Assembly: GCA_963727895.1 (NCBI GenBank)
Contig: CAVSHT010000003.1
Location: 224,001 to 288,000 of the forward strand
DNA: 64,000 nt
DNA from: an uncultured Methanosarcinaceae archaeon
GTDB lineage: Archaea; Halobacteriota; Methanosarcinia; Methanosarcinales; Methanosarcinaceae
Direction: 5' to 3'
Below the pieces are notes generated by a model that was given only the letters and a program-made list of their open reading frames with translations, had not been told where the DNA came from and did not search any database. Position numbers and translations under genes: made by a program. This document shows, in pieces, positions 1-64,000 of the stretch. Position 1 is the stretch's first letter; each line of letters starts with the position of its first letter.

Positions 1-159
1 AATTTAATATTACCCAAGTTAAGTTTACTTTATTTTCTCTTTTTTTCGGTCTTCATCATTAAATTTCAATTGGGATTCTATTAAAAATCAGTTGAGTATC
101 TATTTAGATATAAATTAATAGTCTCTGATAGTTTTTTGTTTTCAGGTTCAAATTCATAC

Positions 160-1239
160 TATAGTCACCTCTGTATTTACTGCAACATTATTATACTTGA
201 AATTAGTATATAATATTATATATGAGTTTGGAAATGTTTACAACTTTTGATATTTCTACAGCTATCATAAATTCCTGTAACAAAAACGAGCAGATTAAAC
301 TTCAAGCCTTATTATTGGTCAAAAATGGTTTGAGTCCCGCTAAAGTTGCCGACGATTTTTCAGTTCACCGTTCAACTGTTCATCGCTGGATAAAACGAGC
401 TGAAACCGACGGTTTGTTTAGCCTTAAATGTAAACCTGGTCGAGGAATCAAGTCTTTTTTAACTGCAGAACAATTATCTGAGTTAAGAGAGGCATTTTTA
501 GAACCTATACCAACAGATGATGGTTATTCTCGTGGTTGGCAAACAAAAGATGCAGTTCAATTTGTCAAGGAAAAATTTGGAGTATCTTATTCCAAATCAA
601 GAATGAGACAAATTTTAAAAAATTTAGGGTTGAGAAAAATCACATGTCGACCTCAATCTAAAAGAAGAAATGAAGTGCTTAAAAAATAATTTATAAAAGA
701 AGTCCAAAAAACAGATCACTAAACCCTAATCATTTATTCGTTACCCATGATGAAAGTAATTTTTGTGTGGATTCAAATAGATCAAGATGTTGGGCAATAA
801 AGGGCTCAAAACCTATTAAATTTACAAGTGGTTCAAAAGCAAAAATCAATATTGGAGGATTGTACACTGAAAATGGAGAGTTTTATTGGTATGATTTAGG
901 AATTACACAGAATACAGACTCTTACTTAAAATCATTAATCAAGTTTCAAAGAGATATAGGGGCAATGATATTTCTTTTACTGGACAGAGCTACATGGCAT
1001 AGATCAGCAAAGGCAAAGGAATTTTATCAAAATAATAAGCATTGGTTGAAAATAATATTTTTCCCTCCAGCTACTCCAGATAGGAACCCAACAGAATACT
1101 GTTAGAAAGTGACAAGAGAAAACTTAACGTCAATAAAATCATTTAAAAATATTGAAGCATTAAAGGAAGAAATGAATGAATTTTGGGAGAAACATACATT
1201 TAAACATAAAATGTCGCATTATTTAAAGTGGTGACTATA
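160..1239 (+). mobile_element. IS630/Tc1-family insertion sequence (inactive)
   Basis: Terminal inverted repeats TATAGTCACC at 160-169 and GGTGACTATA at 1230-1239, including the flanking TA target duplication; encloses a broken HTH + DDE transposase. Confidence 0.9.
222..1234 (+). pseudogene. IS630-family transposase, disrupted
   Basis: HTH part 222-689 ends at a premature TAA; A6 slip site near 706-711 shifts -1 into the DDE frame (HDES ... LLDRATWH ... PDRNPTEYC); in-frame TAG at 1103-1105; frame continues to TGA 1232-1234 inside the right TIR. Confidence 0.85.
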
Positions 1240-1339
1240 TAATATGTGTAATCATGTATCTAATTAATAAAAAAAAGATGAAAGCCGGATTATTACACAT
1301 AATCGGGCTTTCCAGTTTCTGCCAGAGCAGTTTGTTGAT

Positions 1340-2782
1340 TTAATAAGTTCTTGCCACATAAACACGGGTCTCGGTTTCTTCCCCGCATATTGGGCATTTT
1401 TCTTTTTTGTCTCTTTTTTGCTCAAGAGGAATTCCAAGGATTCCTGCACCTATTACATCTTCCATAGCAAGTCCGCATTCTTTCTTCCCACACCAGGGAA
1501 TTGTTGCAACACCTTTCTGGATTTTTTCCTTTACCTCTTCAAGTTCATTACATTCAAATATGTGATTTTCAAGTTCTTTTTGCGCTTTTTGATACAAACT
1601 ATCATGTATCAACCCAAACTCTGAACTCACACAAGCTTCGATATCAGGAAGCGGTATCTGTTGTTTCTCTCCAGTATCTCTCCTGACGGCTACAGCAACG
1701 TTATTCTGAAGGTCTCTTGGCCCTATCTCTAGTCTGAGAGGTACGCCTTTCAGTTCCCATTTGTAATACTTTGCTCCGGGGCGAAGGTCACTTGCGTCTA
1801 TTTCGACTCTGATGCCAGTTTTATTAAGTCGTTCTTTAACCTCTTTGCAGGCTGCAAGCACTTCTTCTGCTCCTTTCTTGAAGATAATCGGAATAATTAC
1901 AACCTGTACAGGTGCTATTTCTGGGGGCAAAACCAGTCCTTTGTCATCTCCGTGAATGGAAATTGTAGCTGCAATTGACCTCTCTGAAATCCCATAACAG
2001 GTCTGATAGGCATAACGCTGTTCTCCATCAGGGGTTTCATATTTAATATCAAAAGTTTTTGCAAAATTATTCCCTAAGTGGTGGACTGTACCTATCTGAA
2101 GAGTCTTTCCATCAGGCATAATTGCATCAAGAGCATCGGTATAGTCTGCACCTGGAAATTTATCCCATTCAGGTCTTCTTGAACGAAGCACAGGAACTCC
2201 AAGTCTGCGGTATATTTCAGTGTAGAGCCCAATAGCTTCTCTAACCTGAGCTTCTGCATCTTCCCAGGTAGCATGAACTGTATGAGCTTCTTTAAAGGAG
2301 GTAATTTCTCTAAGCCTTATCAAAGGACGTGTATGTTTTGTCTCATAACGGAAAGTGTTAACTATCTGATATATTTTTATAGGGAAGTCCGCATGTGATC
2401 TGACCCACATTTTGTACATAGGATAAATGGCAGTTTCACTTGTAGGGCGAAGGGCCAGGGGGATATCAAGGGGGTCTTTTCCTCCATGGGTTACCCAGTA
2501 CACTTCATCCTCAAAGCCTTTGATATGCTCAGCTTCTTTCATGAACTCGTTTTCGGGGATCAGAAGAGGGAAGAGAGCTTCCTGGTGTCCACTGTTGTCA
2601 AGCATTTCTCTTATGATACTATACGTGTTTCTCCGAATCGCAAACCCGAAAGGATACCAGACATATAACCCTTTTACAGGATAGCGGACGTCCATTATTT
2701 CGGCCATCCACAGGAGTTCATTATACCATTCGCTAAATTCCTTTTTTGGGGGAAGTGCTGCTTCTTTTTCGCTTTCTGCCAT
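1340..2782 (-). CDS. proS: Proline--tRNA ligase (archaeal/eukaryal type)
   Basis: [24 protein letters not shown] motif 2, QTCYGISER motif 3, C-terminal Zn-binding tail ending ARTY. Confidence 0.97.
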
Positions 2783-3069
2783 ACCTTCACCGTATTATCA
2801 CAATATGAATTATTACTTAAATTCTAAATAAATTCATAAACTCTTATATTGATCTACATTTTTTAGTTGATATTATTTTAAGCGACACGAGTAAATTTCA
2901 TCTTAATCCTTTAATGTCAATAAAAATTTCCTACATGAATCTATAATGTGTCATCTAATGCTAAATTGCTGCATAAACTACAGTATGCCTGCCTTTATGG
3001 AATAAAAATTAATAACTATATTGGGAATGCCCCCGGAATTTGTCAGTTTGTAAAAACTGGAAAAAAGAA

Positions 3070-3714
3070 TTAATTTCCTCCTAGGGGCTGAATATTATCT
3101 GAAACATCATGAAGGAGTTCGGATTTATCAACATCGAAAACGATCATACCTGTATTTAGCTTCTCGGCTTCTTCTTTGGAGAGTTTAGTAGCTTTCACTT
3201 TCTTTGAGATTATCGCACTGTTTCCAAGAGGATCTTCGACTATGACTGTGATTTTTTTCTTACCTTGAATCACTTCTTCAAGCATACACAAGAGCTCCTC
3301 GCTGCGTGAGGATTTCTCTTTGTCTCCCTGTGCCCACCTGCTAGTGGTTATCAGGACATCCCGGACCCTTTGCAGTACACCTTCAATATTCGTTACGTAT
3401 GACTCCGATACCGATCCAGGTTCAATAGTAACTCCCATTTCCGGGATACGAATTGTTCCTGAAGTTGAACGAATCACTCTTGCATCCAGATCTTCAATCG
3501 TTTCAACTGGCAGCTCATAGCGCATGGGCTCCTTACTCGAGAGAATCATGGTGTCTGCAAAACGGAAACTGCACTGGCATCTTGCACTGACGTACAGGAT
3601 TTCCCCAAAATAGGGAATATTATCTCTCTGCCAGTTCATCACCAGATCTTTCTGGCACAGAGGACAGCAGATTTTTGTTTCAAATCTGTCCTGTTTATAA
3701 TAATCTGAATTCAA
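3070..3714 (-). CDS. ZPR1 zinc-finger domain protein
   Basis: CPLC ... IPYFGE ... CQC, IRIPE, TNIEGVL and EDPLGNS motifs typical of ZPR1. Confidence 0.92.
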   Translation of the reverse strand: MNSDYYKQDRFETKICCPLCQKDLVMNWQRDNIPYFGEILYVSARCQCSFRFADTMILSSKEPMRYELPVETIEDLDARVIRSTSGTIRIPEMGVTIEPGSVSESYVTNIEGVLQRVRDVLITTSRWAQGDKEKSSRSEELLCMLEEVIQGKKKITVIVEDPLGNSAIISKKVKATKLSKEEAEKLNTGMIVFDVDKSELLHDVSDNIQPLGGN

Positions 3715-4094
3715 TATTTTCCACCAGTAATTTTGGATCTATCGATCTTAATGCCTGTAGGAGTTACAATTACAGTATTTCCTTTAACACCTGCAATATC
3801 ACCATGGACATCGATAACAACATCTTTTAGTTCTTTTAATACTCTGTCTCTTAACAGATCGTCGCCCCTGATATTTGAAATATCTATCATCAGGACATTT
3901 CCATTATAAATTTCCTGCTTGAGTTGGGATACCTGGTTGATATTAGAGACTTCTGCGATCTTTACATAAGTTTCTGCAGGTTCGTCCTCGAGAACTTCCT
4001 CGTATTTACTCAAGTCAATTTCAGTGTAATCCTCGGGACTGGTTGAACTTTTTACTACATTGCTGCCAAGGAGCTTGTCTATCAGTTTTGCCAT
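3711..4094 (-). CDS. sepF: Cell division protein SepF
   Basis: N-terminal amphipathic helix, then GDIAG ... VIVTPTGIKIDR C-terminus; PUA-sepF-ZPR1 order typical of Euryarchaeota. Confidence 0.88.
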   Translation of the reverse strand: MAKLIDKLLGSNVVKSSTSPEDYTEIDLSKYEEVLEDEPAETYVKIAEVSNINQVSQLKQEIYNGNVLMIDISNIRGDDLLRDRVLKELKDVVIDVHGDIAGVKGNTVIVTPTGIKIDRSKITGGKY

Positions 4095-4270
4095 TTATGC
4101 GCACCTTTTGTATTTTTCAAAATTCGAATAGCACTGTCCTATATTGAAATCTATATTAATTAATTTTGCTATTCTAAAGCTGATCCTGATTTTCTTTCTG
4201 CTTCAGAAATTTTTCGTTCCCTACTCACAGTTTTCGTTTAATAAAAATATACTTTGTTTCATTGTAGATT

Positions 4271-4756
4271 TCAAAATTCTGCGTTCCAGAGTTTGTCTCC
4301 TACATGGATTATTGACTTTATGGCTTTACCTGAAGTAGCTTCGACCATTTCTGATCCTTCCATTAGTGCCTTTCCTATTGCAAGAGGTTTGCGGTGAGCC
4401 TCTTCCACTATAATTACGAGATCTCCTTCTTTGATATCTGGATCAGCAGCTATGACTCCAGGAGCCATTATATCTGCTCCGTTTGAAACAAAACGGATAG
4501 CTCCTTTATCCACGGTTACAATACGTTTTTGAAGTTCCATCTCAAGAGCTCCGCGGACGGTAGGAAAAAGATGTCCTTCGATTTCAAAAAGTAAAGGCTT
4601 GCCATCCACAAGGATAATGAAAAATTCGTCAAGAGTAATTTTTTCCAGGGCTTTGTTTTCCAGCTCTGACATTTCTTCTCCGAAAGTGGATACAAGGTCT
4701 TTCAACATTTTGTTCTTGACATTCTTTCTCAGTTGAACTCTTGATTTTACTTTCAA
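4271..4756 (-). CDS. PUA-domain RNA-binding protein (MCT-1/Tma20-like)
   Basis: FPTVRG, VDKGAIRFVSNGADIMAPG, KPLAIG and HVGDKLW motifs. Confidence 0.92.
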   Translation of the reverse strand: MKVKSRVQLRKNVKNKMLKDLVSTFGEEMSELENKALEKITLDEFFIILVDGKPLLFEIEGHLFPTVRGALEMELQKRIVTVDKGAIRFVSNGADIMAPGVIAADPDIKEGDLVIIVEEAHRKPLAIGKALMEGSEMVEATSGKAIKSIIHVGDKLWNAEF

Positions 4757-4903
4757 TTAATCACCGGATTTTAAATGTTATATAGCATAGGGTTTTTGTG
4801 CTTTTTAAAGCTTATGTGAAGCTCTGCTGTTTCTTGAAATAGATTTCTGTTATGTCTAAATTTTTACTCCGAACATTGATATGAAATTTTCTCTAGAATA
4901 CTT

Positions 4904-6064
4904 TTACTCAAATTTTACAAATAGTACTGTGAGCAGTGTAACTGCACTTCCTATAAATACGGTTTCATAACCTAAAGGTTCAAGAAAGAAACTTCCAAGA
5001 ACCGGGCCCAATCCGAGTCCTGCATAAATTCCAGTATTAAAAAGACCCATTACAAAACCGCTGGAACTAATTTTAGAAACAGTCGTTATAAGCCCTACGA
5101 CTGCAGTTCCTCCTCCTGCACCTATCAGAAAGAAAGCCAGTAAGGGTATCTTTACCGATAAAAATATGCCTCCTGCTGTAAGAATTATCCCTATCCTTAC
5201 TATTTTTTTAGAATCGAGACTTATTTTACCTGCAATCAGAGAACTCAACATTGCGGCCAGATAAGAAGCGGAAATTGCCAGACCAAGTTCTGGTTTTGTC
5301 AGAAAACTAATACTGTAATCTGCATAATTCGCGTTTATTATACCTGTAGTTCCATAAAGAAGTATTGCAATTCCCCAAATTTTTCCAAAATTGGTTTTAA
5401 ACAGGGTTTTTTTGGTTTTTTGCAGGTAATTTTTTAGTTCGGGTATAATATAAATTTCTTGCTTTGTTCTTTTCTGGTTTTCATTTTTTTGGAGCATTAA
5501 ATCTTTCTTCTTCTCTTTTTTGTTCAAATAAAACAATTCTCCAATTCCTGAGAGAATGAGTATACAGGAAAATCCTGCTAGAAAAGTGAAGCTGATTATT
5601 GCGGTTTTAATTCCAAAGCTTGCAAGTATTCCTGAGAAAAATACGCCTGCAGCCAGTCCGGCGTTTAGCAGAAAGTTAAATTCTCCAAGGCTCTTTTGGC
5701 TGTCTTCCCATTCCGCAAGTATGGAAAAAGCTGCAGGAAAAAAAGCTCCACATCCTATTCCTTCTATGAACCTGAATATTCCAAGACTCCAGAGGCTATT
5801 CGAAAATGAAATTACAAGGCCTGATAAGGCAGTCAGTAGCATTCCAAACTTTATCACCTTTTGGTTTCCTATCCTGTCTGCTAAGATCCCTAAAGGAACA
5901 AGAGCAAGAAAAGCTCCCATAAAGTATCCAGAATACAGAAGGTTTGAAGTTACAAAACTTCCGCTGTCTCTTCCAGCAAGTTCTGGAAGAACAGGGATTA
6001 CTGCATTTGATAGACCCTGAAGTGCAAAAACTGATGAATAAAGTTTTAGTTTTTTAAGGTTCAT
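4904..6064 (-). CDS. MFS transporter
   Basis: About 12 hydrophobic segments, motif A GILADRIG, FRFIEGIG. Confidence 0.85.
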   Translation of the reverse strand: MNLKKLKLYSSVFALQGLSNAVIPVLPELAGRDSGSFVTSNLLYSGYFMGAFLALVPLGILADRIGNQKVIKFGMLLTALSGLVISFSNSLWSLGIFRFIEGIGCGAFFPAAFSILAEWEDSQKSLGEFNFLLNAGLAAGVFFSGILASFGIKTAIISFTFLAGFSCILILSGIGELFYLNKKEKKKDLMLQKNENQKRTKQEIYIIPELKNYLQKTKKTLFKTNFGKIWGIAILLYGTTGIINANYADYSISFLTKPELGLAISASYLAAMLSSLIAGKISLDSKKIVRIGIILTAGGIFLSVKIPLLAFFLIGAGGGTAVVGLITTVSKISSSGFVMGLFNTGIYAGLGLGPVLGSFFLEPLGYETVFIGSAVTLLTVLFVKFE

Positions 6065-6540
6065 AGGCTTTTCAATTTTGTGTACAGCCCTATAATAACT
6101 TTTTATTCGATGCTTGTTTTCCTAATTTCAATACTTATTATGTTCTGGAATTTATTTCCCTTCTAAATTACTCCTATTCTAAATCTCCTTTTATAAATGT
6201 TATTTTCATTCTAATAATCGCTTTAAATATCGAAAAGCTCTATGGAATAAATGTCTAACGTAATTTCTTCCGCGATAATATCGCAGAATCTTACTGGTAT
6301 AATCCCGGTGAGCCAGTTTTCTATATCTAAGAGCATATAATCAAAAAGAAGTCTATAAATATAAAGAGTAATTGAGTCTTTAAAGAAGTGTCTGCTGATA
6401 GTTAGATGGATCAGAGGAAATAGATTGAAAAGAGTAAGCTTGCTACTACTAATTCATTGCTCCCACAATATGTATCTCTTTTTATAATAGGCTGAATAAA
6501 ATGCATAGCTATTTATATAATTAGTTTGAATAGGGGTTAT

Positions 6541-6660
6541 GTGAGTAATGTGAGCGGGAAACTTTTTTCACATACCATACCCCCCACTCCCCATATGACC
6601 CCCCCCACTCCCCAACCCGCTCATATTACTTCTACTTATTAATAATTAATTTTTTATTTT
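6541..6660 (+). ncRNA. Candidate small non-coding RNA
   Basis: TATA TTTATATA at 6512-6519; 15-bp closing stem 6544-6558/6616-6630; duplicated CCCCCCACTCCCCA in the loop; oligo-T run at about 6650-6662; no ORF. Confidence 0.55.
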
Positions 6661-7065
6661 TCTAACCTTTTAGAGCATTTTCTTTAAATTTCCTGATTTA
6701 TAGTCCTTAATTTCTCAGTTATATTCCTTATTTTCAGTTACATTTCTTTGACTTCTCAGTTTTTTTGTCTTGCTGGAGTGGATAAGATTAAGAGAACCTT
6801 ATTTTTTCAGAAATTCGCTTTACTCTAACTCGTTTTTGCAGAAATACGGTTCTTACATATGGGGAAGTTTCTCACACATGGATAAATAACTTAATTATGC
6901 CTTTGCCAGCTATCTGGATTAAGTAACCAGACTGAGTAATGAGAAAAATAGAAGGAATCGAAGAGCTAAATTGGTAAAAATTAATTTTGATGTATTTCTG
7001 ATCAAAATAGGTCCTGAGTAACTAAAGTTTACAAATATCAGTAAAATTTACAAATATCAGAGAAT

Positions 7066-7524
7066 TCAGTTAACTCCTCTTACTTGCAATAACTGAAATT
7101 CTATTTCGTCTGGAACTGTTGCCAGAAATATAAATGTATTATACCCGATTTTTTGAACTTCTTTGATCGCATTTGCCTGAGCTTCGTTCAAATCTCTCGA
7201 ATCGCTTACAACACAGAAAGATTTTCTATTTCCTGTGTTGACAAGGAAATTAAAGACACTTCCATGAGTATTCAGGAATGCAACCAAATTTTTAAGTTCA
7301 TCCCAGGTATTGCACATGTGGATGTTCTTTGATCCCATGTTTTCTACATACCAGTCCTTACTCACATAAGAATAGGATGCATACTGTTCATTTAGTTCAT
7401 CGTAAGCTTTGAGGATTTTGTTAATATCCTTTCCAAGATTTACCCATTTCCAGCCTTGTGTTGTAAAATAACGGGCTGCCACGATCTCAAAAATCGCCTG
7501 TTTATCTTCGTTTTCGAGTCTCAT
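7066..7524 (-). CDS. Hypothetical protein
   Basis: 152-aa ORF with plausible composition, co-oriented downstream of the DHPS-like gene. Confidence 0.7.
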   Translation of the reverse strand: MRLENEDKQAIFEIVAARYFTTQGWKWVNLGKDINKILKAYDELNEQYASYSYVSKDWYVENMGSKNIHMCNTWDELKNLVAFLNTHGSVFNFLVNTGNRKSFCVVSDSRDLNEAQANAIKEVQKIGYNTFIFLATVPDEIEFQLLQVRGVN

Positions 7525-7579
7525 TCTTCACATCTCTCTTATTTTGTCTGCGTATTTTGCGCTCAAAAACATCATCTGT

Positions 7580-9061
7580 TCAGAAAACATCGTCCTGTGC
7601 ATAACTTCTGTTAAATTTCAGTGCAATTTCGGCTTTTTCCAGCTCCCTTCCCAAATATGAAGCATGATCAAGTCGGGTGACCAGTTCCAGTTCGAGCAAT
7701 GTGTCCATTACTTCCCTGGCTTTTCTTCCTACAACTGAAGTTTTCTCGTGTTTGGCTACAATCAGTCCACCACTGCCACTTATTCTGTCAGGTACTATAC
7801 TGATCCGGATTGGGCCTGCAGGATCTACATGCCAACTTTTAGATGGTCTTGCTTGGATCGCATTTTGCGGTAGTGGATAGTCAGGTCGTCTGCGTTTTTC
7901 TTTAATGTAAAGAAGATCAAGTCCTAAGTCTTTTGGTGAACTTTCTCTTATACTGGCAAGCATCATCATCTCAGAAGCTCTTTTTAATTCCTCAATAGAA
8001 CCCTGCGCTTTGTCGCTAAATTCTGGAGTGAAAAGAATGCTTGCTCCAACCTCTGCTCCTATTCCACAGAGTGTTGCATTGACTCCTATAGTATCCACGT
8101 CCATAAGCTCAGTGACATTGCCAACTCCGAAGAATACAGGTATTTCAGGGTACATCCTGTAAAACTCATGATAACGTACAATAGATTCAGTTATATTGTG
8201 ACCCATGGGATCAAGAACAGGATCTGCTATAATTTTCTCGATTCCAAGCTTGCGTGCAACTTTGATATTGTTGACAAGACTCTCCAGACTCCTTTCCTCA
8301 TCCGGGATGATAACGGCTGTAATTCCAGTTCTAACAATAATTGGGCCTACAATCTCAATATTTGTGCTGTTAAGGCTCAGGACAAGGTCTGCTCCTGCTT
8401 TAACTCCTTCTTTTATCAATTCAGGGTCAAGAGTATCTATACTAATCGGGACTTCTGTATAAGCCTTTGCAATAGATACGGCTTTTTTAGCTTGTTCTGG
8501 TCGAGTATTCAGGGTAGCCCCAAGATCGATTATATCTGCTCCTCTGTCGATAAAAGCTTCGATTTTTGTCTGGAGTGATAGAGCATCCATTTCCATAGCC
8601 CCTACAATCTCTCCCATAACTTTCATGCGAGCCTTTCCTCCTATTTTTATCTCTCTGATCATAAGGAGTGAAAATGCTTCTTCTTCTGTTTTCCTTATTA
8701 GTTCGAAAGCCATCTCTTTTCGAACATCAGAAAGTAGTTCGCAGGCTGGTATATTTTCGGAGAATTCTATTTTTCCGGCATATGGGAGTACAAAGCCAAG
8801 GTCATAGGCATGTTTTGGCCCAAGGCGGATTTTACATCCCAGTTCTTCAGAAGCTTTTGAAAAATCTCCTGCTACAAGCCCAGGAAGGAGGATAAGATCA
8901 TAGGTTTTCGAAAGTCCAGCTTCCTTAAATGTTTTAATCAACTTTTTAGGGGTTATAAAGGCAGCAATATCTATATCAGCTACTAATATATCGGTTTTTT
9001 CTCCGATTGCTTTCCTGACGGTATTTTCTGCAAGCCGTCCTGTTGCAATCAATATTTTCAT
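7580..9061 (-). CDS. Dihydropteroate synthase-related protein (pterin-binding barrel + C-terminal DUF4346-like domain)
   Basis: GADIIDLG, PISIDT, IIADPVLDP, NVTELMDVD; C-terminal HASYLGRELEKAE. Confidence 0.85.
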   Translation of the reverse strand: MKILIATGRLAENTVRKAIGEKTDILVADIDIAAFITPKKLIKTFKEAGLSKTYDLILLPGLVAGDFSKASEELGCKIRLGPKHAYDLGFVLPYAGKIEFSENIPACELLSDVRKEMAFELIRKTEEEAFSLLMIREIKIGGKARMKVMGEIVGAMEMDALSLQTKIEAFIDRGADIIDLGATLNTRPEQAKKAVSIAKAYTEVPISIDTLDPELIKEGVKAGADLVLSLNSTNIEIVGPIIVRTGITAVIIPDEERSLESLVNNIKVARKLGIEKIIADPVLDPMGHNITESIVRYHEFYRMYPEIPVFFGVGNVTELMDVDTIGVNATLCGIGAEVGASILFTPEFSDKAQGSIEELKRASEMMMLASIRESSPKDLGLDLLYIKEKRRRPDYPLPQNAIQARPSKSWHVDPAGPIRISIVPDRISGSGGLIVAKHEKTSVVGRKAREVMDTLLELELVTRLDHASYLGRELEKAEIALKFNRSYAQDDVF

Positions 9062-9130
9062 GTTTTTTAGATAGAAGCACTAATAAAAAAGAGTATCTGT
9101 TTGAAACACACTGGCCACATTATTGATAAA

Positions 9131-9170
9131 TTAAAGGCCCGATCTTTCAACTTTGAAAATCGGGCTTTAA
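9131..9170 (-). terminator. Stem-loop immediately downstream of ftsZ
   Basis: TTAAAGGCCCGAT ... ATCGGGCTTTAA imperfect inverted repeat with inner TTTCAA/TTGAAA pairing, 11 bp after the stop codon. Confidence 0.5.
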
Positions 9171-9181
9171 GTGAATTTGAT

Positions 9182-10360
9182 TTAATTTATAAAATCAATG
9201 ATTGAGTCATCATTTTTCTTTTTAAAAGATCCTGCATTATTTCTTAATCGTTCTGTTGTCATTTTTCCGAATCTTCTTTCCTTCATAAGATCAGCTTCAG
9301 ATTTTGGTTCAATAATTCCAGCTTCTGCCTGAGGGCCCAGGATCTGAGCAGATTGAACGCCTGTCATGATAGCCATTACCCTTACCTTACCTTCATAGTC
9401 TTCCCTGATCCTTGCACCCCATATGACATTTGCGCTTGGGGAGAGTTCGTAGGTAAGCATTGATGCGATTTCTTCAGCTTCCTTGAGGCTCAGATCAGGC
9501 CCACCGGTTACATGGACAAGGCTTCCGGTTGCACCTTTGTAGTCAACATCAAGCAGAGGATGGTTTAAGGCAGTCCGCACTACTTCAGTGCTCTTATCCT
9601 GATTTTTTGACTCCCCTACAAGCATAACTGCAACTCCGCCACAGCTCATGATAGTCCTTATATCAGCGTAGTCAAGGTTTATCAGTGAAGGCACTGTGAT
9701 CGTTTCTGTAATACCTTTTACAGTCTCGGCAATCAACTGGTCCATTACGGAGAAAGCCTGATCTATGGGAAGATTTGGTACGTAATTAAGCAGCCTGTTG
9801 TTGTCCAGAACAATTACTGTATCGGCTGCCCTGCGCAGGTCTTCAAGGCCTTCTTCTGCTTTGAAAATTCGAGCCCTTTCAACTCTAAAGGGACTGGAAA
9901 CCATTCCTACAACGATTGCTCCCTGCTCTTTTGCTACTTCAGCAACTACAGGTGCAACCCCTGTCCCTGTACCTCCGCCTAATCCTGCAGTGATAAAAAC
10001 AAGGTCAACATCTTTTAATACTTCTTCGAGCGTTCCTCTTGCGAGTTCTGCAGCTTTCTTTCCTGTTTCGGGGTAACCGCCTGCTCCAAGTCCTCTTGTG
10101 AGAGTCTTTCCCACTAAGATTTTCTTGTCAGCTCTTACATTGTCAAGATGCTGCTTATCAGTATTTATACAGACTGTTTCTGCACCTTCTATTCCTATAT
10201 TATAGAGGCGGTTTACAGTGTTGTTTCCAGCGCCTCCGCATCCAACAATCATGATACGTGGTTGACCAAATTCTTCAAAGTCTTCATCAGAGGAGGAAGT
10301 TTTTCGATATTCCTTCTCTTTTTCGCTATATTTCATTGCTTCCTGTACAAATGATTGCAA
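9182..10360 (-). CDS. ftsZ: Cell division protein FtsZ (FtsZ2-like)
   Basis: [21 protein letters not shown], tubulin signature [18 protein letters not shown]7 loop. Confidence 0.97.
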
Positions 10361-11355
10361 TTTTATCCCCTCGACTGGATTTATGTCTAATCGTTATGTT
10401 TGACTCCCCACCCTTTATCGGGGGTCACATACCTTTCAATAAACTGAGTGGAGTTATGAGATGATCTTTAAAACCCACTAAAGATTTTCATCCGTTATCT
10501 TTAATAAGTTGGCACTCTTCCAAACTTAAATATTTCGGACTTATTTAAACAGTATACTTAAATTGTTTATCAAGTTTAAATATGTCACCCATAAATCTCA
10601 TATATTCACTCTTTTACTTTCTTTGACATTTCATTCTCAAAGATGAAGGGTGAGGAACTTCCACAATCTTTATATATCTAAACGTAATTTTTTATCAAAT
10701 GTTTTCTTTTCTCACAGTAAAGTTCTCCTAATTATCCAAGTCAAGGCAATTTTCTTATCTCGTTGTTTTATAATAACATACTTGACTTCAGGAGTTCGCA
10801 TTACTATCACATCATTCGTTTTTCACAAAACACTTAATTTGATCCTTTGAATTTAATTATACTGTTTGTATTATTGCTTTTAAGTAGAATTCTCCTCTTA
10901 AAAACTGTTTCGGTATTACTTTATAATTTCAAGTCTCTTGTCTTATTTTTTAATTAATTTTTTTCTAAATCAATACATCTATTTTATATTTATAATTTCC
11001 ATACGATGGATTTACAGTTCATCTATTACCCTTTATTTGTTCTGATATTTCTTTTATTTTTTAGTATTCTTGTTTTGAAAAGCACATTTGGTAGGTACAC
11101 TTGTAACAACGTGACAAAACTAAAAAATGCTAATTAATATCATTATTTTATACTAATAAACAGAGTAAAGTATCTTTTAGTTCTGATGGAGCATGTTGAA
11201 GTTATTTTATTTAATTTTTCAGGAAAACTTTAAGGCTTCAGAATGTTTTTACCTTAATCCCGAGGAACTTAACTGTATTTTCAGGAATTATGGTTATCTT
11301 AATTCCTGGAATCTTAATTCCAATTATTTAAACATTCAACTTTGGAGTCATTATT

Positions 11356-12018
11356 GTGTTAAAGGCACTAATTTTCGACATGGATGGCGTTCTTGTGGAC
11401 TCCATGCCTTTCCACGCAGCAGCCTGGAAAAAAGCTTTTCTTGACATGGATATGGAAATTCAGGACAGAGATATTTATGCAATTGAAGGATCAAATCCTA
11501 CGAACGGTATTAACTTGCTTCTCAGAAAAGCCAAAAAAGAACCAGAAGCGTATAATTTTGAAGTTATTACTTCAATTTACAGGCGGGAATTTAAACGAAT
11601 TTTTGAGCTTAAAGCTTTTGAAGGGATGAAGGAATGTCTTGAAACCCTCAAAACACGTTTCATGCTCTCTGTAGTCTCGGGCTCTGATTCTCTCATTGTT
11701 CACGGTATAATTGACCAACTTTTCCCAAATCTATTCGATGTTGTGATTACAGGAAATGATGTTAAGAATTCAAAACCACATCCAGATCCTTTTCTTAAAG
11801 CCGTCGAAATCTTGAATGTGCAACGTGATGAGTGCATAGTAATAGAAAACGCCACTTTGGGCGTCGAAGCTGCAAAAAAAGCTGAAATCTACTGCATAGG
11901 GGTTCCCACGTATGTAGAACCTTCAAATCTTGACATGGCTGATTTTGTCGTCGAAAACCACCATTTGCTAATGCAATATCTTTTAAGTCTTGAACCTGCT
12001 AACGGATTCAAAGTTTGA
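11356..12018 (+). CDS. HAD-family hydrolase (beta-PGM/CbbY-like)
   Basis: FDMDGVLVDS motif I, SKPHPDPF motif III, IENATLGVEAA motif IV. Confidence 0.92.
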   Translation: MLKALIFDMDGVLVDSMPFHAAAWKKAFLDMDMEIQDRDIYAIEGSNPTNGINLLLRKAKKEPEAYNFEVITSIYRREFKRIFELKAFEGMKECLETLKTRFMLSVVSGSDSLIVHGIIDQLFPNLFDVVITGNDVKNSKPHPDPFLKAVEILNVQRDECIVIENATLGVEAAKKAEIYCIGVPTYVEPSNLDMADFVVENHHLLMQYLLSLEPANGFKV

Positions 12019-12061
12019 AAAAATTAATTATTTTCCTCACAAAAAATTGTGGCCCAGAGGG

Positions 12062-13975
12062 TCACAACAATCTTATAGTCTCAAGGTTTGTTAAAGCCCG
12101 GGTCTCAATCTTTAGTTTTTTGTAAATCGAACTTGCCATGTCAACGCAGGCTTTTTCATCTCCATGCTCTGTAAATACTCTTTCCGGACGAGGCTGCATC
12201 CTCTTTATGTAATCCATAAGCTGCCTCCTATCGGAGTGTCCTGAGAAGCCATCAACTACCTGGACTTCCATATTCATCTTCAGGATTTCGGTGCTCCCAC
12301 CTTTTCCTGTTATCGGAATTTCTTTCCATCCTTTCTGGATTCTACGTCCGATTGTTCCATCCGCCTGGTACCCTACAAACACTAGAGAATTACGCGGCTC
12401 TTCAGCAAAAGCTCTGAAATACTCCATAACCGGCCCTCCATTCATCATTCCTGAAGTTGAAAGAATAACACATGGGTGAGGGTTCTGAATTATCTTCTGA
12501 CGTGTGTCGTGGGAATCAACTGGTTTAAAGCATTCAGACAAGAAAGGATTTTGTCCTTTCTGGAAGATCAGTTTTCTCAGATCATTGTTCAAGTATTCTG
12601 GATGTGTAGCATGAATTGCCGTCGCTTCCCATATCATTCCGTCCAGATAGACCGGAACTTCAGGAATAATTCCTTTTCTTATAGACTCTTCAAGTACTAT
12701 CATGACTTCCTGGCTTCGACCTACTGCAAAAGTCGGAATGAGACAAATTCCTCCCCTTTCAACAGTACTCTTAACTACCATTTGCAGGTGCCTTTCTGCA
12801 TCTTTAAGTGGAGGTTGGAAAGCATTGGAATTGCCATACGTAGCCTCACTAATGACAGTTTCGACTCTCGGAAACTTATTAACGGCAGGATCAAAAAGCC
12901 TTGTTTTCTCATATTTGTAATCTCCAGTAAAGACTACATTATGAAGTCCGTCTCCAATATGAAAATGGGATATAGCTGATCCAAGAATATGGCCTGCATT
13001 ATGGAAAGTTAATTTTATATCCGGAGCAATATCCGTTACTTCCTCATAATCCAGAGAAATCGTGTGTTTAAGGGTCTTTGCTACCATGCCTGACTCATAG
13101 GGAATCTTCTTCCCTTCTTTTGCTGCTACGTCGATGTAGTCGAGCTGGAGCAGCACCATCAGATCCTTTGTAGGAGGCGTGCAATAGATAGGTCCTTCAT
13201 ATCCATATTTGAAAAGTAAAGGAACAAGCCCCTGATGATCTAGGTGGGCATGAGTAACTACCACAGCATCAATCTGGTTTAAGGGAAAAACTTCAGGAAC
13301 ATATAGGTACGGAGTCATATTTTCATCCGATCCTACATTGACGCCGCAGTCAATCATGATTCTGGATTCGGGAGTTGAGAGCAGGAAACAACTTCGTCCC
13401 ACTTCTCTGCATCCTCCAAGTGATGTTACCCTTACCCATTGATCTTTTGAGGTACATTCTTTGTGAATTTTCCTCCCCACTGATTTAAGGATCTCCTTTC
13501 TTTCCTTAAGGTTATTTCTCATAAATTCTCTGATATTTTTCACTGTACGAGACTTGATAGGGGGAGTCCTTACAACTTTTGGAATCCAGCCAATCTGTTT
13601 TGTGATCTCTCGTAGAGTAGCTCCATGCTTTCCTATCACAAGACCCGGTTTTTCAGCTTCAATAATCACTTCACCGGAATCTGGATCAAAATAATAGCTT
13701 GATATTACGGATTCTTTTGGAACAACTTCTTCAATTATAGAAATAGAGTCTTCAGCGGTTGCAAGTACCCTTGGATCAGGGCGCATGGCAATCCGTGTCC
13801 TGAGTTCTTTTGCAAGGTTGCGAATTATATTCCCATCGTCAGCGAATTTGCGGGGCTCCTCAGTATACAGTACAAGCTGAGGGCCTTCAAACTCTACGTC
13901 GGTAATTGTCACTCCCGCAGGTAGGTTTTTCTCAATTTTATGTTTGAGGTCTAATAACACGTCTTCAATAGGCAT
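12062..13975 (-). CDS. fttA: KH-domain beta-CASP ribonuclease aCPSF1 (archaeal transcription termination factor FttA)
   Basis: Two N-terminal KH domains (KPGLVIGKHG), THAHLDH metallo-beta-lactamase motif, AGHILGS, FSGHSD, HGD; downstream of psmB. Confidence 0.95.
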   Translation of the reverse strand: MPIEDVLLDLKHKIEKNLPAGVTITDVEFEGPQLVLYTEEPRKFADDGNIIRNLAKELRTRIAMRPDPRVLATAEDSISIIEEVVPKESVISSYYFDPDSGEVIIEAEKPGLVIGKHGATLREITKQIGWIPKVVRTPPIKSRTVKNIREFMRNNLKERKEILKSVGRKIHKECTSKDQWVRVTSLGGCREVGRSCFLLSTPESRIMIDCGVNVGSDENMTPYLYVPEVFPLNQIDAVVVTHAHLDHQGLVPLLFKYGYEGPIYCTPPTKDLMVLLQLDYIDVAAKEGKKIPYESGMVAKTLKHTISLDYEEVTDIAPDIKLTFHNAGHILGSAISHFHIGDGLHNVVFTGDYKYEKTRLFDPAVNKFPRVETVISEATYGNSNAFQPPLKDAERHLQMVVKSTVERGGICLIPTFAVGRSQEVMIVLEESIRKGIIPEVPVYLDGMIWEATAIHATHPEYLNNDLRKLIFQKGQNPFLSECFKPVDSHDTRQKIIQNPHPCVILSTSGMMNGGPVMEYFRAFAEEPRNSLVFVGYQADGTIGRRIQKGWKEIPITGKGGSTEILKMNMEVQVVDGFSGHSDRRQLMDYIKRMQPRPERVFTEHGDEKACVDMASSIYKKLKIETRALTNLETIRLL

Positions 13976-14069
13976 CAAAAATCTTCCTTATCAAAAATCT
14001 TCCTTATCAAAAATCTTCCTTCTCAAAAATCTTCCTTATCAAAAATCTTCCTTCTCAAAAATCTTCCTT
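13974..14069. repeat. Six tandem copies of a 16-bp unit (A/C)TCAAAAATCTTCCTT
   Basis: Units start at 13974, 13990, 14006, 14022, 14038 and 14054; the coding (minus) strand reads AAGGAAGATTTTTGA(T/G). Confidence 0.97.
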
Positions 14070-14165
14070 TTTCTCAAAAAATGAAAAAGTATATAGATAT
14101 TAGAAAAACGATAGGTTGAAAAAGATTTTAGTTTAGTATTAAAATAAAAAAACTAATAGTTTGAA

Positions 14166-14807
14166 TTATTTAATTAATTGAGCCCTGATGGATTTTACTT
14201 CTTCGGGGTCCAACCTCCTAAACTCATCCTTAGTAATTACCACTACATCGATGTTCTCACCAGAAGCCGAGTCTCTTTTAGTAGCAGTGTGGATTGCTCG
14301 AATAGCCAGATCAAGGCCTTCCTTTACAGTCATATTTTCTCTATACTGGTCTTCAAGAACTCCATATGCCATAGGTGAACCTGAACCTGTAGCTGAGATC
14401 CTTGTTTCTTCAATGCTTCCACCAAGAGCATCCAATGAATATATACCAGGCCCATTTTTGTCGACTCCTCCTATAAGGAGCTGAACCATCATGGGATAGT
14501 AGCGGTTGGCATTTAAGAAGTTTGACATTAGTGTTGCAATACCTTTTATTGTCATAGATTCATTTCTGCGCATCTTGTAGAGTTGTGACTCTACATTTAC
14601 GAGCCGTACAAGCTGCTGGGCATCCCCTACCGAACCTGCAGTGGTCATTGCTACAAGGTCGTCTACCTGGTAAACCTTTTTTGCAGTTTTACTTGCGATG
14701 AAATTCCCCATTGTGGCTCTCTGTTCACTTGCGAGCACGATACCATCGGTACAAACTACTCCTACGGTAGTTGTGCCCTTTAGATATTTGTCATTATCCA
14801 TAAACAT
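14166..14807 (-). CDS. psmB: Proteasome subunit beta
   Basis: Propeptide cleavage [28 protein letters not shown]. Confidence 0.97.
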
Positions 14808-15061
14808 ACCCTCATGATAAGTTAAAAATGAGAAAATGTCGCTAAAAAAACTGTTTTAGTGAGGTGAATATTTTTAACTTAAATAGCAGGATTTAGCAAT
14901 TCATAATCTCAATGTTTATATCGCTATATATAAGTTTTCCTTCTCCTTCTCATTGAGCGCGTCTAAATTTAAATTTGGAGAAAGATTTGACAATTTTTGT
15001 TTCTCTTGTCTTTGTCTTACACAGAATATTTAAATTTCTGTTTTCCTAGTAATTCTAAAAT

Positions 15062-15574
15062 TTAACTGAAAAGTTCTTCTATCTCTTCAGCAAGTTTATT
15101 TACCCTTTGAATCACATTTTCTGGTATTTCTTGCTTACGCATAAGTGAAATTCTCTCAGCTATAGTTATTCTATTCTTTCCCTTTATAAGGTTATCAGCG
15201 TGGGCAACGATTTTTTCCTCTAGGCTTCGGGGAAAATAATCATCCTCAGGAAGCCCGAATTTCTTAGCTTCGTCTTTTGAAATTCCTGCTCCTATATGTC
15301 TTTTTATTATTTCTGAAATTTCTGGATCTATTCCCTTATTTCTAGCTATCCTGTATCCTTCTACCGCATGATCTATTTTATGAGTTTTACATCTCCCTAA
15401 ATCATGAAGAAGAGCTCCTACTTCTACCAGTTCCAAATTTACATTATGTCCAGTTGCTTTCGCTTTATTTGCAATCTCAACCGCAACAGATGAAACTTCA
15501 GTACAATGTTCTATTACATTGGAAGCACATCCAGTTTTCTCAAGCAGCTCTATTGCTTCAACTCTGGTAATCAA
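15062..15574 (-). CDS. HD-domain metal-dependent phosphohydrolase
   Basis: EHC ... LLHDLGR ... HIGAG ... EEKIVAHADNL. Confidence 0.9.
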   Translation of the reverse strand: MITRVEAIELLEKTGCASNVIEHCTEVSSVAVEIANKAKATGHNVNLELVEVGALLHDLGRCKTHKIDHAVEGYRIARNKGIDPEISEIIKRHIGAGISKDEAKKFGLPEDDYFPRSLEEKIVAHADNLIKGKNRITIAERISLMRKQEIPENVIQRVNKLAEEIEELFS

Positions 15575-15584
15575 GGTAAATCAC

Positions 15585-16088
15585 TTATGCTGAACTAAGA
15601 GCATCTACACGTTTTTTCAGAACATCAACAATATGAGAATTATCGTAGAAGACCAGGTCTTCTCCACACATTGGGCATAAAAATTCGGTTTCCGTGGCTT
15701 CATCAAACAAAAGACGAACGCAGCCCTGAGGGCACGTATAGAAAACATTGTTTTCTTCGAATTCAAGGCGAGTCTTCAGGTTACGGAGCAATTTTTTCTT
15801 TTCCCTCATAAGCTGGTGCTCTATATCCGAAAAATCCAGACGCCAGAGATATGTTAGCCACCCACTATTTGAATCCCTCTCTCTGCGGCAAATTGCAAAT
15901 TTATTCTCATACAATATAAAAAGAGTTCTTCTTACAGTGTTCAGCAGAACCCCACTCTTTTCTGAAACTTCTTCATCCGTAACCTCGCCTTCTGGCATTT
16001 TTTCTATCATTTTAAGCCCATCTTCCCCTATAAGGCTCAAAAGATACCCTCTAATTACCTTATCATCTAAATCAACCAAATTATTCAC
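15585..16088 (-). CDS. tfe: Transcription factor E
   Basis: Winged-helix N-terminus (VRRTL ... SGWLTYLW) and Zn ribbon CPQGC ... CPMCG. Confidence 0.95.
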   Translation of the reverse strand: MNNLVDLDDKVIRGYLLSLIGEDGLKMIEKMPEGEVTDEEVSEKSGVLLNTVRRTLFILYENKFAICRRERDSNSGWLTYLWRLDFSDIEHQLMREKKKLLRNLKTRLEFEENNVFYTCPQGCVRLLFDEATETEFLCPMCGEDLVFYDNSHIVDVLKKRVDALSSA

Positions 16089-16234
16089 CTCAAATCCCTA
16101 TATCAATTGAATATATCAGTATTAAAGTTTATATTCCCTTATCCTTCCAGAAACTTTTCTAGCTCTATTAGAACTGAATTCTCTTTAATCCTGGATTGTA
16201 CATCTTCTACAAATCTCAGGTATTTTTCCTTCTT

Positions 16235-17389
16235 TTAGTTTTCAATAAAAGTCCTTATCTTATTTGCTCCTCTCTTAAGCGACATAACTGCTTCTTCTCT
16301 TGTAGAGGTGCAGGCAAACAAGGAAGTAAGAGGACCATCAGTCTCTACAGCAGTTCCCTGTAATGGAATATCAGCGCCTTTTTCTCTTAGAATGAGATCC
16401 ATGAGCTTTTTGTCTATAAAAAGTTCTCGATCCGAGTATATTACTCCTCTTGAAGCAAAGCATTTAGCTTTTGGCTTATCAGGAAGTTCTCCCTTAAAGC
16501 AGCCGGCATGAGCCTCGAAAAGGTTGATGTTCATCGCTCTTTCTACAGTATCTAGACTTCCTTGAAACCTTGGGTTTATTTCAAGTACTACAGGTCCTTT
16601 TTTTGAAACTAGAAAATCCACTCCATTTGATCCCAGGAGCTTGAACTCGAGCATCAGTTCTTCAGCAAGGGCTTCCATTTCCTCAGCTTTATCAGTCTTA
16701 AAAGGAGTTATATTGCCGCAATATGCAAAGGGCAATCGTGAAAGCCAGGGTATTCCTATAAGCTGTTCATTCACAGCTACTGACAGAGCTTCATTCTTTG
16801 TAGAAAGCAAGGAAACACTCGAAGGAACTCCTTCAATAAATTCTTGAATAATACGTGTTTTTTCTGAGAGTTCAGGGTTTAGGTTGTAAAATTCTTCTAT
16901 GATAGATAAAAGCTCCTGTTTATTCCTGGCAACTCTGTTAAATATTCCTCCTCCACCTGAAACTGGCTTAATCATAACCGGATATTCTATTGCATCTAAT
17001 TCTTCTGAAGAATAACAGTGTGGGTGAGGGATTCCTAATGCTTCTAACCTTTTTGAAAGATACAGTTTGTCTGAGGCTTTCTGCATAGCGTCCGGACTGC
17101 TGGCGAGTACAGGACATGAAAAATCATTATGGTTAAGTGTTTCCAATCCCGAGCCTAGAATAAGAGCATCAAACTCTAGTCCAAATTCAGTCATCTGAGC
17201 CTTTATTCGAGAAGTTTCAAGCTGATGCAGTTCCTTTACGGTTCTGCATTCCAGAAATTTCGATGAGTATGCACATTTCTGCAGGTCTAAATCGCAGAAA
17301 GCATCTATAGAACAGACCTTATAACCAGCCCGGTTTGCAGAGCAGACAACATTCCGGGTATTAAATCCAATTACAAGAATATTCTGCAT
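16235..17389 (-). CDS. ATP-grasp domain protein
   Basis: YPVMIKPVSGGGG, IQEFIEG, GVDF, LEINPRFQGS. Confidence 0.88.
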   Translation of the reverse strand: MQNILVIGFNTRNVVCSANRAGYKVCSIDAFCDLDLQKCAYSSKFLECRTVKELHQLETSRIKAQMTEFGLEFDALILGSGLETLNHNDFSCPVLASSPDAMQKASDKLYLSKRLEALGIPHPHCYSSEELDAIEYPVMIKPVSGGGGIFNRVARNKQELLSIIEEFYNLNPELSEKTRIIQEFIEGVPSSVSLLSTKNEALSVAVNEQLIGIPWLSRLPFAYCGNITPFKTDKAEEMEALAEELMLEFKLLGSNGVDFLVSKKGPVVLEINPRFQGSLDTVERAMNINLFEAHAGCFKGELPDKPKAKCFASRGVIYSDRELFIDKKLMDLILREKGADIPLQGTAVETDGPLTSLFACTSTREEAVMSLKRGANKIRTFIEN

Positions 17390-17409
17390 ATTTCCTCTTT
17401 CTTAATCTT

Positions 17410-18474
17410 TCATTTTGCCTGTGGAATATCGGATTGTGACAGCGCAAAGATTCCGTATGGAGTTTTCAGGACAGAAATTTCGCTTCCTGCTTCTGCATTG
17501 AACAACATTGGCTTCTTTATGGCAACAGTCTCATAAGTTTCAGGGTCAAGAACCAGAATTGCATTTTCTTCTATTGAAACCAGTACTGTTAATACCGCGT
17601 CTTCCATATTACTTATTTTCTCTGCACCTTTTAATTCCTCAGGGGTTGAGAGAAATCTTGAGCCATCTTCAAGGGAAATTCCATTAACCTTTTTTCCTGA
17701 GCTCTTGATCTGGATAATCTTTCCTCTGAACATGATTACGTCTTTTGGCCTGAATTCGGGAAGACGCAAAGAAAATGTAACTCTATATAGATTTTTTCCC
17801 TCTTTCATTCCAACAAGCGTAGGAGATTCGGAAAAGCTGCCCCCAAGTTCTGATGTGATTAACCTGCAGACTTGCCTGCTGGCATTCATGGAACCCATGT
17901 AGAGGTCTACTCCTTCCTTTTGATTAATTACTTCGCTTATGAAAGCAAGCCGATCACCCTTTTTTCTCATACTTTCCATGGATTCCCTGACAATAATCGT
18001 ACAACGCTTTTTTTCTTCTTCAGTAGGAAATCTGCCTGCTGCCCGGACCTGGATTATTGCTTCAAAGTATCCCCCAGACTCTCTGCTACACATATCACAA
18101 GCTGTCCGCTGAATCCTTACTTCGGTCTCAGCTTCTGCGTGTACCGGCTCTTCCCTTACAATTGCATCAACTTCGGCTCTCACCATATATATATAGGGCG
18201 TAATCTCTCTGGGTTCTATATATACTTCCACGTCCCCGGCTTCGTTGTGGATAAAAAGTTCATTTTCAACGGCTTTTAGCACGACATCTTCGATATTACC
18301 TACATCTTCCCATCGGCTTCTATGGAAGTGTGCTCCGCAAGCTGAACATATCCTTACATGAAGTACATGAGGCAATTCAATCAGTTTGAAAGTCTCAAAA
18401 AAGCAGTCCTTGCAAACTGAGTCAAAGAGCCTGTAACATTCTCTGCCGCATTTAGGGCATGTGACGGAATTCAT
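17410..18474 (-). CDS. nmd3: NMD3-family ribosome biogenesis protein
   Basis: Four CxxC pairs, GGYFEAIIQVR, C-terminal OB-like region. Confidence 0.9.
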   Translation of the reverse strand: MNSVTCPKCGRECYRLFDSVCKDCFFETFKLIELPHVLHVRICSACGAHFHRSRWEDVGNIEDVVLKAVENELFIHNEAGDVEVYIEPREITPYIYMVRAEVDAIVREEPVHAEAETEVRIQRTACDMCSRESGGYFEAIIQVRAAGRFPTEEEKKRCTIIVRESMESMRKKGDRLAFISEVINQKEGVDLYMGSMNASRQVCRLITSELGGSFSESPTLVGMKEGKNLYRVTFSLRLPEFRPKDVIMFRGKIIQIKSSGKKVNGISLEDGSRFLSTPEELKGAEKISNMEDAVLTVLVSIEENAILVLDPETYETVAIKKPMLFNAEAGSEISVLKTPYGIFALSQSDIPQAK

Positions 18475-19026
18475 CTGTAATCCTTTATAGTCTTCTTAGA
18501 ATAGTGATATTCTTAAATAATAGTATTCTTGAATAGTAGTCTGATGGTACTTTTTTAAATTCACAGAATTAATAATTTCTGCAATATAAATTTCATAATT
18601 CACTTGTTAAACCTACTCATGCTATTTAAAAATAGCTGGATTTGCGAATTTACTTTTGAATAGTCAGACCCACTCAATTTTTGGTATTTAATCCATCATA
18701 AAATATAATATTTCATATGTGAATCAGTTATATGTAACTTCTAATGTATATATTAGATGTTTGTCAGGTCAGTAATTATCTCATTTCCTTAATTAATCTA
18801 TTTTATCTTTTTATGAATCATATTTTTCGCTATGTTATAGCTTCACTATAGAATGTTTCTTTACTAGAAAGCTACGCTTCTTATGTTTTATACACCTTAA
18901 AAGCTTATTGAATTTAAACTCAACAATACTATTGCAATAATTTAAGTATTCCTCTTGCCTATATATTTATTCATGTTTGAATAAAATTGAGAGTAATTTT
19001 CTTAAGCGGATTCAAAATACTAATGG

Positions 19027-20088
19027 ATGAAAATGATGAATAAATTACTCAGTTTTTTCTCTTCCACTCCTTTGGTAGAAACGAAAACAATAATAAAAAT
19101 TTGGTATTGTTACTTAAATATATCTAGTTCTTTCTTTCTGTATTTCATCAATAGAATAACCGAGTACTTAGCATTTCAAGACTCTTCGTATAACACTTTG
19201 TCTTTCTTCTCAACCTTGCCAGAAAGTGCCTCAATATGCCGTTATATCCTTCAACAGTATACGTTTCTGCTTTGGATTGAGTATGGATCTTTTCTGGAAG
19301 AAACTCTGCATATGCTCTCCAGTGATCTGTCATCACTTCTCCAATCTCTTTTTTCTTCAATTTTTCCCAGAGTAGTTTTCCAGTTTCCGTTCCTCTGCTA
19401 CCAAAAGAGCAGTTGATGAACTTTTTCCCAACTCTATCAACAGCAATCCAGATACAGCAATATTTTTTTTGTTACCGATGTAAGTGTGCATCTCATCCAT
19501 TTCAACAATAGATATCTCACTTTCACTTTTTAGGTCCTCTCACTCTTGACCAAATTTCTTTATCCATCTTTGGACAGAAACATGACTTACCCCTAAAAAT
19601 CGTCCTATTAAGCGAAAGCCCAATCCTTCAAGATAGAGTTGTAAAGCCTGTATTTTTACAGAGGCGGAAAAAGCAGTTGATTTTAGCTCTACTGTATAGT
19701 TATAGCCATAATCAGAGCATTTGTAGCGTTGACGCCCACCAACTATACCATTCTTTTTGTGACTGGAAATATTACATTTTGGGCAGTTCATGAAGAAATA
19801 TATGTTATAAGCATATATATCTATTTTTGATTACCAATGCCATAAATTTACCTCTTTATAATTTGGTTGACTATTGCATTAATTGCAATGACTGCCAACA
19901 AAATGGTTTCTTATAACAATGTTAAATATTTCTTTTGGGTAATGCCAATCTTTGTGGCTTTGTTATTCACGTTATTTATCAGAGGGTCGCCATTAGAGTT
20001 ATCAAATAAAGAAAATAAAAAAAGTGTTTTTTTACTTATTTTAAGCTTCATTTGCTTAATAGTAACATTTTTTTGGCAATCATATTAA
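19027..20088 (+). pseudogene. Small (104-aa) membrane protein split by IS1 insertion
   Basis: Joining 19027-19102 to 19850-20088 (removing the IS and one TSD copy) gives an uninterrupted 315-nt hydrophobic ORF. Confidence 0.75.
19103..19841 (-). mobile_element. IS1-family element, copy 1 (defective)
   Basis: Ends GGTATTGTTAC / TTACCAATGCC; insA-like CPKC..C zinc ribbon/HTH with premature TGA at 19540; insB-like DDE; 8-bp TSD AAAAATTT/ATAAATTT. Confidence 0.93.
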
Positions 20089-20231
20089 TGGATACTTAAA
20101 TACAACTCTATCTATCATTTTTCATATGATTGGCCGAAAACACAATATTAAGTTCCATTTTTTGTAATTTAAAAAAAGAAAGTTCCGTGTCTTTTTGACA
20201 CGGATCTATATTTTTCAATTCACATTTGGAT

Positions 20232-21638
20232 TTATTTTGGTGGCCAGTTCTTCTCGACCCAGCCTGGGATACGGCCGGAGTCCATTGGGCCCACCTTGAC
20301 ATTTGCACCAAGCGTATCTTCGAGGTCACCCTGCAGACGGGCTGAGAGACCTGGAATGATAAGGGTGTTGTGGCTTGTGTCCTTCTTGAGGTCGAAGCCA
20401 GCCTTATCAAAGGCGTCCTTTACCTTGGCGGCAGTCAGCTGGCCACCGGCAACAGAAGCTTCCACACCAATACCATCGGTGTCAACTGCAAGCAACCAGC
20501 ATACGATGCCATTTGCTGAGATATCGCTTTCTACCGTGTAGTAGGTAAGAGCAAAGTTGGTTGTGAAGAATACCGGAGAGTCTTTGTCTGGTTCTCCAAC
20601 CTTGTACATACCTCCATCCACGGAGACAGGAGTCCTCGGATCGGTGTAGATGGTCTCTGCTAGGTGCACTTCAGGCAAGGTGGCATATGGTTCCAGACTG
20701 TGGAGGATCATAATGTCGCCGTACCTGATGGTGAAGATTGAGGCCATAACGGTTTCCCAGTAGGAGGCACTTACAGGATCTGCAATTCCTGCCATCCAGG
20801 CAGTGAGCGGGAGAGCCATGATCGGATATGCAATCTCGGTGTCGCCCATAATGCCTGCTCTTCTGATTTTCAGGAAATTAGTGAAGGTGTCCTTCAGTCC
20901 TTTGCCGGTCGGGTAGGTTCCTGGATCAAGCACAATGTCCTTGATACCTGCATCTGCAAAGGTCTTTGCAAGAGTCTTAAGAGCATCCAGGTCATTTAAG
21001 GATGACACTACAACAGGCACATTATATTCAAGAGCAAGTTCTCCGACTTCCTTCCAGTTGTCCTTGTTTGCAGCGTAGAGCAGTGGATTTTTGTCCTTTG
21101 CGACCTCAAGTCCTGCCTTCAGGACTGCGGGGTTGAAGGAACAGAAGATCATAGGCAGGCCGACTTCCGCTACTTTCTTGACTGCAGCAGCGAACTTTGC
21201 CGGGTCGTTGGAAGCGGCTTTGATTGCTACGCCGTCGAGAAGCAGGTTTCGTCCCACATAGAACTTCTTGAAATCAGCGATCTTCTGAACCCTCTCTATA
21301 AGAGCAGCTTCTTCCATGTTGTCTGAAACATCGAAGAACATCTTTGTCTTATTGAAGAAGGTGAGCTTGTGGCGGTACAGGACATCGTCTCCACCGATGT
21401 TTACTGCTCTTTCGCCTACTCCTATAGTAACCTGACGGATCTCAGGGGCAAGGAGCCGATCGAGTTCTGCAAGTTTCTTTGCATACTTCTTCTCCTTTAC
21501 CAGGGGAGGACAGTCTGCTGTCTTCCCGGATCTGTCAATCAGCTTGGAAGCGAAGGCCATACAGGTTGCTTCACCACATTCTCCACAGTTGGTCTGCGGG
21601 AGGTATTTGTAAGCTTCTAATGGACTGTTTATCTTCAT
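20232..21638 (-). CDS. cdhE: Acetyl-CoA decarbonylase/synthase gamma subunit (corrinoid Fe-S large subunit)
   Basis: LPQTNCGECGEATCMAFA 4Fe-4S motif, IYTDPRTP, TTNFALTYY. Confidence 0.97.
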   Translation of the reverse strand: MKINSPLEAYKYLPQTNCGECGEATCMAFASKLIDRSGKTADCPPLVKEKKYAKKLAELDRLLAPEIRQVTIGVGERAVNIGGDDVLYRHKLTFFNKTKMFFDVSDNMEEAALIERVQKIADFKKFYVGRNLLLDGVAIKAASNDPAKFAAAVKKVAEVGLPMIFCSFNPAVLKAGLEVAKDKNPLLYAANKDNWKEVGELALEYNVPVVVSSLNDLDALKTLAKTFADAGIKDIVLDPGTYPTGKGLKDTFTNFLKIRRAGIMGDTEIAYPIMALPLTAWMAGIADPVSASYWETVMASIFTIRYGDIMILHSLEPYATLPEVHLAETIYTDPRTPVSVDGGMYKVGEPDKDSPVFFTTNFALTYYTVESDISANGIVCWLLAVDTDGIGVEASVAGGQLTAAKVKDAFDKAGFDLKKDTSHNTLIIPGLSARLQGDLEDTLGANVKVGPMDSGRIPGWVEKNWPPK

Positions 21639-21641
21639 GTT

Positions 21642-22970
21642 TTACACCTCCGTTCCGATCCAGTTAGCAATGTCAACAGGCTCTGCCTCAATTGAACCAA
21701 AGAGAGTCTGAGTGATCTGTTTCAGGGCAGCTACCGAGGTTGGGTGCATCATCATGAAGAGATCGTTTCCTGCAATAGCAAGGGATAGACCTGTGACAAT
21801 TTCCCAGATAGGACCTCTGTATTCTCTCGGGCCCCAGTCAGAATCCTGTCCTAATGGAGAGCTAACCATCCAGGACTCACGAGCACCCCATGCGTTGGTA
21901 GTACCAGAGGACATTGGGAAGGTCAGTTCTTCATCACCCATAAGGGCTGCAAGGCGGATACGCTCCATGTTGGTGTAAGCATAGTCGAGACCATAACCAA
22001 GTGCGGCAGTGGTTGGGTCCATGATAATTCTGTCTCTTGGAACGTTACACTGTTTCATGAGCTTTCTGTTCAGTTCCTTCTGGGCATTCATATCTAGCTG
22101 GGTCCAGGAAAGGACATCGTGGTCGTACTTTACTGCGGCTTCTGCAATCTTGGCGTAGTCCAGATTCAGGCTGGCAGATGCAATGAGGCAGCGCTCGCCT
22201 TCAGCAACTTCTGCGGCTTTTGCAAGAACCTCTGGGTCTTTCTGTGGGTTACCAGAACCACCGATTGCGATTGGCACATCAACAGCCTGCAAGACTTCTT
22301 CTACAGTCTTGGCTGCTTCCTTTGCCGGTGTGTCTTTAACCAGTGGATCGGTTGAAATAAGGTGGATTGTTATCATGTCGGCGTTGAACTTTTCAACGTT
22401 CTTCTTTGCCCATTCTCCTGGGCTATCCATGACCTCATCGTAGTTCTCCTTGACAGCTTTTGCAAGCCCGATTCTCATATCGAATACATCAATGGTAACC
22501 TGGTTCCTGTTGGGCATTGGAGCATCAGGGAAGAATGGAAGGGCTTTTTCGCCACCAACCATCACTCTCTTGCCACGGCTTCCGCCATCTGCAGAGGTGT
22601 TACCTATTGGGACTTCCTGAATAGGGGTTGCCCATTCTGCAAAGTTTTCAAAACTGAATTTAGAAGGAATTAAATCCTTAAGTTTTGGAGCTGCCAGAGC
22701 AGGGGAAATTGCAGGAGCAGCTGCGGGAACACCAGCTGCAGGGGCACCAAAGCCTACAGGGACACCGAAAACACCAGCAAGTCTTGCGAAGTGCTGTGCA
22801 AGTACCGCATTTTCCTGTCCGAGGATAGCAGCAAGCATCGGGTCAAAACCGCCTCCAAGTCCACTGAGATCAATCTCAATGTCCCCTTCTATGGTTACAC
22901 CTTCAAGAGATAGTATGTCTACGTCCTTGAACATGTCTGTCAATTCTGATAACTTCTTTTTGTTTGCCAT
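21642..22970 (-). CDS. cdhD: ACDS delta subunit (corrinoid Fe-S small subunit)
   Basis: [28 protein letters not shown]; start placed at ATG 22970 after a GGTGAGGT RBS. Confidence 0.95.
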
Positions 22971-23216
22971 GTAAACCTCACCTTTTCCGTAATTTTTCCG
23001 TTTTGATGAGTTATTGTATAAATAAAGATACAATACAGACTTTACTTCCAGATTCTTTCCTTATATGGAAAGAAATATTGGGGGAGAAGTAAACCTGCTC
23101 CGTTATTTCATATGATTTTGAATGTCGGTTCAAGCCCATAAAACGGGCAAGAGGATCTTTTTCTCTTCTCAGCACACACGGTTTTCTGCAATCTTACAAA
23201 TTCAAAAAAACTGGGA

Positions 23217-23990
23217 TTAGAATCCCAGCTTTTTTACGATACTTTCGATTTCTACTGCAGCAATCGAGTCATCAGAGATTTCGAAGAGAGGTATGCCTTT
23301 TATATCCATTTCCTCAATTTTCGGATCGAGGGGGATCATACCTATCATATTAAGTTTCAGGTCCCCGGCCAATTTGACAAGCTTATCGCGGTTAGTATCT
23401 GTAACCTTGTTTGCAATAACGTGAATCTGACCAATATTTGAGTCCAGTTCATCCACGAGTTCATGAATTCTTTCAGCAGTCCTAAATCCCCTTCGAGAGG
23501 CGTCTGTTACGACAATAAGATCATCTATGTCCCGAATTATTTTCCGGCTGAAATGTTCAAGCCCAGCCTCTGCGTCAATGATAACTACATCATAATTCAT
23601 GATCAGTTTATCCATGATGCCCCGAAGAAGGTTGTTTACATAACAATAACAACCTGACCCTTCGGGTCGGCCCATGACCAGGAGATCATAGCCCGGCATT
23701 TCTTCAATGATCTCATAAATCTTGCTTTTGAGTACGGCTTCTTTATTCATATCGGGATTGTCAGGCCTTGGTTTGGTGATTTCGGCCTGTAAATACTCCT
23801 TTGCATCTCCGATTGTTTTTACGTTCTCACAGCCAAGAGTCTCAGGAAGGTTAGTGTCTGCATCTGCATCAACTGCCAATAGAAACTTACCTTTTTTGGA
23901 AAGGGAGCGGATCAGAAGAGCCGCTACCGCTGTTTTACCAGTCCCACCTTTTCCCGTTATTGCAATTACCTTTGTCACAAAATACCCCAT
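23217..23990 (-). CDS. cooC: CODH/ACS nickel-insertion ATPase (CooC/AcsF family)
   Basis: GKGGTGKT deviant P-loop, GRPEGSGCYC, DAEAGLEH; located within the cdh operon. Confidence 0.9.
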   Translation of the reverse strand: MGYFVTKVIAITGKGGTGKTAVAALLIRSLSKKGKFLLAVDADADTNLPETLGCENVKTIGDAKEYLQAEITKPRPDNPDMNKEAVLKSKIYEIIEEMPGYDLLVMGRPEGSGCYCYVNNLLRGIMDKLIMNYDVVIIDAEAGLEHFSRKIIRDIDDLIVVTDASRRGFRTAERIHELVDELDSNIGQIHVIANKVTDTNRDKLVKLAGDLKLNMIGMIPLDPKIEEMDIKGIPLFEISDDSIAAVEIESIVKKLGF

Positions 23991-24038
23991 CGGATTGTTT
24001 TTCGTCTTAGATGATTATCTGTAGTCATCTAACTACGT

Positions 24039-25463
24039 TTATTCCTTCTTCTCTCTGATGGTCATTTTTTCAATGGTGATCTTTGCCTTCTTGAAGGTGA
24101 TCTTAACTCCACCAGCTTTACCACCAGCAGGCATCATTGGCATTGAAGCCATTGCAGGCATCTGGAAACCGGCTGCAGGCATCATCATAGGAGCTGCTGC
24201 AACGGCTACTTCCTCTTCTTCCTCTTCTTCTTCCTCCTCTTCTTCCTCTTCTTCCGCAGCTGCCCAGCTGGCAACTACAGGATGGTTCTTCTCTGTCAGG
24301 AAAGCTTTCAAGGATTCAATGTCAGTTGCATCGTTTTCAGTTGCTATCTTGTCTATAATGTCTGCAGGGATGGTTTCGGCAATCTTTTCCTTGAGCATCG
24401 AAGGTAGCCAGACAACTCTGTTCCAACCGCCATCAGCCTGGATGAACTTTGGAGAATAGAAATAAGCTACACCTATACCGAGGAAACCTACTATCTGCTT
24501 TCCACCGCCTGTCTGACCTGCCATAGTGGAGAATCCAAGGCCGTTAGGGGCCATTCCCTGATATTCTCTGTTAACCCAGCCGATACCATCAACTTCAGGA
24601 ATGTAGAATCCTACTACTTCAAAGCAGCCACAAGAGGTGTGTGGGGAGTCGAAGAAGGAGTGAAGTTTAATTTTGCTAAATTCTCCACTTGAAAGCTTTA
24701 CAGCAATGTCGTTGACACCAGAGTATTCACCGGTATTGGCATCAATAAGTTCACCCTTTTCAATTGCGAACTGTGGGCCTTCTGGGTCTACTTTTGCTGC
24801 TGCACGACCGTCGAACCAGTTGATTGCACCACAGAGAGAAACTCTGTCAGGAGAAACTACACAGACATTGGTTGGAGCAAAAGACTGGCAGAGAGTACAT
24901 CCATAGAAGACATCGACATCCTCATCGCGGAGGTCTTTTGTCCTGGCATCTCTTGCCTTGAAAATCTCTTTTGCCTCTACCATCTTCTTCTCTACTTCTT
25001 CTTTGTCGGTATAGAAGATCACCTGCATTTTCTCGATAAATGGCAGTTCTGTCTTAAAGAGCATCATGACGGCTTTTCCGAAGGGCTCAAAAGAGTCCAT
25101 CTTTCCAGCTGTGTCCTTAGAAACTCTCATCCAGACATCATACCTCTGATTCAGGTGCATAATGCCCTGGCAGTAGTTAATGAAGTCATGGACACGCCTT
25201 TCGACGACAGACTCAAGGTCAGGTTCTACAAGTTCTCCACCGATGTTGAAGATCATTGCCCATGGGTAGGTTTTGCCCTCTTCCATATCTTTAAGATCGG
25301 GACCAATAATTGTAACCTTGTCATCTTCAATTGCGTCCATGTCTGCTGCTCTGACAAGTTCCAAACCCAGAGACTTTGGGCCACCGAGTTCAACGAACAT
25401 TCCTTCTTTTCTTACTCTTTCTCCTTCAAACATTGGGGAAATCTCAAATGGGAATTCTGCCAT
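24039..25463 (-). CDS. cdhC: ACDS beta subunit (acetyl-CoA synthase)
   Basis: CTLCQSFAP, SLCGAINW, HTSCGCFE A-cluster ligands; acidic E15 linker. Confidence 0.97.
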   Translation of the reverse strand: MAEFPFEISPMFEGERVRKEGMFVELGGPKSLGLELVRAADMDAIEDDKVTIIGPDLKDMEEGKTYPWAMIFNIGGELVEPDLESVVERRVHDFINYCQGIMHLNQRYDVWMRVSKDTAGKMDSFEPFGKAVMMLFKTELPFIEKMQVIFYTDKEEVEKKMVEAKEIFKARDARTKDLRDEDVDVFYGCTLCQSFAPTNVCVVSPDRVSLCGAINWFDGRAAAKVDPEGPQFAIEKGELIDANTGEYSGVNDIAVKLSSGEFSKIKLHSFFDSPHTSCGCFEVVGFYIPEVDGIGWVNREYQGMAPNGLGFSTMAGQTGGGKQIVGFLGIGVAYFYSPKFIQADGGWNRVVWLPSMLKEKIAETIPADIIDKIATENDATDIESLKAFLTEKNHPVVASWAAAEEEEEEEEEEEEEEEVAVAAAPMMMPAAGFQMPAMASMPMMPAGGKAGGVKITFKKAKITIEKMTIREKKE

Positions 25464-25488
25464 TATTATTCGCCTCCTAAATCAAAAG

Positions 25489-26001
25489 TTATAATGCGTT
25501 AATAAGTTCATCCAGGGCAGCATAGTGGTCTGCCTTACTCAGGTTCCCAAAGGAAATTGTTGCGTTCTGGATATAATTTCTGTCAATTGCTATTGCTTTT
25601 ACATCTGAAAAGTTCTTTGTTCCGGACAGTACCTGATTAATATAGTATTTTATGTGTCCCAAAACAATGAGTGTATCATAGGTTCCGTTACCATCTAGCC
25701 CTGGCCAGTTAGGGTCAGTTACATAAAAGCCGAGCTGGTGCAGGTTGATGTACTTGGCATTAACATCCTTGTCCACAAAGCCAGGCATTGAGCTGCCAGT
25801 TGCTGCAATAGGGATGTTTTTTGCTTTTGCAATCTTCACTGCCCTGTCAAGGAGTTCAGGGTCAAGTATTTTAGTCCCAACCACAAGAAGTGGCCTCTTT
25901 GCCTTTGATATCAACTTAGCTGCTATCTCAGGGGTGGTCACTTTGGAAGTTGTTACTCCGTAACTGGTGAAGAGCTTGGTGTTTTTGGTAGTGTCTACCA
26001 T
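25489..26001 (-). CDS. cdhB: ACDS epsilon subunit
   Basis: [18 protein letters not shown]; lies between cdhA and cdhC; ATG 26001 after GGGGGT. Confidence 0.95.
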
Positions 26002-26003
26002 TT

Positions 26004-28427
26004 TCAGACCCCCTTGCAAAGTCTCTTGAGGTTAGTTGGCTGTGCTGAGACATCGAACTTGATCTTCGGACCAGAGATAATTTTCTTCCTCTTCCAGTCT
26101 ATTTCCCAGCCGTGCTCTGTTTCCAGTCTCTTGAGAAGTGATTCACGCTTGGCAAGTGGGAGGTCAGCTTCGGTTCTGACGAACTTCCACCAGTCTTCAG
26201 GCTCTACACCGAGGTACTTCAAGGAAAGCTCCATCCAGTGGGTCAGCTTTATAGATCTGCCCATGCTGTTGTCGGACGGGCGGATACAGGCTTTTGCCAT
26301 CATTGGGATTGCTTCCTGCCAGGTTTCTGCAGTTGTCAACAGGAATTCCGGTGCTGGTGGGATATTCATCTCTGAGCCGTCTCTGGCATCATAAACTTTC
26401 CACTTTGACTCATCATAATTCTTGGCAATCAGGGCTCTTCTGTACTTGGAACCGTGGGGGCCGAGAACTGCCGGAATACCATATATATTACATCCGGTAC
26501 CGATTGCAGCTGCCTTCTGTGAGTATCCACCCCAGGCAAGTCCACATGCACCTACACGATTGAGAGTGTAGTCTGCAATTTCAGCAAGGTTCCCTGCCAT
26601 GGTTCTCTGGGCAAAGATTCCGGCAACTTTCTCTGCGGCTCCACTGATATGTGCATTGGACACGCAGGAACCAGTGTTAAGCAGTCCACCGCCTGCGAAT
26701 GTGCCAGGGTACTTTTCGTAAAGGGTCTTGCCTTCTTCATCCTTGTACATGCCAATGTCCATTGCGGAACATCCGCTCACAGCCAGGAGGTAGTTTCTTT
26801 TCAGGAACTCTTCGGCAATGAGATAGACATCTTTAGTACCGGCTGGATAGTTGGGGCATCCGATGATTGCGATGATGCCTGGGGTAGTTCCCATAACGAG
26901 GTTCAGGCCTTCTTTCCTGATTTCCGCGTCACTTGCCTGTCCTCTTCCGGCTCTGACCAATCCTTTCTCTTCGCTGATAGCCTTCTGTGCAGCCTTCTCA
27001 ATTACGTTCAGGATTGGGATTTCTTTCTTACATACCTGTTCGCAACGGCGGCATCCGATACATACATCGTGAAGGGCTTCGAGGTACTCGTAGCTTCCCT
27101 TCGATGCATATTCCAGAGCTTCTGGAATATCAAGCTCTTCTGGACATGCAAGCAAGCATTCTCCGCACTTGACACACTTGTCAACGTATTCCTTGAATTC
27201 CTCATCACTCGGGATTGCTGTTATGCCTTCTGCGTCGCGGATTGGAGCCATTACATTAGCAAGCTTAGGGACAAGTTCTCCAAGCTTTTCATAGTTAAGC
27301 ATTACACAACCAGGAATTGCTCCTGACTTTAATTCCTCAATTATTGAATCCACATCTGCGTCTGTACGGTCCGGTAGGCCCATCATGATCTTTTCATTGG
27401 AAGCGATAACAGGGATCTTGAGCTTCTGGGATTCTGACAGAACATCACCGCGGACGCACTGTTCGTCGACAACAATTACATCAGGCATTCCGGAACGAAT
27501 AACCTTCAGTTCTTTGGCCAGGGATCCTACGATCTTTGCGTATGGAGCTCTCCTGTCAGCCTCCTTATATCTGGTCATATCGAATGCAGTACAGCAAAGC
27601 CCGGCAATTTCCATCTTGTCGGTCAGGTTGTTGTCTTCCATATAGTCCATAATATAAGTTACACCAGCAACATTGTGTCCTATTGCGACAATAAGCGGCT
27701 TGGACTTGTCTATGGATCCCATGCCGATTTCTATAAGTGGGGCTTCAGGGTCAGCTTTCGGGAAATCATATGCTGAAACTTGGGCAATGTCAGAAACTTC
27801 CATTCCAACGTGGTCAAGACTGCCGCTGAAAAGAGCTTTTGAATCATAGTCAATTTCTGCGCTTTCCTGTCCTGCGTGGATAGTTGCAAGGAGCTGAGTG
27901 AGCTCTTCTTCAACGTACTCCATTGGAGCTCTACATTCCCCAAGGGTCTTCGGACTATAGCCTGTACAGATTGTGACATTTGGTGTCAGGACATTAGATT
28001 CTCCAAGATTAATTGGGTAGTCTTCACCAAAGACCTCTATCACATGTTCAAGCAGGTGACGACCATGTGCAGCGTGACATGCAGTACCTGTAATTACACG
28101 AAGGAAGAATTCCCTTCCTGTGTGGCCTGCCATGTCAATACCACAGGCACCTCTCTTGTTTTTAGATAGGTCACATGGTCCATAAGTACAGTAACAGCAC
28201 TGATCACACATGGGGGTTAATACAGGCTCATAGCGGTTGAGCAGGAGGAAGTTCCAGTCATTTCTATAAGCTGCCATATTTGCCAGAGGAGTCGGACCCC
28301 TCGGGCCAAGTTCTTCCTCTTTTGTTTCTTTGGCAACCTCCTTTGCTGCACCTACAATATTATTAATAGTGATCTGAACGGATTCCAGATCTTCTATAGA
28401 AAAACTCCCGGTAGTTAGTTTGCTCAT
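26004..28427 (-). CDS. cdhA: ACDS alpha subunit (CO dehydrogenase)
   Basis: [24 protein letters not shown], two ferredoxin CxxCxxCxxxC motifs, GSCVSN. Confidence 0.97.
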
Positions 28428-28832
28428 TTGAGCTTTACCTCCTAAATTTGTTTAAAGTCGACTTCACCAAGACGATTGCAATTGTTATAATCGGCATATT
28501 CTTCATGATTATACATTATATATTTTGCCGTCTACTTAAAGCTACAATCGTTTAAGTAAATGCTTTTCTGGTAAGACGCTTTTAGATATTTCTTTAAACT
28601 TTTAAGTATTATACCAGCGTTTTTTCAAATAAAGCGTTTTTAAAGGAAATATTTCCTTACAAAAGTCGTTTTTAGGGTTTAATATGCTCTACAAAATTGT
28701 TTTTACGCCCTGTGTCTCAAAAAAACTGTTTTTGCCAACGATTGAGACCTTAATCCTAAGCAGAGGTCGCTACCGATGGATAATAAACACTAACTAAATC
28801 TCTTAATGTACCAAATCTATATAACATTTTCT
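28428..28832 (-). promoter_or_regulatory. cdh operon promoter and long (about 370 nt) 5' leader
   Basis: Minus-strand TATA TTATATA at 28818-28824 with purine-rich BRE upstream; RBS AGGAGGT before cdhA; long regulatory cdh leaders are established in Methanosarcina. Confidence 0.6.
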
Positions 28833-29913
28833 AATTTGTAACGCGTTATTTCGTTAGGAAGATAAAGGAAATATCGAAATCAGTAGACTTTACAAATTTG
28901 TTTAATTTATCTATTCAAAAAATGTAGTTGAGCCGGATGATGTCGATTTTTTATTATGCCTTTTTTTGGTACATTTATTTTTCTATTATGTGTTACTATT
29001 TGTTATAAATCATACTCTTTTTTACTTTAAAAACAAAAAAGTATAAAATTATTTATTACTGAATATTATATTAATCTTTAATTAAAAACCATTTTTCCTG
29101 AAAGTATCTTGTATTATATTTTCTATAATTATTAATTCCTATTTATATTTGCAATGTAAATAATCAAATGAAAACTTATTTATAGGCTTAGGGCTCCCCT
29201 GCAGATTTACACTGTGAACGCTGTAAACGGTTTTTGGAGTCATCCTAAAAAAACATACCTATAATCTACTCTTTTTAAATATTAATTTAAATATTTTTCA
29301 ATTTAAATAAAATCCATCTCAATTTATATAGACATTGGTTTATTCTTTGAGTGATCATTTCTGAACCTCTTAGTTACATAAAAAATGTAAGAGCATCTTA
29401 AAGGGTCGAATTCAACTTCTTTCCTTTCAAATTTGAGTTTATCTAATTAAAACTATCATTTAAAAATAAACTGATATATTTAGATATAATCTTTATAAAT
29501 AAGGTGAATTTAAACCAATGTATCCAGAATTTACTGGCTTGAATTTAAAACATTTATATTCTAATCTATTCAATTTGATTTTACAATTCTTTCTAAAATT
29601 AGTATTTTACTTCAAATATTGCATATAACATGTATTTACGTTTAGTCAGCATTTCAACCTTTAAAGATAAAGTTATACGCAGTTAAAAGTATTCTAATAA
29701 TTAAATATTATTTAATGGCTTTGTATGCGAATCTGTACTTCGGAAGTTAATCTATTACTTTTGGGACCGATTATGCACTGATATTAAAATCTCTGCCAAC
29801 GATCTAATCTGTAATGGTTTTGAATTTAAATCGGTCTTATACAATATTAAACCGGAGAGTTATTGAAAATATGTTTAAACTTAATACATTTTACATTCCA
29901 GGAGGTGAAATCG

Positions 29914-30538
29914 ATGGCAGGTAAAAATTCTGTTTTTGCAAGCCCTTCGATGGTAATCATTGTTCTTTGCGTACTTTCGTTCTTATTAGAAATGATTCCG
30001 GGCATAGGTGAAATATACATAAGCGTTTTTCAGTTTGATCCTTCTTCTCTTATGACAAGGCCTTGGACGCTTATTACATATATGTTCTTGCACAGTGGTT
30101 TGGTTCATCTTTTTCTCAATATGCTTGTCCTGTACTTCTTTGGAACAGCATTTGAAAGACGTGTTGGAAACAAACAGCTTCTAGCAGTTTTTTTCACTGC
30201 AGGAGTTCTATCGGCAATAGGATATGCTTTCCTGAGCAGGCCCATTTTTAATATCTCTCCTGGCGCGATGATTGGTGCAAGTGGAGCTATTTATGGAGTT
30301 TTTTCAGCTCTTGCAATACTTGAACCAGATATGCTTGTCTATGTCTACTTTGTTCCAATGAAACTAAAATCATGCCCTGGTGCTTTTTGCTCTAATTGAT
30401 TTTCTGATGGTAAACTCATCGGATATGATCGCTCATACCGCTCACCTTAGTGGAATATTTGTAGGCATCTATATGGGTTTCCGTATCAAGAAAATTCAGG
30501 AAAATGCTCTTAGAGCTAGGTATATTGGCAGGTGGTAA
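29914..30538 (+). pseudogene. Rhomboid intramembrane serine protease, +1 frameshift near 30370
   Basis: GGAGGTGA RBS; PWTLITYMFLH, HLFLNM and GASG catalytic Ser in one frame; IAHTAHLSG catalytic His in the next frame, ending TAA 30536-30538. Confidence 0.85.
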
Positions 30539-30954
30539 GTTTGGAAAGGGATATACTTCTCAAGGGCGCTTCTTACTATCCCAGGCCTGCACCAGAAGAA
30601 AAAATCCCTATTCAAGTCTTGAATTTCAGAAAGCTATTTGCAGCCTGGTCTCCAGAACTGAAAAAGACTCTGTATTTTGAAATAAAGCCTGAAGAGGAAA
30701 ACCTGAAACGAATACGGGAAATTACTCTTCTCCAAATATATGATTGGCTTGCAGGTAGAGAAGGATTAATAGAGGTAACTGACACAGAATTTAAGCAGTT
30801 TATGGAAGTTTATAAGGCTTTCTTAACTAAGCTTGGAGAAATCCAATACTTTCGGCGTAAAAGAGGGAGAAAAATCGAAAATTTCTTTGAGCTCAAGGAA
30901 TTTCCGTATGTTATTCGGGAAGTAAAAAAGGGGTTCTTTTCCGATAAATTATAA
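30532..30954 (+). CDS. Hypothetical protein
   Basis: 140-aa ORF coupled to the rhomboid stop; start could be TTG 30541. Confidence 0.7.
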   Translation: MVSLERDILLKGASYYPRPAPEEKIPIQVLNFRKLFAAWSPELKKTLYFEIKPEEENLKRIREITLLQIYDWLAGREGLIEVTDTEFKQFMEVYKAFLTKLGEIQYFRRKRGRKIENFFELKEFPYVIREVKKGFFSDKL

Positions 30955-31084
30955 TAACTAATGTACTTATATCATAATGTATTTTTTTAGATCGGAACCT
31001 TATCCTGCATGAGTTTCTTTCTATCCTTTATCCGGAAAAATTTCTGATTTCCAATTAGATATTTTCCTGAAGGCTAAAACCGTA

Positions 31085-31824
31085 GGCATTGGTAAACAAA
31101 AATAGTTATATACTATTAGAAAGTATATTTCTTCATTAACTGCCCAAAATGTAATAATTCCAGTCACAAAAAGAATGGTATAGTTGGTGGGCGTCAACGC
31201 TACAAATGCTCTGATTATGGCTATAACTATACAGTAGAGCTAAAATCAACTGCTTTTTCCGCCTCTGTAAAAATACAGGCTTTACAACTCTATCTTGAAG
31301 GATTGGGCTTTCGCTTAATAGGACGATTTTTAGGGGTAAGTCATGTTTCTGTCCAAAGATGGATAAAGAAATTTGGTCAAGAGTGAGAGGACCTAAAAAG
31401 TGAAAATGAGATATCTATTGTTGAAATGGATGAGATGCACACTTACATCGGTAACAAAAAAAATATTGCTGGATCTGGATTGCTGTTGATAGAGTTGGGA
31501 AAAAGTTCATCAACTGCTCTTTTGGTAGCAGAGGAACGGAAACTGGAAAACTACTCTGGGAAAAATTGAAGAAAAAAGAGATTGGAGAAGTGATGACAGA
31601 TCACTGGAGAGCATATGCAAAGTTTCTTCCAGAAAAGATCCATACTCAATCAAAAGCAGAAACGTATACTGTTGAAGGATATAACAGCATATTGAGGCAT
31701 TTTCTGGCAAGGTTGAGAAGAAAGACAAAGTGTTATACGAAGAGTCTTGAAATGCTAAAGTACTCGGTTATTCTATTGATGAAATAAAGAAATAAAGAAC
31801 TAGATATATTTAAGTAACAATACC
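31085..31824 (+). mobile_element. IS1-family element, copy 2 (defective)
   Basis: GGCATTGGTA ... GTAACAATACC ends; start codon ATG>ATT; same TGA as copy 1; TSD AAACCGTA/AAACTGTA. Confidence 0.93.
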
Positions 31825-32141
31825 AAACTGTATACTTTGATTGCCTTATTATGCAAACGTTTTACTACAGAAAAGCAGATATAATGTATCTATAATGTAT
31901 CAATCGGATTGTAAAATCGGATTGTATGCAAGTTGTAGTATTAAATATTTGAATCTTATAATTTCGGAACTTAAAACCTAAGAACTTAAAACCTAAGAGT
32001 TAATGACTGAAATCTAAACTTTGCACCAGTAAATTGGAAAGTTGTTGAAAGCGTAGCTTCTTCTCTGAGTTGGTGCTGTATTGCTATTGTGTAAATATAT
32101 ATTAGGTGCAGGTTCCGTGAACTGGAATATCACAGAGGACA

Positions 32142-32732
32142 TTGATAATGAAACCTGTAAAAAGCGGAATTGATTCCATCTCAAAATATCTCCGCTCGAA
32201 AAAAGAAGTTGGCAGGCGGAAAATAGGACTTTTAGTGGATGGTCCTAATATTCTCCGAAAAGAATTTGACGTAAATCTTGAGGAGATAAGAGACGTCCTG
32301 AAAGATTATGGAAACATCAAAATAGGGCGCGTTTTCCTTAACCAGTACGCCTCTGACAAGCTTGTGGAAGCTATAGAAAATCATGGGCTTGAGCCTATAA
32401 TTTGTTCCAGCGACGTTGATGTACGTCTCGCAGTAGAAGGTATGGAGCTGGTATATAATCCTAATATTGACACTCTTGCTATTGTAACCAGGGATGCAGA
32501 CTTCAAACCGTTGTTAAATAAAGCAAACGAACACGGCAAAGAAACCATCATTTTCGGGGTTGAACCCGGGTTTTCTACCGCGCTCAAGAATTCTGCTGAC
32601 TATGTTATTCTTATGAAAAAAGACAAGATGAGTAGTTATGACGAGTCCGATGGGATGAGTTCAGGTGAAAGAAAAGTTAATACATCGGAATATCAAGACG
32701 GGATGTATGAGGAATCCATAGAAAAGACGTAA
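32142..32732 (+). CDS. NYN/LabA (DUF88) PIN-like domain protein
   Basis: LLVDGPN, SDVDVRLAVE, TRDADFKPL, GFSTALKNSAD. Confidence 0.9.
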   Translation: MIMKPVKSGIDSISKYLRSKKEVGRRKIGLLVDGPNILRKEFDVNLEEIRDVLKDYGNIKIGRVFLNQYASDKLVEAIENHGLEPIICSSDVDVRLAVEGMELVYNPNIDTLAIVTRDADFKPLLNKANEHGKETIIFGVEPGFSTALKNSADYVILMKKDKMSSYDESDGMSSGERKVNTSEYQDGMYEESIEKT

Positions 32733-32760
32733 TTCCGCCTTTATCATACTTTTTCATTTT

Positions 32761-33738
32761 TTAAAGGTAATCAACACTTATGCCCAGGATCTCTTTTTCT
32801 CCGGCAAAGACATCCCGTGCTATTTCGGCACATCCGATTGCAGCGTGCCACTTCCCAAGGCACTGACATTCTTGTCCCAGATGTGCATGAATTTTTTTCT
32901 GCACATATTCAAATTCTCCTACAGACCCTGCAAGAAATATTTCTCCTCTTGTTTCGTAGTCTTTGAGAAGAAGCTGCATTGAAACGATCTCCATAGCCGC
33001 AAATAATGCAATAGTATCTAGAGCGAGGAGGGCAGGACTTTCTCCTTTCATGGCTGCACTAAGCAATTCCTCTCTGTCTTTATATGGAGTCATTTTCAGA
33101 GTTCCTGCTTCTATGAAAGCCTGATTTGCAGTAATGTACCCGCTGTCCACATCTCTAATAGCTTGCAAATCAAGAGGACCATGATGAACACCTGGAGCGA
33201 ATATGCAGGCATCAATTGCACCAATTACCTTGCTATTGGCTATGGCAAGAGTAACAGTGTTTGAGCTTATATCGGATACCACGAAATTCTTATAGCCAAG
33301 GCAAAAAATGTGGTAAGCAATTCCAAGCTTTTCTGGGCTTGTAAGGTGGGAAAATACTTTCATTCTAGAATCTACTTTGCTATCTTTATGAATACCAGGG
33401 ATTGCTATCGCCGAAATTCCAGAGTTTCGGATGGCATCAAAAACTCTTGTTCCTCCTCCTGTCTTTTTCCCGGCTCCTTCAATACTCTTAAGTCCTCTTC
33501 CTTCCAGGCTCTTAACATCCTTTATTGTTGAAAAGCCATCCCCCATCGAGTACGTTAGTGCGATCAGATCAATTGCTTCACGCCGTACTCCTAAATTATT
33601 CTCAAGAGAGGTCAGAATCTCATTTTCAGACATGGCAGCTGCTTCAGATCTCTCAAGCTCAAAGGTCTGGATTTTTTCTCCTTCTATTAGAGCAAAACGC
33701 ATTGCAGTTGTGCCATGATCAATCCCTATAAATGCCAA
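32761..33738 (-). CDS. Methanogenesis marker 12 protein (ASKHA-like fold)
   Basis: FIGIDHGTT, TYSMGDG, GAGKKTGGG, SDISSNTVT, GAIDAC. Confidence 0.85.
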   Translation of the reverse strand: MAFIGIDHGTTAMRFALIEGEKIQTFELERSEAAAMSENEILTSLENNLGVRREAIDLIALTYSMGDGFSTIKDVKSLEGRGLKSIEGAGKKTGGGTRVFDAIRNSGISAIAIPGIHKDSKVDSRMKVFSHLTSPEKLGIAYHIFCLGYKNFVVSDISSNTVTLAIANSKVIGAIDACIFAPGVHHGPLDLQAIRDVDSGYITANQAFIEAGTLKMTPYKDREELLSAAMKGESPALLALDTIALFAAMEIVSMQLLLKDYETRGEIFLAGSVGEFEYVQKKIHAHLGQECQCLGKWHAAIGCAEIARDVFAGEKEILGISVDYL

Positions 33739-33760
33739 TTACTTGTCTCTCCTTTATGCC

Positions 33761-34114
33761 TCAGAGGGCAGTTTTTAAGACTTCATTAAGCTCATCCATA
33801 ATTATTTCTCCCTCTTCAGCGGTCCCAACTGTTGTCACCAATCTTATTTCTTGGAAGCTCCGACCTTCAGAGAGCAATAACCTTAAATTTCCTCTGGCAT
33901 CTGCACGCAATACCTTTCCGGTAAGACTTCCTCCTGCAGTGCCTTTTACAGAAATTACGGATGGGATTATCTTTTTTATCTCAGAGTGCTGACTTACAAG
34001 TTTTACAAGCTTTTTACCAGCCCTTCCTCCGATAATTGTTGCATGGGCTCCACCAAGTTTATTTTTATAGGATCTTTGCGCGTTTTCTTGTAATTTACTT
34101 TTATTTTCTGTCAT
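33761..34114 (-). CDS. DUF2103-like putative metal-binding protein
   Basis: KLGGAHATIIGGR and FQEIRLVTT motifs. Confidence 0.7.
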   Translation of the reverse strand: MTENKSKLQENAQRSYKNKLGGAHATIIGGRAGKKLVKLVSQHSEIKKIIPSVISVKGTAGGSLTGKVLRADARGNLRLLLSEGRSFQEIRLVTTVGTAEEGEIIMDELNEVLKTAL

Positions 34115-34401
34115 TCTAGTCAAACCGGTAACCTATTCTTCTAACAATTTTTCCTTATCTTATTTATCCCTTTTTATATTTATCATGTGTCTATTTATCC
34201 GATTTAACTCTCGCAACATTAAAATTCTAAGGAAGTCTCTCTTGTGATTACTATTCTCTACAAAAGGTTTGAACTGAAGCTAGAAGCTATAAAAATAAGA
34301 CATTCCAGAATCCTTACACACAAATGAATCTGCAGGAATCTGGATCTTTTGGTTATTTTTAAAAATTGCCTTATTTTCCGGAAAACCCGTTTTCTTTAAA
34401 A

Positions 34402-34839
34402 TTAAATCTTTTCAAGTTCTTTCATACTTATGAGTTTGATGCCATCTTCTTCAAGTGTTTTTATTGCTTTTTCAATATCATTCACTCTTACTATTAGAAG
34501 GGCGTTTTGATCTCTAGTGACAAAGGCATATGCATAATCAATGTTGATCTTAACTTTTCCGAACACTTCTGCAATATGGGACATGCTACCAGGAACGTCC
34601 TCCATTTCGATTCCCAGTACGGTCGTTTCCGAAACTGTAAATCCTGCATCATGGAGTACACTGTGCGCATAATCAGATCTGTCCACAACCATGCGGATTA
34701 TTCCAAAGTCTCCTGACTCGGCAATGGTAAATGCCCTTATATTTATACCAGCGCTTTTCAATTTATTTGCAACGTTTGCGAGTCTACCAGGTTTATTTTC
34801 CGCAAAGAGGGAAATCTGCTTTATTATTTTATCTTCCAT
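34402..34839 (-). CDS. Tandem ACT-domain protein
   Basis: ENKPGRLA ... NIRAFTIAESGDFGIIR; second ACT DVPGSM ... NIDYAYAF; downstream of paaK. Confidence 0.9.
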   Translation of the reverse strand: MEDKIIKQISLFAENKPGRLANVANKLKSAGINIRAFTIAESGDFGIIRMVVDRSDYAHSVLHDAGFTVSETTVLGIEMEDVPGSMSHIAEVFGKVKINIDYAYAFVTRDQNALLIVRVNDIEKAIKTLEEDGIKLISMKELEKI

Positions 34840-34952
34840 TCCAGCACCCTTGTCCTTATATTGCTTGTTCGTATTCTCTTACCTTTTTTAATTAGTATAG
34901 GTATAAGCTTCTATGTATATTTTAATCTTACATGCTTTTTTCAGTCTTTTAC

Positions 34953-34976
34953 AGTTAGTTAGTTAGTTAGTTAGTT
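34953..34976. repeat. (AGTT)6 microsatellite
   Basis: Six perfect 4-bp units between paaK and the ACT gene. Confidence 0.9.
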
Positions 34977-35102
34977 TATTTTGCACTTAATAATTTGCTG
35001 TTACATCTTATATTCTGGGTTGATGAAAAATTCGAAAAAAATAGGTAAAAAATTGAAGCTGCAAGAATTCTAAATTCTGCAGTTTTTGAATCGATAACGC
35101 TC

Positions 35103-36407
35103 TCAAATCTTTCGCTTGTCGATAACTTTCTTTGATTTTCCTTCCGAGCGAGGTAAGAAACCATGTTCTACCAGTTCTACTTCGACTGCAAGATTTAGTA
35201 CGCTTTTAAGGGCACTTGCAATATTCTTTTTAAGTTTCATTATGTCTGATATTTTATCACTAAATGCAGATTCATGCATCTCTATCTGAACTGTCATGGT
35301 ATCAAGAGGCCCAATTCTATCTACAATTATCATGAAATGATTCCCAACTTCAGGGATTTTCATAAGAACTGATTCGATCTGCCCAGGGAATACGTTAATT
35401 CCACGCACGATAATCATATCATCTGAACGTCCACTAATGCGTGTAATTCTTGGATGAGTTCTCCCGCACACGCAGGGCTCTGAAAGCTTTCGAGTTAGGT
35501 CTCTTACTCTATAGCGAATTAGAGGAAGAGCTTCTTTAGCAAGGGTTGTTATGACTAGTTCTCCAAGTTCACCATCAGGAACAGGTTCACCTGTATTTGG
35601 GTCAAGGATTTCAACAAGGAATTTGTCTGCCCATATATGAATCCCACATTGTTCTGAACATTCGGTAAAAAGAGGGCCGCTCATTTCTGAGGTTCCATAA
35701 ATATCATAAGCTTTAATCCCAGATTCATTTTCTATACGTTTTTTTAGTTCCTCAGACCAGGGTTCGGCTCCAAAAAATCCTCTTTTTAATTTCGTGTCGT
35801 ACCTGATGCTAATGCCTTCTTTTCTTGCAGTCTCAATCATGTATAGAAAGTAAGAAGGTGTGCAGGCTATAGCAGTGACTTCAAGGTCTCTCATTAGTTC
35901 AAGTTGACGTTCTGTATTTCCAGAACTTGTAGGAAGTACGGTTGCACCTAGCTTTTCACTGCCATAATGGGCACCTAAACCACCTGTAAAAAGTCCATAA
36001 CCGTAACTTACCTGAAGAATATCATCTTTACCCATTCCTACAGAAGTAAAGCCCCTTGCAAGAGATTCTGCCCATTCGTCTATATCTTTCTGGGTATACC
36101 CTACGACTGTCGGTTTGCCTGTTGTACCTGAAGAGGCATGATAACGAGCGAGTTTCGAATTCGGAACACAAAACATGCCATTTGGATAGGTATCTCTGAG
36201 ATCCTGCTTGATTGTAAAAGGTAATTTTCTTACATCTTCAAGAGTTTGGATGTCTTCAGGCTTAACACCATGCTCGTCGAACTTTTTTCTATAAAAAGGG
36301 GAGTTTTCATACACATAATGTACAAGTTGCTTCAACTTTTCTTCTTGCAGCTTTTTTAAGTCCTCTGCGGGCATTGTCTCGATTTCAGGGTCCCAGTATT
36401 CTGGCAT
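35103..36407 (-). CDS. paaK: Phenylacetate--CoA ligase family protein
   Basis: HASSGTTGKP, YGYGLFTGG, YDIYGTSE, GRSDDMIIVRGINVFP; start placed at MPEYW. Confidence 0.9.
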   Translation of the reverse strand: MPEYWDPEIETMPAEDLKKLQEEKLKQLVHYVYENSPFYRKKFDEHGVKPEDIQTLEDVRKLPFTIKQDLRDTYPNGMFCVPNSKLARYHASSGTTGKPTVVGYTQKDIDEWAESLARGFTSVGMGKDDILQVSYGYGLFTGGLGAHYGSEKLGATVLPTSSGNTERQLELMRDLEVTAIACTPSYFLYMIETARKEGISIRYDTKLKRGFFGAEPWSEELKKRIENESGIKAYDIYGTSEMSGPLFTECSEQCGIHIWADKFLVEILDPNTGEPVPDGELGELVITTLAKEALPLIRYRVRDLTRKLSEPCVCGRTHPRITRISGRSDDMIIVRGINVFPGQIESVLMKIPEVGNHFMIIVDRIGPLDTMTVQIEMHESAFSDKISDIMKLKKNIASALKSVLNLAVEVELVEHGFLPRSEGKSKKVIDKRKI

Positions 36408-36903
36408 TTTTTCACACTCTGTATATCTTGTATTCTGGGCTTTCAATATTAGGCCAGATATTATTGAATTTATTTGAATCTATTATTTGTGTCCTGTCAA
36501 GGGAATGTTTTAATCTCGGTTCTTTTTAATATTACTTTCTTACCCGAGTTTCATCTAAGTAGTCTAGCATTATTTCGAGTGGATATATTCTTTCAAAAAA
36601 TATAATATGAAAATTAACTGTATTAATATGAAAGTTAAGATAGATTCTAATATAAATATTAGATGTTAGGCTAAAAAAGATTTTTTTAAGTAAATCTACA
36701 GTTGATTCCATAATAATTAAAAGGCTGTAGAGCATCCAAACTCTGATTTTTAAGTTGCCTGGTAAGTTCACTACTTTTTAATTTAATTAATTTAGTTGGA
36801 TTCAGTGTCTATAATATTTTAACATTTACAAAACTTTATCTTATGCTTTGAAGTAAGGACTTCTAACTCTTATTCTGAGTATCTCTTTCTATTATTTCAA
36901 TAA

Positions 36904-37911
36904 TCACTCATTCTCAAACTCTTTTATTTCATCATTAAAAGATATCTCTTTTGACTTTCCTTTAAGTGATACTTCTAATATTTTCTTTGTTTCTTCTCTG
37001 CACTTATTCAACACTTCGTTCATGTCAGCTATTACATCAATTCCTGCAGCTCCTGAATGTCCACCGCCAGTGCCATTATATTCGTTACTGATATTTTCCA
37101 TTATTTGGCCAAGATTAACTCCAGCATTTACAGCATCACGTTTTGCTCTTGCACTTATTCTTACACTTTCACCTTTAGTAGTACCAACAAAAGCAACATC
37201 TGCACCGATGTTAATGAGCATGGAAGATGCGGAGCCTCCAAAAGAGCTGACATGGGAGGATGCAATTAACATTTCCTCTACTCTATCGAGTTCCAAACGA
37301 CTTGCAGCTTTCAGGATAGCTATTCGCATGGAAATATCCTGTGGGGTAGCAGCCATCAGGTCTAAAACTTCTCCGTATTCTACTCCACTATCCTCTATTA
37401 TTTTTGCTACTGTCTTAAATGTGTCCGCCGATGCATGTTTAAAATGTCCGGTATCTGTTACAATTCCTGTGAGCATTCCAATTCCAACTCGTCGGTTAAT
37501 CGGTGCTCCCATTTCTTTTAAGATATTGTAAACTATTTCTACTGTAGAAGTACTGTTTCTGTGTAAAAAAAACTCGGAATTTTCGGTAAGAGCCGTAGTT
37601 GTATGATGATCAATCACACAATACTTTGTTATTTCCATATCATTTAATTGAGCCTTTGTCGAAGTATCAACCACTACAACAAAACCGTAATCAGCTGGAT
37701 TGGGCTTATCTACAATTTCAATTCTAAGTCTTTCTATAAGTACAGAAGCTACACGGTTACAGCCATCCACAAGTCCAACAGTACCACCTATCGCTTCTGA
37801 AAGGGCAAAAGCACTGCTAATCGCATCCGGATCTGCATTCCGGTGGCACAAATACAAAATATCTCGATAGTCAAGGAGCCGGTTGAAAAACTCCGCTTCA
37901 TTAACTTCCAT
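36904..37911 (-). CDS. DHH/DHHA1 phosphoesterase
   Basis: HRNADPDA, VVDT, IDHH, TDTG, GGGHSGAAG. Confidence 0.92.
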   Translation of the reverse strand: MEVNEAEFFNRLLDYRDILYLCHRNADPDAISSAFALSEAIGGTVGLVDGCNRVASVLIERLRIEIVDKPNPADYGFVVVVDTSTKAQLNDMEITKYCVIDHHTTTALTENSEFFLHRNSTSTVEIVYNILKEMGAPINRRVGIGMLTGIVTDTGHFKHASADTFKTVAKIIEDSGVEYGEVLDLMAATPQDISMRIAILKAASRLELDRVEEMLIASSHVSSFGGSASSMLINIGADVAFVGTTKGESVRISARAKRDAVNAGVNLGQIMENISNEYNGTGGGHSGAAGIDVIADMNEVLNKCREETKKILEVSLKGKSKEISFNDEIKEFENE

Positions 37912-38045
37912 TATCCACTCTGGCTATCGTTTATATAGGTATCAATCTCCTCGAATTCAATAATTTCGAGATTTCTGCATAACTTATATGATTTTTGGCA
38001 AAGCTGATTTTATTTCCTATTTTCATGTTTGAAAATAAAAAATAA

Positions 38046-38399
38046 TTATTGCGCTCTTGTACCCAAAACCTGCTGAAGCTGCTCTTGAAGCTGTTTAAAG
38101 CGAGATGTGAGTCTTTCTTCCTGCCTGGAGATTGACTGAAGCCTGAGTGATAGAGTTTCTTCTCTGTCTTTTAGTTTTGCAATGGAATCTTCTCTGGTTG
38201 TTTTTATCACCAGTTCCCCTACATTGCGATAGATCACTGCATCATCAGTAAGCCTTTCGAGTTCGTCAAGAGCCATCTTTGACTCTTTTTGCATAGCTTC
38301 AATCTGTGATTTTTGCATAGCCAGAGCTTGTATCTGTTGCTGTATCTGCTGAAGCTGTGCTATCTGGTTCTGAACTTGGGGGGGTAATTCTGCAGTCAT
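38046..38399 (-). CDS. pfdB: Prefoldin subunit beta
   Basis: ELPPQVQ start, coiled coils flanking the IYRNVGELVI hairpin. Confidence 0.95.
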   Translation of the reverse strand: MTAELPPQVQNQIAQLQQIQQQIQALAMQKSQIEAMQKESKMALDELERLTDDAVIYRNVGELVIKTTREDSIAKLKDREETLSLRLQSISRQEERLTSRFKQLQEQLQQVLGTRAQ

Positions 38400-38820
38400 G
38401 TAATTTTCACCTGAGTCTTCAATAAACCTGAAGGGATTTTAATGTTTCTGTCCTTGCAGCTTTCGAAAATCTTCCTTTGCCACCATTAAACTACAACTAC
38501 TTTATATAAATCTGAACAATGGGTTAATCTTAATAAGTATACAGTGTAATAATTATTGATCTGAACTGAACATGACTTAATTATATAACTTAATTAATTC
38601 CCAATATGGGGATTATGAAGATAACTTGCTAAGGAATAATTATAAAAGTTATTTCCCTTTTATTATAAAAGTCATTTCTCTGATGAACGATTGTAATAAA
38701 TAATTTAAAACGAATAATCATAAATGAATAATTATAATTATTCTCATTAACTTATACTTAGTTCCATTAAAATCAATTTCACATTTAATAAATTTATTAC
38801 TGTACAGGAGATATCCGAAA

Positions 38821-39894
38821 ATGGAAAAAAGTGTAAATCTTAGAGAAATAAAATCTCTTCTTGAGAAATTCACAAATGCTCATGGCATCTCAGGCTCTGA
38901 ATCTGATATAAGAGAACTTCTTGAAAAGGAAATTGAGCCTTATGTTGATACAATCCGAAAAGATTGCATGGGGAACCTTATAGCTGTCAAAAAAGGGGAA
39001 GGTCCTTCCATAATGCTGGCTGCTCATATGGATGAAATCGGGCTCATGGCCAGGTATATTGATGATAATGGTTTCCTAAGGTTTGTCGGGATTGGAGGAT
39101 GGTTTGATCAGACTCTTCTTAACCAACGAGTTGTAGTTCATGGAAAGAAGGGTTCAATTCCAGGAGTTATCGGTTCCAAGCCTCCTCATGTAATGAAAGA
39201 CGAAGACCGGAAAAAGCCTGTAAAGCTTGATGATATGTTTATCGATATCGGAGCAAAAGACAGGGAAGATGCTGAGAACCTGGGAATTGAGATTGGTACG
39301 CCAGTCTCTATCGACCGAGAATTTGTGTCTCTGGCAAACGGAAAAATAACTTCCAAAGCCCTTGACAACCGTGCAGGCGTTGTGATCCTGCTTGAGGTTA
39401 TGAAACGGCTTTCCAAACATAAAATTGAAGCAAATATCTATGCTGTAGGGACTGTTCAAGAAGAGGTCGGATTGAAGGGAGCAAGAACCTCTGCTTTTGG
39501 AATTTATCCCAATGTTGCGCTTGCCCTTGATACTACCATTCCTGGAGATCATCCCGGTATAAGTAAAACCGATTCTTGCCTGGAACTTGGGAAAGGTCCT
39601 GTAATTACTGTAGCTGATGCTTCTGGAAGAGGACTTATAGCTCATCCTCAGGTCCTCAAATGGCTTAAAGAAACTGCTGTTGAACATGAAATTCCCTATC
39701 AGCTGGGCGTTGGGTCAGGGGGCACAACCGATGCAACCTCAATACACCTTACAAGAGAAGGTATTCCTACAGGTACCGTCAGCATAGCCACCAGATACAT
39801 CCATTCCCCTGTTGAGGTTTTGGACACGGCAGATATTGAATCATGTGTTTCTCTCATTGTAGAAGCAATCAAAAACATAAACAAGTATTTCTAA
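38821..39894 (+). CDS. M42-family (TET-like) aminopeptidase
   Basis: AAHMDEIG, KALDNR, QEEVGLKGA, GGTTDA, RYIHSP. Confidence 0.94.
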   Translation: MEKSVNLREIKSLLEKFTNAHGISGSESDIRELLEKEIEPYVDTIRKDCMGNLIAVKKGEGPSIMLAAHMDEIGLMARYIDDNGFLRFVGIGGWFDQTLLNQRVVVHGKKGSIPGVIGSKPPHVMKDEDRKKPVKLDDMFIDIGAKDREDAENLGIEIGTPVSIDREFVSLANGKITSKALDNRAGVVILLEVMKRLSKHKIEANIYAVGTVQEEVGLKGARTSAFGIYPNVALALDTTIPGDHPGISKTDSCLELGKGPVITVADASGRGLIAHPQVLKWLKETAVEHEIPYQLGVGSGGTTDATSIHLTREGIPTGTVSIATRYIHSPVEVLDTADIESCVSLIVEAIKNINKYF

Positions 39895-40261
39895 AATTCC
39901 CTTGTGAGAATAACTCTCTAGTTTCAAGCAAGAGCTGCATAGACTTTGCTCCGTATGTTGCGGGAAAACTCTTTCAGTTCTGTTTTTTTCACTGGTTCTC
40001 TCATTTTAAAATTTTAGTGTTATCGCGACATCAGACAGATATTATTTTTTCTTTTTATAAAAATTAGATATAATGCTGGAAACTAGTGCATTGACTCTAA
40101 AGTATGTCAAAAATGAAGTTTATGAAAACCACTTAAAGCACAGAAGATACGGGAATAAGTAGTAAAGGCGTGATTCGTCCCTGCTTTCCGCGCTTCCGTG
40201 TTACAGAATTTCAGTGACATTAAATAATATTTGCGTCATAATCTGTAATTAATTTCTTATT

Positions 40262-40391
40262 GAGTCAATCCCAAAACCAACTTTATTCTCAAAATCTTAA
40301 AATTTTCAGAATTGCTTTCATAATCTGAAGCTCAAGTAATTATTGCAAATTCGAGATCTAAATAAGCGATTTTGAGTTTTGGGATAGGCTC
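40262..40391. mobile_element. 130-bp MITE-like element, copy A
   Basis: Ends GAGTCAATCCCAAAAC / GTTTTGGGATAGGCTC (14/16 inverted); internal similarity to the reverse complement of 54447-54576. Confidence 0.7.
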
Positions 40392-40448
40392 ATATTATGT
40401 ATTTATTTGAAAATCGATACACGGTTATAATTAATTTTAAAACATAAA

Positions 40449-41116
40449 CTATGCAATATCATACAATTTGAGGTAAATTTTTAGATCTTCATCATATTCT
40501 TTTTGATCAGCTGATACCAGGTCTTCAGTTACAAAATCATGATATTTATTATAAATATCATATGTACGGTAAGTACATGTAATTTTGTGGTTTTTCCAAT
40601 CTAAATTTATATCAATATCTCCTTCTCCCTCAATAAATAATTCAAAACCAGTATTTGCTCTAAATAAATACTTATTAGTGTATGCTACAAAAAGTTTAGC
40701 TACATCTAAAGCATCTTCTACTTCCTCTTTACTAGGATAAATGTATTCATGTTCTAAAAAATTTCTTTTTCTGTTTATTTTTTTCAAAATTTCTGGGGAA
40801 ATAATTCCAATGCTATTCAAGAAATTGACTTTATCAGGAAAATGCCATTTTTTGACCTTTCAGATACACCAACTCCAATTAATAAGGAATCTAATTGAGA
40901 ATCAATAGCTCTTTTGGTATTAGATAAGCAGTTAATTAAGTGATGATCATATTGAGCTGTTAAATCACAGTCAGCAAATTTAAGAAATTCACTTGGTGAT
41001 ATTTCAAAATTTGTCTCAATATTTTCAAACATATAAGTATTAACATTATCTGAGACTTCAGATGTGTTCATAAATGAATATAAAAAATCCAAATTAACTT
41101 TAACCACTAACATCAC
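40449..41116 (-). pseudogene. HEPN-like protein, single frameshift in an A-run near 40850
   Basis: Two overlapping ORFs join as ...SERSK-KWHFPDKVNFLNSIG...; N-terminal NTKRAID helix and RNFLEH (R-x4-H) motif. Confidence 0.6.
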
Positions 41117-41525
41117 TCTGAAATTTAATTCTTAAAAATACAAAGAGCTTCAATGTCCTTTAGTTTCTTCAGGTATGTCTTACAACATAGCAATTAAAGC
41201 TATAGAGACAGTGACATATATAATTAAATTACTTATAGTTATTTTCTCGTCCTCCTGTGATTTAGTCTGTTAGAGAATTTAAAAACAACTCCTTTAGTCA
41301 GAATCATCTTTGATTTCATCTGACTGTACACAGGACACTTAACAATAATATAAGTCATATATTTTATAAAACAGTTTCTAAAAAATCATTGAAAAAGAAG
41401 AAAAATAGTAAATGAAGTGAATTAATAAAGTTTTACCTTTCCCCTTAGCTACCCAGAGCAAAGAATATACCAGCTACAGCAAAGATTAAAGCGACTTCAA
41501 ATATAAGAAAGTCATAAATTATTTT

Positions 41526-42265
41526 GGCATTGGTACACAAAAATAGATATATGTGCTTATAACATATATTTCTTCATGAACTGCCCAAAATGTAATAGTT
41601 CCAGTCACAAAAAGAACGGTATAGTTGGCGGGCGTCAACGGTACAAATGCTCTGATTGTGGATATAACTATACAGTAGAGCTAAAATCAACTGCTTTTTC
41701 CGCTTCTGTAAAAAGACAAGCTTTACAACTCTATCTTGAAGGATTAGGCTTTCGTTCAATAGGAAGAGTTTTAGGGGTAAGTCATGTTTCTGTCCAAAAA
41801 TGGATAAAGAAATTTGGTCAGGAGTTAGAGGCCCTAAAAAGTGAAAATGAGATATCTATTGTTGAAATGGATGAGCTGCACACTTACATCGGTAACAAAA
41901 AAAATATTGCTGGATCTGGATTGCTGTTGATAGAGTTGGGAAAAAGTTCATCAACTGCTCTTTTGGTAGCAGAGGAACGGAAACTGGAAAACTACTCTGG
42001 GAAAAAATGAATAAAGAATACATTGGAGAAATGATGACAGATCACTGGAGAGCATATGCAGAGTTTCTTCCAGAAAAGAATCATACTCAATCAAAAGCAG
42101 AAACATTTACAGTTGAGGGATATAACAGCATATTGAGGCATTTTCTAGCAAGATTAAGAAGAAAGACAAAGTGTTATACGAAGAGTCTTGAAATGCTAAA
42201 GTACTCGGTTATTCTATTGATGAAATACAGAAATAAAGAGTTAACTATATTTAGATACTAATACC
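41526..42265 (+). mobile_element. IS1-family element, copy 3 (apparently intact)
   Basis: GGCATTGGTA ... TACTAATACC ends; insA 41576-42010 and insB frame linked by a -1 shift at AACAAAAAAAAT (about 41894-41905); no internal stops seen. Confidence 0.93.
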
Positions 42266-43127
42266 GAATATTTTTATCCAAGGATTTTATATAGCTCGTA
42301 AAAACTTTCTTTAAGAAACCTTAAAAAGCTGAAGATAGATGTACAAAATATTTCACAGGCAGATAATTTTGAATTAACGAATATTAGCTATTTCAGAAAA
42401 CTTCTACAAAATCAGAAAAATAAGCAATTAATGTGAAATTTATAATTTTTTTGAAATTTTGTACCTAAATTTATTTTATCATTTTGGCTCTTCGCTGTTA
42501 CAGTGGGCTGAAAATAATTGTTTAGTTAGAAAGTATTCAGATCAAATATGAAAACATCAAGCTTGAATGTGAGTTTCAACAACAATTTTTTATAAATATT
42601 AGATATGTCACTTTCATATAGAAAGTAGAAAATTACCCATTCGAAACAGCGAAAAGCCAAAAAAATACATGCCAGTGCGATGATCCCAAAATCGCTGTAT
42701 GACAGTTATATTCAGCAATACGAAAGAAATCATTTGTAATTCAACTGAAATCAATAATATCACAAGTGAACTAAAAACAAAATTTGAGAAGACTAAAAGT
42801 ACTCCCATAAAAAAGAATATTTGAAGAGCTATTGCATTGTGTAATCGCTATTTGTTAACTGGAAACTAAAAATACTATGGTATACCTATTGAGGAAGAGT
42901 TTTCAGAGAGGCATACCATAAACTTGGAGATCTTCCTGAAAAAACCAGGTTTCTGAGTAAAATATATGTACTCGGATATAATAAATAGAAGCTCTACAAA
43001 ATAGGACGCAATATTATATAATGTCATATATTTATTTGATTATTTTCTATATTGCTGTTTTCCTATGTTGTTGAATAAACAATTTATCTAAAAATTAAAC
43101 AATCTATAATAAAAATAAAACTGAGGG

Positions 43128-44618
43128 ATTATATTATTCGAAAATGTCCGCTTTCTGGATACTACTTTAAGAGATGGTGAACAAACACCTGGCGTTGCCC
43201 TGACAAAGGACAAGAAGCTCTTAATAGCTCGAGCGCTCGATGATATGGGAGTTTCGGTAATTGAGGCTGGTTCGGCAATCACTTCCAAAGGTGAAAGAGA
43301 GTCTATCAAGGCTGTTGCAAATGCTGGACTAAATGCTGAAATTTGCAGCTACTGCAGGATCGTAAAGTCTGACGTTGATCGTGCTCTTGAATGTGACGTT
43401 GATTCTATCCATCTTGTAGCACCTGTATCTGATCTTCATATAAGAACGAAAATCAAAAAGGATCGGGATGCAGTACGGCAGATCGCATGTGAAGTAACGG
43501 AGTATGCAAAAGACCATGGTCTGATAGTAGAACTGAGCGGAGAAGATGCTTCACGCGCAGACCCCGAATTTCTAAAGGCTATTTATTCCGATGGAATAGA
43601 TGCAGGTGCCGACAGATTGTGCTTCTGTGATACCGTAGGTCTTCTGGTACCTGAAAGGACCACCGAACTTTTCCGTGATCTTTCTTCTTCCCTGAAAGCC
43701 CCTATAAGCATTCACTGTCACAATGATTTCGGTTTTGCAACTGCAAATACTGTTGCTGCCCTTGCAGCTGGGGCAAAGCAAGCCCATGTAACTATAAACG
43801 GATTAGGAGAAAGAGCTGGTAATGCCTCTATTGAAGAGGTTGTCATGAGCCTTGAATGGCTCTATAAGCATGATACAGGTATCAAACACGAGATGATTTA
43901 TCGGACTTCGAGGCTTGTAAGCAGGCTCACAGGCATTCCAGTGTCACCTAATAAGGCTCTTGTAGGTGGAAATGCTTTCACACATGAAGCAGGTATTCAT
44001 GTTCATGGTCTTTTAGCCGATAAAGCAACCTATGAGCCGATGAGTCCCGAATATATCGGTAGGCAGCGACAGATTGTACTTGGAAAACATGCAGGACGCA
44101 GCTCGGTTACCCTTGCCTTAAAGGAAATGGGACTTGTGGCTGATGGCAGCCAGATTGAGGAGATTTTCAACCGCGTCAAGCAGATGGGTGACCAGGGAAA
44201 GCATGTAACTGATGCTGATCTTCAAACTATCGCAGAGACAGTACTGGATATCTATAAAGAACCAGTTGTAAAACTGGAAGAATTCACTATTGTATCTGGA
44301 AACCGGGTGACTCCAACCGCATCAATAAAACTCAACGTAAAAGATAAAGCCATAGTGCAGGCAGGAATAGGTAACGGACCTGTAGATGCTGTAATTAATG
44401 CTATCCGGAGAGCCGTAAGTTCCTGTGCCGAAGATATCATTCTTGAAGAATATCATGTAGACTCAATCACTGGCGGAACCGATGCCCTTGTTGAAGTAAG
44501 GGTAAAACTTTCCAAGGATGGAAAAGTAGTTACCGCAAGTGGAGCCAGGACGGATATTATTATAGCTTCCGTAGAAGCTGTAATGAACGGTATGAATCGC
44601 CTTATCCGAGTCGAATGA
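43128..44618 (+). CDS. cimA: (R)-citramalate synthase / LeuA-family DRE-TIM metallolyase; start codon non-canonical
   Basis: DTTLRDGEQTPG, HCHNDFG, GERAGNA, HEAGIH, LGKHAG, LeuA-type regulatory domain (GNGPVDA); heads the ilvB-ilvH-ilvC cluster. cimA versus leuA not provable by eye. Confidence 0.8.
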   Translation: MILFENVRFLDTTLRDGEQTPGVALTKDKKLLIARALDDMGVSVIEAGSAITSKGERESIKAVANAGLNAEICSYCRIVKSDVDRALECDVDSIHLVAPVSDLHIRTKIKKDRDAVRQIACEVTEYAKDHGLIVELSGEDASRADPEFLKAIYSDGIDAGADRLCFCDTVGLLVPERTTELFRDLSSSLKAPISIHCHNDFGFATANTVAALAAGAKQAHVTINGLGERAGNASIEEVVMSLEWLYKHDTGIKHEMIYRTSRLVSRLTGIPVSPNKALVGGNAFTHEAGIHVHGLLADKATYEPMSPEYIGRQRQIVLGKHAGRSSVTLALKEMGLVADGSQIEEIFNRVKQMGDQGKHVTDADLQTIAETVLDIYKEPVVKLEEFTIVSGNRVTPTASIKLNVKDKAIVQAGIGNGPVDAVINAIRRAVSSCAEDIILEEYHVDSITGGTDALVEVRVKLSKDGKVVTASGARTDIIIASVEAVMNGMNRLIRVE

Positions 44619-44825
44619 TTCCAGAAAGGACAAATTTTAAAAATTTCTCAGGAGGGCTTTTTTGTCCTCTCTCTTTTTCCAATTGTATAAATTTTAAAAT
44701 AGCATCTTCTTGACGTTTCTGAAATCGGGATAAACACTTATCCATATATACCATGATTGATTATGAAATATTTGTGAAATTTATAACGAAACATTTTTAG
44801 AGATAAATATTTCTGATAAATGCAC

Positions 44826-44865
44826 TCTAACTGGATACTCACCTCAAGATGAGTATCCAGTTAGA
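44826..44865. repeat. Perfect 16-bp inverted repeat upstream of ilvB
   Basis: TCTAACTGGATACTCA - 8-nt loop - TGAGTATCCAGTTAGA. Confidence 0.9.
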
Positions 44866-44899
44866 TCTAAATTTAAATCAGATTAAAAGGAGTTTAATA

Positions 44900-46666
44900 A
44901 TGACAACCGGGTCAACAGAAAAAGTTAATGGCGCAAGGGCTCTGATAAAGTGCCTGGAAGAAGAAGGGGTTGACACCATCTTCGGATATCCAGGAGGGCA
45001 AATCATTCCCTTCTATAACGAACTTTATGATTCGAATTTGCGCCATATACTTGTGCGCCATGAACAGGCAGCAGCTCACGCTGCAGACGGGTACGCTCGC
45101 GCTACTGGAAAGACCGGGGTCTGCGTTTCCACTTCAGGTCCCGGAGCAACTAACTTGGTAACAGGCATTGCTACCGCATATATGGATTCAGTACCTATTG
45201 TAGCCTTAACAGGCCAGGTTCCGACGTTTTTGATAGGTAATGATGCCTTCCAGGAAGCCGATATTACGGGAATTACCCAGCCCATTACCAAGCACAACTA
45301 CCTCATTCAGGATGCAAAAGAACTCCCACGAATTGTAAAAGAGGCTTTCCATATTGCTTCTACTGGAAGGCCTGGCCCGGTATTAGTAGACATTCCAAAA
45401 GACGTACAGAATATGGAGATTGACTTTTACTATCCTGACAAAGTAGAACTTAGAGGGTATAAGCCAACTTACAAAGGTAATGCTCAACAGATCAAAAGAG
45501 CTGCTGAGGAAATCGCAAATTCCTGTATGCCTATTATTTATGCCGGCGGCGGTGTGATAAGTTCTAATTCAAGCGCCGAGCTTGTGGAACTGGCTGAGAC
45601 AGTTAATGCTCCGGTTACAACCACCCTTATGGGAATAGGCTCGATTCCTACAGAACATCCACTCTATGTAGGAATGCTTGGAATGCACGGGAGCAAATAC
45701 GCAAACTACGCAATTCAAGAATCGGATCTTATTATTGCTGTAGGCGCAAGGTTCGATGATCGTGTTACTGGAAAACTCGATTCTTTTGCTCCAAATGCCA
45801 GGGTTATCCATATTGATGTCGATCCTGCAGAGATCTCCAAAAATGTAAAGGTTCACATCCCAATAGTTGGAGATGCAAAACAGATACTTAAATCTCTGAA
45901 TAAACATATACGCCTCTGTAATTCCAAAGCCTGGCTTGAGAAAATAAACCAGTGGAAAAAAGAGTATCCATTGAGCTATACACAGGTTTCATCTGACGTT
46001 GTCATGCCTCAGTTCGTTATTGAACAGATATCTGAGGCCTGCAAGGATGCAATTATAGTTACTGAAGTCGGTCAGCACCAGATGTGGGCTGCTCAGTTCT
46101 TCAAATATAAAGAACCGAGGACTTTTATTACCTCAGGAGGGCTTGGCACAATGGGCTATGGTTTCCCTGCAGCTATAGGAGCTAAGGTTGGCAGACCGGA
46201 TAAAACGGTTATCAACATTGCAGGAGACGGATCTTTCCAAATGAACTCTCAGGAGCTTGCAACCGTAGTTCAAAATGATATCCCAGTTGTTTCTGTAATT
46301 CTTAATAACGGTTATCTGGGTATGGTCAGGCAGTGGCAGGAACTTTTCTATGAAAAGCGGTATTCTCACACTTACATCAAGGGCAGTGTTGATTTCGTTA
46401 AACTTGCCGAGGCCTACGGAGCCCTTGGATTGCGTGCGGAAAAGCCGTCTGAGGTAAGGCCTGCAATTGAAGAAGCTGTTAATTCAGGTAGACCTGCTGT
46501 TGTTGAAGTCATTGTTGAGTGTGAAGCAAACGTTTATCCTATGGTGCCGGCTGGAGCTGCAATTAATGAAATTCTTGATACGGAAGAACATGCAGACACT
46601 CCTTGCGCTATGCCTAATCTGCGCATGGTAACAGCTGATAGAGTTCTTGATCTGGAGGAACAGTGA
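44900..46666 (+). CDS. ilvB: Acetolactate synthase large subunit
   Basis: [33 protein letters not shown] motif GDGSFQMN ... [20 protein letters not shown] before ATG 44900. Confidence 0.96.
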
Positions 46667-47151
46667 TGAAGCACACACTTGCAGTCCTTGTGGAAAATAA
46701 GTCTGGAGTTCTCTCCAGGGTTGCCTCTCTTTTTTCAAGGCGAGGATATAATATCGACAGTCTGGCTGTAGGAGTTACGGAAGATCCAGAAATTTCTAGA
46801 ATGACTATTGTGGTTCAGGGAGATGATCAGGTTCTAGAGCAGGTCACAAAACAGCTGAACAAGCTCATAGATGTTATTAAAGTCTCGGATATCGGAGCTG
46901 ATGATGCGGTTGAAAGGGAACTTGCGCTCATCAAGGTCTCTGCTGATGTGACTTCAAGAGCTGAAATTATCCAGATTGTAAACATTTTCAGGGCAAGAAT
47001 AGTGGATGTTGCTCCCAAGTCCATAACTGTTGAAGTTACAGGAGATGAAAGCAAAATAAATGCGATTGAAAAACTCCTTCGGCAGTTTGGAATTAAAGAA
47101 ATGGTTCGAACAGGTAAGATTGCTCTGGGTCGCGGCCCAAAGAAGGTTTAA
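46663..47151 (+). CDS. ilvH: Acetolactate synthase small (regulatory) subunit
   Basis: [28 protein letters not shown] domain, [17 protein letters not shown]. Confidence 0.95.
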
Positions 47152-47432
47152 ATAATAAGGACAGGTAAAGAAAGGTAGCTGCTTAATAATTTTATCGATT
47201 GGGGCGTCTAGAAGCGTTTTGAATAGACGAGAAGTTTCATTTAAGGCAGGTCTGGGTTTTCAGGCATCTGCTGAAACTTCAAAAATTGTCCCTCTCTAAA
47301 TAAAGCAACTTCCTAACATCTATACAAATCAAATCAATTCACAGGGAAGTTAACGGATTTCATGATATTATACTTCCCCCAAAATAATTGGAGCTTTGCT
47401 CAAAACTGAAAAATTAATCAGGAGAATCTAAT

Positions 47433-48440
47433 ATGGCTACAATAATTTATGATAGTGAGACTACTTTTGATGCACTTAAGGACAGGACTATCGCAGTAAT
47501 GGGTTATGGGAGTCAGGGACATGCTCACGCCCGTAATCTCCATGAGTCTGGACTCAATGTTATTGTTGGGCTCAGAAACGGCAGTTCAAGCTGGGCAAAG
47601 GCTGAGGGCGACGGCCTGAAAGTCATGACTGTTTCAGAGGCTGCAAAAGCTGCAGATTTTATCATGGTCCTCCTTCCGGACGAAAAACAGGCTTCTGTCT
47701 ATTATTCTGAAATCGAGCCAAATCTGGAAGTAGGTAATGCACTTGCTTTTGCGCACGGTTTCAATATTCACTATAGCCAGATTGTTCCCCCGAAAAACGT
47801 TGATGTTGTCATGATTGCTCCCAAAGGTCCTGGTCACATTGTGAGAAGAACCTACACCGAAGGTATCGGAGTGCCAGCCCTGATTGCAGTCTACCAGGAT
47901 GCAACAGGAAATGCCAGGGAAATTGCTCTTTCTTACGCCAAAGGTATCGGTGCAACCAGAGCAGGTGTCTATGAGACTACTTTCCGTGAAGAAACAGAAA
48001 CCGACCTTTTCGGAGAACAGGTTGATCTGTGTGGAGGAATTTCATCTCTTATCAAGACCGCTTTTGAAGTTCTTGTTGAGGCAGGATACCAGCCTGAAAT
48101 GGCATATTTCGAAACATGTCACGAGGTCAAGCTCATTGTCGACCTTATCTATGAAGGCGGGCTTGAGAGAATGTGGCATTCTGTTTCCAACACTGCAGAA
48201 TACGGTGGTATGACTGTCGGTCCAACTATTATTAATGATGAGTCACGCGAAGCCATGTATGAAGCTCTGGCAAGAATTCAGAACGGCGAGTTTGCCAAGG
48301 AATTCGTGCTTGAAGGAATGGTCAACCATCCTGTGCTCAAAGCCATGGAACGCCAGGAAAAGGAACACCAGCTTGAAGTTGTCGGAAAACAAATCCGCGC
48401 AAACATCCCCTGGCTCAACAAGAAGATTGACGACGACTGA
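47433..48440 (+). CDS. ilvC: Ketol-acid reductoisomerase
   Basis: [41 protein letters not shown]. Confidence 0.97.
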
Positions 48441-48512
48441 TTTTGTTGTTTGACAGCCTTTATACAGAAGATTCATAAATCTGTAAATAGAAAATCAATC
48501 CGGAGGGAAATA

Positions 48513-49055
48513 ATGCCAGTAACAGGAGAAAACAAAGTCATTGACACTATCCTCAATAGAAGGAGTGTCAGAGAGTTTACGGACAAACCTGTCAGCAAGG
48601 AAGATATTAACACTATCCTTAATGCAGGTCATTGGGCGCCTTCCGGATTGAATAACCAGCCCTGGCGTTTCGTTGTTATCAGGGATCGTGAAACTATCCA
48701 GAAACTCTCGGAATGCACGCATTATTCAGGTATTGTGGCAGGAGCTCCTCTGATTATTGCTACTTTTCTGGACAATGAAACTTCTTACAACAGGACAAAA
48801 GATATTGAGGCAATAGGGGCAGCAATTGAGAATATGCTCCTTACTTGCTGTGGACTGGGTCTTGGCGGAGTCTGGCTTGGAGAAATCCTGAATCAAAAGG
48901 AAAAGGTCAATTCCATTCTGGAATGTCCTTCTGATTTTGAGCTGATGTCTGCTCTTGCAATTGGGGAACCAGTTCCTAAAGAAAGAACTTCAACACGCAG
49001 GCCTCTTTCAGAAATAGTGTTTGATGAAAAGTACGGCCAGAAATGGGAAGAGTAA
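48513..49055 (+). CDS. Nitroreductase family protein
   Basis: RRSVREF, APSGLNNQPWRF, GLGGVW; GGAGG RBS before ATG 48513. Confidence 0.92.
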   Translation: MPVTGENKVIDTILNRRSVREFTDKPVSKEDINTILNAGHWAPSGLNNQPWRFVVIRDRETIQKLSECTHYSGIVAGAPLIIATFLDNETSYNRTKDIEAIGAAIENMLLTCCGLGLGGVWLGEILNQKEKVNSILECPSDFELMSALAIGEPVPKERTSTRRPLSEIVFDEKYGQKWEE

Positions 49056-49224
49056 ACCTATCCTGATATTTTCAGGCTAGTTTCCCTTTCAATTTGTTTT
49101 TATTCATTAAATATGCTTTAATTCCGTTAGGGATTAAGTTTATAAGCCATTTAACACTATTACCAGCCAGGTGACTCATCTTAGTTTCGTTTGTCAGTTG
49201 GCTGATCCAAACTTTTTCGTGTAA

Positions 49225-49296
49225 AGGTCTGTAGTGTAGAGGATATCACTGGAGCCTCCGGAGCTTCGAACCTGGGTTCGATTCCCAGCAGACCTG
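49225..49296 (+). tRNA. tRNA-Arg (anticodon CCG)
   Basis: Cloverleaf: AGGTCTG/CAGACCT acceptor, GTG/CAC D-stem, GGAGC-CTCCGGA-GCTTC anticodon arm, CTGGG-TTCGATT-CCCAG T-arm, discriminator G, then oligo-T. Confidence 0.93.
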
Positions 49297-49414
49297 TTTT
49301 TAAAAAATTGATTTAATTGATTTTATTTTTATATTATTCCTGGCATAAGGTATGAAGACAGAAAGTAAAAACAAAATATCAAAAAACATAATCGGTTTTG
49401 AAGGTGTTTATATA

Positions 49415-49594
49415 ATGTCTAGAGGATTAAATCGTCGCTTTCTGCGTGCTGGAAGAAGGATATCTTTAGTTCAGTTAATTCTCATAGCGATAATACTTTA
49501 CTTTTTACTGAGAATTCTTTTACCGCTTTTGTGGACTCTCTTTTTGATTGTCGTTCTGATTATACTGTTGAAAGTAGTGCTGGATAATTTTTAA
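49415..49594 (+). CDS. Small basic membrane protein (59 aa)
   Basis: AAGGTG RBS, Arg-rich N-terminus followed by a long hydrophobic stretch (two helices). Confidence 0.6.
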   Translation: MSRGLNRRFLRAGRRISLVQLILIAIILYFLLRILLPLLWTLFLIVVLIILLKVVLDNF

Positions 49595-50220
49595 TTAATT
49601 TTTGATTCACTTCAGATATTTCTGAACTTTTGGATGTTGGAACGTATTATCTAGAAACAGAAGTAAATTAGTAACTATATACTGAATAGTTACTATTATT
49701 TTTTAGCTAATTTCTTCATCAAATTCAATTTTGCCTGAATATTGAGGGTTTCTACAGAGCCAAAAAAGAAAAAAGAGAAGAGAATATGGGGGGAATAAAT
49801 TTCTCTTTTCTAGGGAAAACTGTTAAAGACGTAATAATTAAAAAACTTTTGAAAGTATATTTAATATCGTCAGGAAACTCTATAAATTCAAAGGATGGCT
49901 AAAAAACTAGAATCTCAAAAGTCTGTTACTAAGAATTAGCTTGCTATTATAATTTGCAGGGAAGCTCTCCCCCAAAAGCTCCCTGAGCATTCACAAAAAG
50001 AGGTTTATTTTACACACTCTAAATACAACCTATTATCTTATCAAAATTACAGAAGAAATTTTTCTGAATATTATTTCGAGATAAAAGAAGTTGAATAGTT
50101 TAAATCACTGAGTAAATTAGAAAGCTATTGAAACTCCAGGAAACAAAAAGCTATGGTGGATATTCTGGTGGTAATTGCACTCTGAAATTATGAATAGATA
50201 ATTGAGAAAAATTTTTGGGA

Positions 50221-51239
50221 TTATTTAAAACGGTTGTATTTCTTATGCGCCTGTTCAGCCGTTATTATATTAAAAACAAGGGCATTGATACTTAAACATA
50301 GTTATATACTATTAGAAAGTATATTTCTTCATGAACTGCCCCAGATGCAATAGTTCCAGTCACAAAAAGAACGGTATAGTTGGTGGTCGTCAACGGTACA
50401 AATGCCATGATTGTGGATATAACTATACAGTAGAGCTAAAATCAACTGCTTTTTTCGCCTCTGTTAAAAAACAGGCTTTACAACTTTACCTTGAAGGATT
50501 GGGCTTTCGTTCAATAGGACGATTTTTAGGGGTGAGTCATGTTTCTGTCCAAAGATGGATCAAGAAATTTGGTCCGGAGTTAGAGGACCTAAAAAGTGAA
50601 AATGAGATATCTATTGTTGAAATGGATGAAATGCACACTTACATCGGTAACAAAAAAATATTGCTGGATCTGGATTGCTGTTGATAGAGTTGGGAAAAAG
50701 TTCATCAACTGCTCTTTTGGCAGCAGAGGAACGGAAACTGGAAAACTACTCTGGGAAAAATTGAAGAAAAAAGACATTGGAGAAGTGATGACAGATCACT
50801 GGAGAGCATATGCAGAGTTTCTTCCTGAAACGATTCATACTCAATCAAAAGCAGAAACGTATACTGTTGAAGGAGATATAACAGCATATTGAGGCATTTT
50901 TTAGCAAGGTTGAGAAGAAAGACAAAGTGTTATACAAAAAGTCTTGAAATGCTAAAGTACTCGGTTATTCTATTGATGAAATACAGAAATAAAGAACTAG
51001 ATATAGTTAAGTAACAATGCCAAAACAAGAGCTTCACTTCTTTCAAAATCAATTTCATATAAAATACGAAAATCGCCTACCTGAAGCCGATAAACTGTCT
51101 TATGACTTCCTTTTACCTCTTTTTTGTTTCCCCCTGGCAAGGGATCTTTTAGTTCACGAAGAGCCTCTTTTATTTGATCCCTTCGATTTACAGGAACATT
51201 TTCGAAGACCTTAGGGTGAATCAGAACTTTAAAGGTCAT
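50221..51239 (-). pseudogene. RelE/ParE-family toxin interrupted by IS1 copy 4
   Basis: YRLQVGDFRILYEID RelE motif; removing the IS restores an 89-aa ORF ending ...EALVFNIITAEQAHKKYNRFK* at 50221. Confidence 0.85.
50281..51021 (+). mobile_element. IS1-family element, copy 4 (defective)
   Basis: GGCATTGATAC ... GTAACAATGCC ends; perfect 8-bp TSD AAAACAAG; slip site shortened to A7 and a 2-bp insertion near 50873. Confidence 0.95.
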
Positions 51240-51423
51240 CGATGCTCACGAACTCGTCACGATGTTCTTTTATGAGCTTATCACCTTAGTCTATAAGTTT
51301 ATTGCAGTTGTGTTCATGGATCAATTTTCGTATAACGGTATTATAGTCATCACCCATTTTCCCAATGTTTTTTAACTCCTCGCGAGTGTCTTTAGATATC
51401 TGTATAGTTGTAGTTTCTGACAT
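51229..51423 (-). pseudogene. Cognate antitoxin (RHH-like N-terminus) with a premature stop
   Basis: MSETTTIQISKDTREELKNIGKMGDDYNTVIRKLIHEHNCNKLID*GDKLIKEHRDEFVSIDDL*; TAA at 51286-51288; true stop overlaps the toxin start. Confidence 0.8.
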
Positions 51424-52010
51424 AATAGTCACTATAACTATTATGGTATTTATAACATATGATGTACAGTGAAATAAATTATTAAGGTAGTCATGCAGAT
51501 GTAATTATTGAAAGAACGCGCCATGAAGACTATCCATCTGAACTCAAAAACCCCATTCTGCTAGTATATAGGAATATTCAAGTCAATTTCGATTTTTAAA
51601 AACAGACTGTATGAAAAATTTTGAAATCTGAAATTTTACTGCGAAAAGTGAGTTTTATTTTCAGGTTCACTGTTTAACTTTTAGAATATGTCGTTTTTAC
51701 ATTTCATTTTAAAAATGTCTCAAAGCGGCTTAGAATGATATATTTTTTTTACTGTTAATGGCAACACAAAAACGCAATGAGAAAGGAATCCAGAAAAACT
51801 CAAAAATGCAGTAATTTTCCTGTAAAAATACTACATTTCATAAACGTAGTTTTTCTCAAAAACTCTACATTTTGTCCTTGGATTAACCAAATTTCACTCA
51901 AATTCCCCTTAATACTCCTAGGGAATACATAGTTTTACAACAAAACTTGTACATCGAATAAACTGCAAAAATAAACAGATTTAGCATGAAAGTACATGAG
52001 GAGATTATCC

Positions 52011-53271
52011 TCACGTGCTCTCTTGATCCTTTTTCCCCATAATCGCAAATATTTCACTAATTATTTTAATCCGTTCATCAACCGAAAAAATCTCAGTCTC
52101 AATAATCTTTCTCTTTTGGATTTCTCTTTTGATATCCGGTTTCATCTTCGTCCATCTCATCGTTTGTAATAAGATGCCATAGTATCGTTGCAATTTTCCT
52201 TGCTAAGGCAATAATTGCTTTTGCATGTCCAATCGACTTCTTTTTTCTGTTAAAAAACTCTTTTAACCTGCTATTCTTCTTTCTTGCTGCTGCTTGAGCA
52301 ATCTGTGTCAGAATCCACCTTGCTACTTTTGATCCCCTCTTTGTGATTCTGCCGTTATAGTATTTATCTGCAGATTGATACACATTAGGAACTAGACCAA
52401 GCCAAGAAGCAAGCTTATTTCCAGAAGAAAAATCCTTAAAGTTGCCTATTTCAGCAAGTAAAATTGCCGCACCAAGTTCCCCTATACCTGGAACTGACAT
52501 TAAAATCTCCATTTCTCGCTTATGATTTCGAGAAGCATAATTAAAAATTTCTTTTTCTAAAGCTTCGAGTTCATCATCAAGACTTTTTATGAGTTTCAGA
52601 CAGATCTGAAGTCTGAATGCAGCACTTTGAGAAATTTCTCGATCAAGAATTTCTCTTATCTGAGCAGCTTTTTTCCGAACATTTGGAGAGAGGCTTGCAA
52701 TAATCTGATCAACACTCTTACCTGAAGAGATTCCTAATAAGATCATTCTGCCATTCTTGCCAAAAACGTCTGTCAGCACATTATTCAGGTGTAGCATTTC
52801 AGATGCAAGAATTGAATTTCAGATGCAAGAATTGAGTGAACTTTATTTTTTAAATCTGTTCTTTTTTGTACAAGTGTTAACCGAAGTCGAACATATGATC
52901 TAAAATCTATATGATCCTTTGGAAAAACTCTTGATGGCTGAATCATATTATTAAGTGCAAGTTGTGCAATGACTTCTGAGTCAATCTTATCTGTTTTTTA
53001 TGGGTAAATACCTTCATATCTCGCGCATTTCCAACTATCACAGTTAGATGCTTTACCAATGAATCATGAATCGGAACCCAAAAGTAGCTGGTTGATTCAC
53101 ATGCAACAACATCACATTTTTCTGATATTACCCAATTTTTAAGGGCTAAAATTCCTTCATCATCTCTGTTGAAGCGTTGCTGTTGTTTTTCACCAGATAT
53201 ACTGAGAATTGTAGCAATGAAAAAGAGTTTGTGAATGTCTAAACCACAAGCTTTGTTATGACTTCAATCAA
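52011..53271 (-). pseudogene. IS110-family transposase/recombinase, multiply frameshifted
   Basis: CGLDIHK, ACEST, DKIDS (DEDD), SVPGIG, WLGLVP..YQSADK, ALARK; several 1-bp indels and a 20-bp tandem duplication at 52796-52835. Confidence 0.9.
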
Positions 53272-53290
53272 ATTAGATCACCAAATTTAT

Positions 53291-53424
53291 TTGGGCAGTG
53301 GAATTGCCTAAAAGGCCAATTTAGCATCCGTGATCAAAGTCACACTTGAGCCTTCGATGGCAATTCACTGATTAGTTTTAGGACGGTTTTGAAAAACCAA
53401 AATCGAGACAACCTTACTGCCCAA
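53291..53424 (-). ncRNA. Candidate IS110 bridge/seek RNA
   Basis: 9-bp closing stem TTGGGCAGT/ACTGCCCAA enclosing two hairpins with internal loops, directly upstream of the transposase. Confidence 0.55.
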
Positions 53425-53559
53425 GGTAATGAGGACTTAATAGTCAAAAAAAAGAACGGAGAGTACTGTCATTAGTTGTGCTTGTTATTCGAAGAAAAGC
53501 ATGTGCGTTGTAGGGGTGAGTCATGTGCAGTAGATATTAATAATATTTTCATATAATGT

Positions 53560-54394
53560 CTAGTTAGACAGCTCAGAATGAAACACTTCTTTATTCAGTC
53601 CATATGTTTTTACTAGAAATTTTACTTTCTCTAAGAACTCATTGGGTGACGTGGGAGATATGTATATTTTTTCAACTAATGTGTCTAATGAAATATTAAC
53701 GTACATTCCTTTACGTTCTACATTTTCGTCATCGTCTTCTTCTTTTTCTGTATCCTCAAATGCAACTATGGCTCTGATCTCTTTTTCTTCTACGAAATCT
53801 TTTTATCTTTTGTATAAGAAAGGGCAATAATCATTTCCAAGAACTATTTTTAATTCTTCGTTAATAGGTTATTTTTCCGAGAAATACTGTAGGCTTATTA
53901 TTACTAAAACAGTCTTGTAATCTTTTAAAATTTGATTGAATTGCAATGCCTGTCTCTTTTTCAGTGTACTTATCCCACATATATTTTGACTCGCATTCAT
54001 TCATATGAAAGCATTTTATAACAATTTCGTTCCTTGAACGATTTTTTCGCATATTGAGTATAATTTGTATCACTGGCACTTCTATATCTTTACCACTGTA
54101 GTTATCTATCAGATCTTTAAAAAGTTAAATGGTATCAATGTCTGTATCTGTATTGTAAAGTTCAGTTAACAATATTTGTATATTTTCGTCTTTGCATCTA
54201 TCCCGAAGCTCATGAATTGTGTTAAAGTCGGCATCAGTGGGACAACCTTCCCTAGGATCATCAAAAGAATTAGGACTTGAATAAAATAGCTTTTTAGTTT
54301 CTAACAATTCAACAAAATGTTTATATTTCATATAATGCCATATTTTTACCGAATCATTATCAGGCAGTTTGAAATATTTGTGCTCTTGATACAT
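53560..54394 (-). pseudogene. DUF2971-like protein, fragmented
   Basis: IWHYM ... FDDPREG, CFH ... ESKYMWDKY ... GIAIQ, EEKEIRA, IYISP motifs spread over several broken frames. Confidence 0.65.
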
Positions 54395-54446
54395 AATGTG
54401 AAATCCTTTTATATTTGATTAATTTTGATGAAAAAAATTAGTTAAT

Positions 54447-54576
54447 GAGTTATCTCGAAACTCAAAGGTTGATTTTTGAATCTCGTATTTGGAGCAGTCA
54501 ATCGAATATATGATCAGGGGGAATGACTCTGAAAACTCCTGATGATTTAGAATAAAACAGGTTTTGGGATAGGCTC
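54447..54576. mobile_element. 130-bp MITE-like element, copy B (inverted relative to copy A)
   Basis: Ends GAGTTATCTCGAAAC / GTTTTGGGATAGGCTC; same length as and internally homologous to 40262-40391. Confidence 0.7.
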
Positions 54577-54697
54577 TATGAGAAACGCATAGGAACTTGT
54601 TATACTTTTTCTGTTCGAGTTTTTACTCACTCAAAAAATAGAACATTACAATATTTAATAGCCTTTTAATTAAAAAAGAAACCAGAATATTCTGGCT

Positions 54698-56107
54698 TCA
54701 CTGTTCTTTCAAATATTCATCAATTGCTTTTGCGGCTTTCTTGCCTGCGCCCATTGCACTGATAACGGTTGCTGCGCCTGTGACTACATCTCCACCTGCA
54801 AAGACTCCGCACTTTGAGGTTGCACCGGTTTCTTCGTCTGCAATTACAGTACCTCTCTTGTTCTGGTCAAGACCTTCTGAACCTTTGAAGATCATCGGGT
54901 TTGGAGAAGTACCAATTGCAATAACCACTACATCAGCAGGGATTGTGAATTCCGAACCTTCTACAGGGACAGGGCTTCTTCTTCCAGATTTATCAGGTTC
55001 GCCAAGTTCCATTTTAATGCATTCAACGGCTGTAGCATTGAACTTTTCGTCACCAAGAATGCGGACAGGGTTTGTAAGGAGCCTGAAGGTTATGCCTTCT
55101 TCTTTAGCGTGCTCGATTTCTTCCCTGCGGGCTGGCATCTCATCTTCCCCACGTCGGTAGACTATGCTTACCTCATTAGCGCCCAGACGAAGAGCTGAAC
55201 GAGCGGCGTCCATTGCCACATTTCCGCCTCCAACGACCACAACACGCTTTCCTAGCCTGACTCTGGTATCATATTCTGGGTCATAGGCTTTCATGAAGTT
55301 TACGCGGGTAAGAAACTCGTTTGCAGAATATACGCCGTTGAAGTTTTCTCCTGGAATTCCCATAAAGCTTGGGAGGCCTGCGCCTGTGCCAAGGAAAACT
55401 GCATCGAATTCGTCACAGAGTTCATCTAAAGTCTTGATCCTGCCAATTATATAGTTGGGCTTGAACTCGACTCCAAGCTGTTTTATGTAGTCAATTTCCT
55501 GATGCACAATTTCCTTTGGTAATCTAAATTCGGGAATGCCGTAACTCAATACTCCGCCAGCCTTGTGGAGAGATTCAAAAACTGTGACTTTGTGCCCCAT
55601 CTTTGCAAGATCTGCTGCGGCAGTAAGCCCTGCAGGACCTGAACCTACAACAGCTACTTTCTTTCCTGTAGGTTCCGAAACTTCAGGAACCTTCACTCCC
55701 TGCTGGCGTTCGTAGTCGGCACAGAAACGTTCGAGTCTTCCTATTGCTACCGGCTGTCCTTTCTTTCCGAGCACGCATAGAGCTTCGCACTGAGTTTCCT
55801 GAGGGCATACACGGCCACAAATTGCAGGAAGTGCATTTGTGCCTTTAATTTTTTCTATTGCTCCTGAGAAGTCTTCTTCGCAGATTAACTTGATAAAACC
55901 TGGAATATCGACATTTACAGGGCAGCCTTCAACACATTTTGGTTCCTTGCAGGAAAGGCAACGAGAGGCTTCAGCCAGAGCGTCTTCTTTCGTGTAGCCA
56001 AGGGCTACTTCATTAAAATTCTTTCTGCGCTCTTCTGCAGGCTGTTCTGGCATTGGGGTTCTTTCTTTCTTTGCCTTTACTGTTTTTTCTCCATTTAGTT
56101 CTTGCAT
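54698..56107 (-). CDS. nfnB: NfnB/SudA (GltD-like) flavoprotein subunit of NADH-dependent ferredoxin:NADP+ oxidoreductase
   Basis: RCLSC ... CVEGCP, CGRVCPQETQCE, GSGPAG, YGIPEFRLP, GGGNVAMD, AGGDVVTG. Confidence 0.88.
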   Translation of the reverse strand: MQELNGEKTVKAKKERTPMPEQPAEERRKNFNEVALGYTKEDALAEASRCLSCKEPKCVEGCPVNVDIPGFIKLICEEDFSGAIEKIKGTNALPAICGRVCPQETQCEALCVLGKKGQPVAIGRLERFCADYERQQGVKVPEVSEPTGKKVAVVGSGPAGLTAAADLAKMGHKVTVFESLHKAGGVLSYGIPEFRLPKEIVHQEIDYIKQLGVEFKPNYIIGRIKTLDELCDEFDAVFLGTGAGLPSFMGIPGENFNGVYSANEFLTRVNFMKAYDPEYDTRVRLGKRVVVVGGGNVAMDAARSALRLGANEVSIVYRRGEDEMPARREEIEHAKEEGITFRLLTNPVRILGDEKFNATAVECIKMELGEPDKSGRRSPVPVEGSEFTIPADVVVIAIGTSPNPMIFKGSEGLDQNKRGTVIADEETGATSKCGVFAGGDVVTGAATVISAMGAGKKAAKAIDEYLKEQ

Positions 56108-56127
56108 TTTTTCATCCCCTTCTTATA

Positions 56128-56973
56128 TCAGTGCAGTCCACACCTGCATTTCTCTTCATAATTCTCCACAGCTTTTGTCTCTTCGCCACGGTACATTGAA
56201 AGCCTGTTCATGAGTTCTACAAAATCGACTTTTCTTGCGTCAAATTCAGGTCCATCAACGCAGGTGAATCTTGTTTTTCCGTCAACTGTAACCCTGCATC
56301 CGCCGCACATACCTGTTCCATCCACCATAATGGAGTTAAGGCTGACCAGAATTTCAACATCATAAGGAGAAGCTACTCCGGCTCCTACTTTCATCATTAT
56401 TGGAGGTCCGATAATCACAACTCTTGCAACTTTTTCTCCGCTGCCCAGAATCTGTCTCATTATATCGGTCACAAATCCATGGTGTCCTTTTGAGCCGTCA
56501 TCAGTTGCAATATATAGTTCAGAGCTGGCATTTTTCATTTCCTCTTCAAGGATAAGAAGATCTTTGTTCCGGGCTCCTATAATGGAAATTACCTTGTTTC
56601 CCGCTTTGCTATAAGCTTTTGCCTGGGGATAGGCCGGGGCAACTCCTACACCTCCTCCTACAAGGATAACAGTGCCGAGTTTCCTTATATCGGAAGGAGT
56701 GCCAAGAGGCCCGACAAAGTCTTCCAGAAACTCGCCTGCGGAGAGTTTTGCAAGCTGTTTTGTAGTCTTTCCCATCTCTTGAAATATTATAGTTACTGTA
56801 CCTTCATCTTTTTCAAAATCAGCAATTGTAAAGGGAACTCTTTCCCCATTTTCATCAATTCTAAGGATTATGAACTGTCCGGCTTTTGCAGCCTTCGCCA
56901 CATCAGGAGCATCTATTACCATCCTGTGCACTGATGGGGAAATTTCTTCTTTTTTAAGTATTTTATATGCCAT
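56128..56973 (-). CDS. nfnA: NfnA/SudB (PyrK-like) subunit
   Basis: GQFIILR ... ERVPFTI, GPLG, GGGVG, MVDGTGMCGGCR ... CVDGPEF 2Fe-2S motif. Confidence 0.9.
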   Translation of the reverse strand: MAYKILKKEEISPSVHRMVIDAPDVAKAAKAGQFIILRIDENGERVPFTIADFEKDEGTVTIIFQEMGKTTKQLAKLSAGEFLEDFVGPLGTPSDIRKLGTVILVGGGVGVAPAYPQAKAYSKAGNKVISIIGARNKDLLILEEEMKNASSELYIATDDGSKGHHGFVTDIMRQILGSGEKVARVVIIGPPIMMKVGAGVASPYDVEILVSLNSIMVDGTGMCGGCRVTVDGKTRFTCVDGPEFDARKVDFVELMNRLSMYRGEETKAVENYEEKCRCGLH

Positions 56974-57538
56974 GAGATCACATTTTCCTAAGTAAAAGTA
57001 ATTTTGAATAAAGGAATCGGTTAATCTTAATATAGAGGATTTACTCTCAGTTTTTCCTGACTCCCGAGTTTTCAGCTCGGACGATCTCCTTATATTGATT
57101 AATGAGATATATATTCTCCCAAATAATTTTAATTATTTTTCAGTATATATTTTGTTTTTTGATTCTAAGTTCCAGTCCTTTCAATACTTCTTTTTTAAAA
57201 AGAGTTTTGGAATTCTTCAACTTTTTTACAATTATTGCAATAATTTAATAAATATAGTGGGTATACTAACATTAAGGGATAATTCCTGAAACGGTTCATT
57301 CAGGAGGTGGATTGGCAAAGAGTGGATAAAGTAAAATATATAAATATCCATATATTAGGTAAATATCCAGATATATAACCAATTTTTGGCTGTATTTGGA
57401 CTTGAAAGCTTAAAATCTTTGCTTGAATGAAAAATTCGTCTGCTGTATTGTTAATAAAGAGCTGGCAATTTCGTTTTGGAAGGCGGATTAAGGGGAAAGC
57501 TCAACTGAGATAATTTATGCATAATGGGGGTTAAACAA

Positions 57539-57679
57539 ATGCCTGAAGAAAGAAGAGAAGGTACAAAGGGAGAAAAAGTAGAGAAAATAGAAGGGGAAGA
57601 AGTAGCTGACATCGATCCAATTCATCCTACTGAAGCACGGGGCGGCAAGAAGAGATCACTCCTTGATACCTGTAAATAA
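57539..57679 (+). CDS. Unannotated small protein (46 aa)
   Basis: GGGGGT RBS 7 nt before ATG; purine-rich GAA/AAA codon pattern; followed by oligo-T tracts. Confidence 0.55.
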   Translation: MPEERREGTKGEKVEKIEGEEVADIDPIHPTEARGGKKRSLLDTCK

Positions 57680-57974
57680 TCTAACTTATTTTTCATTTTT
57701 TGGTAGGGATAATATGATCCCGAGTTGAACATTTTTGCTTTTTGCTCTATTTTTACTATTTTTCGATTTCGTCTTTTTTAAAAAGAGTTTCTTGCCTTTC
57801 ATTCAAGGCGTGAATATATTCAGTTATTTTCCAGGCAAAGTTTATTTAATGACTTTCATTATATATTACACAATCTCGTATTTTCAGTCTATTGATTATC
57901 TCTTTATTAAGCTAATCTATAAACTTCCAATTCAATGAGTAAGATTGCCTACGTTTTAACAATCCTTCAAGGAG

Positions 57975-59351
57975 ATGACAGGTATAAAATCAATAATTCT
58001 TGCAGGCGGCTCAGGAACTCGACTTTGGCCTCTAAGCCGTGAAATGTATCCCAAGCAGTTTTTAAAATTTGGAAATACTTCCCTCTTCCAGGAAACTGTT
58101 CTTCGCTGCCTTGAAATTTCTGATATTTCAGAAATCTTTGTTGTAACGAATGAAGCTCAAAAGTTTTTTGTAATAGGCCAGATTAAGGAAATTGGGTACT
58201 CTATCCCTCCAGAAAACATTTTAATTGAGCCTGAAGGCAAGAATACTCTCCCTGCAATCTTCTTTGGAATGAAAGAAATTGAAAAAAAATTTGGGCCTTC
58301 TGTAGTAGGAATCTTTTCTTCGGATCATATCCTTGATAAAACTGCAATGCAGACAATCTCTTCAGCTGAAGAGCTCATTTCAGATTATCTGGTTACTTTT
58401 GGAGTTGTTCCTACTTTCCCTCATACCGGATATGGGTATATCAAACCCTCAGAAGCATGTTTACTAGGTTATAAGGTCTCAGGATTCAGAGAAAAACCGG
58501 ATCTAGAGACTGCAGAAAAATACATTCAGGAAGGTTGTCTCTGGAATAGCGGAATGTTCCTTTTCGAAACTGGGCTTTTCTTTGAAGAAGTTAAAAAACA
58601 TGCACCTTCGGTTTTCGCCTGTTTTGAGAGTGGAAAAAATATTAATGAAATTTATGCATGTGTGGACAAAATTTCCATTGATTATGGGATAATGGAAAAG
58701 TCGGATAAGGTTGCAGTCGTAAAGCTGGAGCATAAATGGGGTGATCTTGGGAATTTTGCGGCAATATATGACGAGTTTGAAAAAGATTCAGTAGGAAATG
58801 TGGTTCATGAATGTGATCCTCTTCTGCTCAATTCTGATGGAAATTTTGTGTATTCAAGACCAGGTAAGATTGTCTCACTCATCGATGTCAAAGATATGGT
58901 TGTTGTCGATACCAGCGATGCTCTGCTAGTCTGTCCTAAATCAAGTAGTCAAAAGGTAAAGGAGATTGTCTCTACACTTAAAGATAGGGATGATGAAAGA
59001 GCATACATAGGGCAGACCGTTTACAGGCCCTGGGGTTCATATACTTTACTTGAGACATCTGCTGAACACAAAATTAAAAATATTACTGTGCTTCCTGATC
59101 ATAAGTTAAGCCTCCAGTTGCATTACCATCGAAGTGAACACTGGGTTATTGTTAAAGGGATGGCCTGTGTGGAAATTAAAGATAGGCAGTTTTTCCTGAG
59201 ACCCGGAGAGAGTACTTTTATCCGTGCAGGAGAAAAACACAGATTATCTAATCCCGGAAAAATTCCACTTGAGATTATTGAAGTTCAGCTCGGAGAACTT
59301 GTAGACGAAGAGGATATTGTCAGGTTTGATGATGTATATGGGAGGAGCTGA
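57975..59351 (+). CDS. manC: Mannose-1-phosphate guanylyltransferase / mannose-6-phosphate isomerase
   Basis: LAGGSGTRLWPLSR..PKQF, EPEGKNT, WNSGMF, SIDYGIME, C-terminal cupin RPWG ... LSLQLHYHRSEHW. Confidence 0.95.
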   Translation: MTGIKSIILAGGSGTRLWPLSREMYPKQFLKFGNTSLFQETVLRCLEISDISEIFVVTNEAQKFFVIGQIKEIGYSIPPENILIEPEGKNTLPAIFFGMKEIEKKFGPSVVGIFSSDHILDKTAMQTISSAEELISDYLVTFGVVPTFPHTGYGYIKPSEACLLGYKVSGFREKPDLETAEKYIQEGCLWNSGMFLFETGLFFEEVKKHAPSVFACFESGKNINEIYACVDKISIDYGIMEKSDKVAVVKLEHKWGDLGNFAAIYDEFEKDSVGNVVHECDPLLLNSDGNFVYSRPGKIVSLIDVKDMVVVDTSDALLVCPKSSSQKVKEIVSTLKDRDDERAYIGQTVYRPWGSYTLLETSAEHKIKNITVLPDHKLSLQLHYHRSEHWVIVKGMACVEIKDRQFFLRPGESTFIRAGEKHRLSNPGKIPLEIIEVQLGELVDEEDIVRFDDVYGRS

Positions 59352-59356
59352 TAAAG

Positions 59357-59908
59357 GTGGATGTTATAAAAACGAAAATTAAAGATCTTTGTATACTTGA
59401 ACCTACAGTTTTTAGGGATGATAGGGGTTATTTTTTTGAAAGTTATAATAAAAAAACCCTGGATGACCTTTTAGGAAAAGAGTATACTTTTGTTCAGGAT
59501 AACGAATCAAAGTCATCTTATGGAGTAATTCGTGGTTTACACTATCAACTGGCTCCTTTTAGTCAGTCGAAACTCGTAAGAGTTTTGCAAGGAACAGTAT
59601 ACGATGTTGCAGTAGATCTAAGGAAAAATTCCCCTACTTTTCTAGAATGGGTTGGAGTTGAACTTTCAGGTGAAAATAAAAGGCAGTTTTTAATTCCTAA
59701 AGGCTTTGCTCATGGATTTTCTGTACTAAGTGAAACTGCCATTTTTCAATACAAATGTGATGAATACTACCATCCTGAGGCTGAAGCAGGAATTATCTAT
59801 AATGATCCATCACTCAATATTGACTGGAAAATAAAAGCCGAGGATCTAAAGCACTCTCCAAAAGATCTGCTACTCCCCAAATTAGAAGATGCCACGATGA
59901 ATTTTTAA
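59357..59908 (+). CDS. rfbC: dTDP-4-dehydrorhamnose 3,5-epimerase
   Basis: DDRGYFFES, FVQDNES, RGLHYQ, DVAVDLR, PKGFAHGF. Confidence 0.96.
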   Translation: MDVIKTKIKDLCILEPTVFRDDRGYFFESYNKKTLDDLLGKEYTFVQDNESKSSYGVIRGLHYQLAPFSQSKLVRVLQGTVYDVAVDLRKNSPTFLEWVGVELSGENKRQFLIPKGFAHGFSVLSETAIFQYKCDEYYHPEAEAGIIYNDPSLNIDWKIKAEDLKHSPKDLLLPKLEDATMNF

Positions 59909-60019
59909 AGCTTAGGCAAATTTTATTCCCTGATCACAATTTATCCATTAATTCTAATTTATAGCATTGTATTTCTATTAACCTATTAACTATTTATCTT
60001 ATACCAAGAGGTGGCCTAA

Positions 60020-60976
60020 ATGAGACTTCTAGTTACAGGAGGTTGCGGATTCATAGGCAGCAACTTTATCCATTACCTGCTTGAAAAGTATCCCAACTAT
60101 CAAATTGTAATTTTTGACAAGTTAACTTATGCCGGAAATCTTACCAGTCTCAAAGATGTTGAAGATAATCCAAATTACTCTTTTGTTCAAGGAGATATCT
60201 GTGATTCGATAGCTGTTAATGAGGTAATGAAAGAAGTTGATTGTGTTGTACATTTCGCAGCCGAAAGCCATGTTGACCGATCTATTGAAGATGGCTCTGT
60301 TTTCGTAAGAACAAATGTATTGGGGACAAATACTCTTCTGCAAAGTGCACTTGCACATAATATAAAGAAATTTATCCATATTTCAACTGATGAAGTATAT
60401 GGTAGCATTAAAGAAGGTTCTTTTAATGAAAAAGATAACCTGAATCCTTCAAGTCCTTATTCTTCAAGCAAAGCAGGTTCCGATCTTCTTGCAATGTCTT
60501 ATTATACAACATACGGTCTTCCTGTTTGTATAACCCGTTGCACTAATAATTTTGGGCCTTATCAGTACCCTGAAAAATTAATTCCATTTTTTATCAGTAG
60601 ATTAATGGAAGGAAAAAAGGTACCTGTTTATGGTACTGGTCTCAATATTCGGGACTGGATTTATGTGGAAGACCACTGTTCTGCAGTGGATTTTGTCCTT
60701 CACAATGGAACCAGCGGAGAAATCTATAATATAGATGGTGGAAACGAGCTTACAAACCTTGAAATCACTTACCGTATTCTTAAAATGCTTGGTAAAGACG
60801 AGTCTTCAATTGAATATGTTGAAGACCGAAAAGGTCATGATTTCCGGTATTCTCTTGATGGAAGCAAGCTCGAAAATATGGGATGGACACCAAAATATGA
60901 TTTTGATACTGCCCTTGAGCAAACAGTCAAATGGTATGTTGAAAATCGATGGTGGTGGGAACCATTAAAACGCTGA
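60020..60976 (+). CDS. rfbB: dTDP-glucose 4,6-dehydratase
   Basis: TGGCGFIGSNF, DKLTYAGN, AAESHVDRSI, STDEVYG, YSSSK, PEKLIP. Confidence 0.96.
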   Translation: MRLLVTGGCGFIGSNFIHYLLEKYPNYQIVIFDKLTYAGNLTSLKDVEDNPNYSFVQGDICDSIAVNEVMKEVDCVVHFAAESHVDRSIEDGSVFVRTNVLGTNTLLQSALAHNIKKFIHISTDEVYGSIKEGSFNEKDNLNPSSPYSSSKAGSDLLAMSYYTTYGLPVCITRCTNNFGPYQYPEKLIPFFISRLMEGKKVPVYGTGLNIRDWIYVEDHCSAVDFVLHNGTSGEIYNIDGGNELTNLEITYRILKMLGKDESSIEYVEDRKGHDFRYSLDGSKLENMGWTPKYDFDTALEQTVKWYVENRWWWEPLKR

Positions 60977-61761
60977 TCATCGGTGCCGATGGTATGCTTG
61001 GATTCGATCTTTGTAAAGTATTTCCGGATGCAGTAAAACTGACACATGAAGACATTGACATTACAGATAGAGAGCAGGTATTGCAGTCCATCCAAAAAAT
61101 AAATCCTAAGCTCGTTATCAATGCCGCTGCTTACACCAATGTTGACGGCTGCGAAGACAACCAGGAATTGGCATTCAAGGTTAACGGATATGGACCTGGA
61201 TATATTGCTGAAGCCTGTAACAAAATAGGTGCAACACTTATACACTTCAGCACAGACTACGTATTTAACGGATCAAAAAAAGAGTATACAGAATCCGATA
61301 TTCCTGCTGATCCTATTAATGTATACGGGCGTTCAAAACTTCTTGGTGAACAGAAGATCGCTGAAAATATGGATGACTATCGAATTATCCGGATTTCCTG
61401 GCTTTTTGGTACTCACGGAAAAAATTTTGTAGAAACAATATTGAAACTCTCTGGTGAAATAAAAAAAGTCAAAGTTGTTAATGATCAATTTGGAAAACCC
61501 ACCTATACAGTAGATCTAGCTAATAAGATCGCCGAGATTGCTGAACTTGAAGCCGGTATATACCATGTGACAAATGATGGTATATGTTCCTGGTACGAGC
61601 TTGCATCTGCTGTTATAAATAATACTGTTCCATGTACAAGTGAAGAATTTCCAAAAAAAGCTAGACGTCCAAAGTATTCGGTTCTTGTAAATACTAAAAC
61701 CAAGCCTATGAGGCACTGGAAAGATGCACTTAAATATTATCTAAAGGAGAGAAATACATGA
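60949..61761 (+). CDS. rfbD: dTDP-4-dehydrorhamnose reductase
   Basis: GADGMLG, NAAAYTNVD, STDYVF, YGRSKLLGE, DQFGKPT. Confidence 0.95.
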   Translation: MVVGTIKTLIIGADGMLGFDLCKVFPDAVKLTHEDIDITDREQVLQSIQKINPKLVINAAAYTNVDGCEDNQELAFKVNGYGPGYIAEACNKIGATLIHFSTDYVFNGSKKEYTESDIPADPINVYGRSKLLGEQKIAENMDDYRIIRISWLFGTHGKNFVETILKLSGEIKKVKVVNDQFGKPTYTVDLANKIAEIAELEAGIYHVTNDGICSWYELASAVINNTVPCTSEEFPKKARRPKYSVLVNTKTKPMRHWKDALKYYLKERNT

Positions 61762-62474
61762 AAGGCATAATACTCGCAGGCGGTACTGGAAGCAGATTAT
61801 ACCCTCTGACTAAGGTTACAAACAAACACCTGTTACCTGTTTATGATAAACCAATGATCTATTATCCTATCCAGACTCTTATTAACGCAGGCATCAAGGA
61901 AATAATGATCGTATCCGGTCGAGGTCATGCAGGGCATTTTCTTGAGCTTCTGGGATCAGGTATAGATCTCGGGGTTAAATTTACATATGAAATCCAGGAA
62001 GAAGCTGGTGGAATTGCACAGGCTTTAGGTCTTGCAGAGCGTTTTGCTGATGAAGATGATGTAACAGTGATCCTTGGGGATAATATTTTCCAGGATAACA
62101 TTAAAGAGGATGTCTCGAAATTTACAGGTGGTGCCAAGATCTTCTTAAAAGAAGTGCAGGATGCTCACAGGTTTGGAGTGGCTGAACTTAACGGTGACAA
62201 GGTAATAGGGATTCAGGAAAAACCTCATGATCCAAAAAGTAATTTTGCAGTTACCGGTCTTTATATATATAGCAATAGTGTATTCAAAACCGTTAAAACC
62301 CTTAAGCCTTCTGCACGAGGGGAACTTGAAATCACTGATGTCAACAATTATTTTGTTAATAATGAGACTATGGAATATCGCATTCTGGACGGTTTCTGGA
62401 GTGATGCAGGTACGTTTGAGAGTTTATTAAGAGCCGGAGTACTTATTCAGAAACACAGTAAAAACATGGAGTAA
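61758..62474 (+). CDS. rfbA: Glucose-1-phosphate thymidylyltransferase (short form)
   Basis: LAGGTGSRLYPLT ... KHLLPVYDKPMI, LGDN, EKP, SARGELEITD, WSDAGT. Confidence 0.9.
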   Translation: MKGIILAGGTGSRLYPLTKVTNKHLLPVYDKPMIYYPIQTLINAGIKEIMIVSGRGHAGHFLELLGSGIDLGVKFTYEIQEEAGGIAQALGLAERFADEDDVTVILGDNIFQDNIKEDVSKFTGGAKIFLKEVQDAHRFGVAELNGDKVIGIQEKPHDPKSNFAVTGLYIYSNSVFKTVKTLKPSARGELEITDVNNYFVNNETMEYRILDGFWSDAGTFESLLRAGVLIQKHSKNME

Positions 62475-62480
62475 AACTCA

Positions 62481-63908
62481 TTGACTACAGTTAAAAAAAT
62501 AGCTAAGAACAATTTATTTTTACTTTCTGGTCAAGTGACAAGTTTAGTTCTTGGCTTATTTTATTTTGCTTATATGGCAGGATATTTAGGGGCCAAAAAT
62601 TTAGGAATACTGAATACAGCAATCTCTCTTACTTTAATTATCGGACTTTTAGGAGATCTTGGATTAAGCTCGTTAATGACAAGAGAAATTTCACGTAATC
62701 AGTCCCTGGCTCCCAAATATCTGGGAAATATTCTCATAGTTAAAGTCTTATTATCAGTAGTTACTTTTTTAGTTGTTGTAGTTGTAGCAAATATTCTTGG
62801 CTATTCTGAACCGGCAATACAGGTAATTTATATTATTATGTTATCTACTATTGCAACAAATTTTACTCAGGTTTTTACTGCGATTTTTCAAGCATTTGAA
62901 AGATTTGAGTTTCAATCTTTCGGTGTAATTCTAAATAGTATACTGATGACAGTAGGCATTATATTTTTAGTATACCATAAACTTGATTTAATTTACTTTT
63001 CCCTTCTTTACTTTATTGTAAACTCAATTATTTTATTATATAGTTTTTTTATTTGTCTGAAAAAATTAACATTTTTTGATTTTCACATTGATAGGGTTTT
63101 CTTGAAACAAATAATTTTAGAATCATTGCCATTCTGGTTAAATAGTGTTTTTGTTCTGATCTATTTTAAAATAGACATGGTAATGCTTTCTATTATAAGT
63201 GGGGACACTTCCGTTGGATTGTACTCAGCCTCTTACAGGTTAATAGATGCTCTTAGCTTCATACCTGTAGTTCTTATGAGTACTATGTACCCTGTATTTT
63301 CAAAATTCTATGTTAGTTCAAGAGAATCTCTGGAATTTGCTTTCAAAAAATCATTTAAATTTTTGACAATAATTGCAATTCCAATTGGTATAGGAACTAC
63401 AATTCTAGCAGAAAGAATTATCTTGTTTATATATCGCGATGTCCAATATTCTCCTTCAGCTGTCGCTTTACAAATTTTAATATGGGCAAGTGTTCTGAGT
63501 TTTATGAACTATGGTCCTTCAACCTATTTTTCTTCAACAAATAGACAGAGAGCTCTTATGATATTCACCTGCATAGGAGCGATTCTTAACATATTTTTAA
63601 ACCTTATATTAATTCCTCGATTCAGTTATAACGGAGCAGCTGTTGCAACTGTCTGTTCCGAATTAGCTGTGGGAATACTGATGATTTCTAATATACACGT
63701 ACAAAATTTATCTGGTTTATTAACTGATGTTATACTTAAATCGTTAGTTGCAGGAGCGTTTATGGGAATCTTTCTTTTAATTTTCCATAGTTTCACATTG
63801 ATATTGTTGATTTTATTTGCAGCAATTATATACTTTATTATCCTGTATATTATAAATGGTTTTGAAAAGGAAGAGGTCAATTTATTTAATCAGGTGTTTG
63901 GAAGATAA
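62481..63908 (+). CDS. Wzx-type oligosaccharide flippase
   Basis: About 14 hydrophobic segments, DLGL, KIDMVML, VGLYSASYRL, NIFLNLILIP..GAAVAT. Confidence 0.9.
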   Translation: MTTVKKIAKNNLFLLSGQVTSLVLGLFYFAYMAGYLGAKNLGILNTAISLTLIIGLLGDLGLSSLMTREISRNQSLAPKYLGNILIVKVLLSVVTFLVVVVVANILGYSEPAIQVIYIIMLSTIATNFTQVFTAIFQAFERFEFQSFGVILNSILMTVGIIFLVYHKLDLIYFSLLYFIVNSIILLYSFFICLKKLTFFDFHIDRVFLKQIILESLPFWLNSVFVLIYFKIDMVMLSIISGDTSVGLYSASYRLIDALSFIPVVLMSTMYPVFSKFYVSSRESLEFAFKKSFKFLTIIAIPIGIGTTILAERIILFIYRDVQYSPSAVALQILIWASVLSFMNYGPSTYFSSTNRQRALMIFTCIGAILNIFLNLILIPRFSYNGAAVATVCSELAVGILMISNIHVQNLSGLLTDVILKSLVAGAFMGIFLLIFHSFTLILLILFAAIIYFIILYIINGFEKEEVNLFNQVFGR

Positions 63909-63911
63909 AAA

Positions 63912-64000
63912 ATGGACTGTCCTAAAGTTATCATTATCATTCTCAACTGGAATGGTAAAGAGAATACGATAAATTGCCTTGATGCTCTCAAGCTAACAAC
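63912..64000 (+). CDS. Glycosyltransferase family 2 (5' part, truncated by window)
   Basis: MDCPKVIIIILNWNGKENTINCL is a typical GT2 N-terminus. Confidence 0.8.
   Translation, partial: MDCPKVIIIILNWNGKENTINCLDALKLT

Follow-up and report, generated by a model that had tools for sequence, protein, structure and literature searches.

The 64,000-nucleotide stretch of DNA analysed here (the window) carries on its minus strand a decayed 1.53-kb copy of an IS110-family element, one of 21 near-full copies in the genome. A transposase pseudogene is preceded by a non-coding left end of 236 nt and followed by a right end that extends 28 nt past the stop codon (Table 1). Archaeal IS110 recombinases are known to exist, and an earlier note on this DNA had described the locus as an archaeal IS110 element with a dead transposase and a bridge-RNA-like fold in the non-coding end that precedes the gene. 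This description was borne out by domain and NF033542 matches, by frameshifts relative to a frame-open copy, and by covariation, respectively.

Table 1. Features of the element and of related target sites, in window positions
Feature	Positions	Strand	Basis or remark
IS110-family element, including one core per end	51980-53510	minus	end alignment of 21 copies, empty sites, RNA-library contigs of a relative
Usual target remnant ACATGACTCACCCCTA, 16 nt	53511-53526	minus	from IS1-family element, left of the element
Left-end internal repeat ATGACAGTAC (ATGAAAGTAC in most copies)	53463-53472	minus	inverted copy of right-end GTACTTTCAT
Predicted bridge RNA, three-way junction (stem P1, target arm, donor arm)	53287-53427	minus	covariance model R1, 151.6 bits
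P1 5' strand TTGGGCAGT	53416-53424	minus	pairs with 53291-53299; compensatory changes at 7/9 pairs
P2 5' strand GGTTG	53409-53413	minus	pairs with TAATC 53370-53374; RNAalifold
Putative target loop, 5' strand TCTCGATTTT	53399-53408	minus	RTG type; complementary to top strand of core and right flank
Hairpin 1, GGTTT-TTCA-AAACC, distal target-arm stem	53385-53398	minus	double changes at 4/5 pairs
Putative target loop, 3' strand GTCCTAAAAC	53375-53384	minus	LTG type; sense of left flank, AAA and first element base
Putative donor arm (hairpin 2): stems GAATTGCC/GGCAATTC and AAGGC/GCCTT, internal loop, GTGA/TCAC hairpin	53301-53366	minus	covariation
Putative donor loop, 3' strand GGATGCTAAATTG	53317-53329	minus	LDG type; sense of right end and core; holds 9-mer 53319-53327
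P1 3' strand ACTGCCCAA	53291-53299	minus	pairs with 53416-53424
Transposase pseudogene	52011-53271	minus	TTG start 53271-53269; TGA stop 52013-52011
20-nt tandem duplication, frame-breaking	52816-52835	minus	common to 17/21 copies
Right end GTACTTTCATGCTAAA	51980-51995	minus	subterminal repeat, left-donor bases ATGCT, AAA core 51980-51982
Unoccupied target in adjacent IS1-family copy	50524-50541	minus	in HTH_23 match of ORF 50331-50684
Unoccupied target	19581-19598	plus	target-site search
Unoccupied target	31328-31345	minus	target-site search
Unoccupied target	41769-41786	minus	target-site search

The decayed element, its ends and its core

Compared with the frame-open copy, the transposase gene in the window has 1-nt deletions at ~53258 and ~52999, a 2-nt deletion at ~52127 and the 20-nt tandem duplication, and only frames of 232 and 53 codons remain. 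The other copies are no better preserved: all 21 are defective, the sole open frame (P0001) carries Y for the conserved D of KTDKID as well as an early stop, and no copy encodes a wild-type transposase in this assembly, which is 84% complete and to which the copy census refers. Most copies spread when already frameshifted, so they would have been mobilised in trans.

P0001 matches DEDD_Tnp_IS110 and Transposase_20 (PF01548, E = 2.5e-17; PF02371, E = 3.6e-26) and scores 261 bits against the NCBIfam model NF033542, 'IS110 family RNA-guided transposase' (cut-off 140). It possesses both the RuvC-like DEDD domain and the C-terminal Tnp domain, in a gene that is broken in the window copy. Its best solved relatives are IS621 and ISCro4, although the alignment to IS621 is good in the C-terminal domain only (E = 3.7e-9). 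In a tree of P0001 with 1054 representatives from Durrant's supplement, the sister group consists of ISMac14, ISMba20, ISMba7 and ISMma5 (support 0.98; ISfinder names per Supplementary Table 1 of that supplement), with 40% identity to P0001 across the RuvC-like domain, and both lie within an 89-member clade that contains ISPpu9 (support 0.91). A tblastn search against plasmids returned names that were uninformative for group placement. On these sequence comparisons the element is assigned to the IS110 group, with ISMac14, ISMba7, ISMba20 and ISMma5 as its nearest named relatives.

The ends and the core were fixed by aligning the ends of the 21 copies against 220-223 unoccupied sites, a collection of homologues and empty sites that the earlier note had proposed for this purpose. 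The core is AAA, 3 nt long, and is found in the target and in both element ends. In the window copy the left core (53510-53508) is mutated to CAA and immediately precedes the first element-unique base, C 53507; the last element base is 51980 and the right flank begins at 51979. The right end first proposed (51980) therefore stands, and the left end (53503) had been placed 4-7 nt too far inside. The empty sites (n = 220) read ...ACTYACCCCTAAAA[C/A]TC.... The number of A residues was counted in the target (CCCCTA-AAA-RT), the left junction (CCCCTAAAA-CGCAC) and the right junction (CATGCTAAA-RT); the joined ends therefore read CATGCT-AAA-CGCAC and nothing is duplicated. Thus, insertion is scarless and centred on AAA. 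Beyond the target remnant the left side of the window copy continues in unique sequence, and a search with its right flank as a repeat family gave two weak matches only.

Two other models of the junctions were rejected. With CTAAA as a 5-nt core or duplication, the occupied right junctions are one A short of what the model predicts from the empty sites. The window copy is also not an element that left with 16 additional left bases at the upstream CAGAAAC, as its left junction lacks the AAA that such an excision would require.

RNA-library contigs of a ~90%-identical relative cease to match at 51979 and 53509 and are missing the 20-nt duplication. Only ~9% of the words were present in all 24 RNA runs. 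The four runs examined further are contigs of the relative; they give neither starts, ends nor strand, so they provide no evidence of expression.

The structured RNA of the left end

The left non-coding end contains a structured RNA of ~135 nt that is intact in the window copy. An Rfam scan of 50000-55000 with E up to 1 returned only a chance-level Gut-1 match outside the element. The outer stem, hairpin 1 and hairpin 2 with its inner GTGA/TCAC, all described before on the minus strand, were found as stated. A further stem, P2, had been overlooked; it closes the internal loop beneath hairpin 1, 98.8% of its cells are paired and double changes occur at 3/5 pairs. In an alignment drawn from 16-32 methanogen homologues, 89.8% of 625 cells are paired in the whole fold and double-sided changes occur at 20 of the 40 pairs, compared with 9.8 in shuffles (reached in 0/500), and slid controls give 28-49% pairing. 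The single-sequence fold of 281 nt is non-significant by itself (z = -1.51), and the support for the fold therefore comes from covariation. Model R1 also detects the RNA elsewhere in the phylum, in 10 of 150 further genomes. These results indicate that the left end encodes a genuine bridge RNA folded as a three-way junction.

Target and donor guides

The loop below hairpin 1 (arm 1) has a 5' guide, UCUCGAUUUU, complementary to the core and right flank, and a 3' guide, GUCCUAAAAC, of the same sense as the left flank and core. The reverse complement of the 5' guide, AAAATCGAGA, matches AAA+ATCG or AAAA+TCG in targets, and CTA(A/C)AA is found at each of the 20 left junctions that were scored. When guides were compared with flanks across families, the left guide matched the 8-nt left flank at 6.67 positions in cognate and 4.38 in non-cognate combinations, higher in 13/13 families, and the right guide matched the 7-nt right flank at 3.92 and 2.66 positions, higher in 10/12 families. 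The families not above the non-cognate mean on the right side numbered 3/12 in the first scoring and 2/12 in the second. None of 10000 permutations of guides and flanks reached the observed values, on the left and right sides alike. The right flanks of the 21 own copies match their guide weakly, with a mean of 2.92/7.

The main target is the HTH-coding part of a ~740-bp IS1-family element present in ~240 copies. The preferred site, CCTA-AAA-(A)TCG, lies within IS1-family HTH codons, so each insertion breaks one IS1-family copy. Site occupancy in the genome tracks the guide match: 5/10 IS1 sites reading AAAA+TC are occupied, as are 6/64 reading AAAAA+TC and 3/147 reading AAAA+CTC. The first and last of these differ with Fisher p = 1.7e-5, a value in which the occupied IS1 copies are perhaps not all independent events. 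A target-site search of the window gave 5 matches where 0 were expected, including one in the adjacent IS1-family copy, whose next ORF matches DDE_Tnp_IS1. Covariation and site occupancy both point to a loop with two strands that match the target around the core, and we assign both strands of the internal loop beneath hairpin 1 as the target guides.

Arm 2 carries a guide, GGAUGCUAAAUUG, that equals the element's own right end and core. In 19 of the 20 elements compared, the guide agrees with the right end at 7-8 of the 8 positions, a set in which the 3 nt preceding the A run occur in 11 different states; loop and right end change together in the pairs AUGCCAAA/ATGCCAAA, AUGUUAAA/ATGTTAAA, AUGGAAAA/ATGGAAAA and AUAGGAAG/ATAGGAAG of other families. 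The exception is L041, in which the right end ATGTCAAA differs from its own donor guide at 2/8 positions. Five elements were left out of all counts: L094 and L100 (divergent, 47-57 bits, guide geometry unclean), L101 (34.7 bits), and L080 and L097 (loop deleted). Three guide strands thus covary with DNA, two in arm 1 and one in arm 2.

The arm 2 loop is the one to which the earlier note had drawn attention. It had correctly reported AGCATG at both ends (CATGCT on the minus strand is found near each) and an identical 9-mer, ATGCTAAAT, at 53327-53319 and 51987-51979, and had taken this 9-mer in the 3' hairpin as the target guide for the core and right flank, with no donor guide identified. The presence of ATGCTAAAT in the loop as well as at the right junction of the window copy speaks for this reading, and T is the commonest first flank base (10/21 own copies), which leaves room for some role of the ninth base. 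However, 8/9 of its bases, ATGCTAAA, belong to the right end and core of the element itself and are identical at 21/21 copies irrespective of the flank, and the ninth base, T, equals the first flank base in only 10/21. In other families it is the right end that this loop follows, and the flanks track both strands of the target loop. We give this reading almost no credence; since the loop tracks the right end, the donor guide that the note could not identify had in fact been found. The 9-mer alone is not beyond chance (3 matches in the window, 1.58 expected, and 21/100 shuffles reach 3); its significance arises from its conservation in the aligned copies and from its joint variation with the right end across other families.

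It could also be argued that the folded left end is a 5' leader through which translation of the transposase is controlled, or a series of repeats bound by protein, with no guide role, and that the matches to the ends merely reflect repeated end sequences. ISPpu9, in the same tree clade, is described as having a long, structured 5' UTR with an inhibitory effect on translation (in the available text of PMC12288879), and an inverted copy of the right end is also present in the left end. A leader or protein site, however, predicts neither the covariation of two loop strands with sequence beyond the element ends (13/13 and 10/12 families) nor the occupancy of genomic sites according to guide match, and this explanation is very improbable. 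A less remote though still unlikely alternative is that both donor halves are used as in IS621, with a second donor guide beyond the modelled RNA, for instance in the left-end repeat AUGAAAGUAC; a short way inside the right end, this repeat could pair with GTACTTTCAT on the top strand. It is an inverted repeat of 10-17 nt whose two copies change together from family to family (ATGAAAGTAC; ATGAAAGTCC with GGACTTTCAT; CATGAAAAAC; a 17-mer in L066). Against this, it lies ~45 nt upstream of P1 with a TATA-like motif (identified by eye) between them, the pairing would fall to the left of the first donor guide and not over the core, and identical protein-binding sites at both ends would covary alike. 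The proximal repeat is 5 bp in the main form of this genome and 7-9 bp in relatives.

Inspection of 14+ families by eye gave no right-donor guide for the left tip AAA-CGCAC.... In the donor loop, the 5' strand (UCAAGU, UCAAAU, UGAACU...) was rejected for this role: it has no complementarity to the left tip and is constant while the tip varies (CGCA, CACA, CGAA, CGGA, CGTA). A discontinuous guide, AUGUG-AC-UUU, across the inner hairpin and loop agrees with the left tips of Methanosarcina alone; it does not fit in Methanospirillum or Methanoculleus, and it clashes with the covarying GUGA/UCAC stem.

Proposed mechanism and relation to known systems

Taken together, the locus is very probably a decayed IS110-group copy whose left end encodes a bridge RNA, with arm 1 binding the target and arm 2 the donor, and which inserted without scar at AAA. 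In the proposed mechanism, the loop of arm 1 would bind the target, and the loop of arm 2 would bind the donor, corresponding to CATGCT-AAA-CGCAC, the ends as joined in an excised circle with the predicted junction ...GTACTTTCATGCT-AAA-CGCACATG.... The RNA-bound recombinase would exchange strands at the AAA core, so that this donor is recombined into the target CCTAAAATCG and the element is inserted without duplication. RNA expression, protein binding, the circular intermediate and strand exchange are proposed here by analogy with the family members IS621 and ISEc21.

Bridge and seek RNAs were described in 2024, in bacterial elements (Durrant 2024, PMC11208160; Hiraizumi 2024, PMC11208158; Siddiquee 2024, PMC11187229). 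As portrayed in the available text of PMC11208160 and PMC11208158, IS621 and ISCro4 resemble the methanogen element in having a DEDD and Tnp recombinase, an RNA that is encoded ahead of the gene in the left end, a target loop in the 5' arm and a donor loop in the 3' arm, one guide strand for each DNA strand with overlap at a short core, and scarless insertion into a repeated sequence. The earlier note had called the layout unlike that of IS621; the order of the arms is the same, and the difference lies in how the guide strands are arranged inside each loop. In IS621 the left-flank-sense guide (nt 50-58) lies 5' of the right-flank-complementary guide (nt 77-80) (PMC11208158, in the part available), an order also visible in the IS621 sequence from the supplement, whereas in the target loop of the methanogen element it is reversed and the left-donor guide is on the 3' strand of the donor loop. 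Further differences from IS621 are the core (AAA instead of CT), the common stem that closes both arms in a three-way junction, and the right-donor guide, for which the search by eye gave no candidate.

The available text of PMC11187229 describes two types of seekRNA, each of which shares part of this arrangement. That of ISEc21 (IS110 type) is likewise encoded in an upstream non-coding region and targets a conserved coding stretch within another insertion sequence, IS3-family DDE codons there and IS1-family HTH codons here; its top-strand match lies 3' of the bottom-strand match, whereas it lies 5' in the methanogen element. In the IS1111-type seekRNAs of ISEc11, ISPa11 and ISKpn4 the top-strand-complementary segment is 5' of the bottom-strand match, as here, and a short inverted repeat in subterminal position (CATGAAA, 7 bp) occurs in relatives of the methanogen element, but the RNA of that type is downstream of the gene. 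We took as marks of the IS1111 group a downstream RNA and long non-coding region, 7-17 bp subterminal inverted repeats and an IS1111-related transposase. The non-coding region of our element is upstream, and in the tree it stands apart from IS1111A, IS4321/IS5075, ISKpn4, ISEc11, ISPa11, ISAzs32 and ISCARN28, with no labelled IS1111-type entry in its clade (up to 105 members). ISPpu9, of the same wider clade, also has an upstream RNA, with a native promoter, and gives rise to circles of several kinds; it differs in its AG core and REP targets (all from the available text of PMC12288879). No paper describing the RNAs of archaeal IS110 recombinases, and no printed description of those of the ISMac14 group, was found.

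This locus offers a natural data set, with 21 copies, >220 empty sites of graded match and relatives with reprogrammed loops, in which one insertion sequence targets a conserved coding stretch of another, hyper-abundant one. It shows the same guide logic at work in methanogens, where strand order and core are different and the donor loop is perhaps simpler, and may help to tell which parts of the RNA-protein geometry are fixed, besides being a source of compact archaeal recombinases.

We tentatively suggest, at somewhat less than even chances, that the methanogen clade has a distinct bridge-RNA architecture within the IS110 group, defined by five features jointly. These may be the three-way junction, a guide order opposite to that of IS621 and ISEc21 despite the upstream-encoded RNA, the 3-nt AAA core, left-type guides with one base that matches the non-cognate partner in the manner of handshake bases, and a donor loop that reads one donor strand only. 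If this is true, the polarity of recombination relative to the gene has been flipped inside the IS110 group, and a single guide strand can suffice for donor recognition. As a separate observation, the extra guide bases are C, which is the first element base, and U, which is the commonest first flank base.

Fold of the RNA

The region upstream of the transposase gene was aligned from 16 distinct elements (alignment A1), and RNAalifold on this alignment returned an outer stem and hairpins together with a helix, GGUUG/UAAUC, that the earlier note had missed and by which the internal loop beneath hairpin 1 is closed. The other parts described in that note, namely the outer stem TTGGGCAGT/ACTGCCCAA, the hairpin GGTTT-TTCA-AAACC and a long second hairpin with an inner GTGA/TCAC stem, were all present on the minus strand by direct reading. 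In the full structure 89.8% of 625 cells are paired, compared to 28-49% in slid controls, and two-sided changes occur in 20 of 40 pairs versus 9.8 in shuffles (0/500). The covariation-tested structure indicates that the RNA is a three-way junction of the outer closing stem (P1), a target arm (arm 1) and a donor arm (arm 2). When 150 other genomes of the phylum were sampled, the covariance model built from this structure (R1) matched in 10 of them, and in 7 of 62 genera including the window's own; 32 sequences were aligned by it (alignment A2). The fold and the guide covariation described below bear out the proposal of an archaeal IS110 with a bridge RNA, and the locus is well supported as a real bridge RNA that belongs to an IS110-group element of archaea.

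Some 20-25 nt upstream of P1 there is a T-run and, after it, a TATA-like motif (TTTTTTGACTATTAAG, GTATATTAAC, GTTTATTAAC); judged by eye, this arrangement is conserved in Methanosarcina homologues. From its sequence and position, it is a possible internal promoter of archaeal type that would drive the RNA.

Coordinates of the element and its surroundings in the window
Feature	Position	Strand	Remark
Bridge RNA	53287-53427	-	
Left core	53510-53508	-	mutated to CAA in the window copy
Right core	51982-51980	-	from end alignment
T-run and TATA-like motif	53428-53450		
9-mer ATGCTAAAT	53327-53319; 51987-51979	-	arm-2 loop; right junction
Inverted end repeat	53463-53472 with 51986-51995		
IS1 target remnant	53511-53526		16 nt kept at left; unique sequence beyond
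Small ORF pair	50997-51432	-	adjoins the element
IS1-family copy	50331-51014	+	zinc-ribbon/HTH ORF, then DDE_Tnp_IS1 ORF in other frame
ORF of this IS1 copy	50596-50892		matches DDE_Tnp_IS1
Target site	50524-50541		unoccupied; inside HTH_23 match of ORF 50331-50684
Further IS1-family copies	around 19581, 31328, 41769		four copies in the window in all

Ends, core and target of the element

The genome carrying the window (19 contigs, 84% complete) contains 21 near-full copies with 92-100% identity, plus fragments, and the ends of the 21 copies were aligned together with their flanks. The right end reads ...GTACTTTCATGCTAAA in every copy and is followed by variable sequence, and similarity on the left begins at (C)CTAAAACGCACATG; the left end proposed earlier, 53503, lies 4-7 nt too far inside the element. 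The same repeated sequence is found on both flanks in 9 of 21 copies, on the left only in three, on the right only in five and on neither in three. This target repeat is a ~740-bp IS1-family element with ~240 copies, making up roughly 5% of the genome. Uninterrupted sites numbered 220 when flank matches were paired and 223 by pattern, four of them in the window, and they read ...ACTYACCCCTAAAACTCTTCC or ...CCCCTAAAAATCGTCC. A four-A empty site corresponds to four A at the left junction (CCCCTAAAA-CGCAC) and three at the right (CATGCTAAA-CTCTTCC), and a five-A site to four at each. Given conservative exchange, these counts yield the joined ends CATGCT-AAA-CGCAC and the target CCCCTA-AAA-RT. Judged from the junction sequences, the crossover is placed within AAA, with no duplication. 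CTAAA was ruled out as the core because its prediction is off by one A. In RNA-library contigs of a ~90%-identical relative the match ceases at 51979 and 53509, and the contigs continue beyond with left flanks ending in ...TCTA and ...ACTA, in agreement with these ends.

Like the window copy, which keeps a remnant of the IS1 target at its left, eight further copies are bordered by IS1 sequence on a single side. Such one-sided flanks suggest either that copies have rearranged with one another or that recombination has taken place at half-matching sites.

Guides in the two arms

The earlier note had taken the arm-2 loop for the target guide, on the grounds that its 9-mer recurs at the right junction. 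The 9-mer is present at both places, and its repetition by itself is within chance (3 window matches versus 1.58 expected; 21 of 100 shuffles reach 3). The 3' strand of this loop, GGAUGCUAAAUUG, is identical to the right end of the element itself together with the core, which makes it a donor guide instead. When right ends were located independently of the loop, through the conserved motif [CT]TT[TA]CAT, 19 of 20 elements had 7-8 of 8 positions in common between loop and right end, and the 3 nt preceding the A run took 11 states (GCT, GTT, GCC, GGA, AGA, AGG, AGT, ACA, ACG, ACT and GCG). By this sequence agreement, the arm-2 loop behaves as a left-donor guide. The exception is element L041, with right end ATGTCAAA versus AUGCUAAA in its own loop; this right end (L041:2780-2792) fits the loop AUGUCAAA of another element, L031 (L031:1349-1485), whose own right end was not found. 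Either mobilisation in trans or a hybrid nature of the element could explain the mismatch.

The role assigned to this loop thus changes from target guide to donor guide, and the actual target guides are those of arm 1. In the loop of arm 1, the 3' strand GUCCUAAAAC has the sense of left flank, core and first element base, and left junctions read CTA(A/C)AA in all 20 scorable copies of the 21, including seven outside the IS1 repeat. Reverse-complementing the 5' strand, UCUCGAUUUU, gives AAAATCGAGA, the sequence of core plus right flank. Both strands change with the flanks across families: left guides GUAGAAAAAC, GUCAGAAAAC, GACUACGAAAC and AUAGUUAAAC accompany left flanks ...CCAGAAAAA/C, ...ACAGAAAA/C, ...ATACGAAA/C and ...ATAGTTAAA/C, respectively, and right guides AAAGAAAAGA, AAAATCTGCA and AAAATAAGGA accompany AAA/GAAAAAGG, AAA/ATCGGCA and AAA/TAAG, the last in the majority of 14 flanks from M. 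spelaei. Cognate and non-cognate guide-flank pairs were scored and the pairs permuted. On the left, cognate pairs averaged 6.67 matches of 8 versus 4.38, higher in 13/13 families, and on the right 3.92 of 7 versus 2.66, higher in 10/12 families, with 0 of 10000 permutations reaching the observed mean on either side. A cruder scoring gave 9/13 families on the left and 9/12 on the right (1/5000 permutations each).

Site occupancy in the genome follows the right guide. Sites of class AAAA+TC are occupied in 5 of 10 cases, AAAAA+TC in 6 of 64, AAAA+CTC in 3 of 147 and others in 0 of 16; AAAA+TC and AAAA+CTC differ with Fisher p = 1.7e-5, with the caveat that some of the occupied copies may go back to a shared insertion event. 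Five own-genome copies (e.g. C4:466247-467797 and C5:154768-156318) carry a variant right-target guide, UCUUGAUUUU, whose reverse complement is AAAATCAAGA. This guide fits AAA+TCATCC sites perfectly, and these are occupied in 3/3 cases with none among the 223 empty sites.

The ninth base of the 9-mer match, U, coincides with the base that opens the flank in 10 of 21 copies and in most flanks of the relatives, and the C ending the left target guide is the first element base. By analogy, these two may correspond to the handshake bases of IS621. A guide for the other donor half was not found in the RNA. The arm-2 5' strand is short (UCAAGU here) and can pair with UUG after the donor guide; it was rejected as a second donor guide, being without complementarity to the left tip and unchanged when the tip changes. 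An inverted copy of the bases immediately internal to the right end lies ~38-50 nt inside the left end, also in L060, L066 and other relatives. The two copies vary together from one family to the next and measure 10-13 nt in Methanosarcina, 12 nt in Methanospirillum and 17 nt in L066. This repeat may serve as a site for a protein, present at both ends, or as one more contact between RNA and DNA. In the Methanoperedens element L066 (L066:61-85), the left flank TTTTCATACGAAA resembles its own right end TTTACATAGGAAG, so that its target looks like a donor end.

Transposase and relation to known layouts

The window transposase is dead, as noted earlier, with minus-strand open frames of 232 and 53 codons only, which leaves the window copy a fossil. 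Of the 21 copies, 17 share a 20-nt tandem duplication that shifts the frame, threefold in one of them, and the window gene additionally carries two 1-nt deletions and one 2-nt deletion. The long frame is kept only in the copy at C4:393022-394552, whose 390-residue product (P0001) ends ~27 codons early and has TAT (Y), a codon found there in five copies, where 9/9 aligned homologues have the D of KKTDKID. A wild-type gene was not found among the copies in the 84%-complete assembly. Since an already broken gene has spread into different target variants, mobilisation in trans is indicated; the RNA region is nearly invariant among copies.

P0001 matches DEDD_Tnp_IS110 and Transposase_20, the NCBIfam model 'IS110 family RNA-guided transposase' (261 bits) and, among solved structures, IS621 and ISCro4. 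Its relatives are found in Methanosarcina (80-84% identity), Methanospirillum and Methanoculleus (54%) and Methanoperedens (41%). In a tree built after P0001 was added to domain alignments of 1054 representatives (Durrant's Supplementary Table 1), its sister is ISMac14/ISMba20/ISMba7/ISMma5, a single entry (support 0.98), and it belongs to a clade of 89 members that also holds ISPpu9 (0.91). The entries that could be labelled from papers, either as IS110-type (IS621, ISEc21, ISPpu10, ISAar29, ISHne5, IS110) or as IS1111-type (IS1111A, IS4321/IS5075, ISKpn4/ISPst6, ISEc11, ISPa11, ISAzs32, ISCARN28), all lie outside its clade (up to 105 members).

In IS621, the left-target guide (nt 50-58) lies 5' of the right-target guide (nt 77-80), with an analogous donor loop (PMC11208158); its sequence in Durrant's supplement has ATCGGGCCT ahead of GTAG. 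ISEc21 has a bottom-strand match and then a top-strand match, and the IS1111 type has the opposite order with the RNA downstream (Siddiquee et al., PMC11187229). ISPpu9 is described as an IS110-group element with an upstream RNA and a native promoter (PMC12288879). The present element resembles the IS110 type in its upstream RNA and the IS1111 type in having the top-strand-complementary strand first. An insertion sequence that targets conserved coding sequence within a different one has a precedent in ISEc21. Literature searches on bridge RNA, seekRNA, IS110 and IS1111 yielded no account of a bridge RNA from archaea, nor of the present layout. Vaysset et al. (bioRxiv 10.1101/2024.06.21.599552) counted 662 archaeal IS110 recombinases, and the RNA predictions of Durrant et al. 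cover most ISfinder entries, so that an RNA of the present form may already be drawn in their figures or parts of their tables.

Distant relatives of the element (77-80% identity) occur as fragments in its own genome at C4:93227-94172 and C5:174456-174675. In the small ORF pair beside the window copy, a 79-residue product matches ParE_toxin (E 9e-6) and the upstream 47-residue product weakly matches DUF7557; by these matches, the two probably form a toxin-antitoxin pair.
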